DNA from: Candidatus Poribacteria bacterium
GTDB taxonomy: Bacteria > Poribacteria > WGA-4E > WGA-3G
Assembly: GCA_965205015.1 (NCBI GenBank)
Contig: OZ242029.1
Coordinates: forward strand, 3,456,001-3,520,000
Direction of reading: 5' to 3'
DNA: 64,000 nucleotides
The position numbers and the translations under genes are program-made. Positions 1 to 64,000 of this stretch are shown here, piece by piece (positions within the stretch are counted from its first letter, which is position 1; every line of letters begins with the position of its first letter). A model generated the notes under the pieces. That model saw nothing but the letters and a program-made list of their open reading frames with translations, had not been told where the DNA came from and ran no database searches.

Positions 1-735
1 GTGCAAGTTCAACTCTGTAGTATTGAATGTTGTACCCTTCATGCTATTGACAACCCCGACTGTGAGCAAAATCAAGCCTTCTGTCAAGATACGATTGCGT
101 GGGGAAAAATCTGTGACGACATCTGGATCTGGAATTATAACACCAATTTCCGAGCCTACGATTTGCCGTTTCCAAATCTGCGGAGTATTGCTCCCAATGT
201 CCGTTATTTTTTACGGAACAACGCCAAAGGCGTCTTCATGCAGGCAAACGGCAATGGGTTAACAGGTGAATTTTCCGATCTACGGAATTACCTAATCTCA
301 CACCTCATCTGGAACCCATACCTTGATGCTGATGCGCTCTTAACCGAATTTGTAAATCTCCATTACGAAGCCGCTGCACCTCCGATCTTGGCGTATATCA
401 CCTTCCTTCACGAGAACGTTGAGGCGAGAGGTCTTCATCCGCGGTGCTTCCCAACGCCGGAAGACGTTGGTTTAGACGCGGAAAGCACACGGGTTATTTT
501 TGACCATTTTCAGCAGGCGTTAGCACTTGCTGAGAAGCCAGAAATCCGGGCGCGTGTGGAAAAAGCCTCCATCCCTGCCTACAAAGCGATGCTTGTTGCT
601 GGCGGCGAGATGCCATCTCAGAAACGGCAAACGCTGATTGAGGACTATATCGTGTTGTGCGAACGCTACAACATGTCGCACGCTGCAGAAACGCAAACGG
701 CAGAAGCGTATTTCGAGGAACTCCGCAACCAGTGA
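1..735 (+). CDS. DUF4838-like domain protein, 5'-truncated by the window edge
   Basis: Open frame from base 1. The segment WIWNYNTNF...PFPNL...GVFMQ...LRNYLISHLIWNP resembles DUF4838 family proteins. Confidence 0.7.
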   Translation: MQVQLCSIECCTLHAIDNPDCEQNQAFCQDTIAWGKICDDIWIWNYNTNFRAYDLPFPNLRSIAPNVRYFLRNNAKGVFMQANGNGLTGEFSDLRNYLISHLIWNPYLDADALLTEFVNLHYEAAAPPILAYITFLHENVEARGLHPRCFPTPEDVGLDAESTRVIFDHFQQALALAEKPEIRARVEKASIPAYKAMLVAGGEMPSQKRQTLIEDYIVLCERYNMSHAAETQTAEAYFEELRNQ

Positions 736-818
736 TATCATTTCATCGGACTGCTTTGCAGTGAGAACCTTCCATCCCCTGCTGATTGCTGATCGCTGAT
801 TGCCGACTGCCATTAAAA

Positions 819-3647
819 ATGTTTGATTTCCGAACTCCACTCTTCCTAATTCTACTTGTGGCGATTCCTGTGCTAATCTTTGTGCAGCGGGGCGCGCACC
901 TCAGCACAGCAAAGTGGCGAAAGCGCGCAACCTTCTTTCTTAGGGGCGCTGCCCTTTTCTGCGCCATCCTCGCCTTAGCCAACCTACACCGGACGCACAC
1001 GCAACAACAGCTCACTGTTGTCTTCCTCATTGACATTTCCGAAAGCATCCGGCCCACACAGTACGAAAAAGTACTCACACAGATAGACACCACTGTCGCA
1101 CACTTAAAACCGACTGACACATTCGGTATTATCAGTTTTGCAAGAGAAGTTAGGGTCCTACTGGAAATCCGTCAGAAGCAAGATCAACCGACGGAAATCG
1201 CGCCTATACTATCTTTGGAAACACTTGCAGAACAGACGATCCGGCGAGATGGCACCGATGTACTGACCGCACTCAAGCGCGCAATCGCCCTATTACCGGA
1301 CACCTATCATCGACGGGTCGTCCTATTTAGCGATGGGATCCACAACACCGGTGGAACATCCCTCAGAGACTATCTGCCGTTGCTCTCGGCAAGCGGTGCC
1401 GAAATATTAACGATACCGTTTAGCACTGTTAACGATGCCGTCCGGGTAGTGCAGTTGCAGGTACCGTCTCAGGTCCGCAAAGGACAAAGCTTTGAAATTG
1501 GTGCGGTCATTGAAACCGATGGCAGTATCCCTACCTTAACCGCCACCCTCTATCACGATGGCAAGTCAGCTGAGGCGTTTGAATGGACATTGCCAAGCGG
1601 TATACATTCCCTTTCCTTAACCAGGGGGCAGCTTTTAGAGGAGAGAAACCATCGATATACGTTGAGACTGCACATAACCGATGAAATCCCCGAAAATAAT
1701 CAGGGGCATGGGATTGTGGCAATTCAGGGCAAACCGCACGCCCTATACGTAGAAGGAGATCTGGCACCCGCTGCAGTTTCCCCAGCCCCGGTCGGTGCGG
1801 TTTCTAACCGAAAGCTGAAGCCATCCCACCCGTTACTGGGAAGGGGCACCGGACATAGTGCTGAAGTGAAGACTGTCCTTGAAGAGAACGGCTTCATCGT
1901 CGAAGCGATATCTCCGGCAGAGATGCCAGCGGAACTCGTAGAACTCCAACGCAGCCATGTCCTGATTCTGAGCAATGTGTCTGCAGAGACACTCTCATCT
2001 GAACAGTTGCAGAGCATCGAAAATTACGTCCGGGACCTCGGACATGGATTAGTGGTTATCGGTGGGGAACGCGCATACGGACCCGGCGGCTATACCGATA
2101 CGGCGTTGGCGCGCGCGTTACCCGTGGAAATGACACCTCGTGAACGCAAAGACGCCGTCGCAATTGTTTTCGTGCTTGATACATCGGGGAGTATGGCAAA
2201 CTACGTTGAGGCGCGGCAGAAGATTGGACTCGCAATTGAAGGGGTTCGCGCCGGCATCCGGAATCTTGATGCGGAAGATGCGGCAGGAATTCTCGGTTTC
2301 AATGTCGCTGTTCACACTATTTCCGACCTTACCTCTGATCACGAGGCACTCCGCCAAACCGTGAGTCGGCTGAGACCGACAGGCGGCACCACGAAGATGG
2401 AAGCGGCTACAGAACACGCCTACGAGATGCTCAAAGCAAACAGTGCGAAACGGAAGCACATCGTTCTCTTATCAGACGGCAAATCTGATGGGGACGCCTC
2501 CGCTTTCTTTGACTTAGCCGAACAGATTGCTGAAGCACAGATCGGCATCACAACGATCGCGATAGGTGATGCAAACAGGGAACGCCTCACGCGGTTCGCG
2601 GAGAACGGTGGCGGACGTGCAGTCTTTGTGGAAAATATTCAGCAATTGCCAGCGATTTTAACGGAAGCCGTCCGAAAGACGCAGCGTTACATCGTTCAAG
2701 AACCCTTTCAACCCGTTATTAAGGCGACAAATGAATCAATTGTAGCGGGTATCGAGGTGCTACCACCGCTTCATGGGTATGTTGCGACGAGTGAAAAGGA
2801 GACTGCACAGGTGTTCATCCAGTCGCATAAAGATGAACCGATCCTTGCGGGTTGGAATGTGGGTTTGGGGAAGGCGATCGCGTGGACATCGGACGCGAAA
2901 CCGGCATGGGCAAAGGAGTGGATTCCGTGGCGCAACTTCGGAAAATTTTGGGGACAGGTTATCAATTGGACACTCCCCGCAGCAGACGCCGGCTCCGACT
3001 TCGATCTCAGGGTATCCATGCACCACGGCGTGGCGGAAGTTAACATTGATACACGCACCGCATCAGAAGCGTCTTACAGGGTACAGGTCGTAGGTCCAGA
3101 TCTCGCAAACCAGCGTGTTGAAATCCGACAGGTTACACCGACACGTTATAACGGCACATTTCGGACGCAGGACAGTGGATCCTATATCATCACGGCTGAG
3201 CGTGAGGGTGATGGACGTAGAAGCGTTGAAACCGTATCGCTCCCTTATCCAGCAGAATACGCCGAGTTTCAGGTCGATACCGCCTCGCTCAGGATGCTCG
3301 CCGCTGGCACCGCTGGTATTTATGAACCGACACCCGTCCAAATAGCAGCACCGGCTGGAACACCAATGGAAAGTCAGGCTTCACTTGCCCAAGCACTGCT
3401 GGTTGTCGCCGCCATTCTGTTCGTGTTGGAGATGATCCTCCGCCGTTTCAGCGTAACAAATCGGTATCTCACAGCGTTTCTCACTCGGTTCCACGGAAAG
3501 CCAGATGATCTCGTAGGGGCGGGGTTACCCCACCCACCAGCAGCGGCGATGTCTTCAACCGAACGTGATACAGAAAACACAGCTCCTCTACAGCCAACAG
3601 AGACTTCAATGACGCGACTCTTAGCCGCAAAAAGACGGGCGCGTTGA
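819..3647 (+). CDS. Membrane-anchored double VWA / class I glutamine-amidotransferase-like protein
   Basis: N-terminal BatA-like TM segments, two MIDAS motifs (DISES, DTSGS), GATase1-like region (LILSNV..GLVVIGG..YGPGGY), C-terminal TM followed by LRR. ATG at 819 preferred; 786 lies in a heptamer repeat. Confidence 0.85.
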   Translation: MFDFRTPLFLILLVAIPVLIFVQRGAHLSTAKWRKRATFFLRGAALFCAILALANLHRTHTQQQLTVVFLIDISESIRPTQYEKVLTQIDTTVAHLKPTDTFGIISFAREVRVLLEIRQKQDQPTEIAPILSLETLAEQTIRRDGTDVLTALKRAIALLPDTYHRRVVLFSDGIHNTGGTSLRDYLPLLSASGAEILTIPFSTVNDAVRVVQLQVPSQVRKGQSFEIGAVIETDGSIPTLTATLYHDGKSAEAFEWTLPSGIHSLSLTRGQLLEERNHRYTLRLHITDEIPENNQGHGIVAIQGKPHALYVEGDLAPAAVSPAPVGAVSNRKLKPSHPLLGRGTGHSAEVKTVLEENGFIVEAISPAEMPAELVELQRSHVLILSNVSAETLSSEQLQSIENYVRDLGHGLVVIGGERAYGPGGYTDTALARALPVEMTPRERKDAVAIVFVLDTSGSMANYVEARQKIGLAIEGVRAGIRNLDAEDAAGILGFNVAVHTISDLTSDHEALRQTVSRLRPTGGTTKMEAATEHAYEMLKANSAKRKHIVLLSDGKSDGDASAFFDLAEQIAEAQIGITTIAIGDANRERLTRFAENGGGRAVFVENIQQLPAILTEAVRKTQRYIVQEPFQPVIKATNESIVAGIEVLPPLHGYVATSEKETAQVFIQSHKDEPILAGWNVGLGKAIAWTSDAKPAWAKEWIPWRNFGKFWGQVINWTLPAADAGSDFDLRVSMHHGVAEVNIDTRTASEASYRVQVVGPDLANQRVEIRQVTPTRYNGTFRTQDSGSYIITAEREGDGRRSVETVSLPYPAEYAEFQVDTASLRMLAAGTAGIYEPTPVQIAAPAGTPMESQASLAQALLVVAAILFVLEMILRRFSVTNRYLTAFLTRFHGKPDDLVGAGLPHPPAAAMSSTERDTENTAPLQPTETSMTRLLAAKRRAR

Positions 3648-3727
3648 TGCTGTTGTCAGTTGATAATACTGCGGTAAAATTTCGATGCCAGCATTTCCAA
3701 TTGAGTCTCATCTGCATCGGTAAATAT

Positions 3728-4627
3728 TCAAGGTGTGTATGTCATTGCACAACGAAACCCTACGCTGAAGTATGCTTCTGAGGGAGACATTGTGACGCGA
3801 GAGGCACAACGCACAGACGCTGCTTTACTTGCCCAAGAACCACCGCGAAACACGCGGTTGCCGTCGACATTTGTGAAATTATCCATGAGCCAATCTGGCA
3901 CGTTTACACTGCTGTTAACAGGAAAAGAATCATAGGGACCGAATTCGTGTTCATCTAAACACCACTCCCACACATTACCTGCCATATCATATAAGCCATA
4001 AGCGTTCGGGCCATCGTTTGAGAAGCTACCAATAATCGTGGTATCGCCAATATTATTATTGTAGTTAGCATCTCTATCAGTAATCTTATTACCCCACGGA
4101 TACTTCTTTCCTTTTAAGCCTCCGCGTGCAGCGCGTTCCCATTCAGCCTCTGTCGGCAAACGCTTTCCTGCCCACTTCGCGTAAGCCATTGCTGCGTACC
4201 AACTGACATAAGTTACAGGATGATTATTTTTTCCGTCGGGATAGTTGGTTCCATTCCAGTTTGTTAGGTAATTGCCGTTATCTAATCTGTCATCAATATG
4301 TTCTTTTTGCCACTGAGAATTTTCAATGATAAATTGCTTGTATTCTGCATTAGTAATCTCGTTCCTGTCTATAAAAAAAGCATTAACATAAACAGTATAC
4401 ACTGGCTGTTCATCATTATGTGATGCATCTACGTAGTTAATTCCCATCTCAAATTCACCTGCGGGAATTAGCACCATGCCTTCTGGCACGAAGAGCGTAG
4501 TAGATTCATGATTATAGACGGTTTTCTTCTGCAAGGCATCGTTCTGGGAAAAGATGAATAATGCACTTGTGCCAAGAGCGGCGAATGCTATAACAATAAG
4601 GAGCCTATTTTTTTGTATAAGTGCCAT
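3728..4627 (-). CDS. SUMF1/EgtB/PvdO (FGE-sulfatase domain) protein with N-terminal anchor
   Basis: Motifs IPAGEFEMG, HPVTYVSW, KRLPTEAEWERAARGG, YGLYDMAGNVWEW, RGGSW, GFRC. Start taken at MALIQK (4627). Visibly AT-richer than its neighbours. Confidence 0.9.
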   Translation of the reverse strand: MALIQKNRLLIVIAFAALGTSALFIFSQNDALQKKTVYNHESTTLFVPEGMVLIPAGEFEMGINYVDASHNDEQPVYTVYVNAFFIDRNEITNAEYKQFIIENSQWQKEHIDDRLDNGNYLTNWNGTNYPDGKNNHPVTYVSWYAAMAYAKWAGKRLPTEAEWERAARGGLKGKKYPWGNKITDRDANYNNNIGDTTIIGSFSNDGPNAYGLYDMAGNVWEWCLDEHEFGPYDSFPVNSSVNVPDWLMDNFTNVDGNRVFRGGSWASKAASVRCASRVTMSPSEAYFSVGFRCAMTYTP

Positions 4628-4848
4628 ATTCCGTCTTCTCTTACTTCTTTGTGTCCTGCTAACCTGCGTTGCCGAGCGTTGGAATTGGTTTTTAGGATGT
4701 GGTCTCTGACGAATTAAATTTGACGATTTCTTCCCAAAGCATGTTCCCCTCAGCATCGCAAAATTTCCTGAAATCTGCCTCTATGTAAGTAGTTATCAAG
4801 ATGATACCATACTTACGAGGAAAAAATTAAGTAAAAAGGTGTGAGCAG

Positions 4849-4916
4849 ACAGAGCCATTCAATTCTCTGGTAGGGGGGAACTCCGATTCCCGAACCCTCA
4901 AACTGAATGGCTCTGT
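4849..4916. mobile_element. MITE-like element with terminal inverted repeats around a GTAG-REP-like hairpin
   Basis: Ends ACAGAGCCATTCA ... TGAATGGCTCTGT (13-bp perfect IR). Internal gtaggggggaactccgattcccga. Confidence 0.6.
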
Positions 4917-4940
4917 GTAATTAGGAAAATGCCGCTCATT

Positions 4941-5294
4941 TCAATACCACGTATCGGTTGAGAGCGAGGCAACTGCAGTATCTTCATTCTCAAAATGCTC
5001 GAAGAGATGAATCAGCCGACTCCGGACGACCAGATTTCTGATGTTTCCGCCAACATTAATGATACCGATACGTCCCTTCTTCTGCTTTGCCTCGATATAC
5101 GCACGGACTAAGGCACCGAGACCGGAACTGTCTATCTTGTGAACGTGCGCGAAATTAATCAGAATACGCGCTGTATCCGTCGCGTTTACGCGTGAAATGA
5201 GTTCTTCTTGTAATTCTGACGCTGCGGTTCCTAAAATGTTCCCAGTGGGTTCCACGATAGGAATGCCGCCTTTCATTTGCATTAGAGTCGTCAT
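4941..5294 (-). CDS. STAS-domain anti-sigma factor antagonist
   Basis: 117 aa with the conserved IDSSGLGAL phospho-acceptor motif. SD AAGGAG upstream. Confidence 0.9.
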   Translation of the reverse strand: MTTLMQMKGGIPIVEPTGNILGTAASELQEELISRVNATDTARILINFAHVHKIDSSGLGALVRAYIEAKQKKGRIGIINVGGNIRNLVVRSRLIHLFEHFENEDTAVASLSTDTWY

Positions 5295-5306
5295 AGGTTT
5301 TCTCCT

Positions 5307-5766
5307 TTAATTCGTATAATTCTTCGGTGTAATCCCAAAGATTCGGATGTGGATACCCGGGTGACACTTCGGGATACGGACACCGCTGAGCGGTAAGACG
5401 CGGTCTACTTTGGCGGGTGCCGCTGCTGTTATTTCATCGCCTAAGAACGCCGCCAGCATACCAAGATAATCAGAAACTTCACCGCTATGGTAACGCTTCT
5501 GTTTCTTCAGGCATCCTTTGTGTGTCATCGTTAGATAGGGGCATTTGCAATGTTTCAAACACTGCGATCTCTGTTAGGGGGTCAACTGCCTCCGCGGTGT
5601 GCTGCGCTTTCCTGTTCTCGAGCCGCTGCATCGCTGCGGCTCTCCGCGCCAATTCTTCTGTAATTTCCTGGCGGATGTACCAACGACAAAATTGGGCACC
5701 GACGACCAGTACAAAGAAAGTAACACCCACAAAAATCAATCGGTTTAAGAGAGCCTCACGGAACAT
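5307..5766 (-). pseudogene. Membrane-anchored hypothetical protein, probably fragmented by frameshifts
   Basis: ORF 5766-5485 has SD GGAGG and an N-terminal TM. Plausible coding continuation in shifted frames (SGEVSDYLGMLAAFLGDE..., then PYPEVSPGYPHPNLWDYTEELYE) up to the STAS RBS. Confidence 0.45.
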
Positions 5767-5805
5767 ACGTCACCTCCAGGTTCATATTCATTACCAACGT
5801 CTTAG

Positions 5806-5820
5806 GCAAGTTTTATGCCA
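5806..5820 (-). promoter_or_regulatory. sigma54 (-24/-12) promoter
   Basis: Minus strand reads TGGCATAAAACTTGC (GG-N10-GC), about 40 bp upstream of the ATG at 5766 and divergent from a sigma54 activator gene. Confidence 0.8.
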
Positions 5821-6008
5821 ATACCCTGAAAAATAGTATTTTCTGAGCCAAAACCGCTGACATCCCAAAGATATTTTCGCGATAGAGCGTCCCTAAACCC
5901 CGCGTATTCACAAGGTTTATCAACCCCCAAGCATAACCCTCTGACTTTCAATTTAAAATCTTGTTTTGCTGAAAAAAGTAGATAACTCTGGAATCCTCTG
6001 GCTATCGT

Positions 6009-6071
6009 TGACACGCAAAAATTGTAGGGTGACACGCAAAAATTGTAGGGTGACACGCAAAAATTGCGTCA
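6009..6071. repeat. Three 21-bp tandem repeats, probable enhancer (UAS) for the adjacent sigma54 activator
   Basis: TGACACGCAAAAATTGTAGGG twice, then TGACACGCAAAAATTGCGTCA. The third copy contains the perfect IR ACGCAA-AAA-TTGCGT. Confidence 0.7.
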
Positions 6072-6177
6072 CTGGGAACCCTCGCGCATATTGCGCGCGT
6101 TTTTTTCTTGTGGAAAAGAATGGGATGTGGTATTATCTTCTAACGTCGGATTCCGTTAGAGGAGTGAGGAGCGCCTT

Positions 6178-7323
6178 ATGAACATACAACCAACATTTAT
6201 CGAATTGCCATCAGCACCGATGCAGGAGATTTATCGCACGGTTCAGCAGGTTGCGGAATCAGACCTTCCGTTTTTCATTATGGGCGAAACGGGTGTGGGT
6301 AAGGAGGGGATCGCACGATACATCCACAAAAAGGGTCCCCGACGGGACAAACCTTTCATCGCTATCAACTGTGGGAGATTCACCTCCGAACTCCTACAAA
6401 GTGAGCTCTTTGGACATGAAGCAGGGGCGTTTACCGGGGCAGACCACCCGCGGCAGGGAGTATTTGAAAGGGCAGACGGTGGCACACTCTTTTTAGATGA
6501 GGTTATTGAGATGCCCTTGGAGGCACAGAAGATGCTCCTCCGTGTTTTGGATACGCGGACTTTCACACGCCTCGGCGGAAATGAGGACCTCACGACGGAT
6601 ATTCAGATTATCGCAGCGACAAATCGGAATATTGGAGAAACGGTTTTGAAAGCAGAGTTTAGAGCCGACCTTTTCTATCGCCTGATGGGCATGATGCTCG
6701 ATGTCCCACCGCTGCGGGATCGGCCCGAAGACATCGCTCCCTTAGTGACCACTTTTATTCACGACTTCAGCCCTGAACCTGGAAAAGGGGTGACGGGGAT
6801 TACACCAGAGGCACTCACTCGCCTTGAAAAAGCGGCCTGGCCCGGCAATATCCGCCAACTGAGAACGACGGTTCGAACAGCCATCTCGCTGGCGACCACC
6901 GATACACTTGAAGTTAAAGACTTCCCCTATAATTTTTTCACCGCCCCAGGCTTGGAAAACCCCCTCTCCGCGCTGGACATAAAAGGCAACACATCTACCT
7001 TCCCAGAATTTGTTCAGATACTCCTCTCTATATGGAAGACGCTTCCATCGGAGACACGACAGACGATTATTGGTGAACTCTCAACATATCTACCGGAGTT
7101 TTGGCGGAACTTCCAAACTTCCAATATCGCAACGCCAGACGAAAACGGAGAGCTTCTGAACATAAAAGATATGGATCAGCATGAAATTTTACGTGAGGTT
7201 GCTCAGAGGCGTATTGAGGCATACGCCTCCCTCAATAAGGCGGCACGCTCCTTAGGTATCGATATCCGGACCCTTCAAAAACATGCCCACTACGAAGATC
7301 ACGACGCTGCCTCAGAGAAATAA
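6178..7323 (+). CDS. sigma54-dependent enhancer-binding protein lacking an N-terminal regulatory domain (PspF-like architecture)
   Basis: Walker A GETGVGKE, ELFGHEAGAFTGA, Walker B LFLDEV, FRADLFYRL, WPGNIRQL, C-terminal HTH (LNKAARSLGIDIRTL). Confidence 0.92.
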   Translation: MNIQPTFIELPSAPMQEIYRTVQQVAESDLPFFIMGETGVGKEGIARYIHKKGPRRDKPFIAINCGRFTSELLQSELFGHEAGAFTGADHPRQGVFERADGGTLFLDEVIEMPLEAQKMLLRVLDTRTFTRLGGNEDLTTDIQIIAATNRNIGETVLKAEFRADLFYRLMGMMLDVPPLRDRPEDIAPLVTTFIHDFSPEPGKGVTGITPEALTRLEKAAWPGNIRQLRTTVRTAISLATTDTLEVKDFPYNFFTAPGLENPLSALDIKGNTSTFPEFVQILLSIWKTLPSETRQTIIGELSTYLPEFWRNFQTSNIATPDENGELLNIKDMDQHEILREVAQRRIEAYASLNKAARSLGIDIRTLQKHAHYEDHDAASEK

Positions 7324-7363
7324 AGGTATATTCTCAACCAAAATCCCTGACAGCCCGAGGCGA

Positions 7364-8869
7364 TTACGCCAGAGTTCGTTGTCGAATCTCATGCCAGGGA
7401 CCTGTAATCGCCAGCGTAATCCCGTGACTCTGAATGTTCACAAAAAGAGTCGTGCCATCGGGTGAGAACGTTGCCCCTGCAAGTTCAGACATGTTACCAG
7501 CGTTGCGAGCAAACCGATAGAGATGGCCTTCAGGCGTTATGCCAATTAAAAACTCCTCTTCTGGACCATCTTCGCAGATGATTAGATCACCCCACGGTGT
7601 GACAGTCAGGTTATCGGCGTTTTCCATGAGATTCCTGTCATTTGGCTCAACGAAGAGTTGAAGCGTGCCGGGTTCCTGTTCCTCGCGGCTTGTGCCTTCA
7701 TGCGGACTCGGCATGTATTTCCAAATCTGTCCTTTGTATGCAATGCCCCCATTCGTACAGGCAATATAGAATTCTCCGTGTTCTTGATTACTGCCGTACC
7801 AAATTCCTTCTCCGCGTGCGAACTTCGCCGCGTCTTTGCCTTCGGCACCCTGTATGCGGAGATCGTCGTTCGGCGATTCCACATTCTCAATATCTACCCA
7901 TTCGACTGCGAATGTTTCACCGACTGGAATCGGGTTGTACGTCCACGGAAAAATCTTCTGCGTTCGGCTTTTCCAATTTCGGGTATCTACGCTCTTCATA
8001 TCCCGAATCTTCAATGCCTGAAGTTTGCCGCCTGCCGCGAGTTCAGCCGCCCGGCCAGTGAAACGGTCTGGGATAAACCGATAGATTAAACCATCCCCTC
8101 TGTCTTCAGTTTCATAGACAATCCCGGTTTTCGGATCGACAGCGACTGCCTCATGATTGAAACGTCCCATCGCTTTCAGCGGGATCGGATCGGCCAATCC
8201 TATATCAGTGGAAACCGGCACCTCAAAATTGTACCCGTGGTCAACCTCGTAGGTCTCCTCCGCCTTTTGCATAGTTTCTTCACAGGTGATCCACGTATTC
8301 CAAGGCGTTAAGCCACCGGCACAATTCCGGATTGTCCCTATCAGACTCAAGAAGTGTTTCTCCAGCGTCTGTGTCCGTGTGTCGTAGACGAGTGTCGTCG
8401 TTCCACCGATACACGGCAGTTCCCCAGATCCTGCGTCATACAGTTTATCAGCGGCGGAGCGTTCAAGTTTTTCGTTATTCCATCCAAAGGGACCGACGTT
8501 TTTAGCGGTGGCGGTCAATTCGTGGTTTCGGACGAGGATAGTTTTGCCATTAGGACCTGGATATGCCGCCATGCCATCGTGTCCGCCCGGCACCCAGAGT
8601 CCATCGTCCATGATTTCACCTGTTCTCGAAAAAGCGTGTGCGGTAAACCCTTCCGGGAGGTCAAGCAGGCGATTCGGCGTCGGTGCAAACTCGAAAGGGG
8701 GTTCAGGTCCAAAACCCGGCACCTTTTGAATTAATGCGTTGCCACACCCTAAAAATCCCAGACTGACTGCTGTCGATGCAGCCGAGAGGGTGCCATACCG
8801 TAGAAATTGTCGTCGAGATAGTTTATGTCTGTGCTGCTTGCGAGCAGAAACTTGTTGTGTAGAAGTCAT
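7364..8869 (-). CDS. PhoX/DUF839-family alkaline phosphatase-like protein, Tat-exported
   Basis: Tat signal SRRQFLR with a lipobox-like LGC. Motifs LVRNHE, NCAGG.TPW..W.TCEE, MGRFNHEA, RGEG, ICEDG, ELAGATFSPDG..LFVNIQ. Confidence 0.88.
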   Translation of the reverse strand: MTSTQQVSARKQHRHKLSRRQFLRYGTLSAASTAVSLGFLGCGNALIQKVPGFGPEPPFEFAPTPNRLLDLPEGFTAHAFSRTGEIMDDGLWVPGGHDGMAAYPGPNGKTILVRNHELTATAKNVGPFGWNNEKLERSAADKLYDAGSGELPCIGGTTTLVYDTRTQTLEKHFLSLIGTIRNCAGGLTPWNTWITCEETMQKAEETYEVDHGYNFEVPVSTDIGLADPIPLKAMGRFNHEAVAVDPKTGIVYETEDRGDGLIYRFIPDRFTGRAAELAAGGKLQALKIRDMKSVDTRNWKSRTQKIFPWTYNPIPVGETFAVEWVDIENVESPNDDLRIQGAEGKDAAKFARGEGIWYGSNQEHGEFYIACTNGGIAYKGQIWKYMPSPHEGTSREEQEPGTLQLFVEPNDRNLMENADNLTVTPWGDLIICEDGPEEEFLIGITPEGHLYRFARNAGNMSELAGATFSPDGTTLFVNIQSHGITLAITGPWHEIRQRTLA

Positions 8870-9016
8870 AAAGTGCCCTCACCAAGCGTCAGAGTGGTAA
8901 TTGAGATCATTATACTGTAGACGATACGCACTGTTTTCACTTACATCATAAAGTATAGCATTAAAATTTTACAATATTATTTATTTTTTTTCAAAAGTTT
9001 GTGGCAAATAATCAAG

Positions 9017-9046
9017 TTGACAGTGATTCGCTAATTGGATTATAAT
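9017..9046 (+). promoter_or_regulatory. sigma70-type promoter
   Basis: TTGACA-N18-TATAAT, ending 25 bp upstream of the ATG at 9072. Confidence 0.6.
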
Positions 9047-9071
9047 ATGTTGTGAAAGGAATTAACCAGAT

Positions 9072-11462
9072 ATGCGATTCACCTATTTTGTGCCAGGGTG
9101 GGGGGTTGTGCTCGGTATCGGTGTTGTCATCGGTATAACGGTATTCGTTTATTTCCGGATAGCGCGTCCATTACACCCGAGGTATAGATTATTGCTCATT
9201 CTGCTGCGGGTCGCTGCAGCGTCGATTCTGCTCGGTTGTCTCTTAGCCCCTGTTGTCATAGAAAAGAAAGACATCACACCACCGACGCACCTCTCCATTT
9301 TGGTGGATACCTCGCGAAGTATGCAACTCGTCGATACATCCATGAGCGAGATACCTATATCAAGACTCAATCAGGTGAATCAACAGCTTTTCAATGGTAC
9401 AGGGCAATTTCTGCAGACCTTACGAGATAGGTTTGAAGTTCATCTCTATCCCTTTAATACGCGATTGCAACGAAGTGTCCTATTGGCACAAGAGGGGGAT
9501 TCTCCACTGCCACCCTTTGAGGTGGAAGGAACCCTTACGGATATTGGAGGGGCTATACGGGAAACCGTGGCAGCATGGAAAGGACAACAAACTGCTGGGA
9601 TTGTCCTTATTACGGACGGTGCACACAATTCTGGGCAATTCCCTTTGGAGACAATCACCGCATTGGAGGTGCCGATCTACCCAATAGGTGTCGGTTCTGT
9701 GGAACCGCCAAAAGACGTTCAGGTTCAGCGTGTCGATTACACCCCCGTCGCTTACACAAACCATGAGAGTGTTATTCGTGTGAGTGTTGTGCAAACGGGG
9801 TACACCGGTAAAACGACACAGTTGTCGCTACGGGAAGTAGAAAGTAACACCCTTGTGGATGCTGTAACGTTCACCTTCAACGCTCATCAGGACGTAAACG
9901 CTATCGAGACCCGTACAAAACAGCGGATTGAACTGAAGTTAACACCGCAGTCAGAAGGTAACTTTCAATACACAGTTACACTTCCGACGCTTGATGGTGA
10001 ACTTACGGAGGCGAACAATCAAAAGACGTTTTCGGTGAAGGTTGTGAAGGCAAGGCTGAACGTTTTCTATCTCGAAGGCAGACCCAGATGGGACTACACC
10101 TTTTTGAAACGAACATTGGAACGAGATCCGGATATTGAGGCTACCTGTGCGATTTTATCGTCTAATAGATTAAAGCAGCTGCCTGTAGATAACGTCCTCA
10201 AGCGTTTAGATGGATATTATCCGCAAGCGACGCCAGTATCGGAGACGCCGCAGTTCCCCGAAACGCTCACTGAGCTTTCTAACTACGATGTGTTAATTTT
10301 GGGTGATTTAGGGGCTGAGCATCTTACCAAAACCCAACAACGCGCAATCGTCGATTTTGTTGAGACGCAGGGAAAGCCGGTTATCTTTCTACCCTCTCGG
10401 AACATGCTCGGCGTGAATGGGTTCCAAAATACAGAATTAGCATCTCTTTTACCGATTGACATTCCCAGGAATGGATGTCGTGTAGAAGATGCGGAATTTA
10501 CGCTACAATTAACCCAATCTGGGGCGTTTCATCCAATGTTACAACTTTCGGAAACCTCGTCACCGACGGAGACCGATAGCCGGCAACTGATAGCCAATAT
10601 GCCAGCGTTGCCACGATTCTTCAGTGGGTTTCGTCTCAGGGGTGGCGCGACGGCTTTGATGGACAATGGGAAAGGCATGCCTATTCTGATTCTCCAGAGA
10701 GCCGGTTTAGGCAAAAGTCTACTGATTGCCACCGAGGGCTTCTATAATTGGGATTTTGGTGTTAAAACCTTTAAAGATAGACGTTATCACACAATCTATC
10801 CTCGTTTTTGGGCACAGGTGCTGCGGTGGATGGCAACGAATACCGATGACAAAAACGTATATCTTACGACAGATGCTTCTACTTATGCGATAGGAGATAC
10901 CGTGAAGGTTACAGCGTATCTCTATTCTGAAACCTATCAACCACAAGCGGGAGCAACAGTCGAGATCGAAGTGGTGCCGCCTGATGGGGTTCCCTTCCAA
11001 GTGAATAGTTCTCGGTCATCGGTTGTCAGTTCTCAGTTAGGAGGTGAGTCTGCCATACCAGATTCTTCCTTAACCGACGACCGGGAACCGGCAACTGACA
11101 GCCACTTTACTGCCCGATTTGTGCTTCTACAAAAGGGGAAGTACCGTATTCGCGCAACGGGTCGGAATGCCAATCTGAAATTAGGTGAGGATCAAATAGA
11201 TATTTATGCGCATCCGCAGCTTGCCGAATTGGAGAATCCGCAGCTCAATGAAGACTTATTGAAGCAACTTGCAGGACAAACGGGCGGTGCCTATTTTACA
11301 ATCGCTGACGTTGAATCGGTCCCTGAAAACATTGCGAATGTCCAAAACCCAATATTCGTTGATGCAGAACGTGATCTCTGGGCACACCCTTTAGTTCTTA
11401 TCACAGTTGTCGGGTTATTGGGGGCTGAATGGTTTTTGCGTAAACGGGTTGGACTCACTTAG
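9072..11462 (+). CDS. Membrane protein with VWA and GATase1-like domains
   Basis: N-terminal TMs, DTSRSM MIDAS, LITDG, LEGRPRWDYTFLKR, YDVLILGD, C-terminal TM ending EWFLRKR. Confidence 0.85.
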   Translation: MRFTYFVPGWGVVLGIGVVIGITVFVYFRIARPLHPRYRLLLILLRVAAASILLGCLLAPVVIEKKDITPPTHLSILVDTSRSMQLVDTSMSEIPISRLNQVNQQLFNGTGQFLQTLRDRFEVHLYPFNTRLQRSVLLAQEGDSPLPPFEVEGTLTDIGGAIRETVAAWKGQQTAGIVLITDGAHNSGQFPLETITALEVPIYPIGVGSVEPPKDVQVQRVDYTPVAYTNHESVIRVSVVQTGYTGKTTQLSLREVESNTLVDAVTFTFNAHQDVNAIETRTKQRIELKLTPQSEGNFQYTVTLPTLDGELTEANNQKTFSVKVVKARLNVFYLEGRPRWDYTFLKRTLERDPDIEATCAILSSNRLKQLPVDNVLKRLDGYYPQATPVSETPQFPETLTELSNYDVLILGDLGAEHLTKTQQRAIVDFVETQGKPVIFLPSRNMLGVNGFQNTELASLLPIDIPRNGCRVEDAEFTLQLTQSGAFHPMLQLSETSSPTETDSRQLIANMPALPRFFSGFRLRGGATALMDNGKGMPILILQRAGLGKSLLIATEGFYNWDFGVKTFKDRRYHTIYPRFWAQVLRWMATNTDDKNVYLTTDASTYAIGDTVKVTAYLYSETYQPQAGATVEIEVVPPDGVPFQVNSSRSSVVSSQLGGESAIPDSSLTDDREPATDSHFTARFVLLQKGKYRIRATGRNANLKLGEDQIDIYAHPQLAELENPQLNEDLLKQLAGQTGGAYFTIADVESVPENIANVQNPIFVDAERDLWAHPLVLITVVGLLGAEWFLRKRVGLT

Positions 11463-11558
11463 GAGGACCCTTGAATTATGATAAACCCGAAAAATAAACA
11501 GACACCTCGTAGGGTCAGGTCTTGTACCTGCCCGTCAATGCCCTGAAAGAGTAGAACG

Positions 11559-12251
11559 ATGCGCAAAAACTTGATAGGTAAAAAAATTTGGATATGTTGT
11601 TTCCTTTTCTGCGCCGTGATCGGGGTACAGGTGAAACGGAATTTGCAGGCTTCGGGGGTTCCCATAACTATTGCCCAGGTTCACTATAGTGGGGGTGGTG
11701 ATTGGTACGGTGATGCAACGGTTATCAAAAACTGGCTCCAACTCCTCCGAAACCGGACAGATATTGAAACCGATACGGACAGGGTCATTATTAAGTTGAC
11801 CGATCATACCCTTTACCAATATCCGATACTCTATCTCGTAGGGCACGGGAATATCCGATTGACTGAAAGTGAGGTCGAGGCATTACGGGATTATCTCAAG
11901 AACGGGGGTTTTCTGTTCGCGAATGATGATTACGGACTTGACAAAAGTTTTCGTCGTGAAATGCGGCGCGTATTTCCAGAGCAGGAACTACAACCTATCC
12001 CAAGCACGCATCTGATTTATCGCTGTTTCTACGAATTGAAAGGACTCCCTAAGATTCATGAACACGACGCTGAACCCGCACAAGGGTTTGGACTTTTTCA
12101 TGATGGACGTATGGTCGTTTACTATGCCTACAGTGCTGATATCGGTGATGGACTCGAGGATGCCGGTGTACATCCGGATGATACACCTCAGGTCCGAGAA
12201 TTCGCTGCGAAAATGGCGGTAAATATTGCTGTATATGCGCTAACTCACTAA
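11559..12251 (+). CDS. DUF4159 domain protein
   Basis: GGGDWY, YPILYLVGHG, LRDYLKNGGFLFANDDYG, KIHEHD, DIGDGLED, MAVNIAVYALTH. Confidence 0.9.
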   Translation: MRKNLIGKKIWICCFLFCAVIGVQVKRNLQASGVPITIAQVHYSGGGDWYGDATVIKNWLQLLRNRTDIETDTDRVIIKLTDHTLYQYPILYLVGHGNIRLTESEVEALRDYLKNGGFLFANDDYGLDKSFRREMRRVFPEQELQPIPSTHLIYRCFYELKGLPKIHEHDAEPAQGFGLFHDGRMVVYYAYSADIGDGLEDAGVHPDDTPQVREFAAKMAVNIAVYALTH

Positions 12252-12264
12252 AGGACGCGATGAA

Positions 12265-15200
12265 ATGGACAGACAAAATGTGAATGCGGCTTATGAAAAT
12301 GTTGTTGGTCGGTTGCGTACGATTCGACGACAGTGGCGGTGGCTCACTTTCTCTGAAGGACTCCTGAAGTGCCTCGGTATTCTTGCCCTTGTGATGGCGG
12401 GGACACTTATCGTTTTAGCGGTGAGTGTCCAGTTATGGCAGTCCCCGTTCTCACGCTGGATACGCATTGCGATCCTCCTATTATCAATAGGAGCGGCGGT
12501 CTATGCAGTCATTCGAAGCTTCGTCCTGCCTCTCCGTCAGAAACTGACGGACGCCGCTGTCGCGTCGCGCCTTGAATCGGCGCAAACAGAGGCAGCCTTT
12601 GCCGCTGAAAACCGGATTCTCAGTGCTGTCCAGCTGTGGAAGACTTTGGAGGATAATCGACTTGGGTATGCCCCAGAATTCGTTGAGCATCTGATTGTAC
12701 AAGCCAGTCGGGATATAGAGCAGGTGCAACATAAACAGGTATTTCAACCCGAATTTCGGAAGATTCGGCGGAATGCAGGTGTTGCTGTCGGCGGAATCGT
12801 CCTACTCCTCGCGACACATTTTCTTTTACCGACCGCGTTTACAGGCTTTGCACAGGCGTTTCAGACCTTACCAAGAACGCTGCAGGACGATCAGGTATAT
12901 CTGAAGAAGTCCATTCAGATTACGAACATCCAACCCGGTGATATCCAAATTGAACGGGGTGCCGATGTTAACGTAACTGCTGAAATAGGCGGACATCTTG
13001 GGACTCCTGTCTCACTTTACTACCGCGTTAGCGATGAAAATGAAGGACAGTCTTCAGTTAAGAGCGGGACGTTAGATGAAACCCCCTTGGTTGACCGACA
13101 ACTGACAACCGATAACCGTACTTCAGCAGAATGGCAATCGTTGCCGATGCACCCTACACCCATGGATGTCGGTCGTGGCTTTCAAGGTGCCGAGATGTTG
13201 ACACCCTACCGCGCGACGCTTGAAAATGTGGTACGTCCGCTGCAATACTATATTTCCGTCAACGGGGTAACATCGGAACAGTATCAAATAACGATCAGTA
13301 ATGAACCGATTGTCACGCAATTCCAGTATCGACTCAATTATCCTTCCTACACGCAGCTGCAGTCCCAGACCCTCCCAGCAAACATCGGGGACATCCAAGT
13401 GCTTTTCGGAACAGAGGTTGTGTTCACTGGAGAGAGTAATAAATCGCTTCAAAAGGCACACATCGCTTTTGAAGCGTCAGGTAATGTCCCGTTGGAGATT
13501 ACGGAACGGCAGTTACAAGAGACGATTACACAGGATAGAGAAATGGAAGAATGGAAGAATGGAAGGGGGGATGCCTCTAATCTTCCAGCCTTCCAACCTT
13601 CCAACCCTCCGACCGCCGTATCCCAAATAATACAAGGATCTTTTATTGCTCGACAGAGTGAAAATTATCGTATCCACATTACCGACGTTGATGGGTTCAC
13701 GAATCGAAACCCCGTTAACCGGACGATGACCGTTTTTGAAGATGCTGTGCCTGAAGTCAATATTGTCGCACCGGCACGGGACACCGTTTTAGACGATGCG
13801 ATGTTGGTTGCGCTAAAGGTGGAGGCTACAGACGATTACGGCATACAGGAACTTCAATTGGTATATCGCGTTGAGAGTGAAGGCGTTGAGGCGGTAAATG
13901 TGCCTTTAAAGCGTTGGGACGTAGCGGACGCGCCCTCACACAGATCGGTCTTTGTGGCATACACGTGGGATGTCGATCGGATCGGTATGTTCCCCGGCGA
14001 AACACTCGCGTATTACGTTCAAGCCTTAGATATCGACGACGTCTCAGGACCGAATATCGGTAAATCTCATACCTATACACTCCGTTTTCCTTCTCTCTCG
14101 GAGTTATACGATGCTGTTGCTGCAGAACAGGAAACCGAACAGCGAGGACTTGAAGAACTCGTTGACGAGCAAGCAGACGCGACCGGTCTGGTTGACACGC
14201 TCCTCGATAAAATTAGGAAGCGCCACGAGCTGACTCTTAATGACGAAAACCTGATGCAACAGGTGCTTGAGAATCAGAAAGAGATTGAGGAGACAGCGAA
14301 GCAACTCATCGAAAACATGAAGGAAACGGCAGAAGAGATGGAACAGAACCAACTCTTCGATGCTGAGACGATTGAGAAGTATCAAGAACTGCAAGATCTG
14401 ATGGAGAAAGCACTGTCTGAAGAACATAAAGAACTCCTGCGAAAGTTATCAGAAGCACTCGCGAACCAGCAGGTGGACGAGCAGGAGAGTTCAATGGCGG
14501 AAGCGAATCTCAGTCAGGAGCAGTTCTTGCAACAATTGGAACGTGCCAAATCGCTCTATGAGCAGATTCTCCTCGAACAGGAACTCGAAGCGGCAGCAAA
14601 ACAAGCAAAGGCACTCGCCGAGCGCCAGAAGCAGTTGATGGATACGTTGGAGGCGTTGGAACAGTCCGCCCCTACAACGGATATCGCGGAAAAAGAGGAC
14701 CGAGTGTCGGATGAATTCAACCAGCTCAGCGAGAAGTTGGAGGAACTCGGCACAAAAATGGGGGAACTTGCCCGAAATCAGGAGAACGCGCCGCCACAGA
14801 TAGAACGCCTCGCCGATGAAATCATACGACTCAATCAATTTGCGCACGAGCATCACCTGTCTGAAATGCTCAAGGCGACCAGTGAGAACCTCCGAGGTGG
14901 ACAGAACAGGGAAGCTCTCGAATCCGGACGAGGCGCAGAACAGACGCTCGTAGAACTCGCACAGGGTTTGGATAACGCCTTGGCGTTCATGGAAGGTGCG
15001 AACGCCAACGAAACTTTGACCGCACTACAGGAAGCCGTTGAAAGTGGACTCTACCTTTCACATCTTCACGAGGCGGTCCTCACGCAGACGAACGACATCC
15101 TCGTCGCTGGGCAGGCTAATGCTTACATTTCAAGTGAGATTGTGCGATTGCAAGGACTTGCCGCGGATGAACTCAGCACAGCAGAGAGTATCACGCAGCT

Positions 15201-15987
15201 TTCCAGTAAACTTTGGGAGTTGGGGAACCGGCAGATACAGGTGCCACCTGAAGCCATATTCCATCTTAACGCCTCTAACGATGCCCTCTCCCGTGCGGCG
15301 CGTGCTTTAGAGGATAGGCAGCCAAGCCTCGCAGTGCCGATCCAAAAAGCCGCCCTCGCTGATCTGAATCAGGCAGTCTTTGAACTCCTTGAGGCGATGG
15401 GACAGATGAACCAACAGATGGGGTCCAGTGGGTTTGAAAACATGATGGAGCAGCTGCAGCAGCTCGCCGAGAGTCAAGAGCAGCTGAACCAGATGGCACA
15501 GAATCTGAATCAGCAGATGCGAGAACAGGGACGGACGCCAGGACTTGAACAGATGATGCGTCAACTCGCTGCGCAACAGCAGTTAATCCGAGAGGCAACC
15601 GAACGGATTGCTGAACGCGCAGAGCAGATGGCACAGATGCTCGGCAGTCTTGAGGATGTCGCTGAGGAGATGACTGAGGTTGAGAAGGCACTCCGTCAAG
15701 GTGAACTCGATGAGGAGGTCCTCGATAGACAAGCACAAATTCTGACGCGGATGCTTGACAGTCTAAAATCGTTGCAGAAACGGGATGTCGGCAAACAGCG
15801 CAAAGCCGAGGTAGCGGAGAGACCTGAAACACCTGCCCAGGAAGTACCGCCTTTGCATCCTGAACTCCTCGAAGTCGTTCGGAAATTAGAAACCACGCCT
15901 TATGCAAAGGAATTTGAAGATATTCCGTTCCAGTATCGGAAACAGCTGCTTCAGTATTTCAAGGCACTTTCACAGAAGACGCAGTAA
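12265..15987 (+). CDS. DUF4175-like large membrane/coiled-coil protein
   Basis: N-terminal TMs, Ig-like region with A.DDYGI motif, long Q/E/M-rich coiled coil, C-terminal IPFQYRKQLLQYFKAL. Adjacent to DUF4159 and VWA genes. Confidence 0.8.
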   Translation: MDRQNVNAAYENVVGRLRTIRRQWRWLTFSEGLLKCLGILALVMAGTLIVLAVSVQLWQSPFSRWIRIAILLLSIGAAVYAVIRSFVLPLRQKLTDAAVASRLESAQTEAAFAAENRILSAVQLWKTLEDNRLGYAPEFVEHLIVQASRDIEQVQHKQVFQPEFRKIRRNAGVAVGGIVLLLATHFLLPTAFTGFAQAFQTLPRTLQDDQVYLKKSIQITNIQPGDIQIERGADVNVTAEIGGHLGTPVSLYYRVSDENEGQSSVKSGTLDETPLVDRQLTTDNRTSAEWQSLPMHPTPMDVGRGFQGAEMLTPYRATLENVVRPLQYYISVNGVTSEQYQITISNEPIVTQFQYRLNYPSYTQLQSQTLPANIGDIQVLFGTEVVFTGESNKSLQKAHIAFEASGNVPLEITERQLQETITQDREMEEWKNGRGDASNLPAFQPSNPPTAVSQIIQGSFIARQSENYRIHITDVDGFTNRNPVNRTMTVFEDAVPEVNIVAPARDTVLDDAMLVALKVEATDDYGIQELQLVYRVESEGVEAVNVPLKRWDVADAPSHRSVFVAYTWDVDRIGMFPGETLAYYVQALDIDDVSGPNIGKSHTYTLRFPSLSELYDAVAAEQETEQRGLEELVDEQADATGLVDTLLDKIRKRHELTLNDENLMQQVLENQKEIEETAKQLIENMKETAEEMEQNQLFDAETIEKYQELQDLMEKALSEEHKELLRKLSEALANQQVDEQESSMAEANLSQEQFLQQLERAKSLYEQILLEQELEAAAKQAKALAERQKQLMDTLEALEQSAPTTDIAEKEDRVSDEFNQLSEKLEELGTKMGELARNQENAPPQIERLADEIIRLNQFAHEHHLSEMLKATSENLRGGQNREALESGRGAEQTLVELAQGLDNALAFMEGANANETLTALQEAVESGLYLSHLHEAVLTQTNDILVAGQANAYISSEIVRLQGLAADELSTAESITQLSSKLWELGNRQIQVPPEAIFHLNASNDALSRAARALEDRQPSLAVPIQKAALADLNQAVFELLEAMGQMNQQMGSSGFENMMEQLQQLAESQEQLNQMAQNLNQQMREQGRTPGLEQMMRQLAAQQQLIREATERIAERAEQMAQMLGSLEDVAEEMTEVEKALRQGELDEEVLDRQAQILTRMLDSLKSLQKRDVGKQRKAEVAERPETPAQEVPPLHPELLEVVRKLETTPYAKEFEDIPFQYRKQLLQYFKALSQKTQ

Positions 15988-16028
15988 CCACATTCATGTC
16001 TGTATGCGTGTGAACGAAAGGGAAAAAA

Positions 16029-17045
16029 ATGAGAACAGTCGTTAGCATCGTTGACGATGCGTTTTACATCAATGGAGAAATTACCTATCCGGGACGTGCC
16101 TACCAAGGGAACAAGATTGAGGGATTGCTTCTCAACACCCGTATGGTGCAAGGCATCTTTGATGACCGGAATCCTGAAACAGTACATCTCTGGAAATATC
16201 CAGATACAGGTGAATGGGATCCAGAGCGCAATACGCGTGAATTTCTATCGGCAATGCCGACATGGCGCGCACATGGCGTATTGGCGTTCACCCTTAACCT
16301 CCAAGGCGGCAGTCCCGAAGGGTACTCCAAAGCACAGCCGTGGCACAACTCCGGTATAGAAGCCGACGGTAGTCTGAATGCGGATTACCTATCGCGACTT
16401 GAACGGATCATCGACTTTGCTGATGCACTCGGTATGGTTGTGATCCTCGGCTATTTCTACTTTGGACAGGACCATCGGATCGCTGATGAAAATGCTGTCA
16501 AAAACGCCGTTGACAACGCAACGGGTTGGCTCTTTGACAAAGGATATACCAACGTTATCGTTGAGGTAAACAACGAGTGCAACGTGAGATACTCACACGA
16601 AATTCTGCAGCCGCAACGGGTGCATGAGTTAATCGAACGCGTGAAAGCAACGACACGTAATGGCGATAGATTCCTCGTCGGGACGAGTTACGGTGGGGGT
16701 AGAGTGCCGCTTGAGAACGTCGTCCGTGCTTCTGATTTCCTGCTTGTCCACGGAAACGGCGTGAGTGATCCCAACCGCATCATTGAGATGGTGCAACAGA
16801 CGCGTGAGGTGCCGGGTTATCGTCCGATGCCGATCCTTTTCAACGAAGACGACCATTTCGATTTCGATAAACCTTTGAACAACTGCGTCGCTGCTGTCAG
16901 CCAATATGCGTCATGGGGTTACTTCGACCCGGGCGAGAACGACTATTGCAACGGCTACCAATCCGTGCCAGTGCAATGGCAGATTAACACACCGCGTAAA
17001 CGCGCCTTTTTTCACAAAATTCGCGACATCACGGAAAACATCTGA
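16029..17045 (+). CDS. Hypothetical protein, clan GH-A (TIM-barrel) glycoside hydrolase-like
   Basis: Putative acid/base NE (EVNNEC) and nucleophile region PILFNED. No signal peptide. Confidence 0.6.
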   Translation: MRTVVSIVDDAFYINGEITYPGRAYQGNKIEGLLLNTRMVQGIFDDRNPETVHLWKYPDTGEWDPERNTREFLSAMPTWRAHGVLAFTLNLQGGSPEGYSKAQPWHNSGIEADGSLNADYLSRLERIIDFADALGMVVILGYFYFGQDHRIADENAVKNAVDNATGWLFDKGYTNVIVEVNNECNVRYSHEILQPQRVHELIERVKATTRNGDRFLVGTSYGGGRVPLENVVRASDFLLVHGNGVSDPNRIIEMVQQTREVPGYRPMPILFNEDDHFDFDKPLNNCVAAVSQYASWGYFDPGENDYCNGYQSVPVQWQINTPRKRAFFHKIRDITENI

Positions 17046-17198
17046 ATCAGGATTTTCAGGATTCAAAGATTTTCAGGATAACCTCATCTATAAAAGGAGT
17101 CGGTAATCAGTGGTCAGTAGCCCGTAATGTAATGGCGGGCGGCTCGAACACGAACGATGCCAAAGCACAGATCCCATCGTTTCTCCGCAAGGAAAAAT

Positions 17199-17323
17199 TA
17201 TAGTAAAACCGAAAAATAAGTGAACATTCGTAGCACAAACTGTCCAGTTTGTGCAGGGGAGGCACACAAACTAACAGTTTGCGCTACAATCGGGGTGCCC
17301 AAGTAATTATTGACTCTACTATA
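17199..17323. mobile_element. MITE-like element containing a REP pair
   Basis: Ends TATAGTA...TACTATA. Internal inverted hairpins gtagcacaaactgtccagtttgtgc / cacaaactaacagtttgcgctac. Confidence 0.55.
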
Positions 17324-17342
17324 AAAAAGGAAAATTAAAAAT

Positions 17343-18113
17343 ATGCCACAAGTTGATCCAATTTATTTTGCCATTGTTATTGCTGTTGTCATTATGCTTG
17401 GGACGAGCATTCGGATTCTCAAGGAGTACGAGCGCGCCGTTATTTTCCGTCTCGGACGATTGGTTTCGACCCGGGGTCCCGGGCTTGTGTTTATGATACC
17501 GTTCTGGATAGAACGGATGCAGCGGATTAGCCTTCGGGTGATCGTCAACGATGTCACCCCGCAAGATGTGATTACGAAAGACAACGTCTCCGTGAGTGTT
17601 AACGCCGTGCTCACGTTCAGAGTGACCGAAGCGGATAGAGCCGTGATCGAGGTTGAAGATTTCGGTTTTGCGATTGCACAGGTCGCACAGACGACGCTCC
17701 GGAGTGTGCTTGGACGTGCTGAATTAGATGATCTGCTCTCAGAGCGCGAGAAGTTAAATCAGGACTTGGAGGAGATCATCAAGAAACATTGTGAACCGTG
17801 GGGCGTCGAGGTGCTTGCGATGGAGATTAAGCACGTGGATCTCCCTGTTGAGATGCAGCGCGCCATGGCGAAACAGGCGGAAGCGGAGCGGGAGCGGCGT
17901 GCGAAGGTTACACACGCCGAGGGTGAATTCGAGTCTGCCGAGGTGCTAACCAATGCCGCTGAAATCCTCAGCCGGATTCCAACGGCTGTGCAGCTCCGGT
18001 TCCTTCAAGCGTTAGTGGAAGTCAGTGCCGAGAAAAACTCGACCATGGTTTTCCCAATTCCGATCGATCTGCTCAGTCCGTTCCTTGACAAAATGAAAGG
18101 GAAAGAAGAATAG
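17343..18113 (+). CDS. SPFH/stomatin (slipin) family protein
   Basis: [45 protein letters not shown]. Confidence 0.95.
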
Positions 18114-18131
18114 ACTTTCCCTCTAACCAAG

Positions 18132-18201
18132 GTAGGTGCGGTTTCCTAACCGCACCGAGCAACCTGCCAGCCCTTGCCGAGGTTTCCCAACCTCGCCTAC
18201 C
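18132..18201. repeat. GTAG-type REP pair (BIME-like)
   Basis: gtaggtgcggtttcctaaccgcacc and inverted ccgaggtttcccaacctcgcctac. Related copies near 1791, 46736, 63211 and 63250. Confidence 0.7.
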
Positions 18202-18316
18202 AATAATAACTAATAACTGAAACTGATGACGGATAGCCCCTGTAACACTTGTAGGAGGGGTTTCTAACCCTCACAATTGACCTATCATCCATTCCATAGG
18301 TATTTCAATCTCACTC

Positions 18317-19051
18317 TCAATACCGCCAATCTTCATGCGCCAGCGGTGCCTGATTCAGGGCGTCGCGATACGCATGCCACTGTGGCAGAAACTTGTCCAT
18401 CAAGGCGCGAAACCGGTCGTTATGTGCACGCTCCAGAAGATGCACCATCTCATGCACCAGGATATACACCACGCAGGATTCCGGTTTCTTTGCGAGTTCG
18501 AGATTCAGCCAAATCCGTTTGGCTTCGATGTTGCAAGACCCCCAGAGCGTTTTCATCTTCTTAATCCGTACTTCGTTGACGGACACACCTAACTTCACTT
18601 CCCATTTCTCAAGGAGCGGCGGCAGTTGCGCTCGGAGATTCTGGCGATACCAGCGATAAAGTACTGCTTCGCGCGTGTCCCGATCCGACCCCGGACGCAC
18701 ACTCAGAATGATCTTTGTGTTATTGGGTAGCCAGACCTTCGCTGGACAGTCTTGTTCTACGACATCCAGTCGGTAGCGTCTGCCTGCAAAATAGTGGCTC
18801 TCACCTGTCACAAATTCGCGTTGAGATTGCCGATCCTGCTTTGTAAACACCTCTTGTTTCCGGCGAATCCAGCCCAATCGTGAGATAACCGCTATCCGAA
18901 TAGTATCATCATCAAAGTATAAGGGTGCCGATACCCGCACGCGCCCGTTTGGCGGATGAACACTTACATGGAAGTTCTTGATCTCCTTGCGGATCACCTC
19001 TACAGAGATCCCGCGGATATCAATATAATACCTATCAATTTTAGTATTCAC
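18317..19051 (-). CDS. YgjP/SprT-like (M48, DUF45) metal-dependent hydrolase associated with type I R-M
   Basis: MKTLWGSC and YILVHEMVHL (HExxH). Overlaps the hsdR stop. Confidence 0.9.
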   Translation of the reverse strand: MNTKIDRYYIDIRGISVEVIRKEIKNFHVSVHPPNGRVRVSAPLYFDDDTIRIAVISRLGWIRRKQEVFTKQDRQSQREFVTGESHYFAGRRYRLDVVEQDCPAKVWLPNNTKIILSVRPGSDRDTREAVLYRWYRQNLRAQLPPLLEKWEVKLGVSVNEVRIKKMKTLWGSCNIEAKRIWLNLELAKKPESCVVYILVHEMVHLLERAHNDRFRALMDKFLPQWHAYRDALNQAPLAHEDWRY

Positions 19052-22000
19052 GCTGATTCACCGCCAGTTCGAGAAGTGAATTGACATCCAGGTCATAGTC
19101 CCTAAATTCCTGTTGAATTACCCGTGCGATAGCGTTCTGTACCTGCCGCTTCTTGCGTCTGTTACCGCGCCAGTCGTCCTGTTTCGTTCTGCGGATAGCG
19201 GTATCTATTGCGAGTGCCGCCGCTTCCCTACGGTCTTCAGGAAGCGTGTCTAAGTTGTCAAACAGAGCGTGTAATGCGCCGGTATTGATATTGGCGGGAT
19301 AGCGATCTGGGTTTTCGTGTTCTGCTATCCGCCCACTGAGTCCTTCGATTTCGGATAGATATTCACGATAATCCAAAGCCCCGCGTCGGCGTTGGCGAAT
19401 GATGTCATCGAGGAGATGTGAGATCTCCTCGTAATACCTCGGATTGACCTCCGACCTGTCAACGATAAGCCGACGGACGTTGTTTTCGATGGTTGATGCT
19501 CTTGCGATTTCGTTGGTGCGAATGCCCTCCGGTAGCAGATTCAGTGCTTCGGCACCGTTTTGAACAATCAGTTCCACTAAGGGAATATCGCCGAGCGTTG
19601 AAAGGATTTCGCTCTCCTCAGCTCGGATGTATGTATCAATGAGATGCCGCATATCAGGTTCATAGGCTTTCAGATCAACGTAATCGCCGCTGGCAAGTTT
19701 GATCTCTCGGCTGACGTTTTCGTAGTGCGTCACCTCTTCCTTAATCTCCCGTGCCGCATCGGCACTGTAACCCGCCTCGCGCATATCGTTGGCGAGATTG
19801 GCATAAGCACGCACAAAGGCTGCTGTGAATTTATAGAGTTTCTCGCGTTTCGGCTCATTTGCTTTGAGTTGTTCGAGATTCCCAGCTTCTTCACCACAGA
19901 AGAAACGGATGTAATCGGCGGTGTCGTGTGGTGGTGCCACGGGTTCGCACAGTGCTTTAACCGCCTCACGCGTTTCCTCTAAACGTTCTCGCCCTTTTTC
20001 GAGTCTATCCTTCAATAATCCTTGGACATCTTCTGCATCGAAATTTTCAAAGGCTTCGCCGGTGTAGTCGGTAATAGCTTGCTCCAGAGACCGGAATAGG
20101 TCTTGATAATCGACGATGTAGCCGAATTCCTTGTCCTCACCGTCGAGACGGTTGACCCTACAGATCGCTTGGAAAAGCCCGTGATCTTGCATATTCTTGT
20201 CGATATAGAGATAGGTCGCGGGAGGCGCGTCGAAACCCGTAAGGAGCTTATCCACAACGATGAGGAGTTTCATCTCGTCTGGCTTTTCAATGAAACTTTT
20301 CTTCACCTCCTGTTCAAACCGATCGGCTTTGGACATTGCAGTGTTTGCGGGTTCGTCAAAGTGTTCCGCGAGCATCTCGCGATAGGTATAATACTCTGTC
20401 TGTCTATCTGTCATCCCTTCTCCGGTTTCTTCCCGTGCGACATCATCGGCGGAAGGTCTATAGGAAGTTACAATAGCACATTTCCCTTTTAAGGGTGTTT
20501 CCTGAAACATCTGAAAAAATCGGCAGGCGGAAAAGATACTATCGGCGACGAGCATAGCGTTGCCGCGTCCGCTTTTAAGTCTGTCTCGATTTTCCATATC
20601 AAGGACAATATCGGCGACGATTTTACCCAACCGCTCCCGCGAACTGAGAACATTCTGCAACGTGCTCCAACGCTGTCGGAGCTGCGCCCTTGCTGTATCG
20701 GTGAGTCCACTGGTTCTATCGTCAAACCATTGATCGATCTCTTCCTGAGAGGAGAGGGTTTGGTTAATGTCGCGCGCCTCATACCGCAGATCTAACACGA
20801 CACTGTCTTCAACGGCTTTGTCATACGTATAGGTATGGATGTAGGGACCGAAGGTTTCAATGCTCCGTTTCTTGTCGCTTTTCAACAGGGGGGTGCCTGT
20901 GAAACCGATCAACATGGCATTTGGCAGGAGCGTCTTCATCGCGCTGTGGAGTTTTCCTGACTGCGTGCGGTGGCATTCGTCGACAAAGACGAAGAATTCA
21001 CCCTTCGCTTGGAAACCGTCCGATAGATGTTGCTGAAGGTCGTCAAGATAGTCGTCATAATCGTCAGTATCGCTATCTTCATCTTCTCTTTCATCCGATC
21101 TGCCGAACTTGTGGACGAGTGAACAGATTAACCGCTCCGCAGGATTCGTGAGGACCTGCAGGAGATGTGCTCCGCTCTGTGTCCGCCGAATGTCCTCGTT
21201 GACACCCCTAAAAACACCTTCAATTTGTTCGTCGAGTTCGGTGCGGTCAGTGATAATGAGCACACGCCCATTAGGGATGGTTTCGAGGATTGATTTTGCG
21301 AGCCAGACCATTGTAAGGCTCTTACCGCTGCCTTGGGTGTGCCAGATGATACCGCCTTCTCTACGTTTCACACGTTCTTGCGCGGCTTCCACACCGAAGA
21401 ATTGGTTGTGTCGGCAAATCTTCTTGGTTCCGGCATCGAAGACGATGAAGTTGTGCAGGATGTCAAGCAATCGGGTTTTGTTGCAGACTTGACTGAGTTC
21501 TCGGAGCAGGAAATTATCGCCTACCTCGGGATGGGCATCTGTTTCCTTCCATCGTAACCAGTGTTTCTCTGGTGTTTTGATAACGCCGTAGTGTAGTCCT
21601 TGGGTTTCACTGCCTGCCATGACGAGCTGCACAGTGCTAAAAAACCATTCGATGAAATCCTCGCGTTGGTTGGTAAGGTTCTGGCGGATGCCTTCGGAAA
21701 CGGAGACGATGGAACGTTTGAGTTCGAGGACACCGATGGCGATACCGTTGATGTATAGCACTAAATCAGGGCGTTTGTTGCCGTCCTCGCCTTTGAGAGT
21801 TACCTCTTCAGCGATACCGAAATCGTTATTGAACGGATGCTCCCAGTCAATGAGCTTAACGGCGATCCGGTGCTCACCCGTGCTGGGTTGGACGTTCACA
21901 CCGTAGCGCAGGAGTTCATAGACCTCTCGGTTTGCTTCATAGAGTTTTCTACTACCACCGAGTGCCGCCGCCTTCTCCAGTTCATACAGCACTTTGGTGA

Positions 22001-22175
22001 TGATGGGGTCGTCGTGCCCGCTGCTGCTCAACCAATCGGTAAGCAACTCTTTCTCAATATTGCTATTATCCTGACGTCCTTGCCAGTTGCGGAGGTAGGT
22101 ATACCCCAACGTCTTCTGGAAGAATGTGACGACACGTTCTTGGGTGCGTATTTCCCTGTCACCAACGGTACTCAT
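19041..22175 (-). CDS. hsdR: Type I restriction enzyme subunit R
   Basis: Nuclease RPDLVLYINGIAIGVLELK, Walker A HTQGSGKS, DECHR, FTGTP, LLTGFDAP, QAICRVNR. Confidence 0.97.
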   Translation of the reverse strand: MSTVGDREIRTQERVVTFFQKTLGYTYLRNWQGRQDNSNIEKELLTDWLSSSGHDDPIITKVLYELEKAAALGGSRKLYEANREVYELLRYGVNVQPSTGEHRIAVKLIDWEHPFNNDFGIAEEVTLKGEDGNKRPDLVLYINGIAIGVLELKRSIVSVSEGIRQNLTNQREDFIEWFFSTVQLVMAGSETQGLHYGVIKTPEKHWLRWKETDAHPEVGDNFLLRELSQVCNKTRLLDILHNFIVFDAGTKKICRHNQFFGVEAAQERVKRREGGIIWHTQGSGKSLTMVWLAKSILETIPNGRVLIITDRTELDEQIEGVFRGVNEDIRRTQSGAHLLQVLTNPAERLICSLVHKFGRSDEREDEDSDTDDYDDYLDDLQQHLSDGFQAKGEFFVFVDECHRTQSGKLHSAMKTLLPNAMLIGFTGTPLLKSDKKRSIETFGPYIHTYTYDKAVEDSVVLDLRYEARDINQTLSSQEEIDQWFDDRTSGLTDTARAQLRQRWSTLQNVLSSRERLGKIVADIVLDMENRDRLKSGRGNAMLVADSIFSACRFFQMFQETPLKGKCAIVTSYRPSADDVAREETGEGMTDRQTEYYTYREMLAEHFDEPANTAMSKADRFEQEVKKSFIEKPDEMKLLIVVDKLLTGFDAPPATYLYIDKNMQDHGLFQAICRVNRLDGEDKEFGYIVDYQDLFRSLEQAITDYTGEAFENFDAEDVQGLLKDRLEKGRERLEETREAVKALCEPVAPPHDTADYIRFFCGEEAGNLEQLKANEPKREKLYKFTAAFVRAYANLANDMREAGYSADAAREIKEEVTHYENVSREIKLASGDYVDLKAYEPDMRHLIDTYIRAEESEILSTLGDIPLVELIVQNGAEALNLLPEGIRTNEIARASTIENNVRRLIVDRSEVNPRYYEEISHLLDDIIRQRRRGALDYREYLSEIEGLSGRIAEHENPDRYPANINTGALHALFDNLDTLPEDRREAAALAIDTAIRRTKQDDWRGNRRKKRQVQNAIARVIQQEFRDYDLDVNSLLELAVNQREY

Positions 22176-22193
22176 ATCACTATTCCCTTAGGA

Positions 22194-23747
22194 TTACTCC
22201 CGCCACTGTCTTAAAATGCCCTGCAGCTCATCCGCAAGGGGTCGAATGTCACTCTCTCTTTGATTCGCCTCTAAGCGAGCAACGATCCGGCAGATCTCCG
22301 ATGCCTCTCTACGTAAGTTTTCGGAGAGGCTCCGAAATTTGTTTTTGGCGATCTCTGAAGGCGAATCGGATGCTGAGCTGTATATGGCATCCAGCTGCTG
22401 AATCAAGTTAGACAGACCTGCACGCGTGTTTCCGAGTCGTCCGATTTCTACGTCAGGGATGTATTTTAACCGATCCCACACCCAACTTTCGGGGGATCCA
22501 TTACCGGGGAGAAATAGTATGGACACAGTGCTTTTTGCAGCATCTTGTATTTTAAGCGAGATTTCGCCATCTCTCTGGTCACCATCAAGAATGAAAACAG
22601 TATTTTGAATCTGACCGAATTTTCTTAAAGTCTCAGCATGCATTGGAAATTGACTTGCCCCTGTGTCACGTCCAATGCGGATCGCTTCCCTGTTCATTCC
22701 CTCTTCTGGGAGTAGAAAGTCAAATATACCCTCCAAGATACCTTCAGCGATGTCATCTTCACAGAGTAGTTTGAGCATCTCACTGGAGCGTCCGTAGAGT
22801 GCATTCTGAATTAAGTCGCGATATGCCGGGCGGACCACAACTTCACCTGACGTGTCGGATCGATCAAGAAAAATCCTACCATTGAGCGGCACTGAGTCGA
22901 GAACGACTGGACTATGGGAGGTTACAATAATTTGGAGGTCGTTGCGAAGGGCAAGTTGCTGTAGATGCAACATGAGTAGTTGCTGCACCCAAGGATGCAG
23001 TCCAGCTTCCACTTCGTCAATTAGAACGAGTGCCCCGTCGAGTTGCGTGATCTCTTTTGACAACCGCAAGATCGCACGTTCCCCAGCTGCCATGTGTAGT
23101 TCTGAGTAAGCCGCCCCCCCTTCTTGGGCGGCAAAGAGCAGATTTTTGTTACCACTTGATAAATCAACGACCTCCGAATATCTAAAAGGGAGCATCTGAT
23201 GTGCAAACTCAATCTGTGATGCCGTTAGAGGTGTTTCTTCCGGTGGTTCAGATTTCAGACGTGACAGGCTGAGCACACCACGCACCTCCGATGGGTTCCT
23301 CAGATTGCTGAGCGTTCTGAGATAGACCGGCCGCTCAGGTTGACTGGCGTTTTGACGACCGAAGAAACTCCGATTCCACCCTTTGGTGCGTCGCCATCGC
23401 ATGGAGGCCTCACCTTCTGGAGTCTGGTAATAGAACTCCATTGTGACCGTTTGCTGCATATCTTGGTGCCTCCCAAGTTTAGGGCGATAATCAGGAAAGA
23501 GTGTGGACGGAACGAATTCCTTAACCCCCGCACCCGGCACCTTATAAGCGCATGCTGTGGCAAAAAGGATCGTTGACTTGCCAGTAGTATTTCCACCTGC
23601 GATTACACTTACCGGATAATCAAATGGGACTCTTAAGTTATTGAATCCACGGATACCATCTAAGCGGATTGCCGATAGAAAATGTGATAGATGCGGTTTT
23701 TTGCCTTGTAAATTTCTCCCAAGTTCTTCTAAGCGTCTCTCAATCAT
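22194..23747 (-). CDS. ABC-type ATPase fused to a TOPRIM-like C-terminal domain (OLD-like architecture)
   Basis: Walker A GGNTTGKST, signature-like MAAGE, Walker B LIDEVEAGLHP, H-loop TSHS. C-terminal LCEDD and ILDGD acidic motifs. Confidence 0.8.
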   Translation of the reverse strand: MIERRLEELGRNLQGKKPHLSHFLSAIRLDGIRGFNNLRVPFDYPVSVIAGGNTTGKSTILFATACAYKVPGAGVKEFVPSTLFPDYRPKLGRHQDMQQTVTMEFYYQTPEGEASMRWRRTKGWNRSFFGRQNASQPERPVYLRTLSNLRNPSEVRGVLSLSRLKSEPPEETPLTASQIEFAHQMLPFRYSEVVDLSSGNKNLLFAAQEGGAAYSELHMAAGERAILRLSKEITQLDGALVLIDEVEAGLHPWVQQLLMLHLQQLALRNDLQIIVTSHSPVVLDSVPLNGRIFLDRSDTSGEVVVRPAYRDLIQNALYGRSSEMLKLLCEDDIAEGILEGIFDFLLPEEGMNREAIRIGRDTGASQFPMHAETLRKFGQIQNTVFILDGDQRDGEISLKIQDAAKSTVSILFLPGNGSPESWVWDRLKYIPDVEIGRLGNTRAGLSNLIQQLDAIYSSASDSPSEIAKNKFRSLSENLRREASEICRIVARLEANQRESDIRPLADELQGILRQWRE

Positions 23748-23841
23748 AAGTTATCCCCTTCGTGCAAGTGCCTTTCTTTTCTTTAATCCTGGACATATTA
23801 CCGTCTCGATCTCAACCAGAAGTTACGACTCTGGCTGTATC

Positions 23842-25359
23842 TTAATCCACTTTTTCTGATTTCAGACGCGTCAAGGCAGTCTTCCCTTTATGCGTCAGGC
23901 GGTATTTCTGTAGGCGACTATTGGGTTTATCTGGCAGTGTATATTCAATCATCTGATCAGCCAAGAGTGTCCGCACAACCTTATTCAGTGGTCCAGAGAT
24001 TGCCCTTTGCCCTAAGTTTCTGGACAATTCGGATTTTTGCATTGGCCCCTTGGTAAGTAAGTTTAGTACTCTCGACTTGAGTTCTCTGGGCTGTGACTCT
24101 GGCTGTGACTCTGGCTGTGACTCTGGCTGCCCCGTAATCTGCTTCGGAGGCGTGGCACGCCAGATCGTTATCTTGAATCCGCTGCTGTCAGTGAATTCCG
24201 GTTCGCGTAAGTTAACATCCTTACATCGACGGATCATGTCTAATGTCCCTGTCCCCATCTCTTCAATGTATTGAGTGAGGTATAAGGACCGAGCAAGCAA
24301 CCGGTTGTTGGGCACCGATGGATGCGTGTCTCGCAACTGTTCCAGAGTCAAGGAGGGTGGCAATCTACCAGGATTCAATATCTCAAGCCGATCCGAGAAC
24401 AGCATCACTTGGACGCTGGCATTACTGGTATAGTCTCGATGTGCTACGGCATTGACGATCGCCTCCCTTACAACTTCTTTTGGGATTTCATAGGCGATAG
24501 GGGCTTGCACGCTTTCTGCGCGTGTGCCTACCGACAGTGCGATCTTGCTAAGCACAAAATCCACGGCTTGATCGACGAGTTGAAATGCTGTGCCTTTGTA
24601 GACTTGATAGGATGGGATGGGCTTCGCGACCTCTGTTCCGTGAAAGTGGGCACATTTAACCTCCGAGGAAATTAGAAACCGCTGTGGGACTTTCCCAAAT
24701 ACCAGCACTGCCGCGTTCGTGGGGCGTCCATCGTTTAGCAGATTGAGATGAACCAATAACTCTTCGGTTGATGCCCTTTCAGTTAACGGAAACTCCCTGG
24801 CACTCCGTGCCGTTCGGATAAACCAGCCTATCTGCTCGGGGTCGAGATCGTCCAGCGATGCTTTTGAACAGGGTGCCGCATCAAAAGGTTCAGAACGGAC
24901 GAGGTCTTGATTGTCTAAGTATTCGACTAACGCTGCGTAGAGTGCCGTTATTAACTCTTCCGACGTGTTGAAACGTTTTCGGATGAGTCCAGCTTGTGCT
25001 TTACGGATGAGTGTCTGCATCTTCGAATGCCGATCATTATCATCCGTTCCTTTCACGAAAATCAGCCGGTGTATACCGGAAGCGGTTGCCTGATCGAACT
25101 CCCGTTCTGTCGGTGATATACCGTCTGTATCTTCCCATCCGTAGTCGTTACCGAACAATCCTATATAGACATCCGACTGCTTAACCTCATCCAGATAGAG
25201 GTCATCCGGACGGCGATCTGATGCTGGAACATCTTCAAACAGAAAAACATCAAAAAACCTTCGCATCAAGGGATCGTCGCGCAGATAGTCGCGTAGTGCT
25301 GCACGTTCTTGTGCGAATTCTCTTTGGACGCTGCTGATAAAAATACGGATAGGGTTCAT
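23842..25359 (-). CDS. DUF4062 + HATPase_c_4-like + winged-HTH protein
   Basis: N-terminal RIFISSVQREFAQER...YLDEVKQSDVYIGLFG..YG (DUF4062). Central REAIVNAVAHRDY...F.DRLEILNPG...GTG. C-terminal KPNSRLQKYRLT. Confidence 0.82.
   Translation of the reverse strand: MNPIRIFISSVQREFAQERAALRDYLRDDPLMRRFFDVFLFEDVPASDRRPDDLYLDEVKQSDVYIGLFGNDYGWEDTDGISPTEREFDQATASGIHRLIFVKGTDDNDRHSKMQTLIRKAQAGLIRKRFNTSEELITALYAALVEYLDNQDLVRSEPFDAAPCSKASLDDLDPEQIGWFIRTARSAREFPLTERASTEELLVHLNLLNDGRPTNAAVLVFGKVPQRFLISSEVKCAHFHGTEVAKPIPSYQVYKGTAFQLVDQAVDFVLSKIALSVGTRAESVQAPIAYEIPKEVVREAIVNAVAHRDYTSNASVQVMLFSDRLEILNPGRLPPSLTLEQLRDTHPSVPNNRLLARSLYLTQYIEEMGTGTLDMIRRCKDVNLREPEFTDSSGFKITIWRATPPKQITGQPESQPESQPESQPRELKSRVLNLLTKGPMQKSELSRNLGQRAISGPLNKVVRTLLADQMIEYTLPDKPNSRLQKYRLTHKGKTALTRLKSEKVD
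24085..24129. repeat. In-frame 12-bp tandem repeat encoding a QPES linker
   Basis: (CTGGCTGTGACT)x~3 on the plus strand, translated GQPESQPESQPESQP. Confidence 0.8.
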
Positions 25360-25442
25360 TGTTCAGTTCTTACCTTCTGGTATAACGCGAGTTCGACTTA
25401 TGATGGATTATGAATGTAAGTGGACATTCGAGATTAATTGAC

Positions 25443-26068
25443 ATAGCACTCCGCTGGAGTGCAGCTGAATGACACTCAATATTCTATAGACATGTTGCTC
25501 CGCTGGAGCAAGGAGACCGATTTTTGAGCCTCCACTTTCAAATCTTGCACGTATATTAGGACTTACACATTTCCTCTTAAAGTCCCCCTGATAAGGAGGA
25601 TTTAGGGGGTTAGATAAGATGAAATAACGAGTTTTGAGCGAAATATATTCTTTTTTGTTCAATTTGCGAAAGTCCTGTATGTGTTCATACGTCCGTTTCA
25701 GTGCTCCCTCCTCACGTCGAATGAAGATTAAGAATTTAATCAGGTAATTTCTCAACGTGCGATAAATCGCACTACTACGAGCCGACCCGTTTGTAGTAGG
25801 GCAATTCATTGCCCGTCAATTACCCAATTTATTTGTTAAACTTCATAAGGCGTGATATGTCTATAGAAAAATATATTGCGAACCACCGCACTCCCGGGGG
25901 ATGCCATACGGAGAACCTTCATACCGTTGATTCCGGCGTGCCATGTCTACAAGATGTTTTATCAGTATAGAATTCCATTGATTTCCCAAGGTATCCTCTT
26001 TGCTCCAGCGGAGCAACATGTCTATAGAAAAATGTCCCGAAAGATGCCGCACTCCAGCGGAGTGCTAT
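25443..26068. repeat. Nested repeat cluster: ~70-bp inverted arms enclosing two MITE-like elements
   Basis: Left arm atagcactccgctggagtgc..ctatagacatgttgctccgctggagcaa is inverted at about 26000-26068. Inside are taggactt..aagtcctg (25557-25677, flanked by TAT) and atgaag..cttcat (25721-25846). Confidence 0.7.
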
Positions 26069-26157
26069 ATCTGTAGAATTGGCTGCGGACGCCAAGGTAT
26101 CCTATAAAGTCTGGTTCAGGAAAAGACGCGACAGACACCAAGCATCCCCAATCCGCG

Positions 26158-27411
26158 TTAATCCGTATCATCCGTGCAAATCCGCGATTCAGACAACCGC
26201 ACCCGTCCGGTGAGGAGTTGCTGCATCATCCCTTGCTTGATGGCACGCGTCTTGTCCCGACGCTGCTCCAATGCGGCAATCTCAGCATCCATATCGGAGA
26301 GGACGGAGGCGATGGCGGTCTGTTCGTCAAGTAGAGGAACTTCAAAAACCAAATTACTAAACGTAGATTTTGAAACAATGTTTGTTGCGGTAATCCCTGC
26401 ATTTGCTAAAAGAAAGTTTGCGTTGAATTCAAAAAGATAATACAAAAATTCTGCGTTATACGCGGCGTTTGGAATTACAGCGTTAATTTGTTGATTGCAG
26501 CTGCCTTTAGTCTTAAGTATTGCGTTCTTTCCAATACTTGCTATACACGTAACCAACACAGTATTCGGCGGTAGCGTTCTTATTGCTTTCAAACCTTCTT
26601 GTGTAATCATCCTTTCGGAAACAGTCATATCTCGTTCAGAGGTGATGTCAGTAGGTGTAATCCATGGATATGGTCCATCCCAAAAAGCGTTAACTTTAGT
26701 ACTTGGAGTAGCACCAGTAACTATATCTCCGAATTCTGATACTCGCTTCGTCTCCCACGCCCCGCTAAACCCGGGCAGGCGCGTCCTACCCGTCAGCAGT
26801 TGCTGCATAGTGGCTTGTTTAATCGCCTGCTTCTTCGCGATGAGTGCCTCCAAGGCATCGATCAACCCATCCACATCGGACAACGTTTCAGCGATGGCGC
26901 GTTGTTCGTCAATATCTTGTGGAATGGCCACAACGAATTTGGCAATCCGTCCGAGTGCTAATTTCGGTTGTGCACCGGTGGTTTGTATTAACTTTATTGT
27001 ATTTTGTATTGGGTGTGACATCAGCCAATATTTCAAATAGTCCCGGTCACACTGTAGGTCTGTAATATAATTGGCGTTCTCAGTGAGATTTGCTCCACTA
27101 AGTTCAGGTGGAACAACACCGACAATTCCTAATGAGCCAGCGACACTGATGAAGATATCTTCGCTGTAGATGCGATAATTTTGAATCACTGGAAATGCCT
27201 GTTCTGGCACGTACTTAATATCCGATTGATTTACCCCGCCAGGATGCATATCTACAACCCGCAGATACGGATAGGGTGTGGGTGTGTCAACAACATAAAA
27301 GCCAGATGGTAGTCTTTTACCTCCTTTGACTTTAGCTATATCACCGACATAAACCTGATTCCAGTCATCCGGAACCTGCAACTTCTGAGATTGAGCCATA
27401 GTTTCTTTCAT
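26158..27411 (-). CDS. hsdS: Type I R-M specificity subunit
   Basis: Two TRDs, each followed by a conserved EQ.AIA..LSD.D..I.ALE....K..AIKQ..MQQLLTGR.RL helix. Confidence 0.95.
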   Translation of the reverse strand: MKETMAQSQKLQVPDDWNQVYVGDIAKVKGGKRLPSGFYVVDTPTPYPYLRVVDMHPGGVNQSDIKYVPEQAFPVIQNYRIYSEDIFISVAGSLGIVGVVPPELSGANLTENANYITDLQCDRDYLKYWLMSHPIQNTIKLIQTTGAQPKLALGRIAKFVVAIPQDIDEQRAIAETLSDVDGLIDALEALIAKKQAIKQATMQQLLTGRTRLPGFSGAWETKRVSEFGDIVTGATPSTKVNAFWDGPYPWITPTDITSERDMTVSERMITQEGLKAIRTLPPNTVLVTCIASIGKNAILKTKGSCNQQINAVIPNAAYNAEFLYYLFEFNANFLLANAGITATNIVSKSTFSNLVFEVPLLDEQTAIASVLSDMDAEIAALEQRRDKTRAIKQGMMQQLLTGRVRLSESRICTDDTD

Positions 27412-29864
27412 AGCACTTTTATCCCCATCATTTTCAAATGTGCCGCAACTTTTGTGCTATAGCCATCTACTGCCTGCTCCAAAGCCGACAACGGATTCGC
27501 GTAACGTTCTTCCAACTCCTTCACGCGTTCTGTGAGCACCTGAGTCAACCGCTGGACTTCCCCCTTAATCGCTGCGTGAATACTGGCGAACCACTTATCC
27601 GCAACCACAAGTATCTTGATGTCATTCTCAGTGAGCGTAGCGTAGCGCGCCAGCACCTGTTCATCGAGCGCGAGTTGAACATCTTTTATCGCTTTGTCTA
27701 CTTTCGACTTTGCATCGAGTAGCGATAGGCAGTGCTCAAGGGCATCCCGTTCATCGTCGTTGTCTTGTGTCTCGTGAAGAGTGAGCATATCGAGAGCAAG
27801 TGTCTTGAGTCGTGCCTTCACACTGCTGGCGGTGATATTATCACTATTGTTAGTTGCATCTGTGAGCAATCCCTCATCACCGGTGTGTTCCTCGATGTAT
27901 TCCTCTAACGCACTCACAGCCGCCGCTTGCCTCGCTTGCAACATCTCAATAGCTTCCTGCTCAGCCGGGAAATAGCGTGCTGCGATCAAGGCAGGCGGAA
28001 TCAGGTCCATCTTATATTTCTTTTTTTTAATGACAAGGTCGGGAGTCTCCTTCACCTGTCTGTCCTGAATCACTTCGCGCGGTTTTGCAGCTTCAACCCA
28101 TCCATCCGCAGCGATGAGATAAACGTCATCTTGCATCACCTCGTCCCAATAGTCCATCAGTTTCTGATAGACATCATAAGGATCGAGCAGCGGCAGTTCT
28201 GTGAACCTCTCTAACAGATCCTCTGAGAGCGTTTGAATGATTTCTCTCGGAGAAGCGTCAACCGCAATACCTGTCAGGAGAGGTTCGTGTAACTCGCGCC
28301 ACACCTGAAAGATAGTATCGACCTGCTGTTGATAAGTGTTGAATTCGGGATGCGTGAGGATAGTCGTTTTTACGTGCTGTGTTTCTACGAGTGGATCGCT
28401 ATAGCCGGGTCTACCGTTGGACCTGAACAAGGCGTTACGCAGTGTCGGAAAGACCTTCCAATAGTCGTTGAGTGCGTCGATATCGGTATCGGGAATACCA
28501 CCGTTGAGGTGTGCACCGAGGTCGTGCAAGTCTTCAGGTTCACTCGCATCAATATAGCGTGGGATATTCAGGTTATAGGCGTTGGCGGCATCAGCGATTT
28601 CAGAGAGTGGGACCATACGCGCGTAGCGCGGTAATTCCGTCTGTGCATTAAACACGGAAACGATTTTATGGATGTCCTGTGCGCGGAGTCGGTTTTTGTT
28701 GCCATCCTTAAGGAACCCTTTACTTGCATCAATCATAAAGAGACCAGTGCGATGTGTGGCGTTCTCCTTGTCAATAACAAGAATACAGGCAGGAATCCCA
28801 GTGCCGTAGAACAGGTTCGCGGGTAGACCGATGATGCCCTTGATATAACCGCGGCGGATAAGCTCCCTGCGAATGTCTGCCTCTCGGTTGCCGCGGAATA
28901 GCACGCCATGGGGTAAGATGATGGCACCTTTGCCCCTGCTTTTGAGGGACATAATGAAGTGGAGCAAAAAGGCATAATCGCCATTTTTCGCGGGCGGAAC
29001 CCCGTATTCAAAACGGTTGTAAACGTCATTCTCAGGGGTGAGTCCGTTGGTCCACGCTTTGTCCGAGAAAGGTGGATTGGCGACAGCGAAGTCGAAGGTT
29101 TTGAGACTATTATCCTCCGTAAAATCGGGTGTGGCGAGTGTGTTCCCGTGCCGTAGGTCCGCGGTGGCGTTGTCGTGGAGGATCATGTTCATACAGGCGA
29201 GTGCGTATGTGGCATTGTCCTTTTCTTGTCCGTAGATACTCAACCCGCGGGGTGCGGCATCAGCAGCCCGGAGCAGGAGTGAGCCGGAGCCGCAGGCAGG
29301 GTCGTAAATCGTTTCATCCTGCTGGGTGTTGGGACCGATACCGATGACCTGTGCCATGATACGGGAGACCTCAGCCGGTGTATAGAACTGCCCTTTGCTC
29401 TTACCGGATTCGGTGGCGAAGTGCTGCATGAGGTATTCGTAAGCATCGCCTAAGAGGTCGTCGCCTTCCACCCGATTCGCACGGAAATCGAGGCTCTCGA
29501 AGATGGCGACGAGTTTTGAGAGCCGATCCTGCATCTCTTTGCCTCTGCCGAGTTTACTGTCGTCGTTGAAATCCGCCTGATCGATGATGCCTTTGAGTTC
29601 GTTCTCCTCGGCGAGTCTTCCGATGATTTTGTTAATTTTGTCTCCGATCTCTTTATCGCCTTTGAGGTTGACCATATCGGCGAATCCACCGCCTTCGGGG
29701 ACAAAGATGAGCGAGTCGGGATCGCTGGCGGCTTTGTCGGAGACGTATTTCATGAAAAGAAGAGTCAAGATGTAATCTTTGTATTGGGAGGCATCCATCC
29801 CGCCGCGGAGTTCGTCGCAGCTTTGCCAAAGCGAAGCATAGAGTTGTGATTTCTTTATCGCCAT
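27408..29864 (-). CDS. hsdM: Type I R-M N6-adenine methyltransferase
   Basis: LRGGMDASQYKDY, GQFYTPAEVS, YDPACGSGSLL, ANPPFS, LPHGVLFRG, YNLNIPRYI. Confidence 0.97.
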   Translation of the reverse strand: MAIKKSQLYASLWQSCDELRGGMDASQYKDYILTLLFMKYVSDKAASDPDSLIFVPEGGGFADMVNLKGDKEIGDKINKIIGRLAEENELKGIIDQADFNDDSKLGRGKEMQDRLSKLVAIFESLDFRANRVEGDDLLGDAYEYLMQHFATESGKSKGQFYTPAEVSRIMAQVIGIGPNTQQDETIYDPACGSGSLLLRAADAAPRGLSIYGQEKDNATYALACMNMILHDNATADLRHGNTLATPDFTEDNSLKTFDFAVANPPFSDKAWTNGLTPENDVYNRFEYGVPPAKNGDYAFLLHFIMSLKSRGKGAIILPHGVLFRGNREADIRRELIRRGYIKGIIGLPANLFYGTGIPACILVIDKENATHRTGLFMIDASKGFLKDGNKNRLRAQDIHKIVSVFNAQTELPRYARMVPLSEIADAANAYNLNIPRYIDASEPEDLHDLGAHLNGGIPDTDIDALNDYWKVFPTLRNALFRSNGRPGYSDPLVETQHVKTTILTHPEFNTYQQQVDTIFQVWRELHEPLLTGIAVDASPREIIQTLSEDLLERFTELPLLDPYDVYQKLMDYWDEVMQDDVYLIAADGWVEAAKPREVIQDRQVKETPDLVIKKKKYKMDLIPPALIAARYFPAEQEAIEMLQARQAAAVSALEEYIEEHTGDEGLLTDATNNSDNITASSVKARLKTLALDMLTLHETQDNDDERDALEHCLSLLDAKSKVDKAIKDVQLALDEQVLARYATLTENDIKILVVADKWFASIHAAIKGEVQRLTQVLTERVKELEERYANPLSALEQAVDGYSTKVAAHLKMMGIKVL

Positions 29865-30060
29865 ACCTGAATCCTTTCTTGGGGTATTGGGGGAAGTATA
29901 CCAAAGGCGACTGATTAAGTCAACGGGTTTAGGTGGGTGTTAGGGAGTCATTCAGTTTTCGGTTTTCTGGTTGTTTTGGGCAGAGTATCGCGACCGGGAG
30001 GTCACTCCTACAGCAGAGGACTCAAGCAGAGTCGTGTATGATTATCTCTGCCCGTCTTTT

Positions 30061-30375
30061 TTAGAGGTTTAGCCATTGACGCACAGCATCTTCAACTGTG
30101 GATAATTGCGCAGGCTGAAGATTTCCCAATTTTCTCAAGAACTTTGCTTCTGATACTGTGACCAGACTTTGTGCATCGAAAACACCGGTATCCAGAAATC
30201 TCGTTTTTATAGGGATTTCAAATCTTGAACCACGCGCGCTCGTTGTATGCGTGACAACGGTGACGAGCGCGCGATCTTGGAGACGAGCAGGGATGCTAAT
30301 GACGAGGCAAGGTCTGACCTTGGCTACCATTCCGAGATCAACTCACCAGACTTCCCCTCGATTTTGCTTCGGCAT
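30061..30375 (-). pseudogene. PemK/MazF-family toxin with an in-frame TGA at codon 11
   Basis: ATG at 30375 gives MPKQNRGEVW*VDLGMVAKVRPCLVIS..., matching the RGEVW.VDL...K.RP.LV.S PemK motif. Stop at 30345-30343. Confidence 0.8.
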
Positions 30376-30559
30376 CCTCTGTCTCCATTTTGTCGTGTTC
30401 AGCGAAAAGTGCGTCAGCAATTTCCGTGAGTGCCTCGTCTGTCAAGGGTGGAATCTCCAGCAAAGCTACTTGCTTTATGATTTCAGAGGCGATCGCATGT
30501 TTTTCAATCTCAGGAAGTTGATTGAATGCTTCTAATATGTTCTGTGAGGTTGCATGCAT
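30338..30559 (-). CDS. Small acidic protein, putative antitoxin
   Basis: 73 aa, SD GGAGG, overlaps the start of the PemK/MazF gene. Confidence 0.65.
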   Translation of the reverse strand: MHATSQNILEAFNQLPEIEKHAIASEIIKQVALLEIPPLTDEALTEIADALFAEHDKMETEDAEAKSRGSLVS

Positions 30560-30579
30560 CCGGGACCTCCATAAATCCG

Positions 30580-31635
30580 CTACCAGTCCTCATCAAAGAA
30601 CGGAGTGCTGGGGTAGCTATAGACGTTGCCTTCGTAGTTGCGGAGTTGAATCTCGTCGTCATCGAAGGCGACAATTGGATCCGGGATCAGCGCAATTTTT
30701 CCGCCGCCACCGGGGGCATCCACAACGTAATGCGGCACACCGAGCCCAGAGATATGTCCGCGCAACGCCGCGACGATATCTAAACCCGCCTGGACCGCCG
30801 TCCGGAAATGGTCGGTACCCACGATAAGATCCGCTTGATAGATATAGTAGGGCTTGACTCGGATACGCAACAACCCTTTCATCAGTTCCACCATCACGTC
30901 GGGATCGTCGTTCACACCTTTCAGGAGTACTGCCTGGTTACCGAGGGGGATGCCTGCATCGGCTAACATGCCGCACGCCTTCTCGGTTTCAGGTGTAATC
31001 TCGCGGGGATGGTTGAAATGGGTGTTGATATAGAAGGGATGATACTGTTTCAGGATCGCACACAGCTCGGGCGTGATACGTTGCGGCAGCGTTACCGGAA
31101 CACGCGAACCGATCCGAATGATTTCCAAATGTTTAATCGCTCGGAGTCCCCCGACAATCATGTCAATTTTCTTATCCGTCAACATGAGCGGATCGCCACC
31201 GGAGATGATGACATCACGGATCTCTGGATGCGCCTGAATATAGGCGAGTCCTGTCTCAATGTTATCTTCGGAAATGGAGTGTGGGTCCCCGACTTTCCGT
31301 TTCCGAGTGCAGAAACGGCAATAGATGGGACACATGTAATTGACATAGAAGAGTGCGCGATCGGGGTATCGATGCGTTACGTTTGGCACTTCGCTGTCGT
31401 CTTCTTCGTGAAGTGGGTCCTCTACACCGGTACTTATCAATTCTCTTGGGTCGGGAACGACCTGCTTCCAAATCGGATCACCGGGTTCTTCTATGAGACT
31501 CAGGTAATACGGATTGATGCGGATCGGGAACTCTTTGTGAATCCGCCGCATCTCCTCTAAGTCAACATCGAATGCGGCGGCAAGTTTTTCTGGGGTGTTG
31601 ACAGTATCTCTAACAAGACGTTTCCATTCTTCCAT
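30580..31635 (-). CDS. KamA-family radical SAM aminomutase (lysine 2,3-aminomutase-like)
   Basis: THRYPDR, CPIYCRFCTRKR, SGGDPL, THFNHPRE, NQAVLLKGVND, DAPGGGGK. Start taken at MEEWK. Confidence 0.92.
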   Translation of the reverse strand: MEEWKRLVRDTVNTPEKLAAAFDVDLEEMRRIHKEFPIRINPYYLSLIEEPGDPIWKQVVPDPRELISTGVEDPLHEEDDSEVPNVTHRYPDRALFYVNYMCPIYCRFCTRKRKVGDPHSISEDNIETGLAYIQAHPEIRDVIISGGDPLMLTDKKIDMIVGGLRAIKHLEIIRIGSRVPVTLPQRITPELCAILKQYHPFYINTHFNHPREITPETEKACGMLADAGIPLGNQAVLLKGVNDDPDVMVELMKGLLRIRVKPYYIYQADLIVGTDHFRTAVQAGLDIVAALRGHISGLGVPHYVVDAPGGGGKIALIPDPIVAFDDDEIQLRNYEGNVYSYPSTPFFDEDW

Positions 31636-31691
31636 ATATGATGTCCATCCTTTCCAAATTTCCACTTAAAGGTACTACTACTGTTTCAAGT

Positions 31692-31800
31692 TTGCGTTTG
31701 AGGGTAGGTTCGTAGTCGTGCGATTTATCGCACGGCCTGAAAGCGCAATGAATTGCGCGACTACAAACCAGATTTACCTTCAATTTAAAACTGGATAAAG
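31692..31800. repeat. REP pair / MITE-like repeat
   Basis: gtagtcgtgcgatttatcgcacg ... gcgcaatgaattgcgcgactac. Similar hairpins at 25756-25815. Confidence 0.55.
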
Positions 31801-31802
31801 TC

Positions 31803-32336
31803 TTACGGTGCTACTGCGTAATTTTCGATCGTCACTCTGTCCATAACATCACGTTCACGGAGTGCGTCTACTACATCCAGTCCTTCAATAACTTTGCCAA
31901 ACGTGGTGTAGCTGCCGTTTAGATGTGCATAAGGTGTTGGATCTGAACTGATGCAAATATAAAATTGGCTTCCAGCGGAGTCAGGGTTCTGTGTCCGTGC
32001 CATCGCAATAACACCCTTTTCATGAACTGGCATCTTATCGCGGAGTTCTGGATCTTGGAACTCACCCGGGATTGTCCATCCGGGTCCGCCTCTCCCCGTT
32101 CCTTCTGGATCGCCGCCTTGGATAACAAACCCCGGGACGTATCGATGGAAGCTCACACCATCGTAGTATCCTGCTTCGATGAGTCTCGCGAAATTCTCTA
32201 CTGTGGTTGGAGCCGCCTCCGGGTAAAGTTCGATAATGATGTTTCCTTTTTCAGTTTCAATCGTTACATAAGGCAGTTGATTGTTATTGCATGAAATAAC
32301 CGCCGCGAAAAACGCGCTTAATAAACTAAATCGCAT
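31803..32336 (-). CDS. Cyclophilin-type peptidyl-prolyl isomerase, possibly a lipoprotein
   Basis: YDGVSFHRYVPGFVIQGGDP, MART..PDSAGSQFYI, YTTFGKV. Confidence 0.95.
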   Translation of the reverse strand: MRFSLLSAFFAAVISCNNNQLPYVTIETEKGNIIIELYPEAAPTTVENFARLIEAGYYDGVSFHRYVPGFVIQGGDPEGTGRGGPGWTIPGEFQDPELRDKMPVHEKGVIAMARTQNPDSAGSQFYICISSDPTPYAHLNGSYTTFGKVIEGLDVVDALRERDVMDRVTIENYAVAP

Positions 32337-32471
32337 AATTGTGGTGTGAAAATTTGGATGTCTTCACGAATTCCTTTTTAAGTTTTATCAAAAATTTCTG
32401 ACGAGTGCCCGCTTAGCGAGAGTAAATTCGGGCATAAGTGAGGCTGTCGTCGGAGTACAAAGTTGGTATAC

Positions 32472-32500
32472 ATTATACACGGATTTGCGCATAAAGTCAA
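32472..32500 (-). promoter_or_regulatory. sigma70-type promoter for the cyclophilin gene
   Basis: Minus strand TTGACT-N17-TATAAT with TG directly upstream of the -10. Confidence 0.6.
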
Positions 32501-32637
32501 GCAGAATTTTAAAGGGATTCGATTGCTGTAGGCTTTGTATTTTTTCGCGGAAAAACGGGACGGTTTGCAACAGATATGGGTAGGGACCTGTTTTTGGCAG
32601 GGGAAAACAAGGAATTTCTAACTACTGGCAATTCACC

Positions 32638-32666
32638 TTGAAACCGCCTGTCGGACATGGTATTCT
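32638..32666 (+). promoter_or_regulatory. sigma70-type promoter for disA
   Basis: TTGAAA-N17-TATTCT with an extended -10 TG. Confidence 0.4.
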
Positions 32667-32678
32667 ATTAATAGGGGG

Positions 32679-33789
32679 GTGGTTGCAGTGCAAAACATCT
32701 CAACGGAAAATCAAAAAACATGTGAACTCTTTACGGCACTGAAGTTGCTATCGCCGGGGACCTATCTGAGGGAAGGTATTGATTATATCATCCAGAGTAA
32801 AACCGGTGGGCTGATCGTCTTGGGCGATACACCAGAGATTCTGGATTTGACAGAAGGCGGCTTCCGGATTAATTGCCCCTATACGCCGACAGGCTTGTAT
32901 GAGTTGTCGAAGATGGATGGAGCGATTATTCTTTCTGAAGATGTAGAACGCATCGTGCGTGCGAATGTAACGTTGAGAACAAGCCCGACGATTCCCTCTA
33001 ATGAGACAGGACTCCGCCACCGCTCGGCGGATAAATTCGCAAGACAGACTGAACATATTGTCCTCGCGGTATCCCGAAGCCGCAATACGCTTACCCTGTA
33101 TTTCAAAGATCAGCACTATATTTTCCGAGAACGTCCTTACACTGCTTTCCGGTGCCAATCAAACGATGCTTGTGCTGACGCAGCACCTCAAAGCACTGCA
33201 AAATGCCGTTGCCATTCTGAATTGGGCTGAACTCAGTGGGAATGTCACCTTAGCGAATGTCGTTGCAGCGATCCAATTGTGTGAACGTGTCCGCCGTGCT
33301 GAGCAGGAATTGGACCGTTACAGAATCGAGTTAGGCGCACAGGCGCAATCGCTGCAATATGTTATTCCCGAACTCACATCTGAAATTGAGAGTGGACTTC
33401 TAATTATAAAAGACTACTATCATGCGCGTCTACCTGACGCATCCGACGCGTTTGAGGCAATTTTGGGGCTTGATGCACAGAGCCTCACAGACCAGCGTAA
33501 TATTGGTGAGGCTTTAGGATACTCGCGGGATGTACGGGACACTTTCGAAATCATTGAACCACGCGGGTATCGAATGCTCAGCCGAGTCCCTCGTATTCCC
33601 TTCAGTATTATTGAAAATATCGTTCATAAATTTAAGACATTGGATCGGGTGAACACAGCCGTTGTTGGTGAACTCCAAGTAGTTGAGGGCGTTGGGAAAG
33701 CACGGGCATCGGCAATCAAGAACGCACTCGCACACATGAAATCTACATCTGTCCAACCTGAAGTTCTGGCGTTGTCTGTATTTGACTGA
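32679..33789 (+). pseudogene. disA: DNA integrity scanning diadenylate cyclase DisA, split by a frameshift near 33125
   Basis: First frame has the DAC domain (LYELSKMDGA, ETGLRHR). Second frame has the linker (LLSGANQ), PRGYRMLSRVPRIP and the HhH VEGVGKARA. Removing one C from TTTTCCGAG joins the frames. Confidence 0.85.
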
Positions 33790-34026
33790 ATAAAAAGACA
33801 AATTTATTATCACACGGTGGTTGTTTTTAGCAACGAATGGTGAATTAAAAGCACATCGCGCACCGCAGTTTTTGTGTATGGTGACCCAAATTACGACTTA
33901 ATAGATTTTAGGACTTTTGTTTGGGTATTTCTGCGGATTTCTGCGGATTTAAACACAGATTTTTCAAGGAAATGTATCTTTTCACACCCAGTGGGGTGTT
34001 AGGTTTATAGAAAAAGGAGTTACAAA

Positions 34027-35355
34027 ATGAAACGGTTCATCGCTTTAGCACGGAGAGGGAACGTCACCCCCAGTGGGATTTTATTCATTGGGATGTTTCT
34101 CGTTTCGTTCGGTTTAGTAGGATGTGGCGGAAAACTCGGAAAAATAGAAACATCAGCAGTGGATACAGCAATCGCGGACGCCGAGACGGCTCTTGCAGCG
34201 GCAGCAGACGTTGATGCACCGACACTCGCTTCGGATGCGTTTGAGACCGCAAAAACGAACCTTGCGGCTGCAAAAACAGCACGCGATGAGAAAAAGGGCA
34301 ACGATGCCCTCCGGCTCGCGTATCAAGCGATAGCTGATGCTACACTTGCTCGAACGAATTCCCTGAATATTACCAAAAACTCAGAATTGAATGCATCTAT
34401 GCTTCAGAAAGAGGCTGAAGCAGAATCCCTCCGCGCGACTGTTGACAGTAAAAAAGAGGAACTCGCAGGGCTTCACTCCGAGATGCAAGACATCCAGAGC
34501 GATCACAAGCGGCTGAAACAGACCGTTCGCGATCTCCAGAAAGAGAATCGTGAGTTGGGCGATACACGGGCAGCCTATGGCGAGCAAGTGGCACAACTCT
34601 CTGACACTTTAGAGGAGATTCGGGGACGTGCTCGAACGGCGGAAACTGAGATCCGTAACTATGGGAGAGAGGTCGCCGAACTCCGTCGGAAACTTGAGGT
34701 TGCTGACAGAAGGGTGCAAGAGGAAGGATATCAGAAACGGGCGGTTATCGCTGAGATAGATTCCCTTAAAAGACAACTCCGCGAACAGGCGCAAATCTAT
34801 ACTGAGAAACTCGTAGAAGCCAACCAGCAAAATGCGGGGGAAAAGCATGCGGAATATCTCAAACAGAAAGCACAAGAGGCGCGGGCGTATGTTGAGAGTC
34901 AACCTTCGCTCCATCCTACGAAGACGGGACGCATTTCCCTCTCAGCAGAACAGATCGCAGCGGGTAAGATAGCACTTCGTAATTGGGAGCGCGCATGGCA
35001 TGCGAACGACCTCAATGGACATCTCGCCTATTATGAACCTAATATTATTGCCGATAAAGTCGTGATTCACGAGAGTAAAGAACATCGAAGTAAAATCGAT
35101 CTCCAGCAACTCGAAGCAGATCTTCACCAGATGAGCACCCACACGTGGAACAAAGCGAAAATCGATACCGAGGTCGAAGGGGAAAGCGTTATCGGGATCC
35201 ATCGGCTGACCCGGTTGGCGATGCCAGCAGCGGACGAGAACGCCACAGAACTCTACAATATTTGGATTCGCGAAGTCTGGATGCATCCAGTGGGTAACGA
35301 CTGGAGAATTCATCACGAAATCTGGCAAGTCTATGAAAACGTACCAAATTTCTAA
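34027..35355 (+). CDS. Lipoprotein with DUF4398-like helical domain, coiled coil and C-terminal NTF2/SnoaL-like domain
   Basis: Lipobox LVGC, Ala-rich helix pair, heptad region, WERAW...DL..HLAYY...WRIHHEIW. Confidence 0.7.
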   Translation: MKRFIALARRGNVTPSGILFIGMFLVSFGLVGCGGKLGKIETSAVDTAIADAETALAAAADVDAPTLASDAFETAKTNLAAAKTARDEKKGNDALRLAYQAIADATLARTNSLNITKNSELNASMLQKEAEAESLRATVDSKKEELAGLHSEMQDIQSDHKRLKQTVRDLQKENRELGDTRAAYGEQVAQLSDTLEEIRGRARTAETEIRNYGREVAELRRKLEVADRRVQEEGYQKRAVIAEIDSLKRQLREQAQIYTEKLVEANQQNAGEKHAEYLKQKAQEARAYVESQPSLHPTKTGRISLSAEQIAAGKIALRNWERAWHANDLNGHLAYYEPNIIADKVVIHESKEHRSKIDLQQLEADLHQMSTHTWNKAKIDTEVEGESVIGIHRLTRLAMPAADENATELYNIWIREVWMHPVGNDWRIHHEIWQVYENVPNF

Positions 35356-35374
35356 TTTTTGGGGAGGTTAAATT

Positions 35375-36781
35375 GTGAACGACGCACAGAACCGGCAAAA
35401 CAACCAGGAGAAATTTACTATACCCCGGAACCTGCTGTGGGGGGGTGCGATTGCAGCAATCGTCATCGCTTTTGTTCTCTTTCTCGTGATCTTCATGAGT
35501 TCCAGCGAGACCCCTACAGCCTTTTTGGTGAAATGGAAAAGCGCACTTGAATCTGGCGATCCACAACGGTATGAAGCCCTCTGGGTGAAAAGTGCACGAC
35601 AACGGTCGGGTACAGGGTATCAGAGTACTGTCAGACTCCTAAGAGATAACGTAAATTTTGAAGTTGACCTCGGCGGTGCCAGTCAACCCTATCGAGTCCC
35701 TCGCTATGCGAACCGCTTCCGGATTGAGGGGATTCCTCTCACGGCTTATTATCCGGGCGAAGCGCAACAGGAGTTGCGGAATCTTACTATTGAAAAGAAA
35801 GGGATTATTCAACAGCGGTGGAAAATAGTCCACGAGGAGATCGTCGGGAGTGAATTCGCTCCGACAGTGTCGACCTCTGGTTCCACGCAACGCCCCGGAG
35901 TTACAGAACAGCCCAAGAGTCCTGTCGTCCCGCTCGTGAAGGCTTGGAAGACTGCCTTAGAGGGTCAGGATTTAAAGGCGTATACGAACTTATGGGATAA
36001 ATCCTCTCGGAAAAAACGCACCTCAAGTTTTGCACGTGCCAAGGATCTGATGTCGCAAACCCATATTGTCGATCTCGCTGGGGCTACCTATACTGCCGTG
36101 CCACGATACAAAAACCGGCACATCGTTGACAACATTCAGGTAACTTTGCAAGATGGTGGTGATATCATTGGGACCCACACCCGCACACTCACAATTGAGA
36201 AAAAAGGGTTTTTCAGACGAAAATGGAAACTCATGAACGATCAGATCAATGTGGTGTCTGATGCAATCGCACTCGCACCGGAGGTACCGGGCGTGGACAC
36301 TGTCTCTGGTAAGGAATCCGGGGGCACTTTCGATGGAAATGCGCCATTGGATACGCACCTCAAAGTGAGACAAGTATTAGGGAAATGGCAGGCAGCATGG
36401 GAAGAAAAGGACCTGAATACCTACATGTCTATCTATTCGGCGCAAGCACAAATTACTCGCGTGAGCGTCAGGGACGGAAGGGAAACTTCGGTCTATCTGA
36501 CAAAAGGGCAACTCCGTGCCAAAATGCGGAAACTCAACACGATATATGCTGACATCCAGGTCTCTATCTCTAATTTACAGATTAATGGGGATCGGGCAGT
36601 CGCAGATGTGAAGTTTCTACAAAAATTTACTGGCACGCCGGCGAGTGGTAGCCGACCCGCTTACTCCGATTACGGTACTAAAAAACTCAATCTCATGGTA
36701 GATCCCACTGACGGACACTGGCGCATTTACGCTGAGACGTGGAGTCGATACGAGGATGTACCGGATTTTCCAAAGATGTAG
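35375..36781 (+). CDS. Membrane-anchored protein with three NTF2-like repeats
   Basis: N-terminal TM. Repeats W(K/Q).A.E..D...Y...(W/Y)...W(K/R)(I/L)..(E/D). Last repeat has YSDYGTKKL. Confidence 0.65.
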   Translation: MNDAQNRQNNQEKFTIPRNLLWGGAIAAIVIAFVLFLVIFMSSSETPTAFLVKWKSALESGDPQRYEALWVKSARQRSGTGYQSTVRLLRDNVNFEVDLGGASQPYRVPRYANRFRIEGIPLTAYYPGEAQQELRNLTIEKKGIIQQRWKIVHEEIVGSEFAPTVSTSGSTQRPGVTEQPKSPVVPLVKAWKTALEGQDLKAYTNLWDKSSRKKRTSSFARAKDLMSQTHIVDLAGATYTAVPRYKNRHIVDNIQVTLQDGGDIIGTHTRTLTIEKKGFFRRKWKLMNDQINVVSDAIALAPEVPGVDTVSGKESGGTFDGNAPLDTHLKVRQVLGKWQAAWEEKDLNTYMSIYSAQAQITRVSVRDGRETSVYLTKGQLRAKMRKLNTIYADIQVSISNLQINGDRAVADVKFLQKFTGTPASGSRPAYSDYGTKKLNLMVDPTDGHWRIYAETWSRYEDVPDFPKM

Positions 36782-36820
36782 GCTGAATGGCTGTCAGCAC
36801 TGATAACCGTTAACCTTAAA

Positions 36821-37228
36821 ATGCACACCGAGTATCGAACCAAACGCAAAATCGAGTTCGCTGATACCGATATGGCGGGTATCGTCCATTTTACACGATT
36901 TTTTGTCTTTATGGAGACGGCGGAACACGAATTCCTCCGGAGTTTAGGGACAAGTGTTGCCACGGAATGGAACGGAGATAAGATCGGATGGCCCCGACTC
37001 GCGGCTTCGTGTGAATACTTAAGCCCACTCCGATTTGAGGATGAGGTAGACATTCGCCTCAGTGTTATCAAAAAGGGGACGAAGTCCCTCACCTACGAAT
37101 TCCATTTTACGCATCAAGGAAAAGACATCGCGCGTGGACAGATCACGACGGTTTGTTGTGTAACGAACCCCGATGAAAAACTACGCGCAATTCCTATCCC
37201 AGATTTCATCGCAGATCAGATTTTTTAA
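36821..37228 (+). CDS. Acyl-CoA thioesterase (4HBT/YbgC hotdog fold)
   Basis: FADTDMAGIVHF, CEYLSPLRFED. Confidence 0.92.
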   Translation: MHTEYRTKRKIEFADTDMAGIVHFTRFFVFMETAEHEFLRSLGTSVATEWNGDKIGWPRLAASCEYLSPLRFEDEVDIRLSVIKKGTKSLTYEFHFTHQGKDIARGQITTVCCVTNPDEKLRAIPIPDFIADQIF

Positions 37229-37230
37229 TT

Positions 37231-37902
37231 ATGGAGCGTATCAGAAAAATGCTGAAAGTATCCAATGTATCTAAGAGTTATGGGACAGTCGAGGTCCTAC
37301 GGGAGGTTTCGTTTAGTTTCGTGGACGGAACGTCTGTCGCCATTACGGGACCTTCTGGCTCTGGCAAAAGTACGCTTTTACACATCATTGGCACATTGGA
37401 AAAGCCCTCTGGCGGACAGGTCGAAATTAACAACACGGATCCATTTACACTCTCTGAGCCTGAACTGGCGCGATATCGAAACGCTATCATCGGGTTCGTA
37501 TTTCAAGATAATCATCTACTGCCGCAGTATTCCGTGCTTGAAAATGTCCTCATACCGACGCTCGTCTCCAATCGCGGATCTGATGTCTCCGAACGGGCGC
37601 ATGAACTCCTCAAACGGGTAGGACTCTCGCATCGGATGTCGCATCGTCCGCCTGAACTTTCGGGCGGTGAACGACAACGCGTCGCGATTGCTCGTGCCCT
37701 TATGAATCAACCCGATATTCTTCTCTGCGATGAGCCGACCGGAAATTTGGACGGTGCTACGTCCGAAACTATCGTGAATCTGCTTTTTGAACTACGCAGC
37801 CTGGAGCAGAATATGCTCATTGTCGTCACGCACAACCTCGCACTGGTTTCCCGTTTTCAGCAACACCTGCAGCTTTCAGATGGAAGAATGGTAAACGCCT
37901 GA
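37231..37902 (+). CDS. ABC transporter ATP-binding protein (LolD/MacB-like)
   Basis: GPSGSGKST, LSGGERQRVAIARAL, DEPTGNLD. Start may be 37249. Confidence 0.95.
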   Translation: MERIRKMLKVSNVSKSYGTVEVLREVSFSFVDGTSVAITGPSGSGKSTLLHIIGTLEKPSGGQVEINNTDPFTLSEPELARYRNAIIGFVFQDNHLLPQYSVLENVLIPTLVSNRGSDVSERAHELLKRVGLSHRMSHRPPELSGGERQRVAIARALMNQPDILLCDEPTGNLDGATSETIVNLLFELRSLEQNMLIVVTHNLALVSRFQQHLQLSDGRMVNA

Positions 37903-37948
37903 ACTCTGATTTTTATGGTTCACCGTAATTGTCAGAGGTCTCACCGTC

Positions 37949-40900
37949 ATGGAAAATCACATAAATCATAATAAGCCTGGTCTCTTTTCTTGGCGGGCTT
38001 TCAAATACTTTTGGCAGATACATCTCACCGTCGCGCTCTGTACTGCTGTGGCGACCGGTGTCCTCGCAGGTGCCTTGATTGTCGGGGATTCTGTCAGGGG
38101 AAGCCTGCGGGGCTTAACAGAGGAACGCCTCGGCACAATCCAACATGCCCTTCTTGCTGACCGTTTTTTTCCGCCAGGGGTCCTGAATCGACAGAACACG
38201 GTCTCAGCAATCCTGCTTAACGGGACAATCGTCGCGCCGCAAACGCAGACGCGCGCGTCGCGGGTGAACATTCTCGGTGTCCCTGACACCTTCTTCACCT
38301 TTTGGGAAGGCGGGGCTACCCCGCACCTGCGTAAAACATCGGAGCAAACCTTCAACGCCATCGCCATCAACGAGGCACTACAGAGCGAACTGAACGTTGA
38401 AGTAGGCGATACACTCCTTGTAAATGTCCCGCAAACCGCTGACATCCATCGAGAATTCCTTCTCGGCGAGCGCGACGCATCCGAGGCCATCCAAAGCCTA
38501 CGCGTGGTTGTCAGTGAAATTGTGCCTACTGAGAACGTCGGGAGGTTTAGTCTTCGCGCACATCAAAGTCTTCCGTTGAACGCTTTCATCGCGCTCCCGG
38601 TTTTACAAAGCGTCCTTGGGCAAGAGGGGCGCGTAAATGCCCTGTTTACGGCGGAAGCAATTCCAATGTCGTCTGATGATCTCGCATTGGACATGAATGC
38701 ACTCGATTTGGAGGTTCAAGAACACGACACTCACTTTGATCTCCAAAGTCAGCAGTATCTCCTTAAGCCCGTCTTTTCTGATCTCGCATTAACAATCGCT
38801 GCTGAAAACGGCATTCCGACACTCCCGACACTCACCTATCTCGCGAATACGATTTCCGCGAACGGAAAAACCGTTCCATATTCAACAATCGTCGCGCTTC
38901 CTCCTACAGAGATTCCACCCCTACGGGGTTCAGCGGTAAGTGCAACCGGATCCCCTCCCCGTAATGGGGTGGAGGACAGCCCAGGATCCCATCAATTAAA
39001 AAATGAAATTATCCTCAACACATGGGCGGCGACCGACCTGGGTGTAGAAGTCGGGGACGAAGTCAGTGTCACATACTATCGCGTTGGAGTAGGGGAAGAA
39101 TACATCATAGAAAAGGCATCTTTCCTGTTGGGCGGAGTTTTACCGATTGAAGGCATCACCGCCGATAGAGACCTGATTCCTACTTTTCCCGGTATTCATG
39201 AGACGGCTGACATGTCCGAGTGGGAATCCCCATTTCCGATCGATTATTCCTTGATTCGCAGTAAAGACGAAGTGTATTGGGATGAATACGGCGCAACGCC
39301 GAAAGCGTTTATTCCGCTCGAAACCGGTAAGGAACTTTGGAAAAACCGCTTCGGAGACCTCACGGCGATTCGGTTCGGTATCACGCCAAACGCAGCCCTT
39401 CAAGCAACACGCACGCTTTTCGAAACTGAATTCCTCAGAAAGGTTCAACCCGCGCAGGTCGGATTCCGATTCTTGGCACTTCAAGCTGACGGACGCCGAG
39501 CCTCTGCTGGCGCAACAGATTTCGGGATGCTCTTTAGCAGTCTGAGTGGCTTTATCATCATTGCTGTCGCATTGTTAGTGGGGATGCTTTTCCGTATCGG
39601 TGTAGAGCAAAGATCGCGTGAAATTGGTATTTTACAAGCCATCGGTTATCCGCTCACTATAATCCGTCGCCGGTTCCTTTCTGAAGGGTTCATCATCGCC
39701 GGTATCGGGAGTCTCTGCGGGTGTCTGCTCGCGGTCGGGTATGCGCAATTGATGATATACGGATTGCAGACGTGGTGGTTACCTGCTATCGGTACCCCGT
39801 TTATGGAACTTCACGTCGGTGTATGGAGTCTACTGATCGGAGCATTTATCTCACTCGCTGTTGTGATGCTCTCTATCCGCATGACAGTTCACAAATTGGG
39901 AAGAACTTCTACCGTTTCGCTCCTCGCAGGTAGAACCGATTTTGTTGATGCGACGATAGCAGATGAATACAGAACAAAAAAAATAAGATTCCTTCTCGCG
40001 TTGGCTGCTGCCATTGGATTGGGGATCGGTCTATGGGTGGAACAGCTTGTTGTGAGTCTCTTGTTCCTGGCACTGTTCATTATTGGTATAGGGTCAGAGA
40101 CATTTGATAAATGGTTAAAATCACAGAACGTCCCGAAACAGTTGAACAGAACCCGATTTGCCATCAGAAACGCTGCGCGACAACCCGGACGGAGCAAGAC
40201 CTGTGTTGCCACCATCAGCATCGCGTGCTGTATCATCGTCGCGGTGGGGGCAAATCGGCATGATGCGCCCCCGGAGACAGAATACGCCTTTGTGGCTGAA
40301 TCTGCGCTCCCTTTACACCACAATTTAAACACGCCTGACGGTAGGTTTGAACTCGGTTTTTCCGATAAAGCCTCTGAACTGCTGAGTGCCTCGGCGGTGA
40401 TTCCGTTTCGTGTATTACCGGGTGAAGATGTCAGTTGTCTGAACCTCTATCAGCCCCAAAAACCGCAAATTTTAGGGGCTTCCGATGTAATGTTGGACGC
40501 AGCCCCGTGGGTCGGCTTGCAGTTAACGCCCACTGAAAACGGCAAAATTCCTGCGATCGGCGATGAAAAGTCGCTCCGTTGGATTTTGCATCACAACCCG
40601 GACGACGATTTTATTGTCCAAGATGAATTTGGAGCGCCACTCCACCTTGAACTTGAGACGATTGCGAACAGTCTGTTCCAAAGCCAATTGATCATCTCCG
40701 AGTCCAATTTCACAAAATACTTCCCCAGTCAAAGCGGATACCAATTTTTCCTCATCAAAACGCCGCTTGCGTTGCGAGAGGAGACGGCACAGGTCTTAGA
40801 GAAAACGTTAGGAGACTACGGTTTTGACCTGACGTCTGCGTCCGCACGTTTGGCGAGTTATCGAGCGGTTGAAAATACCTATATCTCCACCTTTCAAAGT

Positions 40901-41254
40901 CTCGGTGGTTTAGGGGTGCTCCTCGGTACTTTCGGGTTGGCATTGGTGCTGTTTCGGAATATCATTGAACGTCGCGGCGAATTGGCGACCCTGCGTGCCT
41001 TTGGGTTCCAGCGACGGTTACTCTCACGGATGCTTTTTCTTGAAAGTTGTTTCCTCCTCGTTATTGGAATGCTTATCGGGATCGTCGCCGGACTTGCCTC
41101 GATTTTCGTTTCACAGGGACATCTCCCCGCTTTTCCGTGGTTTTCCCTCACAATTACCTTGCTTTTCATCTTCGGTTTTGGTATAATTGCAAATGTCGTT
41201 GCCGTTTCTGTGGCACTCCGAAGTCCACTCTTGGCAACGCTGAAAGCAGAATAA
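37949..41254 (+). CDS. FtsX/MacB-type ABC transporter permease, duplicated
   Basis: Two permease halves (EQRSREIGILQAIG and ERRGELATLRAFGF) with large periplasmic domains. Follows the ATPase gene. Confidence 0.9.
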   Translation: MENHINHNKPGLFSWRAFKYFWQIHLTVALCTAVATGVLAGALIVGDSVRGSLRGLTEERLGTIQHALLADRFFPPGVLNRQNTVSAILLNGTIVAPQTQTRASRVNILGVPDTFFTFWEGGATPHLRKTSEQTFNAIAINEALQSELNVEVGDTLLVNVPQTADIHREFLLGERDASEAIQSLRVVVSEIVPTENVGRFSLRAHQSLPLNAFIALPVLQSVLGQEGRVNALFTAEAIPMSSDDLALDMNALDLEVQEHDTHFDLQSQQYLLKPVFSDLALTIAAENGIPTLPTLTYLANTISANGKTVPYSTIVALPPTEIPPLRGSAVSATGSPPRNGVEDSPGSHQLKNEIILNTWAATDLGVEVGDEVSVTYYRVGVGEEYIIEKASFLLGGVLPIEGITADRDLIPTFPGIHETADMSEWESPFPIDYSLIRSKDEVYWDEYGATPKAFIPLETGKELWKNRFGDLTAIRFGITPNAALQATRTLFETEFLRKVQPAQVGFRFLALQADGRRASAGATDFGMLFSSLSGFIIIAVALLVGMLFRIGVEQRSREIGILQAIGYPLTIIRRRFLSEGFIIAGIGSLCGCLLAVGYAQLMIYGLQTWWLPAIGTPFMELHVGVWSLLIGAFISLAVVMLSIRMTVHKLGRTSTVSLLAGRTDFVDATIADEYRTKKIRFLLALAAAIGLGIGLWVEQLVVSLLFLALFIIGIGSETFDKWLKSQNVPKQLNRTRFAIRNAARQPGRSKTCVATISIACCIIVAVGANRHDAPPETEYAFVAESALPLHHNLNTPDGRFELGFSDKASELLSASAVIPFRVLPGEDVSCLNLYQPQKPQILGASDVMLDAAPWVGLQLTPTENGKIPAIGDEKSLRWILHHNPDDDFIVQDEFGAPLHLELETIANSLFQSQLIISESNFTKYFPSQSGYQFFLIKTPLALREETAQVLEKTLGDYGFDLTSASARLASYRAVENTYISTFQSLGGLGVLLGTFGLALVLFRNIIERRGELATLRAFGFQRRLLSRMLFLESCFLLVIGMLIGIVAGLASIFVSQGHLPAFPWFSLTITLLFIFGFGIIANVVAVSVALRSPLLATLKAE

Positions 41255-41417
41255 GTCTTGAGTCACCGGTTTTTTGGTCGCTCAAGTGCTTATAGGGTAT
41301 GGTATTGCGGAGGGTCGTCAAGGGTTAGTCTGCAATCCAAACGTGTTCCTTTGACGACCCCTCTAATAGAAGTGATAGATGGGTTTGTAACTGCCTCGTG
41401 TCACAGGGAAAAGCAAG

Positions 41418-42020
41418 ATGTCTCACATTCAGTTCAAAACGGTGACTTACATTATATATGTAACCGTATGTGCCTCTTGCCTGCTGATGCAGAGCGGTTG
41501 TTCCCGGGACTCCGACCCAAACACGTCGACGGCGCTGGACTACATGGCGCGCGGATGGCGTTCCTACGAATCAGGGAACTATGCACAGGCATTGCTCAGT
41601 TTTGAGCGCGCAATTAACTTCGATGAAAATCTTGCCGATGCGCATAACGGTGTGGGATGGAGTCATCTCAGCCTATCGCTAAATCCGCCCCTGGCACAAG
41701 AAGCCTTCCAGAACGCCGTGCAGCTCGACGCCTCAAATGCGGACGCATGGGTCGGACTTGCGAATCTGCTTTTTTTGCGCCACAAAGATACCAACGATTT
41801 CCGATCTGCTATCCGAGCGATTGATAACGCACTACAAGGTGATGCTCAATACCTCTTCCGACACGACTATCGTTCCAAAGCCGAACTCTATGTGCTTAAG
41901 GCGGCGTGCTATTACTATCTCGGTGAAGATGCGCCTGCAAAACGGGAAGTTGGCAAGGCGCTTCAAATTGAAACGACGAATAAGACAGCCATCGTGCTGC
42001 GAGATCTACTTAAAGAATAA
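41418..42020 (+). CDS. TPR-repeat lipoprotein
   Basis: QSGC lipobox-like motif and TPR helices (ADAHNGVGW, ADAWVGLA). Confidence 0.8.
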   Translation: MSHIQFKTVTYIIYVTVCASCLLMQSGCSRDSDPNTSTALDYMARGWRSYESGNYAQALLSFERAINFDENLADAHNGVGWSHLSLSLNPPLAQEAFQNAVQLDASNADAWVGLANLLFLRHKDTNDFRSAIRAIDNALQGDAQYLFRHDYRSKAELYVLKAACYYYLGEDAPAKREVGKALQIETTNKTAIVLRDLLKE

Positions 42021-42182
42021 ACGGGTATCAGTACGCCTGATGCACAGACTTTCCGTTAATGGTTATCGGTTACAAGCGGCTGTTTTGCTTGGGGTGTTTC
42101 TGCGGATGTCCCTTGTTAAACGAAACCTCTTAACCGACAACTGACAACCGACGACCGACAACCAATATAAGGAGAAACAAGT

Positions 42183-43076
42183 ATGTCTCAGAACGTTATC
42201 ACGTCTACAGACTTAACGAATTATACACCCGCTCACCGTGGAAAAGTCCGGGATCTATATGATCTTGGCGATGAACTTCTGATTATTTCCACAGATCGTA
42301 TTTCCGCTTTTGATGTTGTTCTGCCCAACGGCATTCCAGATAAAGGGAAGGTCTTAACCGGTTTATCCAAATTCTGGTTCAAGTACACCGAATCCGTTGC
42401 TGACAACCATCTCATTTCAACGGAGGTCGAGGCGTATCCCGAAGCTTTACAGTCTGACGCAGAATTGCTCGAAGGACGCTCTATGCTTGTCCGTAAAGCC
42501 GATCGGGTGGATGTTGAGTGTGTTGTACGTGGGTACCTTGCCGGTTCCGGTTGGTCCTCCTATCAGAAGACGGGAGAAATCTGTGGTCAGAAACTACCCG
42601 ACGGACTGCAGGAATCTGATCGACTTCCAGAGCTTCTGTTCACGCCAACCACCAAAGCCGAACAGGGGGAGCATGACGAACCGATCTCCATTGAGGAGAT
42701 GCGGAACGAGGTCGGTAGTGAACTTACGGATCAGTTGATTGAAACCAGTTTTGCCCTTTTCAGAGCCGCCAGTGAACACGCCGAAAACGCTGGGATTATC
42801 CTCTGCGATACGAAGTTTGAGTTCGGACAACGCGACGGAAAACTCATCGTCATTGATGAGGTCTTCACGCCGGACTCCTCTCGGTTCTGGCCCGCCGATC
42901 TCTATGAACCCGGTCAACCGCAGCAGAGTTTTGATAAACAGTTCGTGAGGGATTACCTTTCCGAAATCGGTTGGAATAAACAACCTCCTGCGCCTGAGCT
43001 GCCGGAGGATGTTATCTCCAGAACAAGCGAGAAATATCGCGAGGCGTATCGCCTCATCGTCGGTGAAGAACTGTAG
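42183..43076 (+). CDS. purC: Phosphoribosylaminoimidazolesuccinocarboxamide synthase
   Basis: GKVRDLY, DRISAFD, ECVVRGYLAGSGW, DTKFEFG, TPDSSRFW, FDKQFVRD. Confidence 0.98.
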   Translation: MSQNVITSTDLTNYTPAHRGKVRDLYDLGDELLIISTDRISAFDVVLPNGIPDKGKVLTGLSKFWFKYTESVADNHLISTEVEAYPEALQSDAELLEGRSMLVRKADRVDVECVVRGYLAGSGWSSYQKTGEICGQKLPDGLQESDRLPELLFTPTTKAEQGEHDEPISIEEMRNEVGSELTDQLIETSFALFRAASEHAENAGIILCDTKFEFGQRDGKLIVIDEVFTPDSSRFWPADLYEPGQPQQSFDKQFVRDYLSEIGWNKQPPAPELPEDVISRTSEKYREAYRLIVGEEL

Positions 43077-43095
43077 CCTACGGGAGAGATAGCAG

Positions 43096-44283
43096 ATGGC
43101 AGGTCCACTCGATGGAATGAAGGTTTTGGATTTGACCCGGGTTCTCGCCGGTCCGTATGCAACAATGCTCCTTGGGGACCTCGGGGCAGAGGTCATTAAG
43201 ATTGAACAGCCCGGTACAGGCGACGAATCCCGAAATTTCGGTCCCTTCAAAAATGGGTTCAGCCTCTATTTTATGAGTGTAAATCGTGGAAAGCAGAGCG
43301 TGACCCTCAACCTTAAAACCGAGCGTGGACAGGCAGTATTCAAGCGGTTGTTGAAGCAGACCGATGTCCTTGTTGAGAACTTCCGTCCGGGGACGATGGA
43401 AAAATTGGGGTTGGACTACGACACGCTGAAAGTCGAGCACCCATCGCTGATCTACGCCGCGTGTTCCGGTTTCGGACAGACCGGTCCCTATGCCCAGCAA
43501 GGGGCATACGACATGATTATCCAAGGCATGGGGGGGATCATCAGCATCACAGGAGCACCCGACGGACCCCCTGTGCGTGTCGGTACCTCTATTAGCGACA
43601 TCACCGCTGCCCTCTTCACCACAATCGGGGTTCTCTCCGCGTTGCACCATCGCAATCGGACGGGTAGCGGACAGTTGGTCGATGTTGCGATGTTAGATAG
43701 TCTCGTTGCTGTCTTGGAAAACGCCGTTGTCCGTTATTTTGCGACTGGTGAAGCCCCGAAACCACTGGGGGCGAGACATCCAGCGATTACACCCTTTGAA
43801 GCGTTTGCTTCCGCCGATGGACACGTCATTATCGCACTCGGAAACGATACCCTCTGGGCAAAATTTTGTGAACATGTTGATCGGCAGGAACTCATTTCAG
43901 ATGAACGGTTCCGAACGAACGCTGATCGAACCGAGAATCACGGTGAATTGTTTCCTATTCTCTCGGAGGTCATGTCCGAACGCAAGACGGATGACTGGAT
44001 TGATGCGCTTGGTGCGATTGGTGTACCGTGTGGTCCGATCAATGCAATGGACAAAGTCGTCAGTCATCCACAGGTGCAGGCGCGCGAGATGATTACGCGC
44101 ATTGCGCATGGCATTACGGGGGAAGTGGAGGTGCCGGGAGTGCCGATTAAACTTTCGGAAACACCTGGAAACGTGGATGCTCCGGCACCGAGTCTCGGAG
44201 AACATACGACCGCGGTGCTGACAGACCTGTTGAAAATGTCTCCGGATGAAGTCGAAGCGTTAAGGCGGGACGGGGTTGTTTAA
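43096..44283 (+). CDS. CaiB/BaiF family III CoA-transferase
   Basis: LDLTRVLAGPY, NRGKQS, VENFRPG, GFGQTGP, AP.LGEHT. Confidence 0.95.
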   Translation: MAGPLDGMKVLDLTRVLAGPYATMLLGDLGAEVIKIEQPGTGDESRNFGPFKNGFSLYFMSVNRGKQSVTLNLKTERGQAVFKRLLKQTDVLVENFRPGTMEKLGLDYDTLKVEHPSLIYAACSGFGQTGPYAQQGAYDMIIQGMGGIISITGAPDGPPVRVGTSISDITAALFTTIGVLSALHHRNRTGSGQLVDVAMLDSLVAVLENAVVRYFATGEAPKPLGARHPAITPFEAFASADGHVIIALGNDTLWAKFCEHVDRQELISDERFRTNADRTENHGELFPILSEVMSERKTDDWIDALGAIGVPCGPINAMDKVVSHPQVQAREMITRIAHGITGEVEVPGVPIKLSETPGNVDAPAPSLGEHTTAVLTDLLKMSPDEVEALRRDGVV

Positions 44284-44473
44284 TTTTTTTTTCGGTTCAC
44301 TCCTAACAGGATTTCGTAGGCGTGTGTCTTACTTAAAGTCCTTAACCAAAACCGCAGCTTGCAACAATACGCAGAAATACGCAGAAACGCACAAGCAAAA
44401 CACGCAAGCGGATATACAGAGAAGAACGCAGTTATAAAAACGCGCGTCGTTCTTCCGCAAGGTAAATTCAAAG

Positions 44474-46735
44474 ATGTCAAACGAAACCGCTCAGGTGTTA
44501 GATGGAACGGAACCTTTAACGTTAGACGGCGATCTTGCCGCACAGATGGTTGAGGCTCTTGATGGTTATGTCTCCCGCGCGGGAGTTGATTCCATCGAAG
44601 GTCGCATCGAATTGTGGAATCGCGATTATAGTTCACACAATGCCTATACCGGATCCGTCGAACCGAATCGCGCACGACTGCGCAAGCGGATCGGTTGCCT
44701 CGATTCACGGTTACCAATTGAGGAGCTTACCTATAGTGCCACAACGAAAACCTCGGCACAACTCACAGAAGGTGAGAATTACACTGTATCCCGCGTTCGA
44801 TGGCAGGTTTTTGATGAAGTGGAGGGCGAAGGACTATTGTTGGAACCGAAGCATAACGTTCCAATGATGGCGCAGATTGTTGCCCTGCCAGATGCCGATT
44901 GGACACCGGAAATGATAGCTGGGGTGACGGATGAATTACCAGCGAATGCCCAGTTTGCGAGACGTTTGGCGAAGGCGGGCTGTCGTGTCGTTGTTCCGCT
45001 CCTGATTAACCGAGACGATACCTATTCAGGAAACCCAACACTCGGCGCGATGACGAATCAACCGCATCGCGAATTCATCTATCGGATGGCGTTTGAACTC
45101 GGAAGACATATCATTGGGTATGAAGTCCAGAAGGTCTTATCGTTAGTGGACTGGATGTCTCTTGCCGATGCACCGATCGGTGTAATTGGATACGGTGAAG
45201 GTGGATTAATTGCGTTCTACAGTGCTGCAGTCGATACACGAATTCAGGTGGCAACTGTGAGTGGATATTTCCAATCACGGCAGGAGGTCTGGCGCGAACC
45301 GATCTATCGAAATGTATGGGGATTGCTACACGAATTTGGCGACGCTGAAATTGCGAGTCTTGTCGCACCGCGTCCGTTGATTATTGAAACGAGTCGAGGC
45401 CCTGAAGTCGTCGGTCCGCCAGCCGTTCGCGATGGACGGGGAGGGGCTGCACCCGGTCAGTTGGTGTCACCACCGCTCCATGCAGTAGAAGCAGAATTTG
45501 AACGCGCCCGTGATTTTTATCAAATGCTTGACAGTGGAGATGCCTTGCGCCTGATTTCTCCTGTAGATGGATTATCGGGTTCTGCAGAGGCGTTAACGGC
45601 TTTGCTTACCGGACTCGGTGTTGTTGAAAACGCACACATTGACAGCCACTACCTTCTTTCTTCAAACCCTGTTAGCGATTTTGATTACGAGGCGCGGCAG
45701 CAGCGACAATTCATGCAACTGGTGAATCTATCGCAACGCTTCTTAAGAGAAGCAGCCTCGCGACGGCAGCAGTTCTTCTGGAAAAAAACCGATACCTCTT
45801 CACTCACGCAATGGGAAGAAACCTGTGCGGATGCCAAAACCTATTTCTGGGATGAAGTTATCGGTAGGTGCCCACCCCCCGATGTGCCTACCAACCCAAG
45901 GACTCGGCTCATCTATGATGAACCGCTCTGGAAAGGTTATGAGGTTCTCCTCGATGTCTGGGAGGACGTTTTTGCCTACGGTATCTTGCTCCTTCCGAAC
46001 GGTCTCCAACCCGGCGAACAGCGTCCTGTTGTTGTTTGTCAACACGGTTTAGAGGGACGCCCACAGGATACCGCCGATCCGAGAATAGAATCCGTCTATC
46101 ACTCCTATGCCGCCCAGTTAGCGGACAGAGGGTTCGTCGTCTACGCACCACAAAATCCGTACATCGGTCAAGATGCCTTCCGTGTCATTCAACGTAAGGC
46201 AAATCCGGTAAAATGGTCACTCTTTTCGTTGATTGTCCGTCAACATGAGCGAACATTGGATTGGCTCGCAGAACAACCTTTTGTTGATGCGGATCGGATC
46301 GGTTTTTACGGGTTATCTTACGGTGGCAAAACGGCGATGCGCGTCCCCGCGTTGTTGGAACGCTACGCTTGCTCCATCTGTTCCGCAGATTTCAACGAAT
46401 GGATCGTCAAGAATGCGACCTATCATTCCCGGTACAGTTACATGTTTGGCGGCGAGTATGAAATGCCGGAATTCGATTTAGGGAATACCTTTAACTACGG
46501 TGAAATGGCGGGATTGATCGCGCCGCGTCCGTTTATGGTGGAGCGTGGACATGATGATGGTGTCGCACCCGATGAATGGGTCGCACACGAATTCGCTGTC
46601 GTGCGTCGGCTTTACGTTCAGTTGGGAATCGCTGATAGGACAGAGATCGAATTCTTTGATGGTGGGCATCAGATTAATTCCGATAGAACGTTCCGGTTCC
46701 TACATCGCCACCTGAATTGGCCCGAACCGCAATAG
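44474..46735 (+). CDS. Tandem alpha/beta-hydrolase (dienelactone hydrolase-like)
   Basis: Two hydrolase halves. N-half elbow GYGEGG is degenerate; C-half has GLSYGG, ERGHDD, F.GGH. Confidence 0.8.
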   Translation: MSNETAQVLDGTEPLTLDGDLAAQMVEALDGYVSRAGVDSIEGRIELWNRDYSSHNAYTGSVEPNRARLRKRIGCLDSRLPIEELTYSATTKTSAQLTEGENYTVSRVRWQVFDEVEGEGLLLEPKHNVPMMAQIVALPDADWTPEMIAGVTDELPANAQFARRLAKAGCRVVVPLLINRDDTYSGNPTLGAMTNQPHREFIYRMAFELGRHIIGYEVQKVLSLVDWMSLADAPIGVIGYGEGGLIAFYSAAVDTRIQVATVSGYFQSRQEVWREPIYRNVWGLLHEFGDAEIASLVAPRPLIIETSRGPEVVGPPAVRDGRGGAAPGQLVSPPLHAVEAEFERARDFYQMLDSGDALRLISPVDGLSGSAEALTALLTGLGVVENAHIDSHYLLSSNPVSDFDYEARQQRQFMQLVNLSQRFLREAASRRQQFFWKKTDTSSLTQWEETCADAKTYFWDEVIGRCPPPDVPTNPRTRLIYDEPLWKGYEVLLDVWEDVFAYGILLLPNGLQPGEQRPVVVCQHGLEGRPQDTADPRIESVYHSYAAQLADRGFVVYAPQNPYIGQDAFRVIQRKANPVKWSLFSLIVRQHERTLDWLAEQPFVDADRIGFYGLSYGGKTAMRVPALLERYACSICSADFNEWIVKNATYHSRYSYMFGGEYEMPEFDLGNTFNYGEMAGLIAPRPFMVERGHDDGVAPDEWVAHEFAVVRRLYVQLGIADRTEIEFFDGGHQINSDRTFRFLHRHLNWPEPQ

Positions 46736-46907
46736 ATACGGTTTCCTAACTGCATTGGTACTCGTCTGAATCTTGGATTGACGCGAATTATCGCAAAAAT
46801 CACAATTCAGACGAGACCGTAGCCCGTAATGAAATGGAGGGCGGCTATGAAGAAAGGCGCGTTGAATGCCAATCCTACGTCGTTCCTCCGCAAGGTAAGT
46901 TAAAAGA

Positions 46908-47966
46908 ATGCTTTACGCAATCACTGTAAGCGCAGGATTAGAGACCATCGCACGTCAGGAGTTATCCGAACGTTTTGCTGACACGGGGCAGCTGAAAATC
47001 CTTGAACGGAAGCCGCAGCGGATCCTCTTCCAATATGCGGGTAACCCCCGTGAACTGCTATCGCTACGGACAGCCGAACATCTTTTCCTCATTCTAAAGC
47101 GGATGCCGAAAATGACACGCTCACGCAGTTCCCTATCGGCATTAAGTGGTTCGCTGGCGCGCTTCAATTTCAAGGAGGCGTTTGCGTGTTGTCGGCAGGT
47201 AGGTATCAACGCGCGGAAACGGATGCCGTTTCGGGTGACAAGTCGGCTCTCAGGAAAGCGCAATTTCCGCCGGGTTGATCTCCAACGCGTCGTTGAACGG
47301 GCGTTGTTAGAACGGGGCTGGTATTTGAAGTCGTCAAATTCGGCTTTAGATATTTGGGCAGAGGTACATGGGGACGACGGCTACATTAGCATCAAACTTT
47401 CCGCAAACGATATGGCGCAACGTCCGTATAAACAGGCGCATATTCCTGCCTCTCTCAAACCGACGCTGGCATACAGTATGGTCCGCCTTTCACGACCGCA
47501 TCCAGACGATGTCTTTTTGGACGCCATGTGTGGTGCCGGGACGATCCTTTTGGAACGCGCACTTATCAAGCGGTATCGGTACCTGATTGGCGGGGATGTC
47601 TCTACGGATGCTTTAGACGCGACCGTGACGAATTTCGGGCGTAAACATCAACCGCGCCAATTTTTTCACTGGGATGCCCAAAAATTGCCGTTAGGATCGA
47701 ACACCGTTGATAAAATCGTCTGTAACCTCCCCTTCGGAGAGACGATCGGGAATGTGCCGCAACTGACAAACTTATATCGCCAGTGTCTCAGGGAATACGA
47801 ACGCGTCCTGAGACCGAGGGGACGGATGGTGCTACTCACTTCGCAAAACACGCTGCTCAATGACGAACTGAGGCAACGCCGTTCTCTCAGCGTTACCCAG
47901 CAACTGACGGTAGATGTGCGCGGCATGCGCGCTCAGATGTCTGTTGTCTGTCCCAAAACACGGTAG
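46908..47966 (+). CDS. THUMP-domain SAM-dependent RNA methyltransferase (RlmL/Trm14-like)
   Basis: AGLE..A..E, ASLKPTLA, DAMCGAGTI, NLPFG. Confidence 0.85.
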   Translation: MLYAITVSAGLETIARQELSERFADTGQLKILERKPQRILFQYAGNPRELLSLRTAEHLFLILKRMPKMTRSRSSLSALSGSLARFNFKEAFACCRQVGINARKRMPFRVTSRLSGKRNFRRVDLQRVVERALLERGWYLKSSNSALDIWAEVHGDDGYISIKLSANDMAQRPYKQAHIPASLKPTLAYSMVRLSRPHPDDVFLDAMCGAGTILLERALIKRYRYLIGGDVSTDALDATVTNFGRKHQPRQFFHWDAQKLPLGSNTVDKIVCNLPFGETIGNVPQLTNLYRQCLREYERVLRPRGRMVLLTSQNTLLNDELRQRRSLSVTQQLTVDVRGMRAQMSVVCPKTR

Positions 47967-48001
47967 ATGCGGTTTGAAAATAGCAGTCGGCAATCAGTTT
48001 G

Positions 48002-49090
48002 CTATTGAATCTCCGGCACTCTCACGGCTACCTCTTTACCCGCGGCGTGTGATCGGAAAATGCCGTCCATAATCACATTTGTAAGAAGGACACCCTCTGG
48101 TGGTATCGGCGACGGTGCGTCTGATTTGACGGCTTCACGGAATGCTATCATCTGTGCCGCCCAGTTATCTTCTTCTGGAAATCCTGAAAATTGGATCGTC
48201 GTCATCCCTTCCGGTGGGTTCGGTTCCGCTGTGAGTCCCTCCGATTCGACAAACCGTTTGAGATCACCGGCATACGCATTGGCGTAAATCACCGGTCCAC
48301 TCAACGAGAATCCGGCTTTCGTCCCAAGATGGAAGTTGCCACCGAGCGAATCCTGATGCACTGCCCAAGAAATTTTGAACACCATTACGCCGCCATTCTC
48401 AAACCGTACCCACGCCGCACCGAACTCTTCAACATCCATGATATCCCGAAATCTCGGATCTTGCTGCGAGATGTAATCCTCGGTGATTGCCGAAACCCGC
48501 ACGGGTTTCGGATATCCCATCGCATACAGTGAAGCGTGCATATTATAGACGCCGATATCGACGGTGGCACCCGCGCCCGCCGTCTTTTTGTAGATGAACG
48601 TATGCCCTGGATTCCCGCGTCGCCTGCACCCCGCAGATTCAGAGTAGTAGATATCGCCGAATAATCCCGCATCGAACGCCTTTCTTAGGAATTGGAGCCT
48701 CGGACTAAACGTCGGATTCAGACCGATTTGTAGGATTTTACCGGAGGCTTTTGCTGCGCGGACCATGGCGGTGGCATCAGGAAGTGTCGCCGCCATCGGT
48801 TTTTCGCAGAGGACGTGTTTACCGGCGTTCAATGCCGCGACCGTCGGCCGCCGATGCCCCTGATTGTAAGTGCAGACGCTCACCGCATCGAGGTCGTCCA
48901 TTTCGAGCATCTTGTTGTAACTTGAAAACGCGTTCTTTTTCGGGACACCCCACTCTTCAGCGGCTTGGTTCGCTTTACTCTTGATGATGTCGCAGACCGC
49001 GACGATTTCGAAACCACCGACTTTCTCGTACGTGCTCTGATGTGCACGTGAAATGCCACCTGTGCCAATAATACCGACTCGGACAGTCAT
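48002..49090 (-). CDS. Gfo/Idh/MocA oxidoreductase, copy 2
   Basis: GIIGTGGI, GKHVLCEKP, DIGVY. Confidence 0.93.
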   Translation of the reverse strand: MTVRVGIIGTGGISRAHQSTYEKVGGFEIVAVCDIIKSKANQAAEEWGVPKKNAFSSYNKMLEMDDLDAVSVCTYNQGHRRPTVAALNAGKHVLCEKPMAATLPDATAMVRAAKASGKILQIGLNPTFSPRLQFLRKAFDAGLFGDIYYSESAGCRRRGNPGHTFIYKKTAGAGATVDIGVYNMHASLYAMGYPKPVRVSAITEDYISQQDPRFRDIMDVEEFGAAWVRFENGGVMVFKISWAVHQDSLGGNFHLGTKAGFSLSGPVIYANAYAGDLKRFVESEGLTAEPNPPEGMTTIQFSGFPEEDNWAAQMIAFREAVKSDAPSPIPPEGVLLTNVIMDGIFRSHAAGKEVAVRVPEIQ

Positions 49091-49112
49091 ACGCTTATCT
49101 CCTTGCGCTTTG

Positions 49113-50198
49113 TTAAATTTTTGGTACTCTCACAGCAACCTCTTTACCCGATTCATGTGAACGGAAGATACCGTCCATGATCACATTTGTGAGCAGAACA
49201 CCCTCGGGTGGTATCGGAGAAGGCGCATCCGCTAAGACGGCTTCTCGGAACGCTGTCATCTGTGCCGTCCAGACATCGACCTCTGGGAATCCTGAGAAAC
49301 GGATTGTCGTCATTCCTTCTGGTGGGTCCGGCTCTGCTATCAATCCTTCCGATTTCACCAGTTTCTTGAGATCATCTGTATACGCATCGGCATAGACAGC
49401 GGGTCCATCCAACGAGATACCCATTTCTTTACCGAGGCAGAAGCTGGGACCGAGTGAATCCTGATGGATCGCCCAAGAGATTTTGAACACCATCACGCTC
49501 CCATCTTCAAACCGCACCCACGCGACGCCGAACTCTTCGACATCCATGATACCGCGGAATTGCGGATCTTGCTGCGAGATGTAGTCCTCCGTGATAGCGG
49601 AGACCCGCACGGGTTTCGGATATCCCATCGCATACAACGAGTTATGTAGATTGTAGACACCGATGTCCACGATCGCCCCTGCCCCGGCTGTCTTTTTATA
49701 GATGAACGTACGTCCTGGATTCCCGCGGCGTCTGCCCCCTGAGGACTCCGAATAGTAAATATCGCCCAGGAATCCTTCGTCGATGACCTTTTTCGCGAAT
49801 TGGAGTCTCGGATTAAACGTGCTGTGGAGACCGATCTGCAAGATTTTGCCCGACGCTTTCGCTGCGCGGACCATGGCGGTGGCATCTGGGAGGGTTGCCG
49901 CCATCGGTTTCTCGCAGAAGACGTGTTTGCCGGCGTTCAGTGCTGCAACCGTTGGACGCCGATGTCCTTGGTTGTAGGTACAGACACTTACGGTGTCGAT
50001 TTCGTCCATCTCAAGCATTTTGTTGTAGCTGGTAAAGACGTTCTTTTTCGGGACACCCCACTGTTCAGCGGCTTCATTTGCCTTACTTTTGATGATATCG
50101 CAGACTGCGACGATCTCGAAACCGCCTACCCTCGCGTAAGCCCGCTGATGCGCACGTGAAATACCGCCCGTGCCAACAATACCGACTCGGATAGTCAT
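49113..50198 (-). CDS. Gfo/Idh/MocA oxidoreductase, copy 1
   Basis: Close paralog of 48002-49090. Start at MTIRVG with SD GAGGAG. Confidence 0.93.
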   Translation of the reverse strand: MTIRVGIVGTGGISRAHQRAYARVGGFEIVAVCDIIKSKANEAAEQWGVPKKNVFTSYNKMLEMDEIDTVSVCTYNQGHRRPTVAALNAGKHVFCEKPMAATLPDATAMVRAAKASGKILQIGLHSTFNPRLQFAKKVIDEGFLGDIYYSESSGGRRRGNPGRTFIYKKTAGAGAIVDIGVYNLHNSLYAMGYPKPVRVSAITEDYISQQDPQFRGIMDVEEFGVAWVRFEDGSVMVFKISWAIHQDSLGPSFCLGKEMGISLDGPAVYADAYTDDLKKLVKSEGLIAEPDPPEGMTTIRFSGFPEVDVWTAQMTAFREAVLADAPSPIPPEGVLLTNVIMDGIFRSHESGKEVAVRVPKI

Positions 50199-50367
50199 AT
50201 GCTGATTTCTCCTCATAAGCAGGATTGAATTGCTAAATGAGTTTAGACGAAATCGGTTTGCAATGCAAGGGAAAAATGTGATATGCTTCAAGGGACATAT
50301 TCTATAGCGATAGCACTTTTTCGTCAATATGATTCCGCTCGTAAAATCAACGAAACACGAGTGAAAC

Positions 50368-50496
50368 CCAACATATTATCTATAGTGTTTGAGTTGTTGG
50401 GTTTCGCTATGTTCATCTACACAAACGGCGTATCGAAAAACAGCATTTTCCTATAAACGAGATGGATCTTGGTATTCACCGCTCAACCCAACCTAC
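50368..50496. repeat. GTAG-REP family element, interrupted
   Basis: gaaacccaaca...tgttgggtttc hairpin and terminal gctcaacccaacctac (GTAGGTTGGGTTGAGC on the minus strand). Confidence 0.55.
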
Positions 50497-50534
50497 GACT
50501 ATCCGCGCATTTTTAGTATTGAACTCACGTCTTT

Positions 50535-52412
50535 TCAGACATCCTCAAGATGGTAGTGTTTCGCCTGTGTGGTAAAAAGTTTTGCGTACGTGCCGCCTCG
50601 CGCAAGCAATTCCGCATGACTCCCTTGCTCAATGCACGCGCCATCCTCAAGCACAATAATCCGATCCGCCATTCGGACGGTTGAAAAGCGATGCGAGATA
50701 AGAACACCCGTTTTGCGCTCTGTTAAACGAGCAAACCGCTCAAAAAGTTCATACTCAGACAACGGATCCAGCGCGGCTGTCGGCTCATCGAGGATAAGTA
50801 TCTCGGCATCGCGGAAGAACGCACGCGCCAACCCCAGTTTCTGCCATTCCCCACCTGATAGGTCAACGCCCTCCTCTAAGGTCCGACCCAGCACGGTATC
50901 AAATTTTTTAGGAAGCCTCTGGATAAGAGACATTGCGCCGCTATCCTCCGCTGCCTTTTCCAAGCGCACTGTATCATCGGAATGCGCTACTTCGCCAAAG
51001 GTAATATTATCTCGGGTTGTTAGTTGGTATTGTAGAAAATCCTGAAACATGATGCTCATTTGTTGTCGGAGCTGAACCAAATCATACGCAACCAAGCTGT
51101 GTCCATCCAGCAGAATCTCGCCCTCTGTTGGATCATAAAACCGGGTGAGGAGCTTAACGAGCGTTGTTTTACCTGCGCCGTTTCTGCCAACGATAGCCAC
51201 CGTTTCTTCAGGATGAATGCTAAAACTGACATTTCGCAAGGCATATCGATCTTGTCCCGGATACTTAAAGGAAACATTCCTAAATTCAATATCTTTTTTA
51301 ATGGATTTAGCGGATAGTGTCCGGAGGGGTTCTTCTGAACGCTTTAATGCGCCAGCCACATTTTCGGGCTGAAGGTCAAGAAAAGCAGACAGGTTTGTAA
51401 TAAAAAGAGAGTTTTCATAACCTTGCACAGCAGTCTGCGATATATCACTGAACTTTTGTTGACAACTACTTACGGCTTGGAAAAAGAGCGTGATGTCCCC
51501 AATAGTGATGTGTCCATAGAGTGCCCTGATGATAATATAAGCCCACACGCCTACACCCACGACATTTGAGAAAGTTGAAAGCAGCCACTCAGTCCGTGTC
51601 CCAGAGAATCTAATCTTTTCATACGCCCTAATCTGTTCCTCACTGTATTGCGCGTATCGGTCGTATAGAGGGTCAAAGAGTGCGAAGATTCGGACCTCCT
51701 TTATGCTCTCCCGTGAGGTCATCAGATCCTGAAGGTACTGCATAACACGCCGCATCGTTGTATAAGTCATATCCATGAGAAAGCGTCGTTTCACATGCCA
51801 TCTCATGAAGACTAACCGCACAACCGGAACAATCCCAATCGCTACTGCAGCAAGGACATGTAGTTGAGTAAGGATGACGATCATAGCGATCAAAGTCAGC
51901 GCGTCCCGAATGATATCCACGAGCAACCACACAAAATTAGCCGGTCGCCACGTGGCATCCTGACGTGCGTTCGTGAGCATATTGTAGAACTTAGGATCCT
52001 CAAAAAACGCGTAATCCAGAGTGGTTGTCTTTTTAAGTATGAGTTGCTGGATGTAATATTCGACACGTCTTCCCACAAACTCGCGGGACATGGCTAACAG
52101 GGCTTGAAGTGCAGCGCTGGTAGCCATTAGCCCTAAATAGAACCCCAAAAGCCATATAATTCGACTCAGGTCAACTGCATCGCCAGCCTGATTCACTGCA
52201 ATCCCCGCGACAACACGGTCAATGATGATCTTCAGTAGCCAAGCTTGAACCGGCGGAACAAGACCTCCAAGAATGGATGTTATTAAACACCCAAGGAACG
52301 CATACGGACTTGCCTGCCAGACCAGGGCAGTGATACGCGGGTAGAGGGATATTAGCGCGCGAAAGTTGTGAAGCGATTCCTTAAAGGAACCCGTCTTTTC
52401 CTTATTCGCCAT
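50535..52412 (-). CDS. ABC exporter, fused permease/ATPase (peptide/multidrug type)
   Basis: N-terminal TMD, GRNGAGKTT, LSGGEWQKLGLARAF, DEPTAALDP, ISHRFS. Confidence 0.93.
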   Translation of the reverse strand: MANKEKTGSFKESLHNFRALISLYPRITALVWQASPYAFLGCLITSILGGLVPPVQAWLLKIIIDRVVAGIAVNQAGDAVDLSRIIWLLGFYLGLMATSAALQALLAMSREFVGRRVEYYIQQLILKKTTTLDYAFFEDPKFYNMLTNARQDATWRPANFVWLLVDIIRDALTLIAMIVILTQLHVLAAVAIGIVPVVRLVFMRWHVKRRFLMDMTYTTMRRVMQYLQDLMTSRESIKEVRIFALFDPLYDRYAQYSEEQIRAYEKIRFSGTRTEWLLSTFSNVVGVGVWAYIIIRALYGHITIGDITLFFQAVSSCQQKFSDISQTAVQGYENSLFITNLSAFLDLQPENVAGALKRSEEPLRTLSAKSIKKDIEFRNVSFKYPGQDRYALRNVSFSIHPEETVAIVGRNGAGKTTLVKLLTRFYDPTEGEILLDGHSLVAYDLVQLRQQMSIMFQDFLQYQLTTRDNITFGEVAHSDDTVRLEKAAEDSGAMSLIQRLPKKFDTVLGRTLEEGVDLSGGEWQKLGLARAFFRDAEILILDEPTAALDPLSEYELFERFARLTERKTGVLISHRFSTVRMADRIIVLEDGACIEQGSHAELLARGGTYAKLFTTQAKHYHLEDV

Positions 52413-52489
52413 TATATTAAGTCCTTCATCATTTACCAAGCCGTAGGTTTTACCAAATCCTCATTCGTTGGAACGTCAGGGATGTGCTA

Positions 52490-52915
52490 TTACTTGCGAG
52501 TCTGCGCATCGAGTTCTTCTGATGTCGGTATTTTCTGCTTGGCAGCATCTTCAAACATTGACCGAAGACTCGCCAGGGATGTCGCAATGGATTCCAGTGC
52601 CTCTACTTCGCGGATCCGAAGTTCCGCTTCCTCTGAGACAGATAGCTCAACTTGGTTTGGATCACGCTCCTCGTCTCGTTCAACCGCGTTTGACTTAGTC
52701 TTTCTTGGTGCGGGAGTATCGACGGGAAAGGTACTGAGGTATCTGGACTGCAATTGTATTTTGAGCGTCTTCTGTAACTCAATAATCTCTGGATCGTTTA
52801 GAGCCTTCTGAACCACACTGCGGTGTATACCGGTCACCTCTGCTATCTGGTTCACAGAGGGTTGCCTTAGTGACTCCTGTGCGATGCGCAGTTTTTCCTC
52901 GTAAGAAATCAACAT
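52490..52915 (-). CDS. Small HTH-containing protein
   Basis: N-terminal PSVNQIAEVTGIHRSVVQKAL is HTH-like. SD GGAGG. Confidence 0.6.
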   Translation of the reverse strand: MLISYEEKLRIAQESLRQPSVNQIAEVTGIHRSVVQKALNDPEIIELQKTLKIQLQSRYLSTFPVDTPAPRKTKSNAVERDEERDPNQVELSVSEEAELRIREVEALESIATSLASLRSMFEDAAKQKIPTSEELDAQTRK

Positions 52916-52964
52916 TTTTCATTTCCTCCATGGCATTTTACGCCATATTTTTTTATATTATGTA

Positions 52965-52993
52965 ATTATATCTCATAAAATATCAAATGTCAA
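52965..52993 (-). promoter_or_regulatory. Consensus sigma70 promoter for the HTH/ABC exporter genes
   Basis: Minus strand TTGACA-N17-TATAAT. Downstream IR ATGGC-N7-GCCAT (52930-52946). Upstream direct repeats TTTTAGTCATATT with a 20-bp period. Confidence 0.75.
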
Positions 52994-53318
52994 TAAAAAA
53001 GTTTAATTTTAGTCATATTTTGCTGTTTTTAGTCATATTACTTCATTTTTAGGTGTAAAATACTGAATATCGTTCCACTTGGATCGGAGTATAAGGTTTT
53101 TGGCATTAAGTACCACACGGTGTCTTATGTACTTGTAGGAGGGGTTTGTAACCCCGGTGTCTTAGTCCGATAGGATTTATTTGCTTGGGTATTTCTTCAA
53201 CATATTTGTGAGGGCATGGATTTCCTTTCTCTTTGATTTTCCTATACAGGCGATATGTTTATAGCGGTATGTAAAGTTTTTTCAAAATGAATTTGAATTT
53301 GTAAGATCGGTTTTTTAT

Positions 53319-53347
53319 TTGACAAGTTTCTGAAAAAAGTGTACAAT
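53319..53347 (+). promoter_or_regulatory. Strong sigma70 promoter
   Basis: TTGACA-N17-TACAAT, about 500 bp before the next clear CDS. Confidence 0.75.
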
Positions 53348-53353
53348 AAATAT

Positions 53354-53736
53354 CATGTGAGTTCGATGAAACATCTCATCTGAAACCCAAACGCGATGGG
53401 TGCCATTAATGCCCTCGCTGCGAAGCTCACTATCGCAATATCTTCTCTAAGGGGTATAGACCGTGAACCGTAAGTGTCAAGATGTGAATATTCTTAACAC
53501 GCCAATAAAACCTGTGCAGCATTGCTGTCTCTGGACGACAGTGCAGGGTGTTTTGGTACGCTGTGTGGCTGCTGTGTCAGGCACTATGCGTGGTAAACGA
53601 CAGCTCTCTACCCCCCCCTTTATACAAATTAAGCATAATACGCCACAAGGTATTTTACACAGCTGCATCGGTGTTTACGGCTGCTGCTGTTTTTTTGCGC
53701 CTGCGCGTGCATTGCACGTTGCGGGCTGTTTTTGTT
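53354..53736 (+). ncRNA. Candidate structured ncRNA or long leader of unknown class
   Basis: Lies between a promoter and a terminator-like hairpin. Several helices found by eye. No known riboswitch or housekeeping-RNA motif recognised. Confidence 0.45.
53699..53736 (+). terminator. Intrinsic terminator-like hairpin
   Basis: GCCTGCGCGTGC-ATT-GCACGTTGCGGGC followed by TGTTTTTGTT. Confidence 0.55.
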
Positions 53737-53850
53737 AGCACATAAATGTAAGTTGTTGAACATTGTTCACAGTGTTCCAATTTCACCCGTGAGGTTTGAC
53801 ACGACAAGCCTCTTAAACCACGATCTAACCGAATAGGAGGATCTTTTTAA

Positions 53851-54684
53851 ATGAAATTGTTTATGATTGTTGCTGGCGTGCTATGTGCCGCGACTCTCGT
53901 TCTCTTAGCACCTACAGCTGACGCTGCTAAAAAAATCGATGTCTTCATCTACACAGACACCGTCCAATGGATCGGTCAAGGCGCAGCGAAGGAACAAGCC
54001 GAGATATTGGCGAAAAAAATTGACGGACAACAAGGATTCGGTGAAGTCATTCTCCACGGTCCGGCAAAACAGGTCGAAGCGTGGACGAAAAAGCACACTG
54101 TTGATAAGGGAAACCATATCATTGTCATGTTCGGTGATTTCCCAAAGGAAATTTATCCGAACGGTAAAGGCGACACAAAGAAAGGTTCTGTCGCTGAGGA
54201 ATACCTTGATGCTGGCAACTCCTACTCAAACAGTGCAGACTATTTCTTCTGGGGCCAAGGCGGTCGGAATGAAAAGGAAGGCCTCCAAAACATGATGGAT
54301 ATCCCCGGCATCGTTCAATGGGATGACGATACTCCCATGAAAGTTACAAAAGAGGGGGAAAAACTCACACCGACATTGGACGATTATGGGACCGATCGTC
54401 CGTTCCACCTTGATGAACTTGATGGCGATTGGGAACTCGAAATCGCATTCGCTACGGATACTGGAACCCAAAAAGCTGACCGCTGCGATCCCTGTATCGT
54501 CCGGAATACGAAAACGGATGCTCGGCTTATACAGGTTTACCAGACCAATAACGGGGGCGATCCCATGGGCGATGTCATCGCCGAAATCCTTCTCAACTAC
54601 TATGTTGAAGCCGTTGGCGCACTTGAAGTTGACCCTCAAGATAAACTTCCCGCATTGTGGGGAGACATTAAAAGAAGGAGATAA
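53851..54684 (+). CDS. Secreted protein of unknown function with C-terminal VDPQDKLPALWGDIK tail
   Basis: Sec signal peptide (..ADA), SD AGGAGG. Paralog of the next gene. Confidence 0.85.
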   Translation: MKLFMIVAGVLCAATLVLLAPTADAAKKIDVFIYTDTVQWIGQGAAKEQAEILAKKIDGQQGFGEVILHGPAKQVEAWTKKHTVDKGNHIIVMFGDFPKEIYPNGKGDTKKGSVAEEYLDAGNSYSNSADYFFWGQGGRNEKEGLQNMMDIPGIVQWDDDTPMKVTKEGEKLTPTLDDYGTDRPFHLDELDGDWELEIAFATDTGTQKADRCDPCIVRNTKTDARLIQVYQTNNGGDPMGDVIAEILLNYYVEAVGALEVDPQDKLPALWGDIKRRR

Positions 54685-54690
54685 CACTTA

Positions 54691-55494
54691 ATGAGAAACA
54701 TTTTTCTTTCACTCACCCTGATTGCGTTAATGGCACTCCCTTTAACGGCCGTATTGGCTGCGGGTGAAGTTGCTATCTATACCGGAATCACACAATGGAT
54801 TAGTAAGGCAGCGGCTGACGAGCAGGCAGAGATTTGTGCTGGGATGCTCGATGATGCCGGTATCGCGAATATATGGTATGATAGCGATGGCCAAGCGGGG
54901 GACTTAGCCGATTGGATGGAAAGTGTCACCGGCGACGACGGTCTGGATATCTGTGTCCTCTACGGTGATTTCCCACCTGAAATCTATCCCGAAGGCAATA
55001 CACAGACGGATGGCTCTATCGCTGAGACCTTCATTGAAACCACCGATGGCGATGTTTTCATCAACCACGCCGATTATATGTTCTGGGGTTTGTCTGGCAG
55101 AAACGAGGTCGGCGGACTACAGAATATGATGGATATCGGTGGTATCACCATGTGGGACGATGATACACCTATGGTCGTCACGCCTGAAGGCAAAGCCATT
55201 TCGCCGAGTTTAACCGACTATGCCTCCGACCGCCCATTCCACGTTGATGAGCTCGAAGGCAATTGGGAAGTCGAAGTTTCACTCGCACAAAACGACGACG
55301 GCACCCGTGCCGATCCGATTATTGTTCGAGATGGGAATCTCGGTAGGTTAATTCCAGTGATACAGACCAACGGTGGAGATGAGCCGAAAGGTGCAATCGC
55401 CGCTGAAATTATCACCTATCTGATGTCTATGGTACCCGTTGAACCTGCTGGTAAACTCTCCACAACGTGGGCAGATCTGAAAGCAGTTCGGTAG
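54691..55494 (+). CDS. Secreted paralog with C-terminal VEPAGKLSTTWADLK tail
   Basis: Signal peptide. Shares GDFP.EIYP, ADY.FWG..GRNE..GLQNMMDI, WDDDTPM and DRPFH.DEL with 53851-54684. Confidence 0.85.
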   Translation: MRNIFLSLTLIALMALPLTAVLAAGEVAIYTGITQWISKAAADEQAEICAGMLDDAGIANIWYDSDGQAGDLADWMESVTGDDGLDICVLYGDFPPEIYPEGNTQTDGSIAETFIETTDGDVFINHADYMFWGLSGRNEVGGLQNMMDIGGITMWDDDTPMVVTPEGKAISPSLTDYASDRPFHVDELEGNWEVEVSLAQNDDGTRADPIIVRDGNLGRLIPVIQTNGGDEPKGAIAAEIITYLMSMVPVEPAGKLSTTWADLKAVR

Positions 55495-55562
55495 GATGGA
55501 AGAAAAGACGGAAGTGTGGAAACTTCAATCTTCCACACTTTCAGTCTTTGTTAAAGTTAAAG

Positions 55563-56462
55563 ATGAGATTTAGTAAAATCAGAATTCCCCGCTGGCGAGG
55601 TTTCCTAACCTCGTCTTTTGTTCTCTTGATCCTCACGTTTTTAGCGTTCGCCTGTCGCGAAAGAGCGGATTCCCCGCTCGTTGGTCCCCTTCCCATTCAA
55701 ACGATCACAACCCCCAAAGATGAAGCCGTAATGGTCTATGTTCCCGCGGGTGAATTCTTGATGGGAACCAGCGACGCAGATATTGAATACTACAAACAAA
55801 TTTTTCCGCTCCGTAGAATCACCCGATTCGACAATGAGCGTCCCCAGCGCACCGTCTTTCTGGATGCCTTCTATATCGACAAGTACGAAGTAACAAACAA
55901 ACAATACAAGAAATTTCTTGCTGAAACCGGTTATATCCCTAAACATTATCTGGACTATGAACCTTATAATACACCTAATTTCCCTGCTGCTGTTTTGGAA
56001 TGGGAAGATGCGGTTGCCTACGCAAATTGGGCCGGTAAAAGACTGCCAACGGAGGCGGAGTGGGAAAAGGCAGCTCGTGGAACGGATGGACGTATCTGGC
56101 CCTGGGGAAATGAATGGGATGGAACGAAACTCAGCGGAAATGATGGCACAGGACGCAAAGATGGATATAAAGAGACGGCACCCGTTGGACAGTTTCCGCA
56201 GGGCGCGAGTCCTTACGGCGCACACGATATGGCGGGCAACCTCTGGGAGTGGGTGTCGGATTGGTATGATCCAGACTATTATCGGACCTCGCCCCCCACT
56301 GTCAATCCGAAGGGACCCGACACCGGCGATGGACATGTCCTAAAAGGCGGCGGTTGGGCAGAGAATTTAGATTTCACCCGATGCGCCAATCGTCTTGGCG
56401 GAAACCCTGGATCTCTATTGCGCGGGTTCCGATGTGTGATAGACGCGCCGCCGGGAGAGTAA
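55563..56462 (+). CDS. SUMF1/FGE-sulfatase domain protein, possible lipoprotein
   Basis: VPAGEFLMG, IDKYEVTN, KRLPTEAEWEKAARG, DMAGNLWEW, GFRC. Confidence 0.92.
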   Translation: MRFSKIRIPRWRGFLTSSFVLLILTFLAFACRERADSPLVGPLPIQTITTPKDEAVMVYVPAGEFLMGTSDADIEYYKQIFPLRRITRFDNERPQRTVFLDAFYIDKYEVTNKQYKKFLAETGYIPKHYLDYEPYNTPNFPAAVLEWEDAVAYANWAGKRLPTEAEWEKAARGTDGRIWPWGNEWDGTKLSGNDGTGRKDGYKETAPVGQFPQGASPYGAHDMAGNLWEWVSDWYDPDYYRTSPPTVNPKGPDTGDGHVLKGGGWAENLDFTRCANRLGGNPGSLLRGFRCVIDAPPGE

Positions 56463-56687
56463 GTAGTATTAGGTTCATCACCACCGAAAAAATCTGTAGG
56501 AGGGGGAAACACCCTATCAAAAACACTCCGATTTCCGACTCCTGCTGATTACTTCTGATTTCTCTGCCTCATAAAATTTCATAGCAAACTTCATAGCAAA
56601 CTTCCCGGGAGCCTGCAGCTGAAACCCCTCAAAACCTTGTTATAGTGTAGGGACACACCCCTTTTCTAAACCTATCACCTAATTTAC

Positions 56688-58149
56688 GGATTGGAAGCCC
56701 CGAACCTTTAGGTCGGGGAGGAAAATCCGCCCTCTTGGAAAGGTCCAAAACGTTCTTTTTTTTCTTGACATATCGTCTAAAATTGTGGTAGAATGAGAGT
56801 ATCAGGTTGGCAGACAGTGTTTAGCATTACCGCTTGGTAATGTGTCTGCCTCCCACTAAGCAGGGGATAAATATCTGATACCTGATATACCATGAACCTA
56901 ACCTTTGAATATCCTGTGTATCCAACACAGACACAGGAAGAAACCTTATTAGGATGGCTTGACCATCTCTGTGAACTTCAGAACTCTGCGCGCAACAATC
57001 GCAAACATGCGCATGAGACAGAAGGTCGTTTTGTTTCGCGATATGACCAGGAGCAACTCTTGAAGATTGCCCGTAAGAAATATGACGATTTTCGGGAAGT
57101 CCCTCAAGATTTCCAAGTGTCTATCCTCAAGCGCGTTGACAGGTCCTTTAATGCATTCCGTAAGCGGTGTAAAGAAGGAGCGGAGAAAAAAGGGTATCCT
57201 CGCTACAAAATGCGTGTGCGTTCTCTGACGTGGTGCTTGCGTAAACATAAACGCAAAACAGGTGAACGTGTCCGTCAAAACCCGATAAAAGCAACCGACT
57301 TTCGCCATAATCGCTTGAAAGTGCCGAAGTTGGGTGAAGTCAAGATACGCATGCACCGCCGGCTTGAAGGCGATCCGAAAGAAGTGACGCTCGTGAAAAA
57401 AGCAAGTGGCTGGTATGCTCATATTACCTGTGAACTCCCCGATACTCCCAAAGTTGCGCCGACCGATGCGGTCGCTGTTGATGTCGGCACGACACACTAC
57501 CTGACGACTTCTGAAGGTGAAACAGAAGATAATCCGCGTTGGTATCGCAGGTCCGAAGGTTTGCTACGAAAACACTCTAAAGCCCTTTCTCGAAAGAAAA
57601 AAGGCAGCCAGCGTTGGCAGAAACAACAACACAAACTCGCTTTGCACCATGAACGCACAACGAACAAGCGCAAAGACTTTATCGGTAAACTCGTCTACAA
57701 ACTCTATCATCATCTAAAAAACAACGTCCTTATCGCTGAAGACCTCAGCGTATCTAACATGGTTCAGAATAAACACCTCAGCAAGAGCATCAGCGATGCC
57801 TCTTGGGCAAAGTTCTTTCAGTGGGCTGGAAACATGGTTCCGAAAGAGACGGTTTCCACTTCCACCAAGTCGATCCTAAGAACACTTCGCAAACCTGCTC
57901 TGCCTGCGGTAAGAAGTCGCCAAAGAAACTGTCGCTGGCGACACGCACCTTTAATTGTAGTTTTTGTGGCACGGTTTTAGACCGCGACCACAATGCTGCA
58001 ATAAACATACTTTTGCGGGCGGCTCGCGCCCATCGTGGAGAGCGTTGGGTTACCAACCTCTATGAAACGAGAAACTTACCGGTAGACCGGTAGGCTTGTT
58101 GGAACTAACACGCTAACAAGCCCCATGCTTTAGCATGGGGTACTATGAC
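56688..58149 (+). mobile_element. IS200/IS605-family element carrying only tnpB (IS1341-like); ends approximate
   Basis: Subterminal hairpins CCCCGAACCTTTAGGTCGGGG (56698-56718) and CCCCATGCTTTAGCATGGGG (58121-58140), both preceded by AAG. No tnpA. Confidence 0.85.
56892..58093 (+). pseudogene. tnpB: RNA-guided endonuclease TnpB with a frameshift near 57835-57841
   Basis: RuvC-I AVDVG and RuvC-II IAEDL in the first frame. Zn finger TSQTCSACG...C..CG and RuvC-III DRDHNAA in the second frame. Confidence 0.88.
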
Positions 58150-58257
58150 GAATTTGACATCTATTCTTGTGCTGTGCTATACTTTATAATGGATAGACGA
58201 GAGAGGACTGCAGAGCCGCGTTCCCTGTCGTTTAACCGCAAGGAATAATTAAAAAAA

Positions 58258-58731
58258 TTGAAACAGATTATCACGCACGCAGATCCAGATCTTGATGCTA
58301 TCGTCAGCGCATGGATTGCCCAAGATTTTCTCTTCAAAAACCACGAGTCAGAGGTTCTGTTTGTAAGCCGAAAGGTGCCAGAGAAACTCATGCGGCATGC
58401 CGATTGTGTGGTGGATGTCGGGAACACATACGTCCCTGAAAACTACCGATTCGATCACAAGCCTCCCGCGTTTGAAAATAGAAATAGCACCTGTGCAACC
58501 CGACTCATCTGGGAATATTTACGCGACACCGGTGCCGATGTTGCACACCTTGAACCTTTGGTGCAGGTTACCTATCAAGGCGATACACACCGGAATTCTG
58601 ATGCACTCAAGCGGAGTCGAATCGACGGACCGCATGCGGAATTAGTCAAATTAAAATCAGAACATAAAGCGGTAACAGAGGTCTATCGGCAGATGGTTCT
58701 CTGGCTAAGGAGTTATACAAAAAACTTATGA
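58258..58731 (+). CDS. Small DHH/MYG1-like hypothetical protein
   Basis: IITHADPDLDA, VDVG, RFDH, CATRLIW. TTG start. Confidence 0.65.
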   Translation: MKQIITHADPDLDAIVSAWIAQDFLFKNHESEVLFVSRKVPEKLMRHADCVVDVGNTYVPENYRFDHKPPAFENRNSTCATRLIWEYLRDTGADVAHLEPLVQVTYQGDTHRNSDALKRSRIDGPHAELVKLKSEHKAVTEVYRQMVLWLRSYTKNL

Positions 58732-60038
58732 AGCAGCTGACATGCTTACTCATTGCCCTATTTGCTGTGGCAGCAGTACCAGCGGAATACGCAAGTGCCG
58801 ATGAATGGCACCAGTGGCGTGGTGAAAACCGAGAAGGCGTTTGGAACGAAACAGGTATTCTCGAAGAATTCGGAGAAGAGCAGATTCCACTCCGTTGGCG
58901 GGTCCCAATCGGAAGCGGATATAGCGGACCGAGCGTTGCTGATGGTCGTGTCTATGTTACCGATCGCGTTACAAAGCCGAAACAGATCGAGCGGGTTCAC
59001 TGTTTTGATTGGGAGACAGGCGAATCTCTTTGGTCCTACACTTATGATTGCGTATACAAGATTGATTATACAGCAGGACCCCGGGCGACTGTGACTGTGC
59101 AGGATGGACTCGCTTATGCGTTAGGAGCGATGGGACATTTGCACTGTTTCGATGCTGTCACGGGTGACATCGTATGGAAGCGAGATCTCAATGTCGAATA
59201 TAACATCAATATGCCTATCTGGGGCATTGCGAGCGCGCCTATCGTCGAAGGCGACCATCTCATCGTTCAAATCGGCGGTAAGCCCAGTGCCTGTATCGTC
59301 GCATTTGACAGGAAAACGGGTGAAGAAAAATGGAAAGCATTGGACGATAACGCCTCCTATTCGGCACCGATTGTCATTACACAAGCGGATAAACGCGTCC
59401 TTGTCTGCTGGACGGGGGCGAATATAGCAGGTCTCAATCCACAGACGGGCGAAGTATATTGGCTCTATCCGTTTCCACCCGAAGGTTTCGAAATAGCGAT
59501 TGCTACGCCTATTTTCGACCAGAATGAATTGTTTGTCACTGAGTTCCGTCAAGGCTCTCTGCTTCTGAAATTGCCACAAGATAAATTGACGGTAGAACTC
59601 GGCTGGCATCGTAAGGGCAAAGATGAGCAGCATACAGATGCGCTTCAGACGACAATGGCGACGCCTGTGCGTTTTGGGGACTACATCTACGGTGTGGATA
59701 GCTACGGTGAACTCCGCTGTCTGGATGCCCGGAATGGAGATCGGATTTGGGAAGACCTCTCCGCTGTGCGGAAAGCGCGCTGGAGCAATATCCATTTCGT
59801 CAAACACCCCGCCTCGTCAGAAAACAGAGTCTGGATGTTCAATGAACAGGGCGAACTTCTCATTACAGAACTCTCACCCGAAGGATTGAATATTATCAGC
59901 CGAGCCAAATTGATTGAGCCGACACGCGACCAACTCAATCGAAGGGGCGGTGTTACATGGGCACACCCGGCGTTTGCCTATAAACACGTCTTCATTCGAA
60001 ACGATGAAGAACTCGTTTGCGCCAATTTAGAAAAATAG
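58728..60038 (+). CDS. Secreted PQQ-binding-like beta-propeller protein
   Basis: Signal peptide, W.QWRG.NR.G, GYSGPSVADG, repeated C.D..TG...W, WAHPAFA. Confidence 0.9.
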   Translation: MKQLTCLLIALFAVAAVPAEYASADEWHQWRGENREGVWNETGILEEFGEEQIPLRWRVPIGSGYSGPSVADGRVYVTDRVTKPKQIERVHCFDWETGESLWSYTYDCVYKIDYTAGPRATVTVQDGLAYALGAMGHLHCFDAVTGDIVWKRDLNVEYNINMPIWGIASAPIVEGDHLIVQIGGKPSACIVAFDRKTGEEKWKALDDNASYSAPIVITQADKRVLVCWTGANIAGLNPQTGEVYWLYPFPPEGFEIAIATPIFDQNELFVTEFRQGSLLLKLPQDKLTVELGWHRKGKDEQHTDALQTTMATPVRFGDYIYGVDSYGELRCLDARNGDRIWEDLSAVRKARWSNIHFVKHPASSENRVWMFNEQGELLITELSPEGLNIISRAKLIEPTRDQLNRRGGVTWAHPAFAYKHVFIRNDEELVCANLEK

Positions 60039-60186
60039 TGAGTTTCCGCTTTTTATTTCAAACCCGTAGTCCGTCACGGAGTGGAGGGGTTTTTGCTTGG
60101 GTATTTCTGCGGATTTCCCCTGGATATACGGAAAGGCACTTTATTCATCAAACCGACTTGATCGAACCGCAAGGAATAATTAAAAT

Positions 60187-63180
60187 ATGGAAACGACTCA
60201 GATGCCGGAGGTTGACTTACGTCCCGGCGAACAATTGCACGGCTTTGAGGTAAAAGCCGTCACACCGATCGATGAATTGCGAGCAGTGACGATCGAATTA
60301 GCACATCAGCATAGTGGCGCACGCTTGCTACATCTCTACACAAACGACACAGAGAATCTCTTCTCCATTAATTTTCCGACCCCACCCTCAGACGATACGG
60401 GTGTCCCACACATTCTTGAGCATGCCGTTTTAGCCGGCTCACAGAAATATCCCGTTAAAGAGCCTTTTTTTGAAATGATTAAGATGAGCATGGCAACCTT
60501 TATCAACGCCATGACCAGTTCTGATCATACCTACTATCCCGTAGCGAGCAATGTGAAAAAAGATCTCTTCAACTTAGCGGAAGTCTACTTCGATGCGGTA
60601 TTCCACCCACTCCTCACCGAAGAGACCTTCAAACGCGAAGGACACCATCTCGCACCTGCCGATCCTGAAGATCCGACTGGCGATTTGAAGGTAACAGGTA
60701 TCGTCTATAATGAGATGAAGGGGGTCTTCTCGGATCCAGAATCGCTGTTGTATCGGTCAATGACAAGCCGACTTCTGCCGAATACGCTCTATGCATGCGA
60801 GTCTGGTGGAGATCCTGACGCCATTCCGGATTTGACCTACGAGCAGCTCAAAAAATTCCATGAAACCTATTATCATCCCAGTAATAGTTATTTCTTTCTC
60901 TATGGTGATATTCCAACGGGTGATTACCTTTCTTTTCTCGCAGATAAGTTGGATAAGATTCCGAGAAACGAGGAGAGTGCCGCCTTGCGACCTCTCAGTC
61001 CAGAAGTCACCCATCAGTCGCGATGGGAATCCCCACAAGTTGCGCTTGATACCTATCCCGTTGGCGCAGATGAACCGCTTACAGAGAAGACATACTTAAT
61101 GCTGAGTTGGTTCATCGGGGATGCAACCGATCCTGAAGAGGTTGTTTTGGGACGTATTTTAAGTCTCATTCTCCTCGGCAATGAAGCCGCACCGCTCCGG
61201 AAAGCGATTATCGATTCCAAACTCGGTGCAGATCTCGTCTATTCTGGTGCCGGTTCTATCGGGGCGGCAGCCACTTTTTATCTTCTTCTCAAAGGGAGTG
61301 AAACGGATCGCGTCGAAGCGTTTACCCAACTCGTCACCGATACCCTCACACAAGTGGCGGATTCAGAGATTGATAGTGAGAAGGTGGAAGCGGCGTTCCA
61401 GCAGGCAACCTATCACTATCAAGAGGTCGCTTCAATGTTTCCGCTCCGCATGCTCCAACGTGTCATTGAGGGGTGGATATATGAGAAGGATTCAAACACC
61501 TTTCTAAAAATGGGGGGAACGCTCGCTGATGTCCGTCAACAGTGGCGGGAAAACCCAGCGATTTTCAATGAACTCATCCGTGAACGGCTTATTGAAAATC
61601 CGCATCGCTTGACAAGCGTGCTATCTCCAGATAGGGACAAGCAGGCGAAAACCGAGGCTGAACTCGCCGAACGAATGAAGGGGATACGGGCACAACTCAC
61701 TGATGAACAGATGAAGCGTATCGCCGCTGATGCCGCTGAACTCGAACGGCTCAATGAACAGCCCAATTCACCGGAAGCGTTAGCGAAACTCCCACAACTT
61801 CAGGTCAGCGATTTACCGGAGAAACCGAGACATATCCCGACAACGGTTGAGAACGTTAGTGGACGCCCCCTGCTCCACAACGATGTCTTTGCGAATGGTG
61901 TTAACTATCTCGTGCTAAACTTCGATTTGCGAGGTTTGCCGGAGCATCTGTGGACCTATCTGCCGAGATACACCGACGCTATTAGCAAACTCGGTGCCGC
62001 CGATATGGACTACGCCGAGATAGCGCATCGGACCTCCGCAGTTACCGGGGGGATTGGGTGTTCACCGGGGTTCAGCACACACGCCCTTGACTCGAGCCGT
62101 TCCTTGCAAAGCATGCGGTTTCACCTCAAGACACTTGATGATAAAATGGACGCTGCGCTTGATGTGCTCCATGACCTGATTTTTGCTGTAAACCCGCGGG
62201 ACACAGAACGCCTCCGAGATGTCTTGGTGCAAGCCGTTGCCGAATATCGTACGGAAATGATTCAGGATGGATTGAATACGGCGATTCATCACGCTTCGCG
62301 AGGTCTATCACCAGAAGCGCATATCTCAGAGATTGTTTTTGGTCTGCCGCAACTCCACAACAGTGAGACCTATCTCAACAATTTTGACGAACTTAACACC
62401 GATCTCATGTGTCATATAGAAGCGATTCGCGACTTCTTGTTGACCCGCGGGCGCGTGACCGCGAGTTTCACCGGTTCTGATACCGCTTTTGAGACGACAC
62501 GCACCAAACTCGGTGAATGGCTTAGCAAGATGCGAGATGAACCGCTCTCGTCTGAATCTATTGCGTTTCAACCGTTTGAGACGCCGCCGAGAGAAGGGTT
62601 AGCTGGTCCTATTCAGATTGCGTACTGTGCGCACGTGATCCCGGCACCACATTATTCGCATCCCGACTCAACGTTGCTCAGTATCGGCGCGCATATTTTG
62701 CGATTGGATTACATCATGAGCGAGATCCGCTTTAAAGGGAATGCTTACGGGGCATATTTTAATTATAGTCCGTTTGATGCTCACCTCTATCAAGCCTCAT
62801 ATCGGGATCCGCACGTCGCACGAACGCTCAACGTCTTTGAACAGGCAGCCGAGTACGTTAAACAGGTGGAATGGACACAGACTGACATTGATCGAGCGAT
62901 TATCGCGACCGCGAAAAGTGCTGAAAAACCGATGCGTCCGAGTCAAGCCGCAAGCGAAGCCCTGAGTCAATACCTCGTGGGACAGACACGGGAGATGCGA
63001 GAGGATCGCTACGCGCAACTCCGGCAGGCAACCCCTGCTGAAGTAAAACGCGCGCTTCTCCAACTCTTGGAGGAAAATCGAGATAAAGCCGCGGTGTGTG
63101 TCGTTTCAAGTCGTGAAAAACTGGAAGCAGCGAATCGGGAATTGGCACAACCGCTTGCCATTGAAGACATTGTCGCCTAA
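60187..63180 (+). CDS. Insulinase family M16C peptidase (presequence protease-like)
   Basis: GVPHILEH (inverted HxxEH), FINAMT, GIVYNEMKG, SGGDP, HPSNS, IRFKGNAYG, SYRDP. Confidence 0.95.
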   Translation: METTQMPEVDLRPGEQLHGFEVKAVTPIDELRAVTIELAHQHSGARLLHLYTNDTENLFSINFPTPPSDDTGVPHILEHAVLAGSQKYPVKEPFFEMIKMSMATFINAMTSSDHTYYPVASNVKKDLFNLAEVYFDAVFHPLLTEETFKREGHHLAPADPEDPTGDLKVTGIVYNEMKGVFSDPESLLYRSMTSRLLPNTLYACESGGDPDAIPDLTYEQLKKFHETYYHPSNSYFFLYGDIPTGDYLSFLADKLDKIPRNEESAALRPLSPEVTHQSRWESPQVALDTYPVGADEPLTEKTYLMLSWFIGDATDPEEVVLGRILSLILLGNEAAPLRKAIIDSKLGADLVYSGAGSIGAAATFYLLLKGSETDRVEAFTQLVTDTLTQVADSEIDSEKVEAAFQQATYHYQEVASMFPLRMLQRVIEGWIYEKDSNTFLKMGGTLADVRQQWRENPAIFNELIRERLIENPHRLTSVLSPDRDKQAKTEAELAERMKGIRAQLTDEQMKRIAADAAELERLNEQPNSPEALAKLPQLQVSDLPEKPRHIPTTVENVSGRPLLHNDVFANGVNYLVLNFDLRGLPEHLWTYLPRYTDAISKLGAADMDYAEIAHRTSAVTGGIGCSPGFSTHALDSSRSLQSMRFHLKTLDDKMDAALDVLHDLIFAVNPRDTERLRDVLVQAVAEYRTEMIQDGLNTAIHHASRGLSPEAHISEIVFGLPQLHNSETYLNNFDELNTDLMCHIEAIRDFLLTRGRVTASFTGSDTAFETTRTKLGEWLSKMRDEPLSSESIAFQPFETPPREGLAGPIQIAYCAHVIPAPHYSHPDSTLLSIGAHILRLDYIMSEIRFKGNAYGAYFNYSPFDAHLYQASYRDPHVARTLNVFEQAAEYVKQVEWTQTDIDRAIIATAKSAEKPMRPSQAASEALSQYLVGQTREMREDRYAQLRQATPAEVKRALLQLLEENRDKAAVCVVSSREKLEAANRELAQPLAIEDIVA

Positions 63181-63249
63181 ACCTATTTCGGCGCGTATAC
63201 TTTATCCTGGGTAGGTGTGTTTTCTAACCGCACGACTCTTATGCCGTCG

Positions 63250-63330
63250 GTAGGTGCGGTTTCATGAAGATTAGTGATTTTTCGAGATGAAATTACCGAA
63301 ATATTTATTTAAACTTCATCTAACCGCACC
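63250..63330. mobile_element. 56-bp MITE-like insert inside a GTAG-REP
   Basis: gtaggtgcggtttc[atgaag...cttcat, 63264-63319]ctaaccgcacc. Compare the intact REP at 18132-18156. Confidence 0.7.
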
Positions 63331-63361
63331 GTTCTTAAAAGAAAAAAGGGAGGAATCAGAA

Positions 63362-64000
63362 ATGAAGAGAATCGCAATTTTGATAGTATTTACCCTTGCT
63401 TTAGCAGTCATTGCAGCAAGCGCATCACAGCCTGTAGGTTTTGAGAAAAACTGGCATCACTGGCGCGGACCCCATGCAACCGGTGCCGCGGTCGAGGCGA
63501 ATCCGCCCACGACATGGAGTGAAACTGAAAACATCCGTTGGAAAGTGGCTATTCCGGGGATCGGACATGCCGCACCCATTATCTGGGAGGACAAAATCTT
63601 CATCCAAACCGCTATTGAAGGTAAGGAAGAGAAGGCTGAGGACGACAATCTATTCGGCGGTTTCTTTCAAAGAGATAGCGGTCCCAAATATAAATTTGAT
63701 CTCCTTGCCATCAATCGAAGCGACGGAAGCATTCTGTGGCAGAAGACACTGCGAGAGATAAGTCCGCATGAGGGGACACACCAAGATGCGACTTACGCTT
63801 CAAACTCGCCGGTTACCGACGGTGAGTACATCTACGCGTATTTCGGTTCGCGTGGACTCTACTGCGTTGATATGATGGGCAATGTGAAGTGGGAAAAAGA
63901 CATCGGCACGATGTATAAACGCAATACCTTCGGTGAAGGGAGTTCACCTGTTCTTCACGGCAACACGCTGGTTATCGTTCAAGATCATGAGGGGGATTCC
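63362..64000 (+). CDS. Secreted PQQ-binding-like beta-propeller protein, 3'-truncated by the window edge
   Basis: SD GGAGG, ATG at 63362, MKRIAILIVFTLALAVIAASASQ..NWHHWRGP...WSETENIRWK..IPG.GH..PIIW, ASNSPVTDG, FGEGSSP. Confidence 0.88.
   Translation, partial: MKRIAILIVFTLALAVIAASASQPVGFEKNWHHWRGPHATGAAVEANPPTTWSETENIRWKVAIPGIGHAAPIIWEDKIFIQTAIEGKEEKAEDDNLFGGFFQRDSGPKYKFDLLAINRSDGSILWQKTLREISPHEGTHQDATYASNSPVTDGEYIYAYFGSRGLYCVDMMGNVKWEKDIGTMYKRNTFGEGSSPVLHGNTLVIVQDHEGDS

Follow-up and report, generated by a model that had tools for sequence, protein, structure and literature searches.

The region at positions 53319-53850 of the window, by which is meant the whole stretch of 64,000 nucleotides of Candidatus Poribacteria DNA that was analysed, lies immediately upstream of a gene for a secreted protein. 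It contains a promoter, a short leader reading frame with a run of cytosines, and two terminator-like hairpins. The features are listed below.

53319-53347, + strand: P1, a sigma-70-type promoter (TTGACA-N17-TACAAT) driving the leader (promoter scan, 11/12 matches)
53346-53351, no strand: left ATAAAT direct repeat, edge of a segment of about 396 bp (sequence and alignments with empty sites)
53352-53448, + strand: 5' untranslated domain of the leader with outer helix GUGAG...CUCAC, present only in the window and loci L026, L027, and L028
53449-53454, + strand: Shine-Dalgarno (SD)-like AAGGGG, 8 nt before the GTG start (sequence; an SD-like motif precedes the equivalent start in most copies)
53463-53738, + strand: leader ORF with GTG start, 91 codons in its present phase, running through both terminators to TAG at 53736-53738 (ORF list)
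53596-53742, + strand: conserved 147-nt family module of poly-C, small palindrome, AT-rich spacer, T1, and T2 (model R1, 129.7 bits, E 4.6e-25)
53611-53618, + strand: poly-C tract of the leader ORF (C8), encoding Pro-Pro and setting the downstream frame by its length (sequence)
53630-53632, + strand: TAA in an alternative frame, where the leader ORF would stop 27 nt before T1 with one more C (frame analysis)
53660-53696, + strand: T1, an intrinsic-terminator-like hairpin (53660-53689) followed by seven T (53690-53696) (hairpin scan, covariation)
53699-53736, + strand: T2, a highly conserved terminator-like hairpin (53699-53726) with a T-rich tail to 53736 (covariation, 97% of cells paired)
53742-53747, no strand: right ATAAAT direct repeat (sequence and alignments with empty sites)
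53791-53824, + strand: 5'-UTR hairpin GAGGTTTG/CAAGCCTC, overlapping the proposed weak second promoter (TTGACA 53796-53801, CACGAT 53819-53824) (ortholog alignments)
53851-54684, + strand: gene for a 277-aa secreted protein with a signal-peptide-like N-terminus (ORF list, hydrophobicity score)

An earlier sequence-only reading had described P1 as a near-consensus promoter, and alignments bear this out, P1 being kept at orthologous loci both with and without the insert described below. In related genomes without the insert, P1 lies about 100 bp from the orthologous gene and is thus the promoter of that gene. Orthologs of the gene for the 277-aa protein occur at 25 Poribacteria loci, and Pfam and NCBIfam profile searches with this protein returned no family. 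NCBIfam searches with six downstream proteins gave one weak sub-threshold match, and none for the two window proteins. A weaker second promoter had also been proposed at 53796-53824. Its TTGNCA-like and TANNAT-like hexamers hold their position in six orthologs (alignments read by eye), but the site fails the promoter scan in the window; it could serve the secreted-protein gene independently. In L026, the closest relative, both arms of the overlapping 5'-UTR hairpin have changed and the hairpin is retained.

About 396 bp of the window is missing at the orthologous sites of closely related genomes, and the segment carries ATAAAT repeats on both edges. At the empty sites (L002, L017, L001, and L003) a single related hexamer is found in place of the two ATAAAT copies. 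Such sites would be explained equally well by deletion between the short direct repeats. Locus L028 has a partial form of the segment and L006 has a different subfamily in the same intergenic region, and in one genome copies that are 83-89% identical precede unrelated genes. Terminal inverted repeats, as in a MITE-like non-autonomous transposon, were sought at the segment ends and none were found, nor was a transposase. A BLAST search of the insert against the first five genomes gave nothing at E ≤ 0.01; the family was found by a phylum-wide search of Poribacteria and a covariance model.

The 3' 130-147 nt of the cassette, consisting of the poly-C tract followed by two covarying terminator hairpins, is a dispersed module. 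The covariance model R1 detected it in 84 of the 150 Poribacteria genomes sampled (478 matches at E ≤ 0.001), the search for module and cassette being confined to Candidatus Poribacteria. Within the window R1 has a single match, at 53596-53742. The sequence-only reading had stated that the region lacks the repeat families of most other intergenic regions; this holds inside the window, where there is no second copy, but not across Poribacteria, where the 3' part is a multi-copy family. Module statistics were obtained from 41 unique copies among the loci examined, and since these copies are related by descent, the counts overstate their independence. Neither Rfam nor Pfam has an entry for the cassette, and literature searches returned nothing on such an element in Poribacteria.

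The two hairpin and T-tract elements proposed earlier at 53660-53696 and 53699-53736 were confirmed by covariation over 29 aligned copies. In these copies 91.7% of the T1 and T2 cells are paired, as against 33-57% with slid partners; 11 pairs have changes in both partners, and none of the shuffles (0/500) attains the observed level. A simple terminator scan lists T1 only. No conserved antiterminator or alternative helix was found in the consensus fold of the 29 copies or in single folds of 28, in a search that was not exhaustive. In addition, the motifs TTAAC and GTTAA are enriched (61 and 66 seen vs 19 and 20 expected), with clusters to either side of the poly-C tract. A function at the nucleic-acid level may lie behind these motifs. 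Much of the apparent peptide conservation coincides with the same motifs read in different frames, and the non-coding tail of the cassette is more conserved than the leader ORF.

The region had been put forward mainly as a standalone, novel structured RNA of about 380 nt with extensive pairing, and the present data speak against this. Positions 53354-53740 have a minimum folding energy of -115.6 kcal/mol, the mean of the shuffles being -114.6 (z -0.19); the fold is at least as stable in 39 of 100 shuffles, and the minus strand gives z -0.78. The supposed multi-way junction lies inside the reading frame, in sequence that is replaced in other copies of the family, and the long-range helix enclosing it gains nothing from L026, where the alignment (read by eye) has no compensatory change, one change leaving a mismatch and one breaking a pair. 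The outer helix of the 5' domain is retained in all four sequences that have the domain, but covariation is seen in only 2 of 25 pairs. That the 5' domain is a separate repeat family was considered and rejected, the domain being restricted to four loci of the window's subfamily. The statement that the region has no known RNA motif was upheld, with no Rfam match at gathering score in the whole window; matches in 52900-53900 are at chance level (E 0.3 to 8.9), the best scoring 25.5 bits against a gathering score of 55.

A downstream ORF is present in 38 of the 41 copies and is co-oriented with the module in every case (38/38); the other three copies have none, at least one of them lying at a contig end. 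Genes upstream of the cassette occur in either orientation. By a crude hydrophobicity score, 33 of the 38 downstream ORFs have a signal-peptide-like N-terminus, compared with 25 of 53 other ORFs of the same loci. At least 11 mutually unrelated groups can be distinguished among the downstream proteins, with LamG, NPCBM, FGE-sulfatase, LRR, and cadherin proteins represented. The gap between module and downstream start ranges from 73 to 423 nt. The 260 nt upstream of the leader ORF contain a promoter with at least 11/12 matches in 29 of 38 copies; such a promoter occurs on the opposite strand in 3 of 38, and in the 260 nt past the module in 0 of 38. The secondary suggestion of the sequence-only reading, that of a leader for the secreted-protein gene, is supported by this order of promoter, terminators, and secreted gene, with co-orientation in all 38 scorable copies and no strong promoter between module and gene in any of them. 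Based on these comparisons, the region 53319-53850 is one copy of a repeated, portable, putative control cassette of sponge-symbiont Poribacteria that stands before secreted-protein genes, and the cassette probably gates the genes downstream of it.

The SD (AAGGGG) and the GTG ORF at 53463 noted in the sequence-only reading are both present and are features of a conserved family. The companion statement that the region has no convincing gene needs qualification, a short ORF with its own SD being conserved among the copies. An SD-preceded ATG or GTG lies 95-170 nt before the tract, with the frame open to the tract, in 31 of 39 copies, and L026 has ATG at the place of the window's GTG start. The frame is open for 35 of 39 starts preceded by an SD, compared with 37 of 75 starts that are not. 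Between the window and L026 the ORF part has no indels, and the substitutions number 4, 2, and 10 by codon position. In seven close pairs, indels within the ORF part are absent or 3 nt long, and the flanks are rich in indels that are not multiples of three. A codon-position bias in the ORF is seen in only 2 of 10 pairs, and the sequence of the leader peptide is therefore weakly constrained at best. Pfam searches with the 91-aa ORF and five family peptides gave nothing below E 0.1, and 11 database proteins match the leader peptide profile. The peptides vary in their middle part and share no conserved hydrophobic segment, and strong antisense promoters occur at only 3 of 38 copies, which speaks against the type I toxin mRNA that had been offered as an alternative.

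The tract itself varies in length. Tracts of the family range from 6 to 16 C, and the length differs between close copies, as in the window (C8) and L026 (C9), L049 and L048 (C11) and L031 (C12), L052 (C9) and L053 (C10), and three copies of one genome, G141 (C10, C12, and C10). In some close copies that differ in tract length, the end of the ORF switches. In the window the three frames stop 14, 120, and 127 nt past the tract. Counted from the tract, the stop codon of the ORF comes within 6-32 nt in 29 of 39 copies, and in 10 of 39, including the window, the ORF continues for 120-299 nt; this split is close to the random-frame expectation for copies with two closed frames and is not by itself a sign of selection. 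At least one frame is open from the tract to the end of T2 in 39 of 40 copies, compared with 18.7 expected from mononucleotide shuffles. A conserved long ORF through the whole module was considered and rejected, because copies differ as to which frame is open across the terminators, and in many of them no such frame runs from the leader start. The tract encodes two to five prolines in every frame and is almost always pure C, not mixed proline codons. The proline runs in the leader resemble the regulatory codons of classical amino-acid leader-peptide attenuators of the trp/his type. Scans of metagenome contigs for strain variants of the tract gave 0 matches, which has no bearing on tract variation.

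Transcription of the region was examined in a sponge metatranscriptome library, X17. The RNA runs were available as Logan contigs, which cannot show RNA ends or rare variants. One contig covers 53392-53673 and another spans 53648-53894, across both terminators and into the gene, and 53228-53341 has no contig cover. Uncovered stretches in the runs X20 and X4 were left out of the interpretation. The contig over the terminators and gene start has a depth of 63, compared with 7 for the contig over the leader ORF. This difference is not predicted by a sole upstream promoter followed by terminators; mixed strains, RNA stability, or an internal start may be behind it. One DNA run also breaks near the tract.

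Of the explanations considered, we lean toward a translation-gated leader-peptide attenuator in which the length of the poly-C tract sets the reading frame, and judge it somewhat better than evenly balanced. The layout is the strong promoter P1, a 5' UTR of about 100 nt, a ribosome-binding site and the leader ORF, the C tract, about 40 nt of further sequence, T1 and T2, and a co-oriented secreted-protein gene. Transcripts from P1 would reach the gene only by passing T1 and T2, and their passage would be set by how far ribosomes translate the leader ORF. With the short frame, the ORF would stop about 27-40 nt before T1, the hairpins would form, and transcription would end (OFF or low). With the long frame or frames, the ORF would remain open through both hairpins, and a ribosome trailing the polymerase would block their formation (ON). 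Because the C tract is an indel-prone repeat, its length, in setting the frame, would act as a heritable and reversible switch. The window copy with C8 is in the long frame and is predicted to be ON, and a change to C9 would place it in the short frame. In addition, the coupling may be tuned by the tract's prolines, at which the ribosome may be slowed.

The same features can be read in other ways. P1, the short ORF, and T1 and T2 might make up an independent small gene for a small proline-tailed peptide or its mRNA, with the secreted-protein gene served by its own weaker or alternative-sigma promoter and the two being neighbours since the cassette is portable or co-regulated. This is unlikely. 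In its favour, promoter, SD, ORF, and double terminator form a complete gene layout, in 29 of 39 copies the stop of the ORF precedes the terminators, the promoter-like site at 53796-53824 holds its place in six orthologs, the 73-423 nt gaps leave room for a promoter, and there are the 11 database proteins that match the peptide profile. A self-contained gene does not predict the 38/38 co-orientation, and it sits poorly with the lack of promoters of at least 11/12 in the 260 nt past the module (0/38), with the RNA-library contig that bridges the terminators into the gene, and with the role of P1 as the gene promoter in relatives lacking the insert. The peptide also has an unconserved middle, with no codon-position bias in most pairs, and the ORF is less conserved than the non-coding tail. 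A second alternative keeps the attenuator and makes it physiological: consecutive prolines would pause the ribosome, depending on elongation factor P or charged prolyl-tRNA, and uncouple the polymerase so that T1 and T2 act, the change in tract length being incidental. The two to five prolines encoded in every frame are in agreement with this, and the long-frame copies, including the window, have prolines just upstream of terminators in a translated frame, an arrangement in which EF-P-dependent read-through was reported by Elgamal, Artsimovitch and Ibba (2016; PMC5021804). Nevertheless, a tract that is nearly always pure C points to a property at the nucleotide level, pausing could not protect the terminators in the 29 of 39 copies whose ORF stops before them, the window has only Pro-Pro, and no conserved antiterminator alternative was seen in the folds of 29 and 28 copies; we consider this explanation quite unlikely.

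The segment of about 396 bp could be a non-autonomous mobile or decaying insertion without a regulatory role that carries the ORF and terminators by chance, in line with its presence or absence at the orthologous site, the ATAAAT on both sides as against one related hexamer when empty, the partial form in L028, the other subfamily in the same intergenic region of L006, and the 83-89% identical copies before unrelated genes of one genome. This is very unlikely. No terminal inverted repeats or transposase were found, deletion between the direct repeats accounts for the empty sites equally well, and the 38/38 orientation and position at secreted-protein genes, the maintained SD and ORF, and the terminator covariation all point to function or to strong targeting; the attenuator, too, can accommodate a portable element. 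The tract could instead lie between regulator-binding TTAAC and GTTAA motifs and set the spacing of an internal, activator-dependent promoter, making phase variation a matter of DNA, with gene transcripts starting past the tract. The enrichment of these motifs on both sides of the tract fits this reading, as does the rise in RNA depth from 7 to 63 at the contig that starts at 53648, 30 nt past the tract. It is highly improbable all the same: no -10/-35 pair of consistent fixed spacing was seen past the tract across copies (alignment read by eye), transcripts would begin just before two terminators, the conservation of SD and ORF is left unexplained, and as to the rise in depth, RNA starts cannot be read from the end of a contig, and a break near the tract is present in a DNA run too. 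Finally, the standalone structured RNA of about 380 nt with a multi-way junction can still point to a promoter and terminators of its own and to an ORF without a protein family match. It is barely plausible given a folding energy equal to that of shuffles, third-position-biased substitutions without indels between the window and L026 (4, 2, and 10), and a junction region that is swapped for unrelated sequence in other subfamilies while SD, ORF, and tract persist, the central junction being coding-like and unconserved outside the closest relatives.

Poribacteria are uncultured and widespread symbionts of sponges, and their secreted and eukaryote-like proteins are thought to mediate the interaction with the host. 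The tract-dependent attenuator might extend to a phylum-wide contingency system, in which each genome would have dozens of genes for proteins of secreted, adhesin-like, and eukaryote-like kinds (LamG, LRR, cadherin, FGE-sulfatase, NPCBM, and unknowns), every one behind its own cassette and switched independently by single-base slippage; this wider proposal is tentative and rather doubtful. If it is true, the set of host-facing proteins displayed by a clonal symbiont population within its sponge would keep changing. Should the cassette work as proposed, it would represent stochastic phase variation in a beneficial symbiont and not in a pathogen, by a mechanism (a leader-ORF repeat that gates a terminator) that Danne et al. 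(2014) demonstrated for one pilus system of a streptococcus. The cassette marks a putative regulon, and with R1, candidate genes for host interaction can be picked out in any Poribacteria genome. The cassette is also a caution, in annotation work, against calling such regions orphan non-coding RNAs or long Cys-rich ORFs.

Several known systems share parts of this arrangement. Homopolymeric-tract contingency loci of host-associated bacteria have an indel-prone run of G or C at surface- or secreted-protein genes, the tract usually lying within the regulated gene's own coding sequence or between promoter elements. In the cassette, unlike these loci, the tract lies in a separate upstream leader ORF ahead of terminators. 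In the pyrBI and pyrE attenuators of Escherichia coli, ribosomes translate a leader ORF as far as an intrinsic terminator or through it, and coupling between ribosome and polymerase decides read-through. These attenuators are single loci without a hypermutable repeat, and their response to nucleotide pools is mediated by pausing of the polymerase. The cassette resembles them in that its leader ORF is proposed to be translated toward or through an intrinsic terminator, and differs from them in its hypermutable repeat and its dispersed family. Elgamal, Artsimovitch and Ibba (2016; PMC5021804) have described that intrinsic terminators lying within translated RNA can act when ribosomes stall at polyproline. 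In a similar manner, the window in its long-frame state has consecutive proline codons upstream of an intrinsic terminator in a translated frame; that study was done with engineered reporters and candidate E. coli loci, whereas the cassette has a pure C run and most of its ORFs end before the terminators. Danne et al. (2014; PMC3894217) have reported for the pil1 locus of Streptococcus gallolyticus that a short leader peptide ends 39 bp before a terminator and that out-of-frame repeat changes give longer peptides ending in or after the terminator, with transcription raised, as established by experiment. According to the same authors, pil1 (and pil3) have a promoter, a leader ORF with a simple-sequence repeat, an intrinsic terminator, and surface-structure genes, as is the case in the cassette. 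The window holds a promoter with ribosome-binding site and leader ORF, a repeat within the ORF, predicted terminators before the gene, and one short and alternative long frames. In both systems the short form of the ORF ends tens of nucleotides before the terminator (39 bp for pil1 and 27 nt for the window's alternative frame) and longer forms end in or after it. The cassette differs in that its repeat is a homopolymeric run of 6-16 C instead of GCAGA pentamers, in its two tandem terminators, and in being a portable multi-copy family before many unrelated secreted-protein genes, found in 84 of the 150 sampled genomes of a different, uncultured phylum. The logic of pil1 was demonstrated by experiment, and the Poribacteria cassette is known here from sequence comparison. 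Overall, the phase-variable leader-peptide attenuator of pil1 is the closest described system, and the cassette may be regarded as a variant of it.

The region behind the promoter P1 is well supported as a member of a cassette family dispersed in Poribacteria, in which a promoter, an SD motif, a leader ORF, a C run and two terminator-like hairpins (T1 and T2) precede a secreted-protein gene. The features in and around the cassette in the window are as follows.

52490-52915, minus strand: divergent 141-aa ORF, no Pfam family
52965-52993, minus strand: perfect consensus promoter TTGACA-N17-TATAAT (12/12), facing the divergent ORF
53319-53347, plus strand: promoter P1, TTGACA-N17-TACAAT, 11/12 consensus matches
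53449-53454, plus strand: SD AAGGGG
53463, plus strand: leader start GTG
53660-53689, plus strand: T1 hairpin, then T7 at 53690-53696 (sequence, aligned copies)
53699-53726, plus strand: T2 hairpin, then a T-rich tail to 53736 (sequence, aligned copies)
53851-54684, plus strand: downstream secreted-protein gene, 277 aa, signal-peptide-like N-terminus
56892-57980: ORF with an OrfB_IS605 (TnpB-like) domain (E 4e-19), no sequence link to the cassette

When 175 Poribacteria genomes were searched with BLAST, the final ~130 nt of the segment between P1 and the gene proved to be multi-copy in many of them. This conserved module has the order C run, small palindrome (consensus CTTTACA..GTTAAGT), AT-rich spacer, T1 with its T run, and T2 with its T-rich tail. 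An alignment (A3) and a covariance model (R1) were built from 29 module copies. Of 150 sampled Poribacteria genomes, 84 had R1 matches, at least 478 in total and 1–18 scored per genome; the scoring covered Poribacteria only and at most 20 candidates per genome. The window holds one copy. Across the 29 copies, 91.7% of cells in the module hairpins were paired, against 33–57% with slid partners, and 11 pairs were altered on both sides, values reached by 0 of 500 shuffles. Both module hairpins are supported by these aligned copies.

The sequence-only reading had proposed a novel structured RNA here, and its observations are partly confirmed. The promoter is present, and the two hairpin and T-tract elements it described are T1 and T2. 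The extensive pairing it saw did not hold, since the minimum free energy of 53354-53740 (-115.6 kcal/mol) is at the level of dinucleotide-preserving shuffles (-114.6; z -0.19), with z -0.78 for the opposite strand; a novel structured RNA is thus unsupported. The Rfam search it suggested found no family reaching gathering score anywhere in the window and, within 52900-53900, only chance-level matches. Its alternatives, an attenuating leader or an SD with a GTG ORF, come near the best explanation.

The 277-aa protein has no Pfam or NCBIfam family, and its relatives were found at 25 loci, all in Candidatus Poribacteria metagenome-assembled genomes. Four of these (L001, L002, L003 and L017) carry the P1 sequence ~100 bp ahead of the orthologous start codon and lack ~396 bp of the window (53352-53747, equivalently 53346-53741). 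The segment is bordered in the window by ATAAAT on each side (53346-53351 and 53742-53747), and the empty sites have a single hexamer related to it. Genome G135 (locus L026) has the full segment with 81% identity to the window, G124 (L028) has kept only its first ~100 nt, and L006 has the orthologous promoter together with a cassette of a different subfamily bearing its own promoter. Given these differing states at the orthologous site, the segment is an indel polymorphism within the promoter-to-gene interval. The cassette type of the window, promoter included, stands ahead of an unrelated gene in G120 (L027).

Among 41 unique module copies at the loci examined, 38 have a downstream ORF, co-oriented with the module in all 38; the other three have none, at least one of them lying at a contig end. 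Upstream genes occur in either orientation and are at least 250 nt off in nearly all copies. The module is therefore associated with the gene behind it and not with the gene before it. On a crude score, a hydrophobic N-terminal stretch was present in 33 of the 38 downstream proteins vs 25 of 53 other ORFs at the same loci, and many downstream N-termini are, by eye, classical or lipoprotein signal peptides. Because these proteins belong to at least 11 unrelated groups, with domains including LamG (2), NPCBM, FGE-sulfatase (3), LRR, and cadherin plus LRR and several without a family, the module is not merely copied along with one gene family.

Other features of these neighborhoods were also observed. 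FGE-sulfatase-domain proteins recur, as the third gene after the window cassette (55563-56462) and directly behind cassette copies in L034, L048, and L049. A C-terminal motif, approximately LAVEPxxKLxTTWGxIK plus a few basic residues and not followed by a membrane segment, is common to unrelated secreted proteins behind cassettes and was seen in 10 of the 24 downstream proteins. It is carried in the window at 54640-54684 and 55450-55494, where the two paralogous genes end in ...DKLPALWGDIKRRR and ...GKLSTTWADLKAVR, and in L051, L035, L031, L006, L026, L050, L030, L054, and L052. The motif may be an undescribed Poribacteria sorting or secretion signal. Upstream of P1, contig depth over 53114-53227 is very high in each of the four runs examined, DNA runs included. 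The stretch contains short direct repeats (CGGTGTCTTA at 53118 and 53155) and probably represents another of the intergenic repeat families mentioned by the earlier reading.

Of 38 copies, 29 have a same-strand promoter with at least 11/12 consensus matches no more than 260 nt ahead of the leader ORF (median 85 nt from -10 box to ORF start); 3 have such a promoter on the other strand, and none has one in the 260-nt stretch that follows the module. Since, in addition, P1 is the promoter of the gene at the empty sites, these data argue that transcription of the downstream gene starts at the cassette promoter and passes through T1 and T2. A weak second promoter at 53796-53824 might serve the gene independently in the window's ortholog group, where alignment reading finds TTGNCA-like and TANNAT-like hexamers retained in six orthologs. 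The site also overlaps a hairpin, GAGGTTTG/CAAGCCTC, which L026 keeps via a two-sided change (alignment reading). Two or three tandem consensus promoters ~60–85 nt apart were seen upstream of the leader ORF in L048, L070, L075, L076, L077, L046, and L031.

The RNA data are contigs of public runs, which are unable to show transcript ends. Contigs of X17, a sponge metatranscriptome library from relatives ~94% identical to the window, cover 53392-53673 (depth 7) and 53648-53894 (depth 63), the latter spanning both terminators into the gene. No X17 contig covers 53228-53341, part of which (from 53304) is covered by the DNA run X5. The X17 contigs fit transcription from P1 with some read-through, with the caveat that DNA was possibly present in the library. 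Depth over the terminators and gene start is ~9x that over the leader ORF, which might come from a mixture of strains, from RNA stability or from an internal start.

In 31 of 39 copies, a G-rich SD-like motif stands 5–15 nt ahead of an ATG or GTG that is itself 95–170 nt before the C run and in a frame open to the run; L026 has an ATG at the position of GTG 53463. The frame was open to the C run for 35/39 SD-preceded starts vs 37/75 starts without an SD. Seven close pairs, when compared, show either no indel or one of 3 nt within the ORF part, against many of lengths not divisible by 3 in the flanks. Constraint on the leader peptide itself is weak. Third-position bias is confined to window-L026 (4, 2, 10) and L051-L006 (7, 6, 13), the peptide middle is variable, and those residues that do recur (I-N close to the start; N..L-T ahead of the prolines) overlap TTAAC/GTTAA motifs read in differing frames. 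The leader peptides matched no Pfam family, and a profile of 21 of them gave 11 matches among 5.8 billion proteins, the one named being a hypothetical Poribacteria protein. The SD and start of the sequence-only reading stand, but its 91-aa 'Cys-rich' protein is rejected as a conserved product, because no single frame conserved across the terminators was found among the copies; only the first ~50 codons correspond to the family ORF.

The C run has 6–16 C in the copies examined, is nearly always uninterrupted, and encodes 2–5 prolines whatever the frame. The leader ORF ends 6–32 nt after it in 29/39 copies, at TAA/TAG of the conserved palindrome, and continues 120–299 nt past it in 10/39, including the window. 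Past the run, the three frames of the window stop after 14, 120, and 127 nt. With C8 the ORF is in the 120-nt frame and ends at TAG 53736-53738, at the T2 end; one C more would end it at TAA 53630-53632, 27 nt before T1, and one C fewer would place it in the 127-nt frame. Run lengths differ between close copies (window C8 vs L026 C9; L052 C9 vs L053 C10; L049 and L048 C11 vs L031 C12; three copies in genome G141 with C10, C12, and C10) and switch the ORF end in some cases. At least one frame is open from the C run to the T2 end in 39/40 copies vs 18.7 expected from mononucleotide shuffles, and the last 78 nt have a mean of 2.6 open frames vs 1.6 expected. This excess is suggestive and not proof, because the copies are related and the hairpins constrain the sequence. 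TTAAC and GTTAA pentamers are ~3x over-represented in the family copies (61 and 66 seen vs 19 and 20 expected), ~130 nt and 10–30 nt before the C run and ~10 nt after it (in the window, TTAAC at 53493-53497 and CTTTATACAAATTAAG at 53619-53633). They flank the run as small palindromes, often GTTAAC-N5-GTTAAC, and could be weak hairpins or protein-binding sites.

The anatomy of the cassette matches that of a translation-gated attenuator. With a short leader ORF, translation would end before the terminators and T1 and T2 would act; with a long one, ribosomes would pass through them so that they fail; and the slippage-prone C run would pick between the two. We lean modestly toward the cassette gating its gene in this way, through leader translation and run length. 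The prolines from the C run could tune the switch, since Elgamal et al. (2016, PMC5021804) report that stalling at polyproline breaks the coupling between ribosome and polymerase, so that intrinsic terminators can act. Danne et al. (2014, PMC3894217) showed this leader-ORF/terminator gating logic by experiment for pil1 of Streptococcus gallolyticus. In its short form the leader peptide there stops 39 bp ahead of the terminator, and out-of-frame changes in a GCAGA repeat lead to longer peptides and to a high level of pilus transcription. As described there, pil1 likewise has a leader ORF with a repeat, the short form of which stops before the terminator and the long form of which reads on. The Poribacteria cassette differs from pil1 in having a homopolymer in place of a pentamer repeat, two terminators, and a portable multi-copy family in another phylum.
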